Below the pieces are notes generated by a model that was not told where the DNA came from, searched no databases, and was given only the letters and a program-made list of their open reading frames with translations. Source: Mycobacteriales bacterium (GTDB lineage: Bacteria > Actinomycetota > Actinomycetes > Mycobacteriales > SCTD01). From it: 44,951 nucleotides of DNA. This document shows positions 1 through 44,951 of this stretch, piece by piece. The position numbers and the translations under genes were made by a program. The number at the start of each line of letters is the position of its first letter. Position 1 is the stretch's first letter. The stretch is from positions 1-44,951 of the forward strand of contig JBKJOO010000198.1 of assembly GCA_046595615.1 (NCBI GenBank), read 5' to 3'.

Positions 1-618
1 GAGCATGACCGGCTTGTGCGAGGAGCCGACGGCCTGCAGCAGCGGGAAGTTCTGCATGTTGCGGGTGCCGATCTGCAGCATGTCGGCCCATTCGGCGACG
101 AGCGGTACGTCGGCGGCATCGACGACCTCCGTGACGATCGGCAGGCCGGTCTGTTCGCGGACCTCGGCCAGGATGCGCAACCCTTTCTCGCCGAGGCCCT
201 GGAAGGCGTACGGGCTCGTCCTGGGCTTGAAGGCGCCGCCCCGCAGCAGGGTGGCGCCAGCAGCTTTGGCCATCTCGGCTGCGGCGAGGGTCTGTTCAGG
301 GGTCTCGACGGCGCAGGGACCGGCGATCAGGGTGAAGGTGCCCGGGCCGATCGGGACGCTGCCGACGGTGACGGTGGTGGCCTCTGGGTGGTTCTCCCGG
401 CTGACCAGCTTGTAGGGCTTGCTGACCCGGACCACCTCGCCGACCCCCGGCATCGCCCGCAGGTTCAGGCCCTGGAAGGCCACGACATCGCCGACCAGCC
501 CGACGATCGTGCGCTGGACACCGCGACTGACGAAGGCAGCGCCACCGGCCGCCTCGACGCGCGCCACGACGGCGTCGATGAGCTCGGGGGCAGCGCCGGG
601 GCGCATCACGACGACCAT
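1..618 (-). CDS. aroF: 3-deoxy-7-phosphoheptulonate (DAHP) synthase, class I-beta with N-terminal regulatory domain; partial, runs off left edge
   Basis: Not in ORF track; manual translation from ATG at 618: [12 protein letters not shown]...IAGPCAVE...[19 protein letters not shown]...[14 protein letters not shown]; IAGPC and KPRTSPY are class I-beta motifs. Confidence 0.93.
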
Positions 619-631
619 GGGAAAGCCTCTC

Positions 632-668
632 AGGAACGAAGAGAGCCCCGGGCAGGTGCCCGGGGCTC
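632..668 (-). terminator. Attenuator terminator hairpin upstream of aroF
   Basis: Perfect inverted repeat GAGCCCCGGGCA/TGCCCGGGGCTC (643-668) followed on the minus strand by pyrimidine-rich TCTTCGTTCCT. Confidence 0.7.
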
Positions 669-685
669 GTGGTGGTCAGGGTGCG

Positions 686-742
686 TCAGCAAGCACCCGA
701 CCGGGAGACCCGGGTCGGGAAGCCATACCACTTCGTCAGCAC
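686..742 (-). CDS. Putative aromatic amino acid-sensing leader peptide (MLTKWYGFPTRVSRSGAC)
   Basis: 18-aa GTG..TGA ORF with clustered Trp, Tyr, Phe codons; TAGGTT -10 box 6 nt before GTG; lies ahead of the terminator and aroF. Confidence 0.75.
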   Translation of the reverse strand: MLTKWYGFPTRVSRSGAC

Positions 743-798
743 GCGGCGAACCTACCCCACCGGACGGGAGGTGCGCGGCGCGAGGGACACTCATGTGC

Positions 799-1446
799 GT
801 GACCACGCCGTTCAGCAGGCTCGGGGCCAGGAAACGAGCCGAGGGTGTCGGGGCCGACCGCCTCCCGCCGGGCCAGTACATCCCCCGCGGCTGGCCTGTC
901 CTGCATTACGGACGGGTGCCCACCTTCAAGCCGGACACCTGGGACTTCAAGGTTTTCGGCCGGACGGCGTCCGGTGACCAGCTGTCGTGGTCGTGGCCGG
1001 AGGTCGGCCACCTGCCCCGGACCACCGTCGGCGCGGACTTCCACTGCGTGACCAAGTTCTCCCTGCTGGACTGCACCTGGCGCGGCATCGCCACCAGCAC
1101 CTTCCTCGACCTCGTCCCGCCAGCCGCAGACGTCAGCCACGTGATGGTCTGGGCGGAGTACGGCTACGGCGCCAACATGAGGCTCGAGGACTTCGCCTCG
1201 GCGCAGGCGCTGTTCGTGACCCACAAGGATGGCGAGCAGTTGACCGCCGAGCACGGTTACCCGTTGCGGCTCGTCGTCCCGCATCTGTACGCCTGGAAGG
1301 GGCCAAAGTGGGTCCGCGCGGTCGAGTACATGTCGCAGGACCGCCGCGGGTTCTGGGAGGAGCGCGGCTACCACAATCGGGCTGACCCGTGGCAGGAGCA
1401 GCGCTACTCCTACCAGGAGGAGCCGGGCGACGGTCCCGAGCTCTGA
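799..1446 (+). CDS. Sulfite oxidase-like molybdopterin-binding oxidoreductase
   Basis: RLPPGQY, DFHCVTKFS, HGYPLRLVVPHLYAWKGPKW, GFWEERGYH motifs; start GTG 799 (or ATG 793); the N-terminal part of the listed 16..1446 ORF is antisense to aroF. Confidence 0.88.
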   Translation: MTTPFSRLGARKRAEGVGADRLPPGQYIPRGWPVLHYGRVPTFKPDTWDFKVFGRTASGDQLSWSWPEVGHLPRTTVGADFHCVTKFSLLDCTWRGIATSTFLDLVPPAADVSHVMVWAEYGYGANMRLEDFASAQALFVTHKDGEQLTAEHGYPLRLVVPHLYAWKGPKWVRAVEYMSQDRRGFWEERGYHNRADPWQEQRYSYQEEPGDGPEL

Positions 1447-1547
1447 CCTGCGCGGGCTGCTCGGAGCCGGTCGGCAGGGGGCTCCCGCCGCGTCGGCTCG
1501 CCCTGGTCGCAGGTCGCTGCTCGTCGGTTGCCGCGCCTACCAACCCA

Positions 1548-1813
1548 GTTGATCTTTGCGCGGTGGCCGAGCGCAGGGCGCCGCTTCGGCTGCCACTTCC
1601 CCCGTCGTACGACGAGCTCAACAACGACATACCGCCACAAGAAGGGCCACGCCGGTGGGGCAAGTGGTCATCCCGTCCCGGCAACGTCGGACCCCGCGCG
1701 ACCTGCCGGACCCGCCGGTTGCCGCACCTGCCGGTTGCCGGAACGCCGTTGACCTGGTTGATCTTTGTGCGGTGACCGCGCTGGGACCTGCTCTGCGGCG
1801 CGCAAAGATCAAC
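1548..1813. repeat. REP-like palindromic element family A (GTTGATCTTTG...CAAAGATCAAC): full copy 1757-1813, half copy 1548-1569
   Basis: Inverted terminal repeats in an intergenic gap between convergent genes; related GATGATCTTTGCG near 27591. Confidence 0.6.
1592..1667. repeat. REP-like element family B, copy 1 (GCCACTTCCCCC...GGGG.AGTGG)
   Basis: Aligns by eye with 8771-8846 (shared GCCACTTCCCCC, CGACGAG, CACAA.AAGG.CCACG, AGTGG). Confidence 0.55.
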
Positions 1814-1937
1814 AAGCGCGAGCTCGGCGGCCCGCCCGGCCCCGCCAGTCCCCGCCCGGCCCGCGAAGGCGAGGGGCGGCGCTCCACGCCAGGCAAGGCT
1901 CGCCGGGTTTGGCCGCACCCGACCCAACCAGCCGGTG

Positions 1938-2813
1938 TCAGACCTCGAGCCGGCCGGTGGTGCCCTCGGCGCCGTGCCGCGGGCCGACCTCGGTCAGCAC
2001 CATCGCGGCGAGCACGAGCACGGCGCCGGCAGCGGTGCGCAGCCCGAACGCCTCGCCGGCCACGCCGACCGCGAACACCCCACCGAACACCGGTTCCATC
2101 GTCATCACGACGGCGGCGCGGGTCGGCGCCATATGGGCCTGTGCCCAGGTCTGCACGACGAAGGCCAGCGCGGTGGCGGCCAGCGAGGTGAGCGCCAGCG
2201 CCCCCCAGACACCGGCGTCGGGCGGCATCGCGAGGCCGCCCGGAACCGCCACGACAGCGCTCAGCCCGGCGACGGTGAGCAGCTGGACGACGGCCAGCCC
2301 GAACACGTCGTACGACGAGGCATGGCGGCCCAGGCCGACGATGTGCAGCGCGAAGGCGGCCGCACAGCCCAGCGTGAGCAGCTCGCCGGTGCCGACCGTG
2401 AGGCCGTGCAGCGAGAGCAGCCCGAGGCCGATGGTGGCGAGGGCGACCGCAGCCCAGGCCGCGCGGCCGGGTGGTTCGCGTAGCAGCACCGCCGCCCCGA
2501 GCGGGGTGAGCACCACGAACATGCCGGTGACGAAGCCGCTGACCGCCGCGCTGGTGGTCTGCAGCCCGAGCGTCTGCAGCAGGTAGCCGGCGCCGAGCGC
2601 GAGCCCGAGCACCATCCCGACGCGGCGTCCCCTGCTGCCGAGGCGGGCCACGGCCCGGGGGCGCAGCAGGATCATGGCAAGAGCGGCGAGGGCGAACCGC
2701 CAGGCGAGGAAATCGGTGACCGGCATCTGCCGGACGGCATCCTTGACGACGACGAAGGTGGAGCCCCAGACCGCCGTCACGCCGACCAGGGCCAGGGTGG
2801 GCCGGTCAGGCAC
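1938..2813 (-). CDS. EamA/DMT family transporter
   Basis: VWGSTFVVVK start, about 10 hydrophobic segments, MTMEPVF motif. Confidence 0.9.
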   Translation of the reverse strand: MPDRPTLALVGVTAVWGSTFVVVKDAVRQMPVTDFLAWRFALAALAMILLRPRAVARLGSRGRRVGMVLGLALGAGYLLQTLGLQTTSAAVSGFVTGMFVVLTPLGAAVLLREPPGRAAWAAVALATIGLGLLSLHGLTVGTGELLTLGCAAAFALHIVGLGRHASSYDVFGLAVVQLLTVAGLSAVVAVPGGLAMPPDAGVWGALALTSLAATALAFVVQTWAQAHMAPTRAAVVMTMEPVFGGVFAVGVAGEAFGLRTAAGAVLVLAAMVLTEVGPRHGAEGTTGRLEV

Positions 2814-2831
2814 GGGCGGCTGCGGCCACGC

Positions 2832-3692
2832 TCAGGCGTCGCGCAGGGAGCACAGGAGCTCGATGTCGCGGCGGTGCGCGGCCGCGTCGCCGGGGGTCTC
2901 GACGATGACCGGGACGTTGCGGGTCGCCGGGTGGCGGAACAGCTCGGCAAACGGGTCCTTGCCGATGTGCCCGTCCCCGATGCCGGCGTGCCGGTCGCGG
3001 GCCGAGCCGAGCGGGTCCTTGGAGTCGTTGGCGTGCACCAGGGCGAGCCGGCCCCGGCCGACCGCCTTGACGAGCGCGTCGAGCGTGCGCTTCATGCCGC
3101 CGGGCGCCGCGAGGTCGTGCCCGGCGGCGAAGGCGTGGCAGGTGTCCAGGCAGACGCCGAGCCGGGGATGGTTGTCGAGCTGGGCGAACCACGCGCCGAG
3201 ATCTTGCACCGTCGCGGCGAGGGCCTGCCCACCGCCGGCGGTCGGCTCGACGAGCAGGCGGGGACCGTTGTCCGGGACCTCGTCGAGCACGGGCAGCAGG
3301 CGCTCCCGCAACTGCGCCAGGGCCACGTCGCGGTGCGCGCCGGCGACGGCGCTGCCGGCGTGGACGACGACGCCGGCCGCACCGATGGCGGCGCCCCGTC
3401 GCAGGGCGTGCCGGACGGCCTCGATGCTCCGGTCGAGTGTCACCTGGGTCGGTGAGCCGAAGTTGACGAGATAGGGGGCGTGCACGAAGGCCGGGATCCG
3501 GTCGTCGGAGCAGCGCCGCCGGAAGGCCTCGTCGTGCGCCGGGTCGCCCGCGCTCGGCGCCCAGCCCCGGGGGTTGGACACGAAGACCTGCACCGCGGCG
3601 GCGCCGATCTCGCGGGCGTAGGCCAGACCCTTCACCAGGCCCCCGGCGACGGGGACGTGACTGCCCACGGCGGAGGGCTTGCGGGGTGGCAC
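2832..3692 (-). CDS. nfo: Endonuclease IV (AP endonuclease)
   Basis: GSHV, QVFVSNPRGW, HAPYLVN, CLDTCHAFAAG, HANDSK, DRHAGIG, ETP motifs. Confidence 0.93.
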   Translation of the reverse strand: MPPRKPSAVGSHVPVAGGLVKGLAYAREIGAAAVQVFVSNPRGWAPSAGDPAHDEAFRRRCSDDRIPAFVHAPYLVNFGSPTQVTLDRSIEAVRHALRRGAAIGAAGVVVHAGSAVAGAHRDVALAQLRERLLPVLDEVPDNGPRLLVEPTAGGGQALAATVQDLGAWFAQLDNHPRLGVCLDTCHAFAAGHDLAAPGGMKRTLDALVKAVGRGRLALVHANDSKDPLGSARDRHAGIGDGHIGKDPFAELFRHPATRNVPVIVETPGDAAAHRRDIELLCSLRDA

Positions 3693-3717
3693 GTGGGAAG
3701 GGTGGCAGACCGGGTGG

Positions 3718-5595
3718 TCAGAACGCGTACAGGGTCACCGTCGAGCCGCGTCGGACCATGGTGCCGCCACCGGGGCTGGTCCGCAGGACCAGACCCGGGC
3801 CACCGGGGAAGGCCAGCACGTTGGTCTTCAGACCGAGTGCCTGCAGGGCGCCGACCGCCCGGTCCCGGTCGTCGCCGGTCAGGTCGGGGAGCTTCACGAG
3901 GTCCGGTCCCTTGCTGACGACCAGGGCGACGGTCGACCCGAGGTCCACCGCCCCGCGGTTGGGCGACTGGTCCAGCACGAGGGCCTTGGCGACGGTGTCG
4001 TTGAACATCTGGCTGGTGGTCACGACGAAGCCGGCCTTGCCCAGGGCGGCCGTTGCGGCAGCGATGTCCTTGCCGCGTACGTCGGGGACGGCGACCTGTT
4101 GCACGCCCTTGCTGACGACGAGCGAGACGGGGGTGCCCGGCTTGAGCCGGCTGCCGACCGCCGGGTCGGTGCGAACGACGATGCCCTTGGCCACCGTCCG
4201 GGAGAACACCAACGCCGTGCTCCGGTAGGCCAGGCCGGCCGTGCTGAGCGCCGACCGGCTGGCCGGTTCGGTCGACCCGACGACGTCGGGCACCCGCCGG
4301 CGGTCCGGGCCGAGGGAGAACACGAGCGTCACGGCGCCGTGCCGGCCGATCCGGGCGCCCGGTCGCGGCGACTGGTCCAGCACCTCCCCGGCCGGGATCG
4401 CTTCGCTGCTGACCGCCCGGCCGAGCCGGATCCCGAGGCCCCCCTTGGTGAGCACCTGTCGGGCGGCCGCCTTGTCCAGGCTCAGCACACCGGGCGTCTT
4501 GGTGAACCGCACCTCCCCGAGGTAGTAGCCGCCGCCGCCCGCGAGCAACGCCAGCAGGGCGACGACGGCCAGGGCGATGCGTCCCCGCCGCCGTCGACGT
4601 GGCCGGTCCGGACCCGCCACGGTCGACGGCCGCGCGGGGGACGCGGTCACCGCCGCCCCGACCGGCTCGGGCCGAGGCACGACCAGGGTGCGGTGCAGCG
4701 CACCGGACCGGCGTACGACGGTGAGGTCGGTCTGCAGGGCGGACCGCACGGCCCGGAGCTCGGCCAGCAGCGCGCCGCCGTCCGCTGGCCGGCCGGCGGG
4801 GTCGCGCCGGGTAGCCCGGAGCACCAGGGCGTCAACCGCCGGTGGTAGCTGCGCGACGACGGTGGACGGGGGTGGCACCTCGCTGCGGACGTGCTGCAGG
4901 GCCACCGACAGGGGCGTCTCACCGGTGTAGGGCTGAAGTCCGGTGAGGGCCTCCCACAGCAGGATGCCGGCGGCGTAGACGTCGGAGCGGGCATCGGCGC
5001 GGCCCGTCTCGACCTGCTCGGGCGCCAGGTAGGCGACCGTGCCGATGAGCAGGCCGGTGGTCGCGGTGAGGTTGCTCGCCTCGACCGCCCGGGCCAGGCC
5101 GAAGTCGGCCACCTTGATCCGGCCGTCGTCGGCGAGCAGGACGTTCTCGGGCTTGATGTCGCGGTGCACGAGCCCGGCGGCGTGCGCGGCGGCGAGCGCG
5201 ACGAGCACCGGTTCCAACAGTTCGAGCGCCTGGGCCGGCGGCAGCGCGCCGCGCTCGCGCAGCAGGTCGCGCAGGTTGCGGCCGCGGACGTGCTCCATGA
5301 CGAGGTAGGCGAGTCCGGTGCCGGCGTCGGTGCCCTGGTCGTAGACGGCGACGACCTCGGCGCTGGACAGTCGCGCCGACGCCCGCGCCTCACGGGTGAA
5401 GCGGGCTACGAACTCCGGGTCGTCGGCGAGGGCCCGGTGCATCACCTTGACCGCCACGGTGCGGTCGAGCCGGGTGTCGTTGGCGAGGAAGACGGTCGCC
5501 ATGCCGCCGCGGGCGATCAGGCTGTCGAGGCGGTACCGGTCGTCGAGCAACCGCCCCACCAGGGGGTCCACGAGTTCCTCGGTGGTCATCTCCAT
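3718..5595 (-). CDS. pknL: PASTA-domain Ser/Thr protein kinase (PknL/Stk1-like)
   Basis: IARGGMA, VAVK, HRDIKPEN, DFGLAR, single TM, about four PASTA repeats; near an Rv2175c homolog as for mycobacterial pknL. Confidence 0.85.
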   Translation of the reverse strand: MEMTTEELVDPLVGRLLDDRYRLDSLIARGGMATVFLANDTRLDRTVAVKVMHRALADDPEFVARFTREARASARLSSAEVVAVYDQGTDAGTGLAYLVMEHVRGRNLRDLLRERGALPPAQALELLEPVLVALAAAHAAGLVHRDIKPENVLLADDGRIKVADFGLARAVEASNLTATTGLLIGTVAYLAPEQVETGRADARSDVYAAGILLWEALTGLQPYTGETPLSVALQHVRSEVPPPSTVVAQLPPAVDALVLRATRRDPAGRPADGGALLAELRAVRSALQTDLTVVRRSGALHRTLVVPRPEPVGAAVTASPARPSTVAGPDRPRRRRRGRIALAVVALLALLAGGGGYYLGEVRFTKTPGVLSLDKAAARQVLTKGGLGIRLGRAVSSEAIPAGEVLDQSPRPGARIGRHGAVTLVFSLGPDRRRVPDVVGSTEPASRSALSTAGLAYRSTALVFSRTVAKGIVVRTDPAVGSRLKPGTPVSLVVSKGVQQVAVPDVRGKDIAAATAALGKAGFVVTTSQMFNDTVAKALVLDQSPNRGAVDLGSTVALVVSKGPDLVKLPDLTGDDRDRAVGALQALGLKTNVLAFPGGPGLVLRTSPGGGTMVRRGSTVTLYAF

Positions 5596-5667
5596 CGGAA
5601 CCCCACTGTAGGTCGTCCGGCGGCGCGGGCAGTGCAGGCGCGCTCGCCGCCCTGGCCCCAGGGCGGA

Positions 5668-6570
5668 TCAGCCGTTGCGGAACCGCGGCCGCAGGACGGC
5701 GACGCTGAGGATGTAGGCGTGCGTCTGCGGCAGCATCCCCTGCGACTGCAGCGACCCCAGCCCCTGGTAGTAGCCGGCCAGCGCGCCGCGCCAGTCCGCT
5801 GTGCTTTGCAGCAGTTGACGCAGCAGCAGCACGCCGGCTTCGATGTTGTCGCGCGCTCTGAGCAGGTCGAAGTGCCGACCGAAGGCCTGATCCAGCGCCC
5901 GGCCGGTGCTGGGGAGGACCTGCATGACCCCGATCGCGTCGACAGGTGAGACGACCTGCTGCTGGAAGCCGCTCTCCTGGTAGGCGACCGCCAGCGCGAA
6001 CGACGCGTCGACGCCGTGCCGGCGGGCGGACGCGGCGATCATCTGCCGGACTTGCCGCCGGCTCGGGCGGGACCGTCCGGCCAAGGTGGCCCGGTGCTGG
6101 GCCACGGACTGCATGACGGCGCCCGGGATGTGCAGGACGGGTTGGGGGGTGGAGGTCCGGCGGACGGCGATGACCAGGTGCTGGCCGATCTGCAAACCGC
6201 TGCTTCGCAGGCGGTTGCGCCTGCGCAGGTCGTCGGTGGAGGTGCCGTAGCGGTTGGCCAGACCCGACAGGGTGTCGCCGCGGCGTACGGCGTACGGGCG
6301 CAACTGCGGGCCCGGGGTGGGCAGCCGGAGCAGGTCGCCGGCATAAATCGTCCCGTTGCCCGGCAGGTGGTTGAGGGCGATCAGCTTCGCGACGGTCGTG
6401 TGGTGCCGCTGGGCGATGCCGCTGAGCGTGTCGCCCCAGCCGATCCGGATGACCGACGGCGCGCCGGCGGTGAGCACCGCGGTCAGCAGCACCAGCAGAC
6501 CGAGCAGCCGCACCGCGCCGGCAGCGCGGCCGAGCCGGCGGTGGCTGGTGCGGCGGTGGTGGTTGGTCAT
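5668..6570 (-). CDS. LysM domain-containing lytic transglycosylase (SLT)
   Basis: Two GDTLSG LysM repeats; QESGF and AIGVMQV SLT motifs, YYQG; ATG 6570 preceded by GAGG RBS. Confidence 0.88.
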   Translation of the reverse strand: MTNHHRRTSHRRLGRAAGAVRLLGLLVLLTAVLTAGAPSVIRIGWGDTLSGIAQRHHTTVAKLIALNHLPGNGTIYAGDLLRLPTPGPQLRPYAVRRGDTLSGLANRYGTSTDDLRRRNRLRSSGLQIGQHLVIAVRRTSTPQPVLHIPGAVMQSVAQHRATLAGRSRPSRRQVRQMIAASARRHGVDASFALAVAYQESGFQQQVVSPVDAIGVMQVLPSTGRALDQAFGRHFDLLRARDNIEAGVLLLRQLLQSTADWRGALAGYYQGLGSLQSQGMLPQTHAYILSVAVLRPRFRNG

Positions 6571-6615
6571 CGGTGTCCTCAGCTCGACGGCGTCCCGTTC
6601 GGGGAACGCTAGAGC

Positions 6616-6669
6616 GCCTGGGACTGATGTGGCAAGCGTGACCAAAGTTATCAGTGTGACGCAATGACA
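6616..6669 (-). promoter_or_regulatory. Array of 9-bp GTCAC-like direct repeats (candidate MtrA-type operator)
   Basis: Minus strand GTCACACTG-ATAACTTTG-GTCACGCTT-GCCACATCA-GTCCCAGGC upstream of a peptidoglycan hydrolase. Confidence 0.4.
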
Positions 6670-6735
6670 GTCCGGATGCCCCTCGACACGCCGTGCAACC
6701 GAGCCACTGCCGGCGGACTACAGTCGGTGGGGTCA

Positions 6736-6831
6736 GACCGGGGAGCTCGCGGAGGCGGGCTGAGAGGCCGACCCGGCAGCACCGTCGGCGACCCGTACCA
6801 CCCGATCCGGGTCATGCCGGCGTGGGGAGTC
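6736..6831 (+). ncRNA. TPP riboswitch
   Basis: GGGGAGC...GCTGAGAGG...GACCCGT..ACCCGATCCGGGTCATGCCGGCGTGGGGAG consensus directly before thiG; TACAGT -10 at 6719-6724. Confidence 0.93.
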
Positions 6832-6835
6832 CCAA

Positions 6836-7651
6836 GTGCAGGATCAACAGTCAGTCCAGGATCAACAGTCAGTGCAGTTCCAGCGGGATCTCCTGGAGAT
6901 CGCCGGCCGGCCCTTCATGAGCCGGTTGCTGGTCGGCACCGGCAAGTTCCGGTCGCACGCGGTCATGCGCGACGCCCTGCTGGCCTCGGCCGCCGAGATC
7001 GTCACGGTGGCGTTGCGCCGGGTCGATCTGACCCGGGCCGGTGCAGGAGACGTGCTCGACTTCGTCCCGTCGCACCTGACGCTGCTGCCCAACACCAGCG
7101 GGGCGGTCGACGCCGACGAGGCGGTGCGCCTCGCCCGGTTGGGGCGTGCGGCGACCGGCGCTGATCTCGTCAAGCTCGAGGTGACCCCTGACCCGCGCAC
7201 CCTTGCGCCAGACCCGATCGAGACGCTCAGGGCCGCCGAGCGGCTCGTCGCCGAGGGCTTCGTCGTCCTGCCGTACTGCTCGGCCGACCCGGTGTTGTGT
7301 CGGCACCTCGAGGAGGCCGGCTGCGCGACCGTCATGCCGCTCGGCGCGTGGATCGGCAGCAACCGCGGGCTGCGCACCCGTGACGCGATCGAGGTCATCG
7401 TCGCCCAGGCCCACGTGCCGGTCGTGGTCGACGCCGGTCTCGGTGTGCCGTCGGACGCGGCCGAGGCGATGGAGGTCGGGGCCGACGCGGTGCTCGTCAA
7501 CACCGCCATCGCGGTGGCGTCGGACCCGGTCGTGATGGCCCGCGCCTTCGCCCTGGCCACCCAGGCCGGCCGGCTCGGCTTCCTGGCCCGCCCCGGCGCC
7601 GTCCTCGACGGGGCCGAGGCCAGCAGCCCGCTCACCGGGTTCCTGTCGTGA
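6836..7651 (+). CDS. thiG: Thiazole synthase
   Basis: [37 protein letters not shown] motifs. Confidence 0.95.
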
Positions 7652-8742
7652 GCACCGCTCCCGGCCGCTTCGCCCGCCACCTCGGCGAGCTGGCTGCCCC
7701 GGCGTACACCGGTGTCGACGAGGCCCTCGCGCATCCCTCGCTGGCCACCCTGCCGACGCTGCTGTCAGCCGAGATGCTGCCCCGGCTGGAGGAGCTCGCA
7801 CAGGCCGCGCGATCGGTGACGCTGCAGCGCTTCGGCCGGGCGGTCCGGCTGTTCGCGCCGGTCTACCTCAGCAACGCCTGCTTGAGCTCGTGCACCTACT
7901 GCGGGTTTTCCAAGGGTCTCGACGTGGCCCGCCGCACGCTCACCGTCGACGAGGTGGTCGCCGAGTGCAAAACGCTGGTGGACAGGGGTTTTCGGCATCT
8001 TCTGCTCGTCTCCGGCGAGCACCGCGTCGAGGTCAGCAAGGCGTACCTGCTGGCCTGCGTCGAGGCGCTCCGGCCCATCGCGCCATCGCTGTCGATCGAG
8101 ACGCAGACTTGGAGCGACGACACCTATGCGTGCCTGGTCGACGCCGGCCTCGAGGGCGTCGTGCACTACCAGGAGACCTACGACCGCGAGCGGTACGCCG
8201 AGACGCACCTCGCCGGCTGGAAGCGCGACTACGACCGGCGGCTCTCGAGCACCGAGCGAGCCGCCGAGGCCGGGGTACGCCGGCTCGGCATCGGTGCGCT
8301 GCTGGGCTTGTCGGCAGACTGGCGGGCCGATGTGCGGGCCGTCGCCGAGCACGCCGTCTGGCTGCAGCGGGAGTACTGGCGCACCGAGGTGACCGTGTCG
8401 CTGCCGCGCATCAAGGCCTCGGCGTCGGGTTTCCAGCCGCTGGTGCCCGTGACCGACGCGGAGTACGTCCAGGCGATGGCTGCGCTGCGGCTGGTCGCCC
8501 CCGAGGCCGGCCTGGTGCTGTCCACCCGCGAACCGGCGGCGCTGCGTGACGGGCTCGTCCGGATCGCGGTCACCACGATGAGCGCCGGCAGCTCCACCGA
8601 ACCCGGTGGCTACCTGACGCCCGGGACAGCGCAGGAGCAGTTCGCGGTCTCGGACGAGCGGACCCCGGCCGAGGTCGCCGCGATGCTGACGGCCGCGGGC
8701 TACGAGCCGGTCTGGAAGGACGCCTTCCCGTTGCACGCCTGA
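7648..8742 (+). CDS. thiH: 2-iminoacetate synthase (radical SAM tyrosine lyase)
   Basis: [18 protein letters not shown] radical SAM motif, [30 protein letters not shown]; GTGA overlap with thiG. Confidence 0.92.
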
Positions 8743-8770
8743 CCTCTGGCCCGGGGCTCGGCGCTCGGCG

Positions 8771-8846
8771 GCCACTTCCCCCATGGTGCGACGAGACCAG
8801 AACGGGCGAGCACGCACAACAAGGACCACGGCCATGGGGGTAGTGG
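8771..8846. repeat. REP-like element family B, copy 2
   Basis: CCACTTCCCCCATGG...CCATGGGGGTAGTGG inverted ends; similar to 1592-1667. Confidence 0.55.
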
Positions 8847-8893
8847 GATCGGTGGCGGCTCCGGGGTCGGTGCCGCTCGCTAGCCTCGGGCCC

Positions 8894-10168
8894 GTGACGA
8901 CCGCCGGCCGACCGCGACTGCATCCGGCTTGGACGGTCGCCGCTGTCGCCTTCGTCGCGCTCGTCGGCGCGGCCGGCTTCCGGGCGACGCCGGGCGTGCT
9001 GATCGAGCCGCTGCACCACGAGTTCGGCTGGAGCACGGCGACGATCAGCATCGCGGTGTCGGTCAACCTGCTGCTGTTCGGCCTGACCGCGCCGTTCGCC
9101 GCCGCGCTGATGGACCGCTTCGGCATCCGCCGGGTTGTCGCCGTCGCGCTGACGCTCGTCTCTGTCGGCAGCGGACTCACCGTCTTCATGACCCGCGCCT
9201 GGCAGCTGATCGCCTGCTGGGGCGTCCTTGTCGGCCTCGGCACCGGCTCGATGGCGTTGGTCTTCGGGGCCACGATCGCCAACCGCTGGTTCACCGAACG
9301 CCGCGGCCTGGTCGTCGGCATCCTGACCGCCGGCGGTGCTGCCGGGCAGCTGATCTTCCTGTCGCTGCTGTCGCTGCTGGTGCAGCGACACGGCTGGCGC
9401 ACCGCCGCACTGACCGTCAGCGGGGTGGCACTGCTTGTCGTACCGCTCGTCGTCGCCTTCCTGCGTGAGCGCCCCAGCGATCTCGGCCTGCTGCCGTACG
9501 GCGCGACGGTGGCCGTGCCGGCCCCCGTCCAGACGCTGAGCCCGGCCCGGGCCGCCCTCGATGCCTTGCGCTTCGCCGCCGGGACGCGCGCGTTCTGGCT
9601 CCTGGCAGGGGGTTTCGCCATCTGCGGGGCCACCACGAACGGTTTGGTCGGGACGCACTTCATCCCGGCGGCGCACGACCACGGCATGGGCATGACGACC
9701 GCCGCCTCGTTGCTCGCCGTGGTCGGCGTCTTCGACATCGTCGGCACCATCGCCAGCGGCTGGCTGACCGACCGCACCGACAGCCGACTTCTGCTCGGGT
9801 GGTACTACCTGCTGCGTGGCCTGTCGCTGTTCGCCCTCCCGGTGCTGTTCGCCGCCACCCCGCAGGCCCGGATCCTGCTGTTCGTCGTGTTCTACGGCCT
9901 GGACTGGGTGGCCACCGTCCCGCCGACGGTCGCCCTGTGCCGGCAGCAGTTCGGCGACCAGGGCACCCTCGTGTTCGGCTGGGTCTTCGCCAGCCACCAG
10001 GTGGGGGCCGCCCTCGCCGCCGGTCTCGCCGGGCTGCTGCGCACCCGGCTGGGTTCCTACGACGCGGCCTGGTTCGGCGCGGGCGCGCTCTGCCTGGTCG
10101 CAGCCGGGCTGTCGGTGACGATCGGCCGGGTGCGGGTCGGGACCGCCCCCGCCATCGCCGTGGCCTGA
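8894..10168 (+). CDS. MFS transporter
   Basis: About 12 TM segments, ALMDRFGIRR motif A, GWLTDR; GTG 8894 is 7 nt after TAGCCT (leaderless). Confidence 0.88.
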   Translation: MTTAGRPRLHPAWTVAAVAFVALVGAAGFRATPGVLIEPLHHEFGWSTATISIAVSVNLLLFGLTAPFAAALMDRFGIRRVVAVALTLVSVGSGLTVFMTRAWQLIACWGVLVGLGTGSMALVFGATIANRWFTERRGLVVGILTAGGAAGQLIFLSLLSLLVQRHGWRTAALTVSGVALLVVPLVVAFLRERPSDLGLLPYGATVAVPAPVQTLSPARAALDALRFAAGTRAFWLLAGGFAICGATTNGLVGTHFIPAAHDHGMGMTTAASLLAVVGVFDIVGTIASGWLTDRTDSRLLLGWYYLLRGLSLFALPVLFAATPQARILLFVVFYGLDWVATVPPTVALCRQQFGDQGTLVFGWVFASHQVGAALAAGLAGLLRTRLGSYDAAWFGAGALCLVAAGLSVTIGRVRVGTAPAIAVA

Positions 10169-10179
10169 GCGGCCGCGTC

Positions 10180-11319
10180 GTGCAACGGGTCGTCGTCGTC
10201 GGGGCGGGGCTCGCCGGTGCCCGCTCGGTGCAGGAGCTGCGCGCGCAGGGCCACACCGGCGAGGTGGTGCTGCTCGGGGCCGAGCCGCACCTGCCCTATG
10301 ACCGGCCGCCGCTGTCGAAGGACCTGCTGCTCGGCACGGCCGACGACAGCACCCTCGACGGTGAGCTCGACGCCGACGTGCGACTCGGGGTGCGGGCCAC
10401 CGGGCTGCGGCCCGGAGTGGTCGAGACGACCGGCGGCGACGTCGGCTACGACGGCTTGGTGCTGGCGACCGGCGCGGCGCCGCGCGGCCTCGGCGCCGGG
10501 CTGACCTTGCGTACCGTCGACGACGCCCGGGCGCTGCGGGCCCGGCTCGTCCCGGGCGCCCGGGTCGTCGTCATCGGCGCCGGTTGGATCGGCGCCGAGG
10601 TCGCCACGGCCTCGGCCCGGGCCGGCTGCCGGACGACCGTGCTCGAGGGTGGCCCGGCGCCGCTGGGCATTCCCCTCGGCGTCGAGCTCGGTGCGCGCAC
10701 CATCGACTGGTACGCCGAGCTGGGGATCGACCTGCGGCTCGGCGCGGCGGTCGAGGCCGTCGAGCCCGACCGGGTCACCCTGGCCGGTGGCGAGCAGCTG
10801 GCTGCCGACCTCGTCGTCGTCGGCATCGGCGCCAGGCCGGACACCGCCTGGCTGGCCGACAGCGGTCTCGAGCTCGACCGGGGCGTCATCGTCGACGAGC
10901 ACCTGGCCGCGTCCTGGCCCGGCGTGGTCGCGGCCGGCGACTGCGCCGCCTGGTGGTCGCGCCGCTTCGGCACCCGGCTGCGGGTCGAGCACTGGGACGA
11001 CGCACTGCACGCACCGACGACGGCGGTGGCCACCCTGCTCGGCGGCGCGGCGGTGCACGACCCGGTGCCCTATTTCTGGTCCGACCAGCTGGGCCACCGG
11101 CTGCAGTACACCGGCCATCACGACGGCGCCGACACGGTGCTGCTGCGCGAGGGCGGCGACAGCTGGTCGGCGTGCTGGCTGCTGGCCGGCCGGCTGGTGG
11201 CGGTGCTCGCCGTCGACCGGCCGCGCGACCTGCTCCAGGGCCGGCGCCGGATCGAGGCCGGCGCCACCCCCGACCCGGTCCGGCTCGCCGACCCGGCAGT
11301 GCCGGTCAAGGACGCCTAA
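10180..11319 (+). CDS. FAD/NAD(P)-dependent ferredoxin reductase-like oxidoreductase
   Basis: VVVGAGLAG, YDRPPLSK, LATGA, IGAGWIGAEVA, AAGDCA, VEHW, PYFWSDQ. Confidence 0.88.
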   Translation: MQRVVVVGAGLAGARSVQELRAQGHTGEVVLLGAEPHLPYDRPPLSKDLLLGTADDSTLDGELDADVRLGVRATGLRPGVVETTGGDVGYDGLVLATGAAPRGLGAGLTLRTVDDARALRARLVPGARVVVIGAGWIGAEVATASARAGCRTTVLEGGPAPLGIPLGVELGARTIDWYAELGIDLRLGAAVEAVEPDRVTLAGGEQLAADLVVVGIGARPDTAWLADSGLELDRGVIVDEHLAASWPGVVAAGDCAAWWSRRFGTRLRVEHWDDALHAPTTAVATLLGGAAVHDPVPYFWSDQLGHRLQYTGHHDGADTVLLREGGDSWSACWLLAGRLVAVLAVDRPRDLLQGRRRIEAGATPDPVRLADPAVPVKDA

Positions 11320-11328
11320 TCTGTCCGG

Positions 11329-12939
11329 GTGAACCGCGTCAGCCTGATCGGCCCCGCCCCCGCCCTTGCCTCCTATCTCACCCGCTGCGGCGTCGAGGTG
11401 GCAGATGTGCTCAGCGACGACGCGACCGCCGTCCTGGTCGTCGGCGCCGCAGACCTCACCGAGCGGCTCGAGGACACCCTGCTGACCCGGGCCGCCGCCG
11501 GCACCCCGGTCCTGCTGATCGGTCCGACCATGAGCACGGCCCTGTCCGATGCGGCCGGGCTCGTCCCGGGGCGGGTCACGCCGCTGCACGAGGTGCGGGT
11601 GCGCCCCGGCCCCGGCGCCGGCGACATCGGTGCCCGGCTCGGCGGCGACCTCATCGTGACCGACCGCTGGCCGCTGCAGGAGAAGGTCGCCGACGACGTC
11701 GAGGTGCTGCTGACCGCCAACGTCTCGTTCACCGACCACCCGGTCGCCACCTGGCGGCCGAACACCTGCATCGGGGTGCTGACCGTCGGCTCGACGGACC
11801 GGACCGTGGCCGACCCGGCCTGGCAACGCATCGTGCATCGCCTGCTGCGGCGGATCACTGGCGCGGTCGACAGCGCTCCGGTGCGGGTCGGCATCCTTGG
11901 CTACGGCGCGATCGGCCACGAGCACAACACCGCGATCCAGCTGACCGAAGGGCTTGCGCTGGCGGCGGTCTGCGACCCCAATCCGCTGCGGATCGAGGCC
12001 GCCCGGGAGCTCGCCCCCGGCTTGGTGGGGCATGCCCGCGGCGAGGACCTGCTGGCCGATCCCGACGTCGACCTGGTCATCGTCTCCACCCCGCCCAACA
12101 CGCACGCCGAATGGACCCTGCGGGCGCTCGAGGCCGGCAAGCACGTGGTGGTCGAGAAGCCGTTCTGCATCACGGTCGCCGAGGCTGACCGGCAGATCGC
12201 CGCGGCCAGGGAGCGGGGCCTCATGCTCGCGGTCTATCAGAACCGTCGGTGGGACAGCGACTATCTCGCCCTCAAGCAGGTCGTGCGCAGCGGCCAGCTC
12301 GGTGAGGTCTTCCATTACGAGAGCTTCATCGGCGGCTATGGCCACCCCTGCAACTACTGGCACTCCGACGAGGACGTCAGCGGCGGCGCGATCTACGACT
12401 GGGGGAGCCACTACCTCGACTGGGCCCTGGATCTGTTCCCCCAGGAGGTCGAGTGGATCTCGGCGACCACCCACAAGCGGGTCTGGCACGACGTCACCAA
12501 CGCCGACCACAGCCGGGTGCTGGTGCACTTCGTCGACGGGGTCGAGGCCGAGTTCACCCATTCCGACCTGGCTGCTGCCGCCAAGCCGAAGTTCTACGTG
12601 CTGGGCACCGAGGGTGGCCTGATCGGCGACTGGCGCGAGGAGAAGGTCGTCGCCAGGTCCTCGATCGGCACCCTGTCGGAGGACCGGCTCGCGGTCTCCG
12701 ACAGCCCCGCCGACCTGCGGGTGTTCACCCCCAACGGCGACGGCCGCACGCACGAGACCCGGCTGGCCGTCCCGCCGGCGCCCGCGCAGCCGTTCCACCG
12801 CCAGCTCGCCGACACCTTGCTCTCCGGCGAGCCGATGGACGTCACCCCGGAGGGGAGCAAGCGCAACATCGCCGTCATGCAGGCGGCCACGCTCTCCGCA
12901 GCGCAGGGCGGCCGGCCGGTGCCGCTGCCCACCGCGTGA
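11329..12939 (+). CDS. Gfo/Idh/MocA oxidoreductase with extra ~180-aa N-terminal domain
   Basis: VGILGYGAIG, STPPNTH, VVVEKP, YQNRRWD, GGAIYDWGSH. Confidence 0.85.
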   Translation: MNRVSLIGPAPALASYLTRCGVEVADVLSDDATAVLVVGAADLTERLEDTLLTRAAAGTPVLLIGPTMSTALSDAAGLVPGRVTPLHEVRVRPGPGAGDIGARLGGDLIVTDRWPLQEKVADDVEVLLTANVSFTDHPVATWRPNTCIGVLTVGSTDRTVADPAWQRIVHRLLRRITGAVDSAPVRVGILGYGAIGHEHNTAIQLTEGLALAAVCDPNPLRIEAARELAPGLVGHARGEDLLADPDVDLVIVSTPPNTHAEWTLRALEAGKHVVVEKPFCITVAEADRQIAAARERGLMLAVYQNRRWDSDYLALKQVVRSGQLGEVFHYESFIGGYGHPCNYWHSDEDVSGGAIYDWGSHYLDWALDLFPQEVEWISATTHKRVWHDVTNADHSRVLVHFVDGVEAEFTHSDLAAAAKPKFYVLGTEGGLIGDWREEKVVARSSIGTLSEDRLAVSDSPADLRVFTPNGDGRTHETRLAVPPAPAQPFHRQLADTLLSGEPMDVTPEGSKRNIAVMQAATLSAAQGGRPVPLPTA

Positions 12940-13898
12940 CCGTCCGCTGGGGCTTCCTCGGCGCCGGCATGATCGCCCGCGTCGGACTGGCCCCGGCCGT
13001 GCACGCCGCCGACGGCGCGTTGCTCCAGCACGCCGCGGCCCGCGAGCTGACCAGGGCCGCGGCGCTCGGCGCCCTCACCGCCGGCACGTCGTACGACGCG
13101 GTGCTCGCCGATCCGGACGTCGACGCGGTCTACATCGCGCTGTCCAACGAGGCGCATCTGCCCTGGACCCTTGCCGCGCTGCGGGCCGGCAAGCAGGTGC
13201 TGTGCGAGAAGCCGCTCGGGCTGACCGCCGGCGAGGTCGAGCAGGTGCTGGCCGTCGCGGCCGAGACGGGCTGCACCGCGGTCGAGGCGAGCTGGTACCG
13301 CTGGCACCCCCGGATCCGGCTCGCTCAGCAGCGGCTCGCGGGGATCGGCCGGGTCGAGCACGTCACCGCCGGCTTCACCTTCGGCGGGGTGCCCGATGGC
13401 AACTACCGGCTCGACCCGGCGCGCGGCGGCGGAGCGATGTACGACGTCGGCTGCTACGCCGTCAGCGCCTGCCTCTGGGCGGTCGGGCGGGGGCTGCCGG
13501 ATGAGGTCACCGCCACCTCGACGTACGCCGGGACAGGGGTCGACCTGGATACCCGCGCGATCCTCGACTGGGACGGGGTGACCGCGGAAGTCCACGTCGG
13601 CATCGACGGCAGCGAAGGCCAGTGGCTGGTCGTCACCGGTGAGCGGGGCGAACTCGAGCTGCGCGACTCGCCCTACACGTCGTGGCGGGACGACAGCGAG
13701 CTGTGGGTGTCGGACGGTGCGGGCACCGAACGGCTGCGGGTGCCGCCGGTCGACGCCTACCGCGTCATGGTCGAGGAGGTGTCGTCGGCCCTCACCGGTG
13801 GCCCCGGTTGGGTGCTGCCGCTGGAGGAATCCCGGCAGACCGCGGCGGTCCTCGATGCCGTCCGGGCCAGCGCCGCCGCCGCGCGCGTCGCGACCTAG
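12936..13898 (+). CDS. Gfo/Idh/MocA oxidoreductase
   Basis: WGFLGAGMIA, VYIAL, VLCEKPL, GGGAMYDVGCY; GTGA overlap with upstream gene. Confidence 0.87.
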   Translation: MTVRWGFLGAGMIARVGLAPAVHAADGALLQHAAARELTRAAALGALTAGTSYDAVLADPDVDAVYIALSNEAHLPWTLAALRAGKQVLCEKPLGLTAGEVEQVLAVAAETGCTAVEASWYRWHPRIRLAQQRLAGIGRVEHVTAGFTFGGVPDGNYRLDPARGGGAMYDVGCYAVSACLWAVGRGLPDEVTATSTYAGTGVDLDTRAILDWDGVTAEVHVGIDGSEGQWLVVTGERGELELRDSPYTSWRDDSELWVSDGAGTERLRVPPVDAYRVMVEEVSSALTGGPGWVLPLEESRQTAAVLDAVRASAAAARVAT

Positions 13899-13907
13899 GC
13901 TGCTCCC

Positions 13908-14249
13908 ATGCCAGAGGACGCCCCGGAGCTGCTCACCGTCGACGAGGTTGCCGTCCGGATGGGCATCGGTGCCACCGGTGTCCGGCAGCTGGTCAGCGAG
14001 CGCCGACTGCTCGGCCTGCGCGACGAGCACGGCGAGGTGCGCGTCCCGGCGCGGGCCCTTGACGGCGCCGAGCCGGTCAAGCACCTGTCCGGGGTGCTGA
14101 CGCTGCTGCACGACGCGCGCTACACGCCGGAGCAGGCGCTGCGCTGGCTCAACACCGAGGACGACTCGCTGCCCGGCTCACCGTTCGACGCGCTGCACGA
14201 GAACCGTGCCACCGAGGTGAAGCGGCGGGCCCAGGCGCTGCTGCTGTGA
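13908..14249 (+). CDS. Rv2175c-family DNA-binding protein
   Basis: N-terminal HTH (LLTVDEVAVRMG), GVLTLLHD, C-terminal EVKRRAQAL typical of the family. Confidence 0.85.
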   Translation: MPEDAPELLTVDEVAVRMGIGATGVRQLVSERRLLGLRDEHGEVRVPARALDGAEPVKHLSGVLTLLHDARYTPEQALRWLNTEDDSLPGSPFDALHENRATEVKRRAQALLL

Positions 14250-14446
14250 GGCTGCTGATCAATGGCGAGCCGCGGGAGGTCGCGGACGGCACGACGCTGC
14301 CCGCGCTCGTCGCCTCGCTCGGCCTGAAGGTCGGTACGGTCGTCGTCGAGCACAACGGCACCGCTCTGCTGCGGTCCGAGGTCGAGCGGGCGGTGCTCGC
14401 CGGTGGTGACCGGCTCGAGCTCATCCGGGCGGTGGCCGGTGGCTGA
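14246..14446 (+). CDS. thiS: Sulfur carrier protein
   Basis: 66 aa, INGE start, C-terminal AVAGG. Confidence 0.93.
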
Positions 14447-15071
14447 CCGGTGGGCCCGCCTTGCCGATGCACGGCTGTATCTCTGCACACCCGCGCGGCC
14501 CGACCTCGCCGACTTCCTCGACGAGGTGCTGGCCGGTGGCGTCGACATCGTGCAGTTGCGCGAGAAGGGCTTGGAGGCACGGCAGGAGCTCGCGTTGTGC
14601 GAGGTGGTCGCAGCGGCCGCAGCTCGGCACGGCGCGCTGTGGTCGGTCAACGACCGCGCCGACGTCGCCTTCGCGGCCCGGCCCGACGTCCTGCACCTGG
14701 GCCAGGACGACCTCCCGGTGCCGTTGGCGCGGCAGCTGCTCGGCGACGACGTCCTGCTCGGGCTGTCCACGCACGACCGCGCTCAGGTCGACGCCGCCGC
14801 GACCGAGCCGGGTGTCGACTACTTCTGCGTCGGCCCGACCTGGCCCACCCCCACCAAGCCCGGCCGGGCCGCCCCCGGCCTGTCCCTCACCGCGTACGCC
14901 GGGGCGGTGGCTGGCGACCGCCCCTGGTTCGCCATCGGCGGCATCGACCTTGCCAACCTCGAGGAGGTCCTCGCGGCGGGCGCGACCCGCGTGGTGGTCG
15001 TGCGGGCGCTCACCGAGGCGGCCGATCCGCGCGCGGCCGCCGAGTCGTTCGCCGCGCGGCTGCGCCGGTGA
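14439..15071 (+). CDS. thiE: Thiamine-phosphate synthase
   Basis: VQLREK, VNDRAD, HLGQDD, GLSTH, TPTK, FAIGGI. Confidence 0.94.
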
Positions 15072-15388
15072 GGGCGGCTTACCTGGTGGTGCTCGCGGTG
15101 TGCGTCCTCGGCACGCTGCCGCTCGAGCTGGTGCTGCACACCCGGGTCTACGGCCGGCCGCGGCGATTGCTGCTCACCCTGCTCCCGGTGGTGGCCGTCT
15201 TCGTCGGCTGGGACGTGCTCGCGATCCGGGCCGGCCACTGGGGCTACGACCCCCGGCAGACCACCGGCGTCCTGCTCGGCAACGTCCCGCTCGAGGAGGT
15301 GACGTTCTTCCTGGTCATCCCGGTCTGCGCGATCCTCACCCTGGAGGCGGTCCGGGCCGTGAAGGGCTGGCGGGTCGGCGACGAATGA
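15068..15388 (+). CDS. crtYc: Heterodimeric lycopene cyclase subunit (CrtYc-like)
   Basis: Small membrane protein with WDVLAI and VPLEEVTFF motifs. Confidence 0.82.
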
Positions 15389-15729
15389 CCTACACCCAAG
15401 CCGCCCTGCTCGGGGTGGCCGGCACGATCGCGCTCGACCTGCTGGTGCTGCGGACCCGCCTGCTGCGCCGCCGCGCCTTCTGGACGTCGTACGCGATCGT
15501 GCTGGTCTTCCAGCTGCTGACCAACGGCGTCCTGACCGGACGGGGGATCGTGTTCTACGCCGGTCGGGCGGTCGCCGGGGTCGGCTCGGCGGCGGGCCGG
15601 ACCCCGCCGTTCCTCGGCCAGGGCAGGATCGCGTACGCGCCGTTCGAGGACCTGCTGTTCGGGTTCGCACTGGTGGTGCAGACCCTGTCCTGGTGGGTCT
15701 GGTGGGGCCGCCGCCTGGACCGCCGCTGA
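15385..15729 (+). CDS. crtYd: Heterodimeric lycopene cyclase subunit (CrtYd-like)
   Basis: Small membrane protein with NGVLT and APFEDLLFGF motifs; ATGA overlap. Confidence 0.8.
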   Translation: MTYTQAALLGVAGTIALDLLVLRTRLLRRRAFWTSYAIVLVFQLLTNGVLTGRGIVFYAGRAVAGVGSAAGRTPPFLGQGRIAYAPFEDLLFGFALVVQTLSWWVWWGRRLDRR

Positions 15730-15773
15730 CCGGCCCACCCCCGCTCCCGGTTCCCCGGCCCACCCCCGCCGTA

Positions 15774-15831
15774 CCGTCTCGTGTCGTGAAACGTGGGCGT
15801 TTTGTACCCCTGAAATCACGAGAGGAGACGG
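15774..15831. repeat. REP-like element family C, copy 1 (CCGTCTCGTGTCGTG...CACGA...AGACGG)
   Basis: 58-bp imperfect palindrome; a second 58-bp copy lies at 41384-41441. Confidence 0.65.
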
Positions 15832-16106
15832 GAGGGTGCGACCGGCGCGGCAGGAGCGCCGAATGGCCAGCGGCGAGGAGCCGGCCTGGTCCGGCGGGAC
15901 CCGGCCTGGTCCGGCGCCGAACAGGCTTGGGACTCGGCCGCGTCCGGAGCAACCTGGAGGGGCCATCTGGCCCAATCGGCGGCCATTCGGCGTAGTCATT
16001 TCGGGCGCAAAGGTCATCCCATCGTGGGATAGATCAGCATTATTACTCTGCGTAGTCTAATCGCTACTGCGCCAGATGCACGGGTGCCGACGAAGGGCAA
16101 TGGGCC

Positions 16107-17852
16107 ATGTCAGCGAGTCAGAGCTGCCGAGTGGGACTCCCCGGAAGGCCGGCGCACCGCCGGGGCGTTGCCGGCGTGACCCTCGGGCTGCTGGTGGCCG
16201 CCGCGTTGCTGGCACCCGGAGCCTCGGCGACGACCGGTCGCCACGGTCAAGCCCAGGCCGTGATCGTGACCGGCCGGCCGGGCGCAGCAGCGACGGTCGA
16301 GCAGGCCGTCCGCGCCGCCGGTGGGACGGTGACCCGGGCGTTGCCTGTCATCAACGGGGTCGTTGCCCGCGTGCCGGCGGGGGCGCTGCCACTGCTCCGG
16401 ACGGTGCCCGGCGTGCGCTCGGTGACCGCCGACGTGTCCGGTCATTTCGCCAGCGTGTCGCCGGCCCTGGGCTACGACCCGGCGACCGATTCCGGCTCAC
16501 TCGACCTGATCGGCAAGGTGGTCGGCGCGCAGACCTCGTGGACCAGCGGCTACGCCGGAGCGGGCGTCGACATCGCCATGATCGACTCCGGCGTCGCGCC
16601 GGTGGCCGGGCTGACCAACGGCAACGTCGTCAACGGGCCCGACCTGTCCTTCGACTCCCAGAATGCTGCACTGACGCACAACGACATGTTCGGCCATGGC
16701 ACCCACATGGCGTCGATCATGGTGGGCCGGGACATCGTCGAGACCTCCAGCCGGGCGTACGTCGCGGACAGCAGCAAGGGCTTCGTCGGCGTCGCCCCCG
16801 ACGCGCGGGTGGTCAGCGTCAAGGTCGGTGCCGGTGACGGTTCGGCGGACGTCAGCCAGGTCATCGCCGCGATCGACTGGGTCGTCCAGCACGCCCACGA
16901 CCGCGGGTTCAACATGCGGGTGCTCAACCTCAGCTACGGCACCAACTCCGGGCAGGCCTACGACGTCGACCCGCTGGCTTTCGCCGCCGAATCCGCATGG
17001 CAGCACGGCATTGTCGTGGTCGCCGCCGGCGGCAACGACGGCACCTCGGTCGCGAGCCTGTCTGACCCGGCGTACGACCCGATGCTGCTCGCTGTCGGCG
17101 CCGACGATCCGGCCGGCACCGTCCGGACCGCCGACGACACCGTCCCGGCGTTCGCCAGCCACGGCACGGCTGCCCGGCACGTCGACCTGATCGCACCGGG
17201 CGTGCATGTCCTCGGCCTGCGGGTGCCGGGCTCGGCGATCGACGCGCACAACCCCGGCGCCGTCGTCGGGGGGCGCTTGTTCCGCGGATCCGGGACGAGC
17301 CAGGCGACCGCCGTGACCTCGGCCGCCGTGGCGCTGCTGCTGCAACGCTCCCCGCAGCTCACCCCGGACCAGGTCAAGCAGCGGCTCGTCACCAGCACCC
17401 ACGCCATCAAGGACGACGGCGAGCTCTACCGGGGTTCGGGCCTGCTCAGCCTCGACGGATCACTGACCCAGGCGCCGCGCGCGTACGCCGGGACAGTGCC
17501 GGCCTCGACCGGCACCGGCACCCTGGATGCGGCCCGGGGCGGCGCCTACGTCTCGGCCGGCGGCGTGGCGCTGCGCGGCGAACAGGACATCTTCGGTCGG
17601 GCCTTCACCAGCTCGGCGATGGCCACCTGCGCGGCGACGGCCTCCTGTTGGAGCGGCGGCGACTTCAACGGTGCGTCCTGGTCGGGTGCGTCCTGGTCAG
17701 GGGCCTCGTGGTCAGGGGCCTCGTGGTCGGGGGCCTCCTGGTCGGGAGCGTCGTGGTCGGGTGCATCCTGGTCCGGGTCGAGTTGGACCGGCGCGTCGTG
17801 GTCAGGGGCGTCGTGGTCGGGCGCGAGCTGGTCGGGCGCGAGTTGGTCGTGA
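16107..17852 (+). CDS. Secreted S8 (subtilisin-like) serine peptidase with C-terminal GASWS tandem repeats
   Basis: Signal peptide ending ASA, I9-like prodomain, triad motifs MIDSG / HGTHMA / GTSQA, oxyanion GND; 12 pentapeptide repeats before stop. Confidence 0.92.
   Translation: MSASQSCRVGLPGRPAHRRGVAGVTLGLLVAAALLAPGASATTGRHGQAQAVIVTGRPGAAATVEQAVRAAGGTVTRALPVINGVVARVPAGALPLLRTVPGVRSVTADVSGHFASVSPALGYDPATDSGSLDLIGKVVGAQTSWTSGYAGAGVDIAMIDSGVAPVAGLTNGNVVNGPDLSFDSQNAALTHNDMFGHGTHMASIMVGRDIVETSSRAYVADSSKGFVGVAPDARVVSVKVGAGDGSADVSQVIAAIDWVVQHAHDRGFNMRVLNLSYGTNSGQAYDVDPLAFAAESAWQHGIVVVAAGGNDGTSVASLSDPAYDPMLLAVGADDPAGTVRTADDTVPAFASHGTAARHVDLIAPGVHVLGLRVPGSAIDAHNPGAVVGGRLFRGSGTSQATAVTSAAVALLLQRSPQLTPDQVKQRLVTSTHAIKDDGELYRGSGLLSLDGSLTQAPRAYAGTVPASTGTGTLDAARGGAYVSAGGVALRGEQDIFGRAFTSSAMATCAATASCWSGGDFNGASWSGASWSGASWSGASWSGASWSGASWSGASWSGSSWTGASWSGASWSGASWSGASWS
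17670..17849 (+). repeat. 12 x 15-nt coding repeat (GASWS x7, GSSWT, GASWS x4)
   Basis: Read directly from sequence; synonymous codons vary between units. Confidence 0.97.
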
Positions 17853-17924
17853 GGTGAGCTCCACCCGGTTCGGCACAGTCGCCGGGCCGGGTGGAGCGGA
17901 CGTCGGCAAGGAGGGAGCAGCGAG

Positions 17925-20555
17925 ATGGCCGGTGCCGGGCGGCATGCGGCCATGACGCCTGCGCCGACGGTGCGCTGGACCCGGTTCCGGGCGACCGCGC
18001 CGCTGCAGGCCCGGCTGCCCGCGGCCCTGCAGCCCGGCCCGACCCGTTCGGTGCTGGCCCTGTCGGGTTCGTTTGCGTTGGCGTCACTGGTCCTCGACCG
18101 ATGGGTGATCGGTCTGCATCGTGGTGAGGTGCGTCCGCTCGTCCTGCTGCTGTTCGCCGTGGCCTTCGCCGTGGCCGAGGCGGCAGTGGTCCATCTGGAG
18201 ATCGGTTCCAACGCCTACTCGATCTCGGCGAGCGAGGCGTTCCTGGCTGTCGCCCTGCTGACCGGCTCACCGACCGAGGCGATCGCCGCCCGGCTGCTCG
18301 GCGGACTGCTCGTGCTGTTGTTCCGGCGTCGGCAGCGCCCGGTCAAGATGATCTTCAATCTCTGCTCGTGGTCGATGGAAGTCACCCTCGCCCTGCTGGT
18401 GTTCCAGGGCCTGCACGGCAGCCCGGCCGGGCTGACCGTCGCGTGGCCGGCGGCGGCAGGGGCGACCCTGGCTGCGGGCATCTGGCAGACGACCGCGGTC
18501 TGCGTGGCGATCTCGATCTACTCCGGACGGCTCAGTCCGCAGACGTTGCGCAGCACGTTGCTGCCGGCCCTGGCCAGCGCCGTCGGCGGCTGCACCGTCG
18601 CGATCATCGCGGTGGGGGCCCTGCGGTGGGACCCGCTGGCGCTGATCCCACTCGGGATGTGCGCCGTGCTCCTGGCGGTCGGCTATCAGGGCTACGCCCG
18701 GCTGCGGGCGCGCAACGCCGTGCTGCAGCGGCTCTACGACGTCACCCGCCGGATGTCCCGCTCGGCCACCAACGAGCAGACCCTGGAGGACCTGCTTGGC
18801 GCGGTTCGTGACCTGCTGCGTGCCGAGGTGGTCGAGCTGGTCATCGGCGACGACGACAGCGCGGGCATGGTCCACACCCTCGTCGGCCCTGACGGCTGGA
18901 CCAGCACGCCGATCCTGGCCGGCTTCAGCGACTGGGCGCATACGCGCACCCTCACCGGCGGCGAAGCCCTGTTGATGCGGGAGACGAGCAAGCATCAGCT
19001 GACCCGCGCCTATCTGGCCGCCCGGGGGTATCGGAACTGCCTGCTCGTCCCGCTGCCCGGCGAGTCCGACATCCCCGGCACCCTGCGGGTGGCGAACCGG
19101 GTCGGTGACGTGGCGACCTTCGGCTCAGAGGATGTCAAGCTGCTGCAGACAGTCGCGTCGCAGGCCGCGGTCGCCCTTGAGAACACTCGCCTGCTCGAAC
19201 GCCTCAACTACGAGTCGCGCCACGACCCGTTGACCGGGCTGGCCAACCGGACCCATTTTCAGGACCGGGTCGAGCTCAGCCTGCTCGCCGGCGAGCCGAG
19301 CGCGATCCTTGTGATGGACCTCGACCGCTTCAAGGAGATCAACGACACCCTCGGCCATCACCACGGCGACCTGCTGCTCGTCGAGGTGGCCCGGCGGCTG
19401 CACGCACAGTTGCGTCGGGTCGACCAGCTGGCCCGCCTCGGTGGTGACGAGTTCGCGGTCCAGCTCACCGGGGCGGAGCTCGAAGACGCCATCCAGGCCG
19501 CCCAGCGGATGCACCGCGCGCTGGCCGAACCGATCACCATCGACGGCATCTCGGTCAACGTGCAGGCGTCCATCGGGATCGCCCTGGCGCCGACCCATGG
19601 CAGCGCTGCCACGACGCTGCTGCGGCGCGCCGACGTGGCGATGTACTCCGCCAAGCGGGGCCACACCGGCATGGCGGTCTACGAGGCATCCCAGGACGAC
19701 CTGTCCCCGCGCCGGCTGACGCTGGCCAGCGAGCTGCGGGAGGCAATCAGCGCGGGGCAGCTGGAGCTGTTCTACCAGCCGCAGCTGTCGACCACGACCG
19801 GTCAGGTGGTCGGGGCCGAGGCGCTCGTCCGCTGGCGCCATCCCGACTACGGGCTCGTCTGCCCGGACGAGTTCCTGCCGCTCGCCGAACAGACCGGCCA
19901 GATCCGCCAGCTGACGCGGTGGGTCATCCGGTCTGCCGTGGCGCAGGCAGCGGCCTGGCAGCAGGTTGGGATGCAGATCGACGTGTCGATCAACGTGTCG
20001 GTGCGCAACCTGCTGGAGCTCGACCTCCCGGACTTCTTCACCAGGGTGATCAACGACGCGCAGCTGCGACCGAAGGCGCTCACGATCGAGGTCACCGAGT
20101 CGCACATCATGGCCGACCCGGAGCGCACCCTCGGCGTCCTGCGGCGGTTGCACGACAACGGGCTCCGGCTGTCGATCGACGACTTCGGCACCGGCTACTC
20201 GAGTCTGGCGCACCTGCGGCTCATGCCGGTGCAGGAATTGAAGATCGACAAGTCTTTCGTCCTCGGCTTGGCCGAAGGCGACGACGCGGTGGAGTCCAAG
20301 GCCAGCAGCAACATCGTCCGCTCGATCTTGTCACTGGCGCAGTCCCTCAACCTCGAGGTCGTCGCCGAGGGCGTGGAGGACCAGGCCACCGCCGACCACT
20401 TGGCCGAGATGGGTTGCGGACGACTGCAGGGCTACCACTTCAGCCGGCCGATCCCCGCCGCCGACTTCGCCGTCTGGCACCAGGCCCGGCAGGGCGCCGC
20501 GGTCGGCCTACGACGGCCGCGGCTGCGAGCGGTGCCATTCGCCTCGCCGGCCTGA
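17925..20555 (+). CDS. Membrane sensor-GAF-GGDEF-EAL diguanylate cyclase/phosphodiesterase
   Basis: Multi-TM N-terminus, GAF-like region, HDPLTGLANR, DLDRFKEIND, RRVD I-site + GGDEF, EALVRW, DDFGTGYSS, LKIDKSF, QGY; strong AGGAGG RBS. Confidence 0.94.
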   Translation: MAGAGRHAAMTPAPTVRWTRFRATAPLQARLPAALQPGPTRSVLALSGSFALASLVLDRWVIGLHRGEVRPLVLLLFAVAFAVAEAAVVHLEIGSNAYSISASEAFLAVALLTGSPTEAIAARLLGGLLVLLFRRRQRPVKMIFNLCSWSMEVTLALLVFQGLHGSPAGLTVAWPAAAGATLAAGIWQTTAVCVAISIYSGRLSPQTLRSTLLPALASAVGGCTVAIIAVGALRWDPLALIPLGMCAVLLAVGYQGYARLRARNAVLQRLYDVTRRMSRSATNEQTLEDLLGAVRDLLRAEVVELVIGDDDSAGMVHTLVGPDGWTSTPILAGFSDWAHTRTLTGGEALLMRETSKHQLTRAYLAARGYRNCLLVPLPGESDIPGTLRVANRVGDVATFGSEDVKLLQTVASQAAVALENTRLLERLNYESRHDPLTGLANRTHFQDRVELSLLAGEPSAILVMDLDRFKEINDTLGHHHGDLLLVEVARRLHAQLRRVDQLARLGGDEFAVQLTGAELEDAIQAAQRMHRALAEPITIDGISVNVQASIGIALAPTHGSAATTLLRRADVAMYSAKRGHTGMAVYEASQDDLSPRRLTLASELREAISAGQLELFYQPQLSTTTGQVVGAEALVRWRHPDYGLVCPDEFLPLAEQTGQIRQLTRWVIRSAVAQAAAWQQVGMQIDVSINVSVRNLLELDLPDFFTRVINDAQLRPKALTIEVTESHIMADPERTLGVLRRLHDNGLRLSIDDFGTGYSSLAHLRLMPVQELKIDKSFVLGLAEGDDAVESKASSNIVRSILSLAQSLNLEVVAEGVEDQATADHLAEMGCGRLQGYHFSRPIPAADFAVWHQARQGAAVGLRRPRLRAVPFASPA

Positions 20556-20966
20556 CCTGCTCCTACGAAGACCTGCCCCGAGACCGGCAATGGCCAGCAC
20601 CAGCGCGACGCCGGCTGCCGCTGCTGCGTACTGTTTCTCGGCGTACCAGACGGGTTCGTAGAGGCGCGGGAACGGCCCGATCGCGGGCACCTCGACGTAC
20701 ACACTGCCGACCACCGCGGCCAGCGACCCGGCCGCCACGGCCAGCGCCAGCCACCACGCCAAGCGGGTCGGCCGGATCAACAACCAGAGCGCTGCGACCG
20801 CCGCTGCAGCGGCCTGCGCGCGGAACAGTGCACCCTCGGTGACCTGGTCGCCGATCGCGTCGAAGTTGCCGGCGAGATCGGCATGGATGTACGCCGTGCC
20901 GAGCAGGGCCGCTGCGGCGAGGAACCCCAGCAGCCGGCTGACCATCCTGATCGGGCTGGGCGTCAT
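20508..20966 (-). CDS. Hypothetical integral membrane protein
   Basis: About four hydrophobic segments; AGGAG RBS before ATG; 3' end overlaps the convergent EAL gene. Confidence 0.65.
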   Translation of the reverse strand: MTPSPIRMVSRLLGFLAAAALLGTAYIHADLAGNFDAIGDQVTEGALFRAQAAAAAVAALWLLIRPTRLAWWLALAVAAGSLAAVVGSVYVEVPAIGPFPRLYEPVWYAEKQYAAAAAGVALVLAIAGLGAGLRRSRSGRRGEWHRSQPRPS

Positions 20967-21049
20967 GGCCGCTCCTGTCGTCGATGGGCTGCTCGCAGGG
21001 GAGTACGGACGGCGGGGGCCGCGAGTTCAGTGTGGACGTCTGCGCCCCT

Positions 21050-21505
21050 TCACCTGCGCTCGCGGCGCTGCAGGCCGCCCATCGGCGTCCAGGACGTGAT
21101 CACGAGATGGTCCGGTGGCATGCCGACGTCGGTGTGGGCGACCTCGAACAGGTCCAGCTGGAAGTGCCGCGGTTCGGTGCCGCTGTCGGTGTCAGCCACG
21201 TCGACGGCGCGGCCGGCGAGTTTCGCCTCGCCGAGCCAGCTGCTCGGGTCGTCCTCTGGCGCGTCGTGGGTTGGCGAATGGAGGGCGAAGCGTGGGTCAC
21301 GACGCAGATCGAGGGCTTTGCGGGAGCCCGGCATCATGGCGAGCAAGACGGCCCCGTCGGTGAACTCGACCTCGATGCCGCTGATGCGCGGGGAGCCGTC
21401 ACGCCGCAGGGTTGCGACCGTCGCGTGCTTTCGGATGGCGAAGCAGCGGCGCACGACGTGGGCAAGGTCGCCGTTGTCTCGGACGAACTCACCCCACGAG
21501 GCCAT
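21050..21505 (-). CDS. Pyridoxamine 5'-phosphate oxidase family (split barrel) protein
   Basis: ATLRRDGSPRIS, KALDLRRDPRFALH motifs. Confidence 0.85.
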   Translation of the reverse strand: MASWGEFVRDNGDLAHVVRRCFAIRKHATVATLRRDGSPRISGIEVEFTDGAVLLAMMPGSRKALDLRRDPRFALHSPTHDAPEDDPSSWLGEAKLAGRAVDVADTDSGTEPRHFQLDLFEVAHTDVGMPPDHLVITSWTPMGGLQRRERR

Positions 21506-21572
21506 GGTTCAAGGATGACCGACCCCTGACTCGTGGACGTGCACCGGCTGCAGGGACCTCTACCGTGGCGCC

Positions 21573-22130
21573 ATGGCCGACACCGACACCCCCTGGGAGC
21601 CTCCCCTCGCCGGTACCGAGACCGAGCACCTCGTCGGAGCGCTCGACCGGCTGCGTACGACGTTCCGCTGGAAGGCCGGCCACCTCGACGCGGCCGGGCT
21701 GCAGGTCCGCATCGGCGCCTCCTGCCTGACGCTCGGTGGTCTGATCAGGCACCTGGCGTACGTCGAGGACGTCTGTTTCGCGAGCAAGCTGAGCGGAGCG
21801 CGTCCAGGCGCACCGTGGGACGCCACCTACCGCGACGACGTCGCCGACTGGGAGTTCACCTTCGCCGCCGAGGCCACCCCCCAGCAGCTCTACGCACTCT
21901 GGGACGGCGCCGTCGAACGGTCCCGCGTCCGGCTCGACGCGGCCCTGGCCGACGGTGGGCTCGACCAACTCGTCCACGTCCGTGGTCCCGACGGCCGCCA
22001 TGTCAGCCTGCGCCGGCTCGTCTGCGACCTGATCGAGGAGTACGGCAGGCATACCGGGCACGCCGACCTGCTCCGCGAGGCGGTGGACGGTCTGGTCGGG
22101 GAGGACCCTCCCGCTGGCTGGCACGGATGA
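21573..22130 (+). CDS. DinB/DUF664 family protein
   Basis: LTLGGLIRHLAYVE and IEEYGRHTGHADLLRE metal-binding motifs. Confidence 0.87.
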   Translation: MADTDTPWEPPLAGTETEHLVGALDRLRTTFRWKAGHLDAAGLQVRIGASCLTLGGLIRHLAYVEDVCFASKLSGARPGAPWDATYRDDVADWEFTFAAEATPQQLYALWDGAVERSRVRLDAALADGGLDQLVHVRGPDGRHVSLRRLVCDLIEEYGRHTGHADLLREAVDGLVGEDPPAGWHG

Positions 22131-22444
22131 CCGAGCGGATCCCTGCTGCGATGGACCTGGAGTTCACCGGCGACCTTTGGTACTGGCGGGGTCCGTCGCC
22201 CTACTACTTCGTCACGGTGCCGGATCAACAGAGCCTGCACCTGCATGAGGTGTCCAGGGTCGTGACGTACCGCTGGGGGATGATTCCGGTCCGAGCGCGG
22301 ATCGGCAGCCCCGGATGGACGACCTCGCTGTTTCCGAAGGACGGGACCTACCTCGTGCCGGTCAAGGACGCGGTACGCCGGGCCGAGGGGCTCGACGAGG
22401 GAGACACCATCGCGGTCCGGCTGGTCGTGGCCGGTCCTCGCTGA
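22127..22444 (+). CDS. DUF1905 family protein
   Basis: WRGPSPYYFV, WGMIPV, TSLFPKDG, VPVKDAVR. Confidence 0.8.
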   Translation: MTERIPAAMDLEFTGDLWYWRGPSPYYFVTVPDQQSLHLHEVSRVVTYRWGMIPVRARIGSPGWTTSLFPKDGTYLVPVKDAVRRAEGLDEGDTIAVRLVVAGPR

Positions 22445-22490
22445 CACCGCCGTGGCGCGACGACGCGCGCGGCAACCCCTTCACTGCACG

Positions 22491-22624
22491 GCGATCTTGA
22501 CGATCTGGTCGGCGACACGCCGAGACGGGCGACCACATCGTCAAGATCGCCAGGCCTGGCGAGGGTGATCTTGACGATCTGGTCGGCGACACGCCGAGAC
22601 GGGCGACCAGATCGTCAAGATCGC
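22491..22624. repeat. REP-like element family D, tandem pair of 60-bp palindromes (GATCTTGACGAT...ATCGTCAAGATC)
   Basis: Near-identical copies at 22491-22550 and 22565-22624; inverted copy at 41522-41580. Confidence 0.8.
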
Positions 22625-22759
22625 CAGGTCCGAGGGGGGCGGGGCCGGGCAGGGACACGATCGCCAGCGGTGGCTCGTCAGCTCGCGATGAAGCCGGCCC
22701 GGATCAGGACGGCCGGCATGACGGCCAGCACTGCCAGCGCGATGGACCCGGTGGCACCC

Positions 22760-23674
22760 TCAGCGCCGGGCCCGCCGGGCCCGCAGCAGGCCGGGTCCGG
22801 CGACCGCCGCGCGCCGACCGGGCCCGACCGAGACCCGCTCGGTGAGCACCTGGTAATCGGCCCGCTCGACCTCGTCGAGGATCCCGCCGTACAGCGCCAG
22901 GGCGGTCTCGATGCACGGCCGCGAGGTGGGGTGCAGCAGCCGCACACCTTGCCTGGCGCTGCGGTAGATCTCCCGGGTGCGGGCCACCTCGAACGCCAGC
23001 AGCCGGCGCACCGGCCCGTCCACCACGCCGTGCTCGAGATGTTCGCGCGTCACCCCGAACGCCGTCAGGTCCTCCATCGGCAGGTAGACCCGGCCGCGCA
23101 GCAGGTCCTCCCCGACGTCGCGGATGAAGTTGCTCAACTGGAACGCGATCCCGAGGTCGGCGGCGTAGGGCTCGGCCACCTGGCGCGGCACGACCGGCTC
23201 GAGCACCGGCACCATCTCGAGCCCGATAACCGCTGCCGACCCGTACACGTAGATCATCAGCTCGTCGTAGGTCTGGTAGCTCGTGACGGTGAGGTCCATC
23301 CGCATCGAGTGCAGGAACGCCTCGATGTGGGCCATCGGGATGTCCCAGCGGCGTACGGTGTCGACGACCGCGCGCGAGATCGGGTGGTCCGAACCGCCCG
23401 CCTCGACATCGGTCACGAACTGCGCGCCCCAGCCGATCAGCCAGTCGGCTTTCTCAGCGTCGGTCAGCGTCGAGCCGAGGTCGTCGACGATCTCGTCGGC
23501 GTAGCGGGCGAAGCCGTAGAGCGCGTGCACGTAGGGCCGTTTCCAGGCCGGCAGCAGCAGCGTCGCCAGGTAGTACGTCTTGCCGTGGGAGGCGTTCAGC
23601 CGCCGGCAGGCCTCGTACGACGCCCGCAGCGCCGGGTCCCGGATCCCGGCGGCGTCCAGGGCGGCCTTGCTCAC
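22760..23674 (-). CDS. crtB: Phytoene synthase
   Basis: HGKTYY, ARYADEIVDD, LGIAFQLSNFIRDVGED, GRVYLP; GTG start at 23674. Confidence 0.92.
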   Translation of the reverse strand: MSKAALDAAGIRDPALRASYEACRRLNASHGKTYYLATLLLPAWKRPYVHALYGFARYADEIVDDLGSTLTDAEKADWLIGWGAQFVTDVEAGGSDHPISRAVVDTVRRWDIPMAHIEAFLHSMRMDLTVTSYQTYDELMIYVYGSAAVIGLEMVPVLEPVVPRQVAEPYAADLGIAFQLSNFIRDVGEDLLRGRVYLPMEDLTAFGVTREHLEHGVVDGPVRRLLAFEVARTREIYRSARQGVRLLHPTSRPCIETALALYGGILDEVERADYQVLTERVSVGPGRRAAVAGPGLLRARRARR

Positions 23675-23774
23675 AGCGGGGCAGTCTGGCGTACGCCGGG
23701 GCGCAGGCTCGTGTGCAGGGCAGTGCGCCCGAGCAGCCGGCGCGGGACGCCGGTGTGCAGCAGCGGCGGCAGCT

Positions 23775-25304
23775 TCACGACAGCGGACTGCCCAGGCGTT
23801 GCGCTCGCGAGCGGTAGGTCTTGTCCTTGCCAAGGATGCGCTCGGCGGCGAGCCGGCCGCTGACGAGGACCATCGGCACCCCCACCCCGGGCTGGGTGCC
23901 GGACCCGGCGAACACCACACCATCGACCTTCGGCGCGAGGTTGGTAGGACGGAACGGCCCGGTCTGGAAGAACGAGTGGGCGCTCGCGAACGGCGCGCCC
24001 ATCGCCATGCCACGGCGCTGCCAGTCGGCGGGTGTGGTGACGTGCTCGACCTCGATCGCCTCGCCGAAGCCGACGTAGCCCATCGACTCCAGCCGGGCGA
24101 CGCACTCGTCGCGGTAACGCGGGCCGACGACGTCCCAGTCGATGCCCGAGCTCATGTCCGGGGTGGGGAACAGCACGTAGTAGATCTGCTTGCCGTCGGG
24201 CGCGAGCGAGGGGTCGCTGCGGGTCGGGTTGGTGACCAGCACCGACGGGTCGGCCATCAGCTGCTTGCGGTCGATCAGGTCGGTGAACACCTCCCGCCAC
24301 TGCTTGCCGAAGTGGATGTTGTGGTGCGCCGTCTTGCCGTAGGTCGCCGACGAACCGGCCAGCAGCAGAAAGCAGCTGGGGGAGTAGGTGAGGGACTTGA
24401 CCCGGCGGGGCGTCAGTTCCGGCGGCAGCAACTCGCGGTAGGCCACCGGCAGATCCGGGTTGAGCACCACCACATCGGCGAGAATGCGCTCGCCGTCGGC
24501 GGTCTCGACCCCGACGGCCCGGCCGTTGCTGACCAGCACCCGGGTGACGGTGGTGCCGTAACGCAGCGTCGCGCCGTGCTTCTCGGCCGCTCCGGCCAGC
24601 GCCCGCGGCACCGCGTGCATGCCGCCCTTGGGGAAGTAGACGCCCGCCACGGAATCCATGTAGGCGATGACCGCGTAGATCGCCAGGGCGTCGTACGGCG
24701 AGAGTCCGGCGTACATCGACTGGAACGACATCACCCGCTGGGTGCGGGGGTCTTTGAGGTACTGCCCGACCTTGGGAGCGAGCTTGGCGAAGCCGCCGAT
24801 CGCGGCGAGCCGGGCCAGGTTGGGGGTGATCAGGTCGAACGGTGAGTCGATGTTGCGATCGATGAAGTCCTTCATCTCGTAGCGGTAGAGCTTGGCGACG
24901 AAGTCGACGTAGCGCAGGTAGCCGCCGGCCTCGTCGGGCCCGCAGACGCGCTCGACTTCCGCGGCCATCTCGTGCACGTCGGCCTTGACGTCGAGCACGG
25001 AGCCGTCCGGATAGAACGCACGGTAGAGCGGGTCGACCGGCTGCAGCTCCAGCCAGTCCTCGAGCCGCTCGCCGACACAGTCGAGCGCGTCGGCGATCAG
25101 GTCCGGCATGGTCAGGACGGTCGGGCCGGTATCGAAGGCGTAGCCGGCGTCCTCCAGCACCCCGTTGCGGCCGCCGGGCACCGTTTCGCGCTCCAGGATG
25201 GTGACCTGCCGGCCGGCCCCGAGCAGGCGTAGCGCGGCGCTCAGCCCCGCCAGCCCGGCGCCGACGATGATCACATGGTCGGTCTTGCCAGGGACGGTGC
25301 GCAC
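23775..25304 (-). CDS. crtI: Phytoene desaturase
   Basis: IVGAGLAGL, FDTGPTVLTM, FPKGGM, FFQTGPFRP, PGVGVPMVLVSG. Confidence 0.93.
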   Translation of the reverse strand: MRTVPGKTDHVIIVGAGLAGLSAALRLLGAGRQVTILERETVPGGRNGVLEDAGYAFDTGPTVLTMPDLIADALDCVGERLEDWLELQPVDPLYRAFYPDGSVLDVKADVHEMAAEVERVCGPDEAGGYLRYVDFVAKLYRYEMKDFIDRNIDSPFDLITPNLARLAAIGGFAKLAPKVGQYLKDPRTQRVMSFQSMYAGLSPYDALAIYAVIAYMDSVAGVYFPKGGMHAVPRALAGAAEKHGATLRYGTTVTRVLVSNGRAVGVETADGERILADVVVLNPDLPVAYRELLPPELTPRRVKSLTYSPSCFLLLAGSSATYGKTAHHNIHFGKQWREVFTDLIDRKQLMADPSVLVTNPTRSDPSLAPDGKQIYYVLFPTPDMSSGIDWDVVGPRYRDECVARLESMGYVGFGEAIEVEHVTTPADWQRRGMAMGAPFASAHSFFQTGPFRPTNLAPKVDGVVFAGSGTQPGVGVPMVLVSGRLAAERILGKDKTYRSRAQRLGSPLS

Positions 25305-25372
25305 GAGCCGAGCCTACCGGCGGCGCCCGCTTTCGGCCGTCCCGCGCCGTACGTGCGCCAGTGTTCGCCCGG

Positions 25373-26401
25373 TCACAGCCCCGCGGCGATGGCTGGGGCG
25401 AGCTCGAGCTCGACGGCGCTGAGCCGGCGGTATCGCCGGGCGCCGACCGTCATGGCGCCACCCGCCCCGCCGAGGGCCCAGACCAGCAGGACCAGGAGCG
25501 GCCGAGCGACATCGTGGGCGCCGAAATAGGTGAGGTTGCGCAGCAGGTCGACGCCGGCGCCGTTGACGAGGTACTGGCCGACGTGCCGGTAGAGCGAGGG
25601 CAGCAGGCCGTAGGGCACTGCGCCGCCCGAGGCCGGGTTGCCGACGACGACGAACAGCAGGATCACCAGCGCCGTGCCGGCCACTCCGAGCAGCGCCTGC
25701 ATGGTGACGGCGGTCGCGGCGGTGGCGAAGCAGATCAGCGCGGCCGCGCCGATGGCCGCCGGGACGTGTCCGTCGAGGACGCCGAAGGCGGCCCGGGCCG
25801 CCAGCACCACAGCGAGCGCGCTGATGACCGAATACCCAGCGAGCGCGCCCAGGCGCAACCCGGCGGCACGCAGCCGGTTGGGGGCCGGGCCGGTGACCAG
25901 GCTGAGGACCGTCACCCCCAGGTAGCCACCGAAGACCATCACCAGCGTGACGTAGAACGGTGCGACGCCGCGACTGTCGGCCTTGGGTAGCGGGGCCACA
26001 TCGGTGACCGTCAGGGGCCGGTGCTGGGCAGCCGCCAGCGCCTGAAACCGGCTGGTCAGCAACCCGCTCTGGCTGACGCTCGCCGCCGAGGCGACGTACA
26101 GCGTGTCGCCCGATTGGCCGACAGCGAAGCCCGCCTGTGCTCGACGCTCCCGGACCTCGGCGCGGGCCTGCTCGGCGGTCGCGACGGACTGTGGGTCGAG
26201 CGCGTCACCGGAGGCTGCGGCCAACCGGGTCACGGTCTGCGCGGCGAGTTGCGGTGAGGGAGCGGCCACGCTGACGCGGAGCCGGTGGGGCGCGGGATCG
26301 TGGAACGCGGCCAGGTAGGACAGCGCGAACAGCACCTGCAGCACGACGACGGCAACCAACGCCCCGGCGACCCGCCCCCGCGCTGTGTCGTCGCTCTCGA
26401 T
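25373..26401 (-). CDS. ABC-2-type permease-like membrane protein (YhgE/DUF3533-like); start uncertain (ATC 26401 or TTG 26359)
   Basis: SYLAAFHDP, extracellular loop, DSRG..FY, GNPASGG and multiple C-terminal TMs. Confidence 0.75.
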   Translation of the reverse strand: MESDDTARGRVAGALVAVVVLQVLFALSYLAAFHDPAPHRLRVSVAAPSPQLAAQTVTRLAAASGDALDPQSVATAEQARAEVRERRAQAGFAVGQSGDTLYVASAASVSQSGLLTSRFQALAAAQHRPLTVTDVAPLPKADSRGVAPFYVTLVMVFGGYLGVTVLSLVTGPAPNRLRAAGLRLGALAGYSVISALAVVLAARAAFGVLDGHVPAAIGAAALICFATAATAVTMQALLGVAGTALVILLFVVVGNPASGGAVPYGLLPSLYRHVGQYLVNGAGVDLLRNLTYFGAHDVARPLLVLLVWALGGAGGAMTVGARRYRRLSAVELELAPAIAAGL

Positions 26402-26435
26402 GGTGCACTCCTTGTTCGGCCAGCCGGCGCGCGAC

Positions 26436-27431
26436 TCAGTGGGTGAGGACCTCGGCGCCGGTCTCGGTGACGACCAACGTGTGCTCGAACTGCGCCGTGC
26501 GCGACCGGTCGACCGTGACGGCCGTCCAACCGTCGTCCCACAACTCGTGCTGCCAGGCCCCCATCGTGATCATCGGCTCGATGGTGAAGGTCATGCCGGG
26601 CACGAGTTCCTGCCTGGCCGCGGGATTGTCGTAGTGGTAGACCTGAGGGTCGCTGTGGAACGACCGCCCGATCCCGTGGCCGACGAAGGCCCGCACGACG
26701 CCGTAGCCGTTGCCTTCCGCGTGGCGCTGGATCGCCCTGCCGATGTCGCGCACCCGGGCGCCGGGCCGGACCGCCGCGATGCCCACGTCGAGGCACTCGC
26801 GGGTGACCTCGACGAGCCGGCGCGATGGTTCGTCCACCTCGCCGACGAGAAACGTCGCGTTGGTGTCGCCGTGCACCCCGTCGAGAAAGATGGTCACGTC
26901 GCAATTCACGATGTCGCCGTCCGCGAGCACCGTGGAGTCCGGGATGCCGTGGCAGATGACCTCGTTGATGCTCGTGCACAGCGACTTGGGAAAACCGTTG
27001 TAGCCCAGCGGCGAGGGATAGCCACCGCGTTCGATGCAGGCGGCGTGCACCACAGCGTCGAGCTCGTCGGTGGTGACGCCCGGCCGGACCGCAGCGCCGA
27101 CCGCCTGCAGCACCTCGGCGGCGGCCCGCCCGGCGACCCGCATGAGGGCCAGCGTCGCCTCGTCCTTCGGCGCACTGGACTCGCGCTCGGTGGGTCGCCC
27201 CTTCGGGTCCAGCGCGTACGACGGGCGGGGGATCCCCGCGGGTACCTCCCGGCGCGGCGACAGTCGGCCGGGGCGGACGTAGGACAAGGCGAGCCGCTCC
27301 GCCTCGTCCCGGCGTACCTGCTCGGCAACGGCCCGGTCCGGATCGAGATCGGCCAGCCGGTGGCAACGCTTGTAGCGGCGCCCGCTGCCGCACCAGCAAG
27401 GGTCGTTGGCCGCGAGGGTGGGTGCTGTCAT
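26436..27431 (-). CDS. map: Type I methionine aminopeptidase with N-terminal SEC-C zinc motif
   Basis: NDPCWCGSGRRYKRCH; CTSINEVICHGIP, GDIVNCD, HGD, GHGIG, FTIEPMI, AQFEHT. Confidence 0.92.
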   Translation of the reverse strand: MTAPTLAANDPCWCGSGRRYKRCHRLADLDPDRAVAEQVRRDEAERLALSYVRPGRLSPRREVPAGIPRPSYALDPKGRPTERESSAPKDEATLALMRVAGRAAAEVLQAVGAAVRPGVTTDELDAVVHAACIERGGYPSPLGYNGFPKSLCTSINEVICHGIPDSTVLADGDIVNCDVTIFLDGVHGDTNATFLVGEVDEPSRRLVEVTRECLDVGIAAVRPGARVRDIGRAIQRHAEGNGYGVVRAFVGHGIGRSFHSDPQVYHYDNPAARQELVPGMTFTIEPMITMGAWQHELWDDGWTAVTVDRSRTAQFEHTLVVTETGAEVLTH

Positions 27432-27674
27432 GGTGCGGGTGAGCCTAAGCCGCCGGCCGGGCCGGCCGCTTGGGGTGCCGGTCAGCGTCCCCACCCGGCC
27501 TGCCCCGCCCCGCCGGGACCGGGACGAGTACCGGCGGCGACGACCACAACAGCAGGGAAGGGCGCGCGCCGAGCCTCGCCGCACGCTCGGGATGATCTTT
27601 GCGGCCCGTCATGGGCTCCGCTTGCCTGCCGTTGTGGTCGTTGTTCGCGAGCAAGCGCCCCGCCCGAAGCGGGA

Positions 27675-28730
27675 TCAGGCGGTGCGGGACGTCGCGGCGA
27701 CGGCGAGCTCGCCGAGGACCTCACGGGCCGGCTCGGTCAACGGCGCCGCGGTCAACGCCGACATCGCATCGTCCATCAGCGTCGCGATGAGCCCCTCGAC
27801 CCGATCGACCGCACCGGTGTCGGTGAGCACCGTGCGCAGGGCGCTGACGCCCGGCTCGCCGAGGTGCGGGTCGCCCAGGTGACGGCGTACGACGGAGGCC
27901 TGCGCGGGTGCGGCCGCCTCCATCGCCATGGCGATCAGGACGGTGCGCTTGCCCTCGCGCAGGTCGTCGCCGGCCGGCTTGCCGGTCTGCGACGGGTCGC
28001 CGAAGACCCCGAGCACGTCGTCGCGAAGCTGGAAAGCCTCGCCAAGTGGCAGTCCGTAACCGGAGTAGGCGTCGAACACCTCCTGGCCGGCGCCGGCGAG
28101 TGCCGCCCCGAGGTGCAGGGGCTTTTCGATCGTGTACTTCGCGCTCTTGTACCGGGCCACCCGAAGGGCCCGCTCGACCGAGCCGCCGCCGCGGGCCTGC
28201 TCGAGCAGATCGAGGTACTGCCCACCCATCAACTCGCTGCGCATCGCGTCGTAGACGGCCTTGCCGTCGGCGAGCCGGGGGGCGGCGCTGGTGGCGAGCA
28301 TCTCGTCGGACCAGCTGAGGCACAGGTCGCCGAGCAGGATCGCCGCACCCGCGCCGAAGACCTCGGGATCGCCGTGCCAGTCCTCGTCGCGGTGCATCTC
28401 GGCGAACCGCCGGTGCACCGCCGGCTTGCCGCGCCGGGTGTCGCTCTGGTCCATGACGTCGTCGTGGATGATCGCGCAGGCCTGGAACAGCTCGAGCGAG
28501 GCCGCGGCAACGACCAACTCGTCGCTGTCGGCGCCGCCGGCACCCAGGTGCGCCCAGTAGCAGAATGCCGGCCGCAACCGTTTCCCACCCGAGAGCAGCT
28601 CGGTGAGCGCATCGGTGAGCGGCACGAGCTCGTGGCTGACCGCGGCAAGGCCCGGTCGTCGCGCGGCAATGAAGACATCGAGGGCCGCCTGCACCCGCTG
28701 GCGGAGCTCGCCACGGTCGAGAGGGCTCAT
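27675..28730 (-). CDS. crtE: Polyprenyl (geranylgeranyl) diphosphate synthase, IdsA/CrtE
   Basis: GGKRLRP, HDDVMD..RRG, GQYLD, KSAKY, FQLRDD, DLREGK. Confidence 0.88.
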   Translation of the reverse strand: MSPLDRGELRQRVQAALDVFIAARRPGLAAVSHELVPLTDALTELLSGGKRLRPAFCYWAHLGAGGADSDELVVAAASLELFQACAIIHDDVMDQSDTRRGKPAVHRRFAEMHRDEDWHGDPEVFGAGAAILLGDLCLSWSDEMLATSAAPRLADGKAVYDAMRSELMGGQYLDLLEQARGGGSVERALRVARYKSAKYTIEKPLHLGAALAGAGQEVFDAYSGYGLPLGEAFQLRDDVLGVFGDPSQTGKPAGDDLREGKRTVLIAMAMEAAAPAQASVVRRHLGDPHLGEPGVSALRTVLTDTGAVDRVEGLIATLMDDAMSALTAAPLTEPAREVLGELAVAATSRTA

Positions 28731-28763
28731 GGCCACGCAATCTAGTGCCCTAGCCTTACCTCC

Positions 28764-29651
28764 ATGGCCAGTCGCACGATCACCGACCTGCTCGCCGGCG
28801 GCGACCGGTTGTTCTCCTTCGAGTTCTTCCCGGCCAAGACCCCTGAGGGCGAACGTCAGCTCTGGCAGGCGATCCGCGAGCTGGAGCCGCTGCGCCCGGC
28901 GTTCGTCTCGGTGACGTACGGCGCCGGTGGCTCCACCCGCGACAGCACGGTCGCGATGACCGAGCGGATCGCCACCGACACGACCTTGCTGCCGCTGGCC
29001 CATCTCACTGCCGTCGACCACTCGGTTGCCGAGCTGCGACGGATCATCGGGCAGTACGCCGGGGCAGGCGTGCGCAACGTCCTCGCGCTGCGCGGCGACC
29101 CGCCCGGCGATCCGCAGGCCGAGTGGACCAGCCACCCGGAAGGCCTGGAATACGCCGAGGAGCTGGTCCGACTGGTCAAGGCCAGCGGGGACTTCTGCGT
29201 CGGGGTGGCGGCCTTTCCCGAGAAGCACCCCCGGTCTGCCGACCACGACGGCGACGTGCGCCGCTTCGTCCAGAAGTGCCGCGCCGGAGCCGATTTCGCC
29301 ATCACCCAGATGTTCTTCCGGGCCGAGGACTACCTGCGGCTGCGCGACCGGGTCGCGGCGACCGGCTGCGACGTGCCGATCCTGCCGGGGATCATGCCCG
29401 TGACGAACGTCGCCCAGATCGAACGCTTCGCGGTGCTGTCCGGGGCGGCGTTCCCCGCCGACTTGGCCGCCCGGCTGCACGCGGTCGAGGACGACCCTGC
29501 GGCGGTTCGGTCGATCGGCGTCGAGGTGGCGACCGCGCTGTCCGACCGGCTGCTCGCCGAGGGCGCCCCAGGGCTGCACTTCATCACCCTCAACCGGTCG
29601 ACGGCGACCCGTGAGGTGTGGTCCCGACTCGGGTTGTCCGCCCGTCCCTAG
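28764..29651 (+). CDS. metF: 5,10-methylenetetrahydrofolate reductase
   Basis: [40 protein letters not shown]. Confidence 0.95.
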
Positions 29652-29715
29652 TCGGGCTTGGCAACCGATCGGGCTCGCGCTGCGTCCAACCTCCACACCC
29701 ATCGTGGAGGCTCCC

Positions 29716-30453
29716 GTGAACCGCACCGCTCTGCTCGCCGTCCCAGCTGCCGTCGCCGTCGTCGCGGCGTACGTCGTGGGCTCACCGCACGGCCCGACCG
29801 TGGCTGCGGCCGCCACGCCAACCCCCGCCGAGATCGGCGTCGTCGTGGACGGTCTCGGCAAGACCACCGGGGTGCCGGATGTGCTGCGGGTCAACCTCGG
29901 CGTCTCCATCCGGCGCGGCGACGTCAGCACGGCGCTGCGCGATGCCAACAGTCGCCAGCGCACCCTGCGCGCCGCACTGCGCAAAGATCGTGTCGCCGAC
30001 GCCGATGTCCAGACCTCGCAGGTCGATCTGCAGCAGGCCTACGACGACAAGGGTCGCCGCAACGGCTACGTCGTCAACGAGCAGGTCATCGTCAAGCTGC
30101 ACGACATGGCCACAGCCGGCCGGGTGATCACCGACGCGATCCAGGCCGGCGGCAACGAGGCGACGCTGCAGGGCGTCGCCTTCTCGCTGGAGGACGATGC
30201 GGCGTTGCTCGGCAAGGCCCGCGATGCGGCCTACGCCGATGCCAAGGCCAAGGCGCAGCGGTACGCCGAGCTGTCCGGCAAGCGGCTCGGCGACGTGCAG
30301 CTGCTGGCCGAGACGACAACGCCCGCACAGCCGGACTTCCGGTCGCAGGACAAACTCGCCTTCGCCACGGCTGGGGCGGCGTCCCCCGTCCCGCTGGACG
30401 CGGGCACCTCGCAGGTCAGCGTGTCGGTGCGCATCCGGTGGACGCTGGCGTAG
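29716..30453 (+). CDS. SIMPL (DUF541) domain secreted protein
   Basis: Signal peptide, PDVLRVNLGV, AYADAKAKA, C-terminal VSVRIRW; GGAGG RBS. Confidence 0.82.
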   Translation: MNRTALLAVPAAVAVVAAYVVGSPHGPTVAAAATPTPAEIGVVVDGLGKTTGVPDVLRVNLGVSIRRGDVSTALRDANSRQRTLRAALRKDRVADADVQTSQVDLQQAYDDKGRRNGYVVNEQVIVKLHDMATAGRVITDAIQAGGNEATLQGVAFSLEDDAALLGKARDAAYADAKAKAQRYAELSGKRLGDVQLLAETTTPAQPDFRSQDKLAFATAGAASPVPLDAGTSQVSVSVRIRWTLA

Positions 30454-30475
30454 CAGGCGCCTACGGTTGCTCGTC

Positions 30476-30922
30476 ATGAAGCTGGTGCATCGCGTCCACA
30501 CCTCCGCCTCACCCGGGCAGGTCTGGGAGCTGCTCGGGTCACCGGAGCGCTGGCCGTCGTTCGAGCTGATGCTGCACCGGGTCCGGGGCGCATCGGGCCG
30601 GGCCCTTGCCGGCCAGCACCTGCTGGGCATCTCGCGCGGGATGGCCCTACGCATCCCGGTCGACGTCGTCGAGAGTCAGGCCGAGCAGCGGCTCCGACTG
30701 GTGGTGCGCACCGTGCCGGGTGTCACGCAGGAGGAGACCTTCGAGCTCACCCCGTCGGTGCGCGGCGGGTGCGACGTGTCGGTGAGCGTGGTTGTCGATG
30801 GGGTGTTCGCCCGCGCCGCGGTCCTGCCGGTGTGGCTGGCGAGCGGGGTCACCGCCCGACTGCTCGTCGCCCAGGCCGAGCGGCTGGCCCGATCCCGCCG
30901 GCGGTCCCGGGGCGTCGCATGA
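30476..30922 (+). CDS. SRPBCC family protein
   Basis: ASPGQVWELL..PERWP N-terminal motif. Confidence 0.7.
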   Translation: MKLVHRVHTSASPGQVWELLGSPERWPSFELMLHRVRGASGRALAGQHLLGISRGMALRIPVDVVESQAEQRLRLVVRTVPGVTQEETFELTPSVRGGCDVSVSVVVDGVFARAAVLPVWLASGVTARLLVAQAERLARSRRRSRGVA

Positions 30923-31734
30923 CCCGCGACGGACTGCTGGTCCTCGCCCTCGCGGTGTTGGGGGTGGCCCTGTTCGTGCTGGCCGTCGCCACGGCCCGGC
31001 GGCCGACGCAGCAGATTGCCGATCGCGCAGGCTACTTCGACCGGTGGCAGGTGCTGCATGGCGGCTACGACCCCCGGACCGGCAGCGCCTGGTTGCGCGG
31101 TTGGCTGACGATGGTGCACGTCATCGCTCGGCCGATCGCCCGGCGAGGTGTCCAGCCCGACGTCGTCACGATCAGCTCGATCTGGCTCGCCGGGCTGGTG
31201 CTCGTGCTGTCCGAGATCGGCGGCCGCTGGTGGATCGCGGCCGGCTGGACGATGGTGCTCAGCGGCCTGTTTGACACCCTCGACGGGTGCGTCGCCGTCC
31301 TCGAGGACCGCACCACCAGGTGGGGCTATGTCCTGGACAGCGCGGTCGACCGCATCAACGATGCGATCTACCTGCTCGCGGTCGTCGCCGTCGGCTGCCC
31401 GGTGCCGCTCGCTGTCGGGTTGGGCTTCGGGTTCTTCTTCCTGGAGTACCTGCGCGCCAGGGCAGGCAATGCCGGCGGGGACGAGGTGGGCCGGGTGACG
31501 ATGGCCGAGCGGCCGACCCGGGTCATCCTTTTGTCCCCCTCGATCCACTTCAGCGGCGTGTTCCTGGGCTTGGCGAACATCTTGTCGGTCGTCGGGCCGG
31601 CCCTGCTGCTGGCGATGACGGCGGTCTCGATCGGCCAGCTGGCGGTCGCGGTCCGCCGGCAGTTGCTCGACCTGCCGGTGGACGGGGGAGGCCGCGTCGC
31701 GGCCACCGGGGACGAGTCTCGCGCGCTGCCCTGA
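30919..31734 (+). CDS. CDP-alcohol phosphatidyltransferase family protein
   Basis: DTLDGCVA...G..LDSAVDRIND motif. Confidence 0.87.
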   Translation: MTRDGLLVLALAVLGVALFVLAVATARRPTQQIADRAGYFDRWQVLHGGYDPRTGSAWLRGWLTMVHVIARPIARRGVQPDVVTISSIWLAGLVLVLSEIGGRWWIAAGWTMVLSGLFDTLDGCVAVLEDRTTRWGYVLDSAVDRINDAIYLLAVVAVGCPVPLAVGLGFGFFFLEYLRARAGNAGGDEVGRVTMAERPTRVILLSPSIHFSGVFLGLANILSVVGPALLLAMTAVSIGQLAVAVRRQLLDLPVDGGGRVAATGDESRALP

Positions 31735-31896
31735 AGATCAAAGGCTGGACGGGTGCGACCGCGAGGGCTACGGTCCCGCACGGACCAGGTCCACGGGTGC
31801 GATGACCGGACGCTGTGCGCCAGGAGCGTCGCCCCACGGGGGTGGGCCCTTGACCCGTCCGGCCGGCTTCACCCTGCACGCTCTCACTTGGGGGCG

Positions 31897-33369
31897 ATGG
31901 CCATGCGGCGATCGTTGACACTGCTCACCGTGTTCGCACTGAGTGCAACCGGCGCCGCCGTCGGGGCGCGGGCCATCGCAACGCCCAGCGATCCGGCGCC
32001 ACAGCAATCCCGGTTGCTCGCCCGCAGCGTGCTATCGGCGTCGGCGGTCCGGGCCGGCTCACCGCCGTCCGGCGCGTTCTTCACTGGCCCGAACCGCGCG
32101 ACCGCCGCCGACAACGGCGTCCCCGGCCCGGCGACCGGCGCGTATCTCCAGCAGCAGCCGGTGCAGGGCGTGAGCGCAGTGATTCCGGCCGGGGACGGCA
32201 CCTGGTGGGCGTTGCCGGACAACGGGTATGGGACCCGCGACACCTCCGCCGACTGGCAATTGGCGATTTACCGGATCGACGCGCGGTTCGGCAACCCGGC
32301 CGGCCCACAACTGCTGTCGACCATCCTGCTGAGCGACCCGGGCCGGCACGTCGCCTGGAAGACGGTGTGCGACCCGACGGCCGGGACGGACCTGCCGCCA
32401 TTCACGTTCAACGCGCTGCCCGCGACGCCGCCGCCGGCCTGCGGGACCGATCCGGCGGCGCGCCTGCTGACCGGTTTCGACTTCGACCCGGAGTCGGTGC
32501 AGATCGGGGCCGACGGCACCTTCTGGATCGGCGAGGAGTTCGGACCGTTCCTGTTGCACGCCGATCAGCAGGGGCGGCTGCTCGAGGCGCCGATCGGCGC
32601 ACCCGGGGTCGTCTCGCCGCAGAACCCGACCCTGGACGTCCTCGCCGGCCAGCGACCGACGGTGGCGCAGAGCCGGGGCTTCGAAGGCCTCGCGATCAGC
32701 CCGAACCGACGCACCCTCTACGCCATGACCGAGGGGGCGGTCGGTGAGGATGATCCGCAAACGCTGCGGGTCCGGGCGTTCGACATCGGCACGCGGCAGT
32801 TCACCGGCCGCGATCTCCGGCTGCGGCTCGAGATGCCCGGTGCGAAGGTCGATCTGTCTGGCCTCGCCCTCGTCGGCGGCGCACGGGCCTATCCGGGGAC
32901 GACGAAACCAGTTGGCACAGGGGGCGAGTCGGCCGCCGAGATCACCGCGGTGAACGCCCGCGAGTTCCTCCTGGTGGAGCGGGACTCGGCCGGCGACGGG
33001 ATCACCGCGCCACGGTTCAAAAAGGTCTTCCTGCTCGACCGGCGCGGCCGCACCCTCGTCAAGTCGTTGCTGATTGATCTGATGGCTATCCCCGACCCGA
33101 ACGCGATCGGTGGCGACGGTGACTTCTTCCGCTTCCCGTTCAACACGATCGAGTCGGTGCACGTCGTGGACGACCACAGCATCCTGGTCGCGAACGACAA
33201 CAACTATCCCTTCTCCAATGCCCGATCCCGGAGCCGCACGAATGCGCGAACGGGACCGCTGGCGCCGGACGACAACGAGTTCATCCTGGTGGGTCTCGGC
33301 TCGTCCCTGAAGGTCGACCACCGGTTGCTGTCGCCGGCCCAGGGCGCCGACGTCAGGCCGGACCGATGA
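31897..33369 (+). CDS. Secreted esterase-like activity of phytase family protein
   Basis: Signal peptide, DNGYG, FDPES, EEFGP, SRGFEGLA, ANDNNYP motifs. Confidence 0.82.
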   Translation: MAMRRSLTLLTVFALSATGAAVGARAIATPSDPAPQQSRLLARSVLSASAVRAGSPPSGAFFTGPNRATAADNGVPGPATGAYLQQQPVQGVSAVIPAGDGTWWALPDNGYGTRDTSADWQLAIYRIDARFGNPAGPQLLSTILLSDPGRHVAWKTVCDPTAGTDLPPFTFNALPATPPPACGTDPAARLLTGFDFDPESVQIGADGTFWIGEEFGPFLLHADQQGRLLEAPIGAPGVVSPQNPTLDVLAGQRPTVAQSRGFEGLAISPNRRTLYAMTEGAVGEDDPQTLRVRAFDIGTRQFTGRDLRLRLEMPGAKVDLSGLALVGGARAYPGTTKPVGTGGESAAEITAVNAREFLLVERDSAGDGITAPRFKKVFLLDRRGRTLVKSLLIDLMAIPDPNAIGGDGDFFRFPFNTIESVHVVDDHSILVANDNNYPFSNARSRSRTNARTGPLAPDDNEFILVGLGSSLKVDHRLLSPAQGADVRPDR

Positions 33370-34825
33370 GGCCGGCCACGATCTGTGCGGACAGGGTGAC
33401 GAGCGGCAGACCGCCGCCGGGGTGCGAGGAACCGCCGACCAGGAACAGCCCTTGCACGGGAGATCGGTTTGCCGGCCGAAGGAACGCCGCGGTGGCACCG
33501 TTGCTCGACGTGCCGTAGATCGACCCACCGACCGCGCCGGTCAGGGCCTCGAGATCGGCGGGGCTCCGCACCTCCCGCCACAGCAACCGGTCCCGCACGG
33601 GCAGGCCGCGCTCGGCCAGCAGATCCAGCAGCTGCTCGGCGTACGCGTCGGCGAGACCGGGTGCGCGCCAGTCGATGGCGCCGCGGCCGACGCCATGCCG
33701 CGGGGCGTTGACGAGGACGAACCACGCCTCGTGCCCGTCGGGACGCGCCAACGGGTCGTCCGGGGCGCTGAGGTAGATGGTCGGATCGGGCACCGGCCGG
33801 GCCGGCGCGCCGAAGACGGCGTCGAACTCGGCGTCGTAGTCGGCCGGGAACAGCACGGTGTGGTGCGCGAGACCCGGGGTCCGCCCCCGCAGCGCGAGCA
33901 ACAGCACGAAGCCGGACAGCGACGGGGTGGCCCGGGCGAGCCGGCGGGCTGCGGCCGGTGCCTCGACGAGGTCGCCGTAGACATGGGCGGCGTCGGCGTT
34001 GGCGACGACCACGTCGGCGGGCAGCAGCCGCCCGTCGGCGAGGCGCACCCCGTCGACGGCGCCGGCCGCCGTGCTGATCGAGGTGACCCGGGCGTCGAGC
34101 AGCACCGTGGCGCCGTGCTCGACGGCCCGTTCGTGGATCGCCTCGCCGAGCCGGCGTAGCCCGCCCGCGATGTACCACCCGCCGTAGGCCTGCTCGACGT
34201 AGGGGACGGCGGCCAGGGCCGCCGGGGCCCGGCGGGGATCGGACCCGGTGTAGGTGGCGTAGCGGTCCAGGAAGGTGCGCAGCCGTGGGTCGCGCAGGTG
34301 GCGCCGGCCCAGCGAGCGCAGCGACCGGCCGGGCGCGATCGCGGCGATGTCGGTGGGGTGGCGCAGGGCGAGCCGGGCGATGGTCGACGGGCCCGTCAGG
34401 GTCGACTCGAGAAAGGGTCCCCGGCTGGCCTCCCAGACCCGACGTGCCCGGCGGTGGAAGGCCCGCCAGTCGGCGCCGCTGCCCGGGCTCCACGCCTCCA
34501 GCCGACCGCAGAAGTCGTCGAGGTCGTCGGTCGCGTCGAAGGTCGTGCCGTCGGCGAAGCGGTAGCGGGCGATCGGGTCGAGCCGTTGCAGGGACAGCCC
34601 GGCCGGCCAGCCGCCGGTCGCTTCGAACAGGTCGGTGAAGACCTGCGGCATGGTCACCAGCGACGGCCCGGTGTCGAACCGGAAGCCGTCCAGTTCGTAG
34701 CTGCCCAGCTTGCCGCCGATGGTCCCGGCCGCTTCACAGACGGTGACCTCGTGGCCGGCCGCCGCGAGCCTGGCCGCCGCTGCGAGACCGCCGACGCCGG
34801 CCCCGATGACGACCACGCGGCTCAC
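33353..34825 (-). CDS. CrtI-family carotenoid desaturase (CrtD-like 3',4'-desaturase by context)
   Basis: IGAGVGGL, FDTGPSL, RYATYTGS, GSIYG, HPGGGLPLV; in operon with cruF and glycosyltransferase. Confidence 0.82.
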   Translation of the reverse strand: MSRVVVIGAGVGGLAAAARLAAAGHEVTVCEAAGTIGGKLGSYELDGFRFDTGPSLVTMPQVFTDLFEATGGWPAGLSLQRLDPIARYRFADGTTFDATDDLDDFCGRLEAWSPGSGADWRAFHRRARRVWEASRGPFLESTLTGPSTIARLALRHPTDIAAIAPGRSLRSLGRRHLRDPRLRTFLDRYATYTGSDPRRAPAALAAVPYVEQAYGGWYIAGGLRRLGEAIHERAVEHGATVLLDARVTSISTAAGAVDGVRLADGRLLPADVVVANADAAHVYGDLVEAPAAARRLARATPSLSGFVLLLALRGRTPGLAHHTVLFPADYDAEFDAVFGAPARPVPDPTIYLSAPDDPLARPDGHEAWFVLVNAPRHGVGRGAIDWRAPGLADAYAEQLLDLLAERGLPVRDRLLWREVRSPADLEALTGAVGGSIYGTSSNGATAAFLRPANRSPVQGLFLVGGSSHPGGGLPLVTLSAQIVAGLIGPA

Positions 34826-35877
34826 AGTGCGCGGCCCTTCCAGGTCAGCGTGCCGCGCCGGTGGGCCAGGTGCGACCGGGCGGTCAGCGCCACCAGGGCG
34901 GCGACCGACACCGGGTGGGCGAGCGCGTCGAGTGGCCGGCCACCGGTCCGTCTCGCGCTGATGACGCGGCCGAGAACCCCGGCGGCGTAGGCCAACTGCC
35001 CAGCACGGCTGCCCCGCAGCGCAGCAACAGCAGGTACGACGTACAGGGCGGTGAGCAGTCCGGAGGTGGCGACGGGGACGGTGTGCAGAGACTTGGTGTA
35101 GCCGGCGACGAGCTCGCCCCAGCCGTCGTACATACGGGTGGTGGCGAGGGCGGTGCCGTCGGCGACGCCACCGGTGCCGCGGACGGCCTTGACGGCGCGC
35201 AGCAGGGCGACATCCTCGACGACGTCGGCCCGGACCGCCGCGTGACCGCCGGCGCGGGCGTAGACCTCCCGCCGGACGGCGAGCAACTGGCCGTTGGCGG
35301 CGCTGAGCGAGGGCCGTGGCGAACGCTCGGCCAGCCGCAGCGGCAGGAACGTCAGGAACGACCACTGCAGCAACGGTTGCACCAGCCGGGTGAACCCGGG
35401 CGCGTCCTGCCGGGGATAGGGCGACACCAGGTCCAGGTGCGCGCTGTCGAGCAGATCGGCGGTTGCCGCGACCGCGTGCGGCGCCAGCACCACATCGGCG
35501 TCGACGAAGACCAGCACCTCGCTGGTGGGGGCGGCCGCGTCGGCGAGTTGCTGGCAGGCATGCGGCTTGCCGAGCCAGCCTGACGGCAGCGGGGCCCCGA
35601 CGAGCAGCCGCACGCGCGGGTCACCGGCGGCCACCCGGCGTACGACATCGGCTGTGCCGTCGGTCGACTCGTCGTCGAGCAGCACGATCTCGAGGTCGAC
35701 GCCCTGCTGGGCGAGCAGGGCCCGCAGGCAGGCCTCGACCCGCCCGGCTTCGTCGCGGACCGGCAGCAGGACGCTGACCGACAGGGCCGTCCCGGTGGCG
35801 CGCGGGGTGCGCAGCAGCCGGGCATTGATGGCGGTGTGCGTGGTCAAGCCGGCCACCAGCAGGGCCAGCCACCTCAT
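34822..35877 (-). CDS. GT2 glycosyltransferase, carotenoid glycosyltransferase-like (CruC/CruG)
   Basis: VLLPVRDE, DDESTDGT, GWLGKPHAC, FVDAD, ANGQ, VEDV. Confidence 0.85.
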   Translation of the reverse strand: MRWLALLVAGLTTHTAINARLLRTPRATGTALSVSVLLPVRDEAGRVEACLRALLAQQGVDLEIVLLDDESTDGTADVVRRVAAGDPRVRLLVGAPLPSGWLGKPHACQQLADAAAPTSEVLVFVDADVVLAPHAVAATADLLDSAHLDLVSPYPRQDAPGFTRLVQPLLQWSFLTFLPLRLAERSPRPSLSAANGQLLAVRREVYARAGGHAAVRADVVEDVALLRAVKAVRGTGGVADGTALATTRMYDGWGELVAGYTKSLHTVPVATSGLLTALYVVPAVAALRGSRAGQLAYAAGVLGRVISARRTGGRPLDALAHPVSVAALVALTARSHLAHRRGTLTWKGRAL

Positions 35878-36632
35878 CGGCGCAGCCGGCGGACGTAGGG
35901 CCCCGCCACCAGACCCATCCCGACGCCGCCGATCAGGGCGACCGCGGGCCGGCCGAAGAACGCGGCGTTGGCGACGACGGAGGAGACGTAGGTCCACAGG
36001 AACAGCGCGGCGGGCTGGCGGTCGTCGGCCTCGATCCGCGGCAGCGCCTGCAGCAGCGTCATGATCACGAGGGCGACCAGCAGCCAGCCGAGATAGTTCG
36101 AGACGGGAATGCCTGGTACGCCGGGCAAGGCGTGCTCGACGTCGCGCCAGTGCCAGTTGCCGGCGGCCACCAGCTGCGGGTCGAGGAACAGGTCCCAGGA
36201 GGCGAGCGCGGCGGCACCGATGAGCGCCGCGCCGAGCGGGCTGCTGGCGAGCCGCTGCCCCACGAGCAGCGACGGGTAGCTGAACATCGCCCAGGCGAGT
36301 GGGATGACGAGCGGCACGCCGATGATCTTTGCGCCGAGGCTGCCCGCGTAGTCGTAGGCACCGAACGGTACGCCGGTCGCGGTGCCGACCGCCTCGACCA
36401 GCAGCCCGATCCCGGCGCTGACCACGACGAGCACCGCCGTCCAGGCCAGGCCGCGGTGGACGAGCGCATGGCTGGTGCTGGCCAGGAAGAAGCAGACGAC
36501 CGTGCCGACGGTCAGGACGTCGCGCGGGTGGCCGTGCACGAGCGGGTAGGCGATCTGCAGCAGGACGGTCGCCGCCGCCAGGGCGAGCGGCAGCAAGGTT
36601 CGCTCACGCTGCAGCAGCGCCGTCGACACCAC
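35874..36632 (-). CDS. cruF: Carotenoid 1',2'-hydratase CruF-like (DUF422)
   Basis: EAVGTATGVPFGAYDY, VPLVIPLAW, WDLFLDP, IPVSNYLGW. Confidence 0.83.
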   Translation of the reverse strand: MVSTALLQRERTLLPLALAAATVLLQIAYPLVHGHPRDVLTVGTVVCFFLASTSHALVHRGLAWTAVLVVVSAGIGLLVEAVGTATGVPFGAYDYAGSLGAKIIGVPLVIPLAWAMFSYPSLLVGQRLASSPLGAALIGAAALASWDLFLDPQLVAAGNWHWRDVEHALPGVPGIPVSNYLGWLLVALVIMTLLQALPRIEADDRQPAALFLWTYVSSVVANAAFFGRPAVALIGGVGMGLVAGPYVRRLRR

Positions 36633-36637
36633 GGGGT

Positions 36638-37084
36638 TCAGACCGTGCGGAAGGTCGCGCGCAGCCGGGTGACCGCGTCGGCGAGGGCGCTCCGGGCGGC
36701 CGGGCCGTGCGCGGCGAACCAGCCGGGCACCTCCTCGACGAGGTCGTCGTAGGCCTCGCCGAGCGCCTCGCCAGAAAGGGCCCGGCCGGCCACCGGATCG
36801 TCGTACAGCAGGTGCCAGAGCTCGGAGACCTCGGCGGTGGTCGGTTCGGGCGCGCCGCTGCTCAGCCAGCCGCCGAGGTCCAGATCGACCTCGTCCGGCA
36901 GGTCGTCGTCGAGTTCGAGGCCGTGCTCCTGCGCGTGGTGCTCCAGGGCTGCGCGACTGCCGAACAGCAGCACCTTGCCGTCCTCGGCCAGCAGGACATC
37001 GGTCTCGGTCTCGTCGTCGACCGTCCAGCCGGCATGCCAGCGGGCGGCGCCGTCGATGACGAGCACCTCGTAGAGCTCAGCCAC
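36638..37084 (-). CDS. Acidic hypothetical protein
   Basis: 148-aa ORF overlapping the crtO stop within the operon; no recognised motif. Confidence 0.6.
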   Translation of the reverse strand: MAELYEVLVIDGAARWHAGWTVDDETETDVLLAEDGKVLLFGSRAALEHHAQEHGLELDDDLPDEVDLDLGGWLSSGAPEPTTAEVSELWHLLYDDPVAGRALSGEALGEAYDDLVEEVPGWFAAHGPAARSALADAVTRLRATFRTV

Positions 37085-38657
37085 GTCGGACCACCTTCAG
37101 GGCTCGGGACAGGGGGGTTGGGCTGCGGTCGGCGAGGGCCACCCGGGCGGCGGACCGGCCGCTCGCACCGAAGACGCCACCCCCGGGGTGGGTCGACGCG
37201 CCGCACAGGTAGAGCCCGGCCATGCCGGGCACGCGATAGCCGGCCAGCTCGGGCATCGGCCGCCACATGAACATCTGGTCGAACGCCATCTCGACGTGCA
37301 TCACCTGCCCCGATCGCAGCCCTAACTCGCGCTCGAGGTCCAGCGGGGTCTGCACGTGCATCTGCTCGACGCTGGCGGCGAAGCCCGGCGCGACCCGGTC
37401 GACGGCCTCGACGAGCTTGTTGCCCTCGCGTTCGGCGATGGCGTCCCAGGTCTCACCGTTGGACAGCTGGTAGGGATGCCACTGCCCCCAGACGGTGATG
37501 TTGTGCTTGCCGGCTGGGGCGATCGTGTCGTCGAAGGCGCTGAAGGTCATCGCGAGCGCCGCCGGCCGCTCCGGCGGCAGGCCGGCATTGAACTCCCCGT
37601 GCGCCCTGCGCAGGAACTGCCGGCTCGGGGCGAGCAGCTGCATCGCCCGGTAGGTCTGTTCGGTCGCGCCGGGGTAGCGCGGCAGGTCGCTGGTCGCGAG
37701 CCGGACGACCATGCCGATGCCGTTGCCGGTGCGGACCGTGCGCCGCGCCCGGTCCAGCAGATCACCCGGCGGCGCGTCGAGCAGCTCCAGGGTGGCGAGC
37801 ACGTGGCAGGCGCCGATCACCGTGGCCGCCGGCAGGTGCGCCCCGGACGCGGTGAGCACACCGGTGACTGCCCCGGCGTACGACGTGACGGCGGCCGCAC
37901 CGTCGCCGAGGCGCACCGTGCCGCCGTAGGACGCAAGCCGCCGCTGCAGGGCCTCGCTGAGCATCCCTGACCCACCCTTGGGATGGCCGGGGGGGAGCAG
38001 GTGCATGACGGTGTTCCAGCCGACCAGGTCGGCGGTCGCGACCTCGGACGTCGGTGGGCCGGACTGCGCGCCCATCCAGGCCAGTGCGGTCTTGAGCCGC
38101 TCGTCGTCGAAGTGCTCGTCGAGCAGCGAGTCACCGCTGGTCAGGAACTGCCGGGACAGCTCCAGGCCGTCCAGGCCGGTGCCCTTGCCGACCCCCCACA
38201 GGGTGCGGCCGAGCCGGGCCGGCGACGGCGGTCCCTGGAAGGCCTCGAAGACCTTGCTGTTGCGCGCCGACCAGTCGAGCACGAAGGCCCGGTAGGCGTC
38301 GGCGTCCTTGGTCCCGCAGACCGACTCGATGCTCGCGCAGGTGCGGTCCAGGTCGACGTGGAAGTGGATGCTCTGCTCGCCGAACGGCGCGAAGCCCCAC
38401 GGGTCGAGGTCCTGGTATTCGAGCCCGCACAGATCCAGCCGGAGGTCCTCGATGATGCCGGTGTGCCGGACCATGATGTGGGCGCTCGAGCCGCGGTCCA
38501 TCCGGTAGCCGGGAAAACGTTCGACGGTGCTGACCGCGCCACCGACAACGGTGTCACGCTCGACCACCTCGACCTCGAGCCCGGCTCTGGCCAGGTAGCA
38601 GGCGGCGACGAGCCCGTTGTGGCCGGCGCCGACGACGACGACGCGGTCCCGGCTCAT
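37077..38657 (-). CDS. crtO: CrtO-type carotenoid ketolase (phytoene dehydrogenase-like)
   Basis: GAGHNGLV, GGAVSTVERFPGY..DRGSSAH, QTPLDLE, GASTHPGGGV; N-terminus resembles actinobacterial CrtO as recalled. Confidence 0.75.
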   Translation of the reverse strand: MSRDRVVVVGAGHNGLVAACYLARAGLEVEVVERDTVVGGAVSTVERFPGYRMDRGSSAHIMVRHTGIIEDLRLDLCGLEYQDLDPWGFAPFGEQSIHFHVDLDRTCASIESVCGTKDADAYRAFVLDWSARNSKVFEAFQGPPSPARLGRTLWGVGKGTGLDGLELSRQFLTSGDSLLDEHFDDERLKTALAWMGAQSGPPTSEVATADLVGWNTVMHLLPPGHPKGGSGMLSEALQRRLASYGGTVRLGDGAAAVTSYAGAVTGVLTASGAHLPAATVIGACHVLATLELLDAPPGDLLDRARRTVRTGNGIGMVVRLATSDLPRYPGATEQTYRAMQLLAPSRQFLRRAHGEFNAGLPPERPAALAMTFSAFDDTIAPAGKHNITVWGQWHPYQLSNGETWDAIAEREGNKLVEAVDRVAPGFAASVEQMHVQTPLDLERELGLRSGQVMHVEMAFDQMFMWRPMPELAGYRVPGMAGLYLCGASTHPGGGVFGASGRSAARVALADRSPTPLSRALKVVRRG

Positions 38658-39187
38658 GCGGCGGACCCTAGGTGCAGCCCGAGGACGGCGAACTCGCGTG
38701 GATCGCCCGGGAAGCGAAGTTGGCGCACCAGATCGGTCCAGCCCCCGGCCCGGTAGAACGCGCGGGCCCGCGTCTCCAGGTCGGGGGTGGTGAGGACGGC
38801 GGTCCGGGCCGGGGTGCCGGCCAGCAGGTCGGCCAGCAGGCGACGGCCGAGACCGGCACCCTGGTGGGTCGGCAGCACGTGCAGCTCGCAGACCTCGAAG
38901 GAGTCGACCAGCCAGACTGCCACCTGCTCGGGGGTCAACGCGGCCCGGACCTGGTCGTGCCACCATTGGCCGGCCGCACCGAGATAGCCGTAGCCGATGC
39001 CGATCAGCCGGCTGCCGTCGAGCGAGGCGACAGCGCGCAGCCCACCCCGGTCGAGGTGCCCGGCCAGGACCGCCCGACGGCTGCGGGCCTTCGGCCGCGG
39101 CACCCCCATCGCCTCGGCATAGACGTCCAGGACCTGCTCGGCGTTGGCCGCGAGGGTGGCCCGGTCCCAGCCGACGAGCTCGATCAT
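38654..39187 (-). CDS. GNAT family acetyltransferase
   Basis: ELHVLPTHQGAGLGRRLL and ARAFY..GW acetyl-CoA motifs. Confidence 0.85.
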   Translation of the reverse strand: MIELVGWDRATLAANAEQVLDVYAEAMGVPRPKARSRRAVLAGHLDRGGLRAVASLDGSRLIGIGYGYLGAAGQWWHDQVRAALTPEQVAVWLVDSFEVCELHVLPTHQGAGLGRRLLADLLAGTPARTAVLTTPDLETRARAFYRAGGWTDLVRQLRFPGDPREFAVLGLHLGSAA

Positions 39188-39858
39188 CGCAACCGTCCGC
39201 TGGTGCCCAGCACCTCGAAGCGGGCGAACAACTCCTCGGCGTACCACCCCTCGGTGGCGGTCCGGCCGATCGCGCGGACGTGTTCCGGGCTGCGGTGGGC
39301 AAACTCGCGTAGCGCGACGGGGGAGTCCCAGAGGCTGAACGTGCCCTGCAGCCCGACCGGCGCCTCGCCGATGCCCACAGCCGCCCGTAGGCCAGGTTGC
39401 CGGTGGAGCTCCGCGCTGACCGGGGGGACGGCCCGCCAGAACGTCGCGGCCTTGCGCGCGGTGAGCCGGGCACGGGTCACGGCGGCCACTGGCCCGTCGT
39501 ACCGCGTGGGGGTGGGATCGCCGAACGGTGCCCGGCCGCTCCACCGCCCCCGGCTGACGAGCGGGCGCAGGTCGGCCCGGAACACCTCGGTGGCAAGGGC
39601 CTCCCAGGACCGGGCGACGGCGAAGTCGCGGGCAGCGCCGGCGTCGGCCCAGGTCGCGAGCAGTCCCCAGCGCAGCGGATCGGCGTCGCGCGCGGTGAAG
39701 GTGCGGCCGTCACCGGTGCCGAGCAGCTTGGCGAAGCGCACCCCGGGGGTACGCCGGATCCGGGCCCGGTCCAGCCCCATCCGGGCGAGGGCCGCCGGGA
39801 CCTGCCCGGGCGAGACCCGCCACAGGTGCAGGGTGACGAGCGCCGGGACCGGTTCCAC
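39184..39858 (-). CDS. crtA: Spheroidene monooxygenase CrtA-like protein
   Basis: FAKLLGTG, TRARL..FWR, GIGEAP..QGTFSLW, H..AI, WYAEELFARF. Confidence 0.8.
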   Translation of the reverse strand: MEPVPALVTLHLWRVSPGQVPAALARMGLDRARIRRTPGVRFAKLLGTGDGRTFTARDADPLRWGLLATWADAGAARDFAVARSWEALATEVFRADLRPLVSRGRWSGRAPFGDPTPTRYDGPVAAVTRARLTARKAATFWRAVPPVSAELHRQPGLRAAVGIGEAPVGLQGTFSLWDSPVALREFAHRSPEHVRAIGRTATEGWYAEELFARFEVLGTSGRLR

Positions 39859-39912
39859 ACCGTCGAGCCTGTCACGGGACTGCAGCGGGTCGCCTGTTGG
39901 TTGAGGTGCAGC

Positions 39913-40581
39913 GTGGAGCTGCAGCAGATTGCCGAACAGGCCGGCCGGGACCTCGAGACCGCCACCCCGCGGGAGGTGCTGCGCTGGGCCGTCGACACCT
40001 TCGGCGGGCGCTTCGCCATCACCTCCTCGATGGGCGACGGGGTGCTCGCCTCGCTCGCCCCCGGGGTGGATGTCATCTTCCTGGACACCGGCTACCACTT
40101 CGCCGAGACGCTCGGCACCCGCGATGCGGTCGCCCAGGTCTACGACGTCAACGTGCGGACGATGTTGCCGCTGCTGACCGTGGCCCAGCAAGATGCCGAA
40201 CACGGCGCCGAGTTGTGGCGCCGCGATCCCGATGCCTGCTGCGCGATGCGCAAGGTCGAGCCGCTCGCGCGTGGCCTCGAGCCCTATCTCGCCTACGCCT
40301 CCGGGGTCCGGCGGGACGAGACGGCCGCGCGCGCCTCGATGGGCGTCGTCGAGTGGGATGGCCGGCGCGGCAAGGTCAAGGTCAACCCGCTCGCCACCTG
40401 GACGCAGGACCAGGTGGACGCCTACATCGCCGCGGCGGGCGTCCTGGTCAATCCCCTCGCCGACGACGGCTACCCGTCGATCGGCTGCGCGCCGTGCACC
40501 AACCGGGTCGCCCCCGGTGAGGACCCGCGGTCGGGCCGCTGGGCCGGGACGGCCAAGACCGAGTGCGGGCTGCACGTCTAG
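39913..40581 (+). CDS. cysH: (Phospho)adenylyl-sulfate reductase, Fe-S (APS reductase) type
   Basis: LDTGYHF, CC..RK, YPSIGCAPCT, RSGRW, KTECGLH. Confidence 0.92.
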   Translation: MELQQIAEQAGRDLETATPREVLRWAVDTFGGRFAITSSMGDGVLASLAPGVDVIFLDTGYHFAETLGTRDAVAQVYDVNVRTMLPLLTVAQQDAEHGAELWRRDPDACCAMRKVEPLARGLEPYLAYASGVRRDETAARASMGVVEWDGRRGKVKVNPLATWTQDQVDAYIAAAGVLVNPLADDGYPSIGCAPCTNRVAPGEDPRSGRWAGTAKTECGLHV

Positions 40582-40696
40582 CCCTAGTCACCGAGCTGGT
40601 CCGCGCCGCGCAGAGCGACCCGCGGATCGGGCTTGGAGCTGTCGGCGAGTTGCGCGGACCCGCGTCAGTGCCCCCTCCCGGGCGTCACCCTTCGCC

Positions 40697-40846
40697 ATGG
40701 ACCTGGTGGTGTGCCCCCTGGACGGGGCGATGCTGACCGTGGTCGAGCGCCGCTGGGGGGCGGCCGGGACACCGCTGCTGGCCTGCTCGCAGTGCGGTCG
40801 CCGTTTCGTGTTCGGCAGTCAGGGGCCCGAGCCGATCGACGGCTGA
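40697..40846 (+). CDS. Small putative zinc-ribbon protein (49 aa)
   Basis: MDLVVCPLDG...LACSQCGRRF; CxxD/CxxC knuckles. Confidence 0.5.
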   Translation: MDLVVCPLDGAMLTVVERRWGAAGTPLLACSQCGRRFVFGSQGPEPIDG

Positions 40847-40851
40847 CCGGG

Positions 40852-41352
40852 TCACGGCGTGCGGTAGAGCACGTGGCGTTCCGGCGAGCGAGGATGGTCG
40901 AACTCACCCTCCCGCCGCATGCCGAGCCGCTCCATCACCCGCTGGCTGCGGCCGTTGGTCAGCGCCGTCATGCTGACGATGCTGGGCTCGTGCCGCAGCC
41001 CGACCAGCAGGGCGGCGCGGGCCGCCTCGGTCGCGTAGCCCTTCCCCCAGCAGTCCGCGGCCAGCCGCCAACCGACCTCCAGGGCCGGGCTGAAGGGCAA
41101 CCCGTGCCGCCAGGCCAACCCGGTGAACCCGGCCAGTCGTCCCTGGGTCTCGACGGCCCACAGCCCGTAGCCGTGTTCGGCGAAGTGCGCCTCGATCCGA
41201 TCGACCATGGCGTCGCTCTCGTCCCGGGTGAGCGTCGCCGGGAAATGCTCCATCACGACCGGGTCGGCGTTCAGGGCCGCGAAAGGCGCCCGGTCCGCCG
41301 AACGCCAGCGCCGCAGCAGCAGTCGCTCGGTCTGCAGCTCGTCGTACCCCAT
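40852..41352 (-). CDS. RimJ/RimL-type GNAT acetyltransferase
   Basis: TERLLLR, EVGWRL, WGKGYATEAA, NGRSQRVMERLGM; GGAGG RBS. Confidence 0.88.
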   Translation of the reverse strand: MGYDELQTERLLLRRWRSADRAPFAALNADPVVMEHFPATLTRDESDAMVDRIEAHFAEHGYGLWAVETQGRLAGFTGLAWRHGLPFSPALEVGWRLAADCWGKGYATEAARAALLVGLRHEPSIVSMTALTNGRSQRVMERLGMRREGEFDHPRSPERHVLYRTP

Positions 41353-41383
41353 GCCCGTCCGTCTCCCTCCCGCGCGGGCCCTG

Positions 41384-41441
41384 CCGTCTCGTGTCGTGCA
41401 TCCGGGGGCAGGCGGGGTCCTGAAACCACGACACCAGACGG
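41384..41441. repeat. REP-like element family C, copy 2
   Basis: Same termini and length as 15774-15831. Confidence 0.65.
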
Positions 41442-41521
41442 TACGCCGGGGCGGGCCTGCAAAGCCGCTGGGTCGGGCCGATGCGAGGTCGTTCCCGGGC
41501 CGCTCCCCGGCTCCCCCCGGC

Positions 41522-41580
41522 CGATCTTGACGATCTGGTCGCCTGCCTCGGCGTGTCGGCGACAACACCGTCAAGATCGC
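41522..41580. repeat. REP-like element family D, inverted copy
   Basis: GATCTTGACGATCTGGTCG...CGTCAAGATCGC; loop is the reverse complement of that in the 22491 copies. Confidence 0.75.
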
Positions 41581-41795
41581 CAGTCGGTACGCCGGGACGC
41601 CGGCGCGGCGGGGCGGCGGCTGGGCTCGCCGCGCCGGCGCGGCTCGGCTCGCTGGCGGGGCGGTGGCTGGGCTCGCCGCGGGGCGCGGCGGCTCAGCAGC
41701 GGGGCGCTGCAGAGCCGGCCGGCGGGCGGGCGGGGCGCCCCAGCGACCCGCCTCGGGTATCGGCCCGACTCATCTCGCGCATCGACGCCGCCGAC

Positions 41796-41960
41796 TCAGG
41801 CCGCGCCGGTCAAGCCCTTGAAACGAACCGTGAACACCCGCAGGCAGTCCTCGCAACGCCAGTCGCCGTGCCCGGTGTCGGGGTCGTCGCCGAACGGCCG
41901 CAGCGACTCCTCGCCGCAGTACGGGCAGTACATCGGGACGGCCCGCTGCGGCGAGCTCAC
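41796..41960 (-). CDS. Small zinc-ribbon protein associated with sulfite reductase
   Basis: RAVPMYCPYCGEESLRP...WRCEDCLRVF; GTGA-coupled to sirA. Confidence 0.8.
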   Translation of the reverse strand: MSSPQRAVPMYCPYCGEESLRPFGDDPDTGHGDWRCEDCLRVFTVRFKGLTGAA

Positions 41961-43591
41961 TGCAGGAGCGCCTCGTCGGCCCGGCGGGCCCACACGGCGA
42001 ACTTCTCGCCCGGCGTACGGTGCTCGAGATAGGTCCGCAGCAGTCGCTCGACGTACTCCGGCGCGTCGTCGGCGGTGACCTTGAGGCCGCGGGACTTGCG
42101 GCCCAGGCCTGCGTTTTCGCCGAGCCGGCCACCCAGGTGCACCTGGAAACCTTCGACGCCGTCGACGATCGAGCCCTTGAGGCCGATGTCGCCGGTCTGG
42201 AACCGGGCGCACGAGTTGGGGCAGCCGTTGACGTTGATGGTGATCGGCTCGTCGAAGTCGGGCAGCCGCTTCTCGAGTTCGGTGTAGAGATCGACCGAGC
42301 GGGCCTTGGTCTCGACGATCGCGAGCTTGCAGAATTCCAGGCCGGTGCACGCCAGCACCCCGCGCCCGAACCTCGTCGGTCGCACCCGTAGGTCGTCGGC
42401 CTCGAGCTCGGTGACCAGCGCGTCGACGGACGCATCCGGTACGCCGAGCAGCACGAGCCCCTGCTGGGCGGTCGTCGACACCCGGCCGGCGCCGTACTCC
42501 GCGGCCAGCGCCGCGACCCGCTGCAGCTGGCTGCCGCTGGTGCGACCGGCGCGGGGCACCACCCCGACGTAGTGCAGTCCGTCGGACTGCCGATGCACGC
42601 CGACGTGGTCCCGCTCCTCAGTCGGGGGTGTCGCGGGCGCCGGTCCGTCCGGCAGCGGCGCGGCGAGGTAGGTGTCCTCGAGGACCCGGCGGAACTTCTC
42701 GGTGCCCCAGTCGGCCAGCAGGAACTTCAGCCGGGCGTGGGTGCGCGAGCGCCGGTAGCCGTAGTCGCGAAAGACCGAGATGACGCCTTCCCACACCTCG
42801 CTCACCCGGGACGGCTCCACGAAGGCGCCGAGCCGCAGGCCCAGCTTGGGGTTGGTGGACAGACCACCGCCGACCCACAGGTCGTAGCCGACACCGAGTT
42901 CGGGGTGGGTGACGCCGACGAAGGCGATGTCGTTGATCTCGTGATTGGTGCAGTGCACCGCGCAGCCGCTGATCGAGGTCTTGAACTTGCGCGGCAGGTT
43001 GGCGAAGACCGGGTCGCCGATGTATTTCGCGGTCACCTCCCGGATCGCGCCGGTGGCGTCGAGGAACTCGGCGTTATCGACCCCGGCCAGCGGGCAGCCG
43101 ACGATAACGCGGGGGGCGTCGCCGCAGGCGTCGGTGGTCATCAGGCCGACGTCCTCGAGCCGCTGCCAGATCTCGGGAACGTCCTCGATCCGGATCCAGT
43201 GCAGCTGGATGTTCTGCCGATCGGTCACATCAGCGACGTCCCGGCCGTGCTCAGTGGCGATCTCGCCGATGACCCGCAGTTGCTCGCTGGTGAGCTGGCC
43301 ACCGTCGATGCGCACCCGGAGCATGAAGTACGGCGCCTCGAGCTCCTCCGGCGCCAGGATCGCGGTCTTGCCGCCGGGGATGCCCTGCGCCCGCTGGGTG
43401 TAGAGGCCGTACCACCGCAACCGGCCGCGCAGATCCGCGCTGTCGATCGAGTCGAACCCCTGCTTGCTGTAGGTGTCCAGGACCCGTTGCTTGACCGTCA
43501 GCGGGTGGCTGTCCTTCTTCATCTGCTCGTTGGGGTTGAGCGGCTCGCGGTAGCCGAGCGCCCACTGACCTTGACCGCGGGGAGCGGGCAC
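41957..43591 (-). CDS. sirA: Ferredoxin-dependent sulfite/nitrite reductase (siroheme)
   Basis: RWYGLYTQ, TDRQNIQLH, NLPRKFK, ACTGLEFC..., NGCPNSC. Confidence 0.92.
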   Translation of the reverse strand: MPAPRGQGQWALGYREPLNPNEQMKKDSHPLTVKQRVLDTYSKQGFDSIDSADLRGRLRWYGLYTQRAQGIPGGKTAILAPEELEAPYFMLRVRIDGGQLTSEQLRVIGEIATEHGRDVADVTDRQNIQLHWIRIEDVPEIWQRLEDVGLMTTDACGDAPRVIVGCPLAGVDNAEFLDATGAIREVTAKYIGDPVFANLPRKFKTSISGCAVHCTNHEINDIAFVGVTHPELGVGYDLWVGGGLSTNPKLGLRLGAFVEPSRVSEVWEGVISVFRDYGYRRSRTHARLKFLLADWGTEKFRRVLEDTYLAAPLPDGPAPATPPTEERDHVGVHRQSDGLHYVGVVPRAGRTSGSQLQRVAALAAEYGAGRVSTTAQQGLVLLGVPDASVDALVTELEADDLRVRPTRFGRGVLACTGLEFCKLAIVETKARSVDLYTELEKRLPDFDEPITINVNGCPNSCARFQTGDIGLKGSIVDGVEGFQVHLGGRLGENAGLGRKSRGLKVTADDAPEYVERLLRTYLEHRTPGEKFAVWARRADEALLQ

Positions 43592-43630
43592 AGCTGTCTC
43601 CAGAGGTTTGATGCGACAGGGGTGGAGGGG

Positions 43631-43705
43631 TCAGCCGCGGGAACAGATGGCGCTGCTGGTGCGCTTGAGGTCCACGTGACGACGGGACGTGAGCACGGCA
43701 GGCAC
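43631..43705 (-). CDS. Putative Cys-sensing leader peptide for sirA (MPAVLTSRRHVDLKRTSSAICSRG)
   Basis: 24-aa ORF with HVDLxRxxSAxC motif upstream of sirA. Confidence 0.78.
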   Translation of the reverse strand: MPAVLTSRRHVDLKRTSSAICSRG

Positions 43706-43768
43706 GTCGTCCAGGGTGGCACAGGCCCGCGCCGGTTCGCCCGTCGGGATCTGTGGGACGATCAGATC

Positions 43769-43843
43769 ATGACCGGCTCGTTCCTCGTCGCGCGTCTGCA
43801 CGTCGATCTGCAGCGCACCTCGAGCGCGGTCTGTTCCCGCTGA
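43769..43843 (+). CDS. Putative Cys-sensing leader peptide for cysC-cysD ([24 protein letters not shown])
   Basis: 24-aa ORF with the same HVDLxRTSSAxCSR motif upstream of cysC. Confidence 0.78.
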
Positions 43844-43931
43844 CGCCGGGCTGAGCACGACCAGCGCAACGATGCGCACCCCGTTCACGCACGCACAGCG
43901 ATGCAGCATGCACCCGGCTCCTGGAGGACTG

Positions 43932-44489
43932 TTGACCGCCACCGCACCGCCGGTGACCGCCGTGGGCACCGGGGCGACGGTCTGGCTGACCGGGCTGCCG
44001 AGCGCCGGCAAGACCACCCTGGCCACCGCGCTCGCCGCCGAGCTGCGCCGCCCGGTCGAGATCCTCGACGGCGACGAGGTTCGCGAGTTCCTCTCCAAGG
44101 GCCTCGGCTTCAGTCGGGCGGACCGCGACACCAATGTGCTCCGGATCGGTTGGGTGGCAGCCGGTCTCGCCAAGCACGGGGTCCTCGTCCTCGCGTCCGT
44201 CATCAGCCCGTACGCCGAGACACGCGACCGGGTCCGGGCCCTGCACGCCGACCGGGGTGCGGGCTTTGTCGAGGTGCACGTCGCAACCCCGGTCGAGGTC
44301 TGCAGCGCCCGGGACGTCAAGGGCCTCTACGCCAGGCAGGCCGCGGGCGAGCTGACCGGCCTGACCGGCGTCGACGCGCCGTACGAACCCCCGACCGCGC
44401 CGGAGGCGGTCGTGCGTACCCACGAGCAGCGCCTCGATGAGTCGGTGGCCCAGCTCCTGTCGCTGCTGACCGGTCGGGGTCTCGCGTGA
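43932..44489 (+). CDS. cysC: Adenylyl-sulfate kinase
   Basis: [13 protein letters not shown]-loop, LDGDEVR, ISPY, RDVKGLY, YEPP; TTG after GGAGG. Confidence 0.92.
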
Positions 44490-44951
44490 CCCCGACCACG
44501 GTCGGACTCTCCCAGCTGGACCTGCTGGAGGCCGAGAGCATCCACGTCATGCGCGAGGTGGCCGCGCAGTTCGAGCGCCCGGCGCTGCTGTTCAGCGGTG
44601 GCAAGGACTCGATCGTGATGCTGCGGCTGGCCGAGAAGGCTTTCTGGCCCGCCCGCATCCCTTTCCCGCTCGTGCATGTCGACACCGGTCACAATTTCGA
44701 CGAGGTGCTCGCCTTTCGCGACCAGCGGGTCGCCGAACTCGGCGCGCGGCTCGTCGTCGGCTCGGTGCAGGACGACATCGACGCCGGCCGGGTGCACGAG
44801 GTGCCAGGCGGCTTGCGTAACCCGCTGCAGACGACCACCCTGCTGCGCACGATCGAGGAGGGCCGCTACGACGCGGTCTTCGGCGGCGCCCGGCGCGATG
44901 AGGAGAAGGCCCGCGCCAAAGAGCGGTTCTTTTCGTTCCGCGATGCCTTTG
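44486..44951 (+). CDS. cysD: Sulfate adenylyltransferase subunit 2; partial, runs off right edge
   Basis: Manual translation: [44 protein letters not shown]. Confidence 0.94.

Follow-up and report, generated by a model that had tools for sequence, protein, structure and literature searches.

The window analyzed here, a stretch of 44,951 nucleotides from a Mycobacteriales bacterium (contig JBKJOO010000198.1 of assembly GCA_046595615.1), raises the question of how its DAHP synthase gene, aroF, is controlled, since the 174-nt intergenic gap between this gene and its divergent neighbor carries, as read from the sequence, a set of attenuator elements on the minus strand. A first-pass annotation made from the letters alone had claimed a TAGGTT hexamer, a 6-nt spacer, a GTG-started ORF, alternative hairpins, a terminator and aroF, in this order; all of them were recovered on the minus strand at the positions given below. 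We consider it probable, at roughly 0.8 on the strength of sequence and comparison, that the element attenuates transcription of a type I-beta DAHP synthase gene through ribosomes translating a leader peptide.

Organization of the aroF locus

The regulated gene occupies positions 1..631 on the minus strand, comprising a Shine-Dalgarno sequence GAGAGG (631-626) upstream of the ATG start codon (618-616) and the first 206 codons, the coding sequence extending past the contig end. The product belongs to the type I-beta DAHP synthases and has a ferredoxin-like domain at its N terminus; it matches the Pfam domains DAHP_snth_FXD (PF18152, 1.7e-19) and DAHP_synth_1 (PF00793, 3.3e-35), and among solved structures it is closest to full-length phospho-2-dehydro-3-deoxyheptonate aldolases, 1rzm (E 3.1e-58) being one example. 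The enzyme encoded by aroF of Corynebacterium glutamicum is of another DAHP synthase subtype. The divergent neighbor, which starts at 793 on the plus strand, is a molybdopterin oxidoreductase-domain gene (PF00174). Farther upstream on the minus strand lie an EamA-like transporter ORF (1938-2813), an ORF of 286 aa (2832-3692) and a Ser/Thr kinase-like ORF (3718-5595), the C-terminal half of which is a long extension past the kinase part; in several relatives without a leader, aroF directly follows a homologue of one of the ORFs from this 1938-5595 stretch.

A putatively leaderless ORF with aromatic control codons

The leader ORF (742-686, minus strand) has 18 codons from a GTG start (742-740) to a TGA stop (688-686) and encodes MLTKWYGFPTRVSRSGAC. 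Its codons read GTG CTG ACG AAG TGG TAT GGC TTC and so on to TGC TGA, in which TGG (Trp), TAT (Tyr) and, after GGC, TTC (Phe), the 5th, 6th and 8th codons (719-730), are the putative control codons. Classical leaders carry runs of control codons; the window leader has one codon each for Trp, Tyr and Phe. The ORF is preceded by the 6-nt spacer CGCCGC (748-743) and by TAGGTT (754-749), a -10-like hexamer of the form TANNNT that is recognized by its sequence and its conserved spacing. An in-frame TAG within this hexamer lies 9 nt upstream of the GTG, which is therefore the first possible start codon. The position of TAGGTT 6 nt before GTG 742 implies a leaderless transcript that would start at or next to this codon, a reading drawn from the conserved spacing between TANNNT and the start together with published Streptomyces lividans data. 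In that organism the -10 consensus is TANNNT and seven of the eight leader peptides tabulated in the accessible text are transcribed leaderless (PMC8079986). A scan of positions 400-1000 with an E. coli-type promoter model returned no promoter, this model being uninformative for actinobacterial promoters.

Such ORFs are rare in the genome itself. Over 3.8 Mb (477 contigs, both strands), only five ORFs satisfy the rule of TANNNT, 5-9 nt, an ATG, GTG or TTG start, 8-45 codons and at least three aromatic residues within 7, and only the window ORF among them has a terminator and an aromatic-pathway gene downstream. An 83-codon ORF on the minus strand (630..881) runs over the leader in another frame; it was set aside as a mechanical ORF of GC-rich DNA, the frame conserved by relatives being that of the aromatic ORF.

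RNA from this region is represented in public data by a relative of about 95% identity, in which the leader Phe codon TTC is replaced by a Tyr codon TAC at window position 720, so that the aromatic count is kept. Two metatranscriptome runs from a single study contain contigs of this relative that extend over 47-785 and 168-719, break off ahead of the divergent gene and take up again at 865 and 823; the first reaches 43 nt upstream of the proposed transcription start, but the contigs are unstranded and cannot define ends. In two DNA-like runs, contigs span the intergenic region. The public contigs neither confirm nor exclude a start at 742, nor do they show termination.

Conservation of the leader upstream of orthologous aroF genes

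The 206 N-terminal residues of the enzyme served as the query against one genome for each prokaryote species, and of the 518 relatives obtained the best 80, belonging to the Frankiales, the Streptosporangiales, Nocardiopsis, Actinomadura, Nonomuraea, the Nocardioidaceae and others, were used. A leader was called at a locus if a small ORF with at least two aromatic residues within 7 starts 5-9 nt after TANNNT. By this rule, a leader is present in 64 of the 81 upstream regions (the window together with these 80 relatives), in 62 cases with at least three aromatic residues, whereas only 23 of 1620 mononucleotide shuffles (five with at least three aromatic residues) and none of the 81 reverse complements pass; the short upstream ORF enriched in end-product codons that characterizes an attenuator is thus found at this locus far more often than composition would give. 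When the -10 rule was not imposed, the same 62 loci were found, and TANNNT stands 5-9 nt before the start in 62/62. The closed ORFs of the 81 regions have 497 start codons in all; 65 of these are preceded by the hexamer, and nearly all of the 65 belong to the leaders. No leader was found by this rule in the remaining 17 of the 81 regions (L006-L008, L013, L014, L016, L018, L022, L036, L037, L039, L040, L055, L056, L058, L060 and L074); in several of these loci, aroF lies close behind another gene.

The first-pass annotation had proposed that the upstream regions of orthologous aroF genes be aligned for Trp, Tyr and Phe codons, and these codons indeed turned out to be conserved: within the first 16 residues, 51 of the 64 leaders contain all three amino acids, nine contain Tyr and Phe, two Trp and Tyr, and two Trp and Phe. 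Their order varies, with WYGF, FWFWFGY, YFFWF, FRYGPW and YWF among the arrangements, as illustrated by the leaders MQTQWYGFPDRDSRPGAC, MLQSWYAYPTRDSRSGAV, MQLRAEFRYGPWPGVL... and MRQQFWFWFGYRPGSRTVARQTLR, and further by MRTAWSFWYGDGPVRTDRLHALR, MRNVVYFFWFDQPGRLVCQTLR and MQRNFWRFYGYRPD..., all from public records. In the closest relatives, changes in the aromatic codons are either synonymous or yield another aromatic residue (TAT/TAC, TTC/TTT, and WYAY in L005), and no peptide conservation is seen beyond the aromatic cluster and the RNA-constrained part. Composition being kept while order varies, selection appears to act on the presence of the codons and not on the peptide sequence.

Terminator between the leader and aroF

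An intrinsic terminator, GAGCCCCGGGC-ACCT-GCCCGGGGCTC (668-643, minus strand), separates the leader ORF from the structural gene, as is characteristic of an attenuator. It has a perfect 11-bp stem with 10 GC pairs and the loop ACCT, and is followed by the tail TCTTCGTTCC (642-633), which is T-rich but weak and interrupted. This hairpin is the one site returned by a terminator scan of positions 400-1000, for which 0.1 site would be expected from shuffles. The 151-nt stretch 610-760 also folds better than most of its shuffles (z -2.67; 3/200 shuffles as good). The terminator lies in the 5' region of aroF, in the gap between two divergent genes, and no gene ends there that would need one, so that its place fits a role in aroF control. 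An origin of the hairpin as a dispersed repeat was ruled out, because the genome holds only three such hairpins, counted as occurrences of the terminator core GCCCCGGG..CCCGGGGC, and one match of the covariance model described below.

Alignment of the 64 leaders with MAFFT and RNAalifold yielded a single consensus helix, which is the terminator, with 10 pairs, five of them showing pair-keeping changes on both sides. This result bears on the possibility that the leader ORF does sense aromatic supply but that the output is something other than termination, the hairpin acting as a stabilizer or processing site, or the ribosome-binding site of aroF being sequestered. The weak T-tail, the distance of only 24 nt from the hairpin to the aroF ATG, and a minimum-free-energy fold of 610-760 that pairs the leader start with the aroF start region all agree with such an output; the last pairing, however, is not recovered as a consensus by RNAalifold among the 64 leaders, and over the 64 loci the GC-rich hairpin and the T-rich run behind it are retained, with covariation, so that we regard this possibility as unlikely.

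Distribution of the element and its chorismate mutase-linked siblings

A covariance model (R1) was built from the 64 leaders. In the genome of the window its one match is the window itself; beyond it, R1 matches 82 of 151 genomes sampled evenly from the Actinomycetes (58 of 103 genera), the weakest matches, which comprise the hairpin only, probably being plain terminators. In 28 of the best 30 R1 loci, the match immediately precedes an AroF homologue and has a leaderless aromatic ORF; three of the 28 (L091, L096 and L108) are from genomes flagged as unpublished, and 25 of 27 hold when these are left out. For 40 further R1 regions, the downstream gene as judged by tblastn is an AroF homologue in 17, a chorismate mutase in 10 and neither in 13. 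Most of these 13 matches are weak (11 at E > 1e-6) and probably just terminators. Two full-length R1 matches, L118 (in G027, 49 bits) and L134 (in G137, 42.5 bits), have neither an AroF or chorismate mutase gene within about 1.3 kb downstream nor an ORF that passes the leader rule.

Together with L100 and L111, the 10 chorismate mutase-linked regions make up 12 sibling copies (L100, L111, L116, L117, L120, L124, L125, L127, L128, L131, L136 and L140) that precede a small chorismate mutase of the intracellular type; in these the terminator core recurs, along with a leaderless aromatic ORF. The enzyme assignment is based on Pfam CM_2, which exceeds its cut-off for L100 (29.2 bits) but not for two others (23 and 20 bits), and on chorismate mutases of the Rv0948c type in the PDB, matched at 1.6e-12 to 6.9e-12. 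The leaders in this group are of the types ..TFVFTYG.RP.GCHGRAA, VTTA.EFFYGYR.PVAS, MSTQRFYGHRIPV.. and VTRSTFYFYGSGRVR; all 12 contain Phe and Tyr and none contains Trp, whereas Trp is present in 35 of the 44 AroF-linked leaders of the same sample (25/28 and 10/16). The 12 copies are not 12 independent events, as they represent perhaps three or four lineages. Chorismate mutase serves only Phe and Tyr, and DAHP synthase all three aromatic amino acids, which suggests that the codon content of the leader tracks the products of the regulated step. The occurrence of Phe and Tyr without Trp may be taken as a natural control and fits the sensing of charged tRNAs. The original proposal of an unannotated leaderless Trp/Tyr/Phe leader and terminator that attenuate DAHP synthase is thereby strongly supported by comparison, both by the 64 of 81 loci and by a codon set that follows the enzyme.

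These siblings also bear on whether the ORF could be a functional micropeptide unrelated to aroF control, for instance an aromatic-rich RiPP precursor. Very small aromatic-rich precursor ORFs do exist in actinomycetes, where they give rise to biaryl-linked tripeptides according to the accessible text of one report (10.1101/2020.07.21.214643). The ORF considered here, on the other hand, is always followed directly by a gene for DAHP synthase or chorismate mutase with the terminator in between, no gene for a modifying enzyme adjoins it at the window locus, and its peptide shows no conservation beyond the aromatic cluster and the part constrained as RNA, all of which leave a micropeptide function hardly credible.

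Alternative hairpins and the candidate antiterminator

Two hairpins can be drawn between the control codons and the terminator. Hairpin A (719-696, minus strand) is CCCGA-C-CCGGG TCT CCCGG-TCGGG with the outer arms CCCGACC and GGTCGGG, and local hairpins equivalent to it are predicted in relatives. Hairpin B (702-674) pairs GGTCGGGTGC (702-693) with GCACCC-T-GACC (684-674) and holds the leader stop codon in its loop; a hairpin around the leader stop codon is predicted in 13/13 folded leaders (the window and 12 loci), with a different sequence each time. The first-pass annotation had regarded A and B as the alternative states of the switch. That they are mutually exclusive stands, because both use the same GGTCGGG; that their alternation would by itself decide termination does not, since B stops at 674 and the terminator begins at 668, so that B does not overlap the terminator and alone is unable to prevent termination. 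No consensus helix for A or B came out of the MAFFT and RNAalifold analysis of the 64 leaders, in which these two hairpins align poorly across clades.

Folds of the whole leader always keep the very stable terminator and thereby hide any switch; for this reason, antiterminators were sought in folds of transcripts cut just before the terminator 3' arm, with the first aromatic codon occupied by a ribosome. In 12 of the 13 leaders (the window and 12 loci), the terminator 5' arm pairs in these folds with a CCCGGG-containing segment after the aromatic codons, and the predicted helix encloses the hairpin with the leader stop codon. In the window, the candidate antiterminator 5' arm is CCCGGGTCTC (714-705, minus strand), which forms 9 of 10 pairs with the terminator 5' arm GAGCCCCGGG (668-659) and encloses hairpin B. 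This placement is found in 56 of the 64 leaders vs. 44% of trials in which the ORF part was shuffled, a moderate enrichment; the duplex energy over the 64 leaders is not better than that of shuffles (median z -0.95; 6/64 at p<=0.05). Two further features point to a constraint on the leader at the RNA level: the CCCGGG core is kept across a change of frame, reading ACC CGG GTC in the clade of the window and CGG CCC GGN in most relatives, and segment and arms vary together between clades, the leader segment being GGACCC in the clade with the terminator arms GGGTCC/GGACCC and all three being GGGCC/GGCCC elsewhere. The likely candidate for the antiterminator, though on weak statistics, is 714-705 with 668-659. 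Hairpin A contains both this arm and the 5' arm of B, and in this model would likely serve as an anti-antiterminator and pause hairpin.

The retention of the terminator core and CCCGGG at the nucleotide level despite the change of reading frame could also be read as the mark of an attenuator that binds a ligand or a protein, in the manner of a riboswitch, a T-box or TRAP, and in which the small ORF is incidental. Yet the ORF stays open with a fixed distance between -10 hexamer and start in 62/62 loci, the content of aromatic codons is kept while their order varies and tracks the regulated enzyme, and the terminator is the only conserved helix found. A cmscan of positions 500-900 on both strands against Rfam returned seven matches at E<=10, all far below the gathering score (the best, ftsZ-DE, with 22.4 bits vs. 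a gathering score of 72.2), and hence no leader, T-box or riboswitch family at threshold. We consider such an attenuator very unlikely and return to the leader-peptide attenuator below.

The context of the leader stop codon is a separate observation. In 45 of the 64 leaders the stop is TGA followed by C (688-685 in the window), often preceded by the codons CTG CGC, which may reflect RNA structure around the stop or a context of slow termination.

Proposed mechanism

The ORF, its control codons, the -10 spacing and the terminator, with the conservation of each, are taken directly from sequence and comparison; from these we infer where transcription starts, that the ORF is translated, which segment acts as the antiterminator and how the switch responds to each amino acid, as follows. 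Transcription would begin at or next to GTG 742, and the leader ORF would be translated without a 5' UTR. If charged tRNA-Trp, tRNA-Tyr and tRNA-Phe are ample, the ribosome would proceed to the TGA in the loop of hairpin B, where it would cover B and separate the arm 714-705 from the terminator 5' arm; the terminator (668-643) could then form, and most transcripts would stop before aroF. Should the ribosome instead stall at TGG or TAT, and possibly at TTC, it would mask the outer part of hairpin A and allow B to form, and the freed CCCGGGTCTC could pair with the emerging GAGCCCCGGG, by which the terminator would be blocked and aroF transcribed. If there is no translation, hairpin A (719-696) would hold the antiterminator arm, and termination would prevail in this case as well.

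Phe sensing is doubtful in this model and its least secure part, because TTC is the last aromatic codon and a ribosome stalled on it would mask some of the antiterminator arm. The sensing of three amino acids by single codons is plausible and is supported by the contrast with the chorismate mutase-linked leaders. For the whole set of loci, we lean narrowly toward an Actinomycetes-wide homologous family of leaderless attenuators with a modular aromatic codon code (Trp, Tyr and Phe before DAHP synthase, Phe and Tyr before chorismate mutase), in which an antiterminator hairpin enclosing the stop codon is sterically blocked by the terminating ribosome.

Comparison with known attenuators

Leaders that combine several amino acids are known from the ilv and thr operons. 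The further claim of the first-pass annotation that one leader sensing three amino acids is unlike the classical single-amino-acid leaders therefore overstates the novelty, multi-amino-acid leaders being textbook knowledge and a Phe-Tyr-Phe leader, aroR, being a precedent as far as the accessible text of its descriptions goes (PMC4046766, PMC11802643). In Corynebacterium glutamicum, aroR lies upstream of the DAHP synthase gene aroF (Neshat et al. 2014; PMC11802643, PMC4046766, PMC7356990, accessible text), and Phe limitation alone is described as effective there, Tyr supply being reportedly without effect despite the Tyr codon (PMC11802643, accessible text). It resembles the window element in being a short mixed-aromatic leader before an actinobacterial DAHP synthase gene, one at which, according to these accounts, stalling raises transcription; as described there, the two leaders being compared by description only, aroR differs in having no Trp codon. 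The aroR element was swapped for a constitutive promoter in a producer strain, as stated in the accessible text of PMC7356990, which suggests that the window element is a similar engineering target.

The enterobacterial leaders trpL and pheL (PMC11802643, accessible text) follow the logic proposed here for the window element, with control codons, a terminator, a competing antiterminator and an outcome set by the position of the ribosome. They differ from it in that the window transcript is apparently leaderless, in that it has single codons for three amino acids where they have runs of one, and in that the proposed antiterminator of the window is a long hairpin enclosing the leader stop codon; in addition, the window has no Rfam leader match. 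The leaders of Streptomyces lividans TK24 (trpL1, leuL, ilvL and others; PMC8079986, accessible text) are actinomycete attenuators with which the window leader shares TANNNT, an imperfect U-tract and, putatively, an ORF at the 5' end of the transcript; none of the eight leaders tabulated there belongs to the common aromatic pathway or to chorismate mutase. Seliverstov et al. 2005 presented candidate actinobacterial leader-peptide attenuators for trp, branched-chain and cys genes and, in the accessible text, state that no conserved RNA structures were present upstream of Phe and Tyr operons (PMC1262725); an element of the window type is not among the attenuators reported in that text. No description of this actinomycete leader family was found in Rfam or in a full-text literature search, to which most subscription journals are outside reach. 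The element is widespread in actinomycetes and apparently undescribed there, and it most likely works by a mechanism that is classical and not conceptually new.

If the proposed mechanism is true, many actinomycetes, including the industrially and pharmaceutically important Streptosporangiales, Nocardiopsis and Actinomadura, would control at the RNA level how much flux enters the shikimate pathway, a single leader integrating three aromatic end products. The DAHP synthase-linked leaders (Trp, Tyr and Phe) and the chorismate mutase-linked ones (Phe and Tyr, no Trp) would provide a clean natural test of the idea of a codon sensor, and the window would exemplify an unannotated gene and terminator missed by annotation pipelines and Rfam.

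A second DAHP synthase gene in the same genome

On contig C369 (locus L082, about 1100-1520), the genome encodes a further DAHP synthase, which is a type II enzyme (PF01474, E 9.7e-191). An aromatic leader was looked for before this gene, and none was found. Its GTG start codon lies 7 nt after TAGCCT, so that the gene itself may be leaderless, and about 300 nt upstream of it there is a short tandem repeat of about four copies of the 9-nt unit GGCTGACCG.
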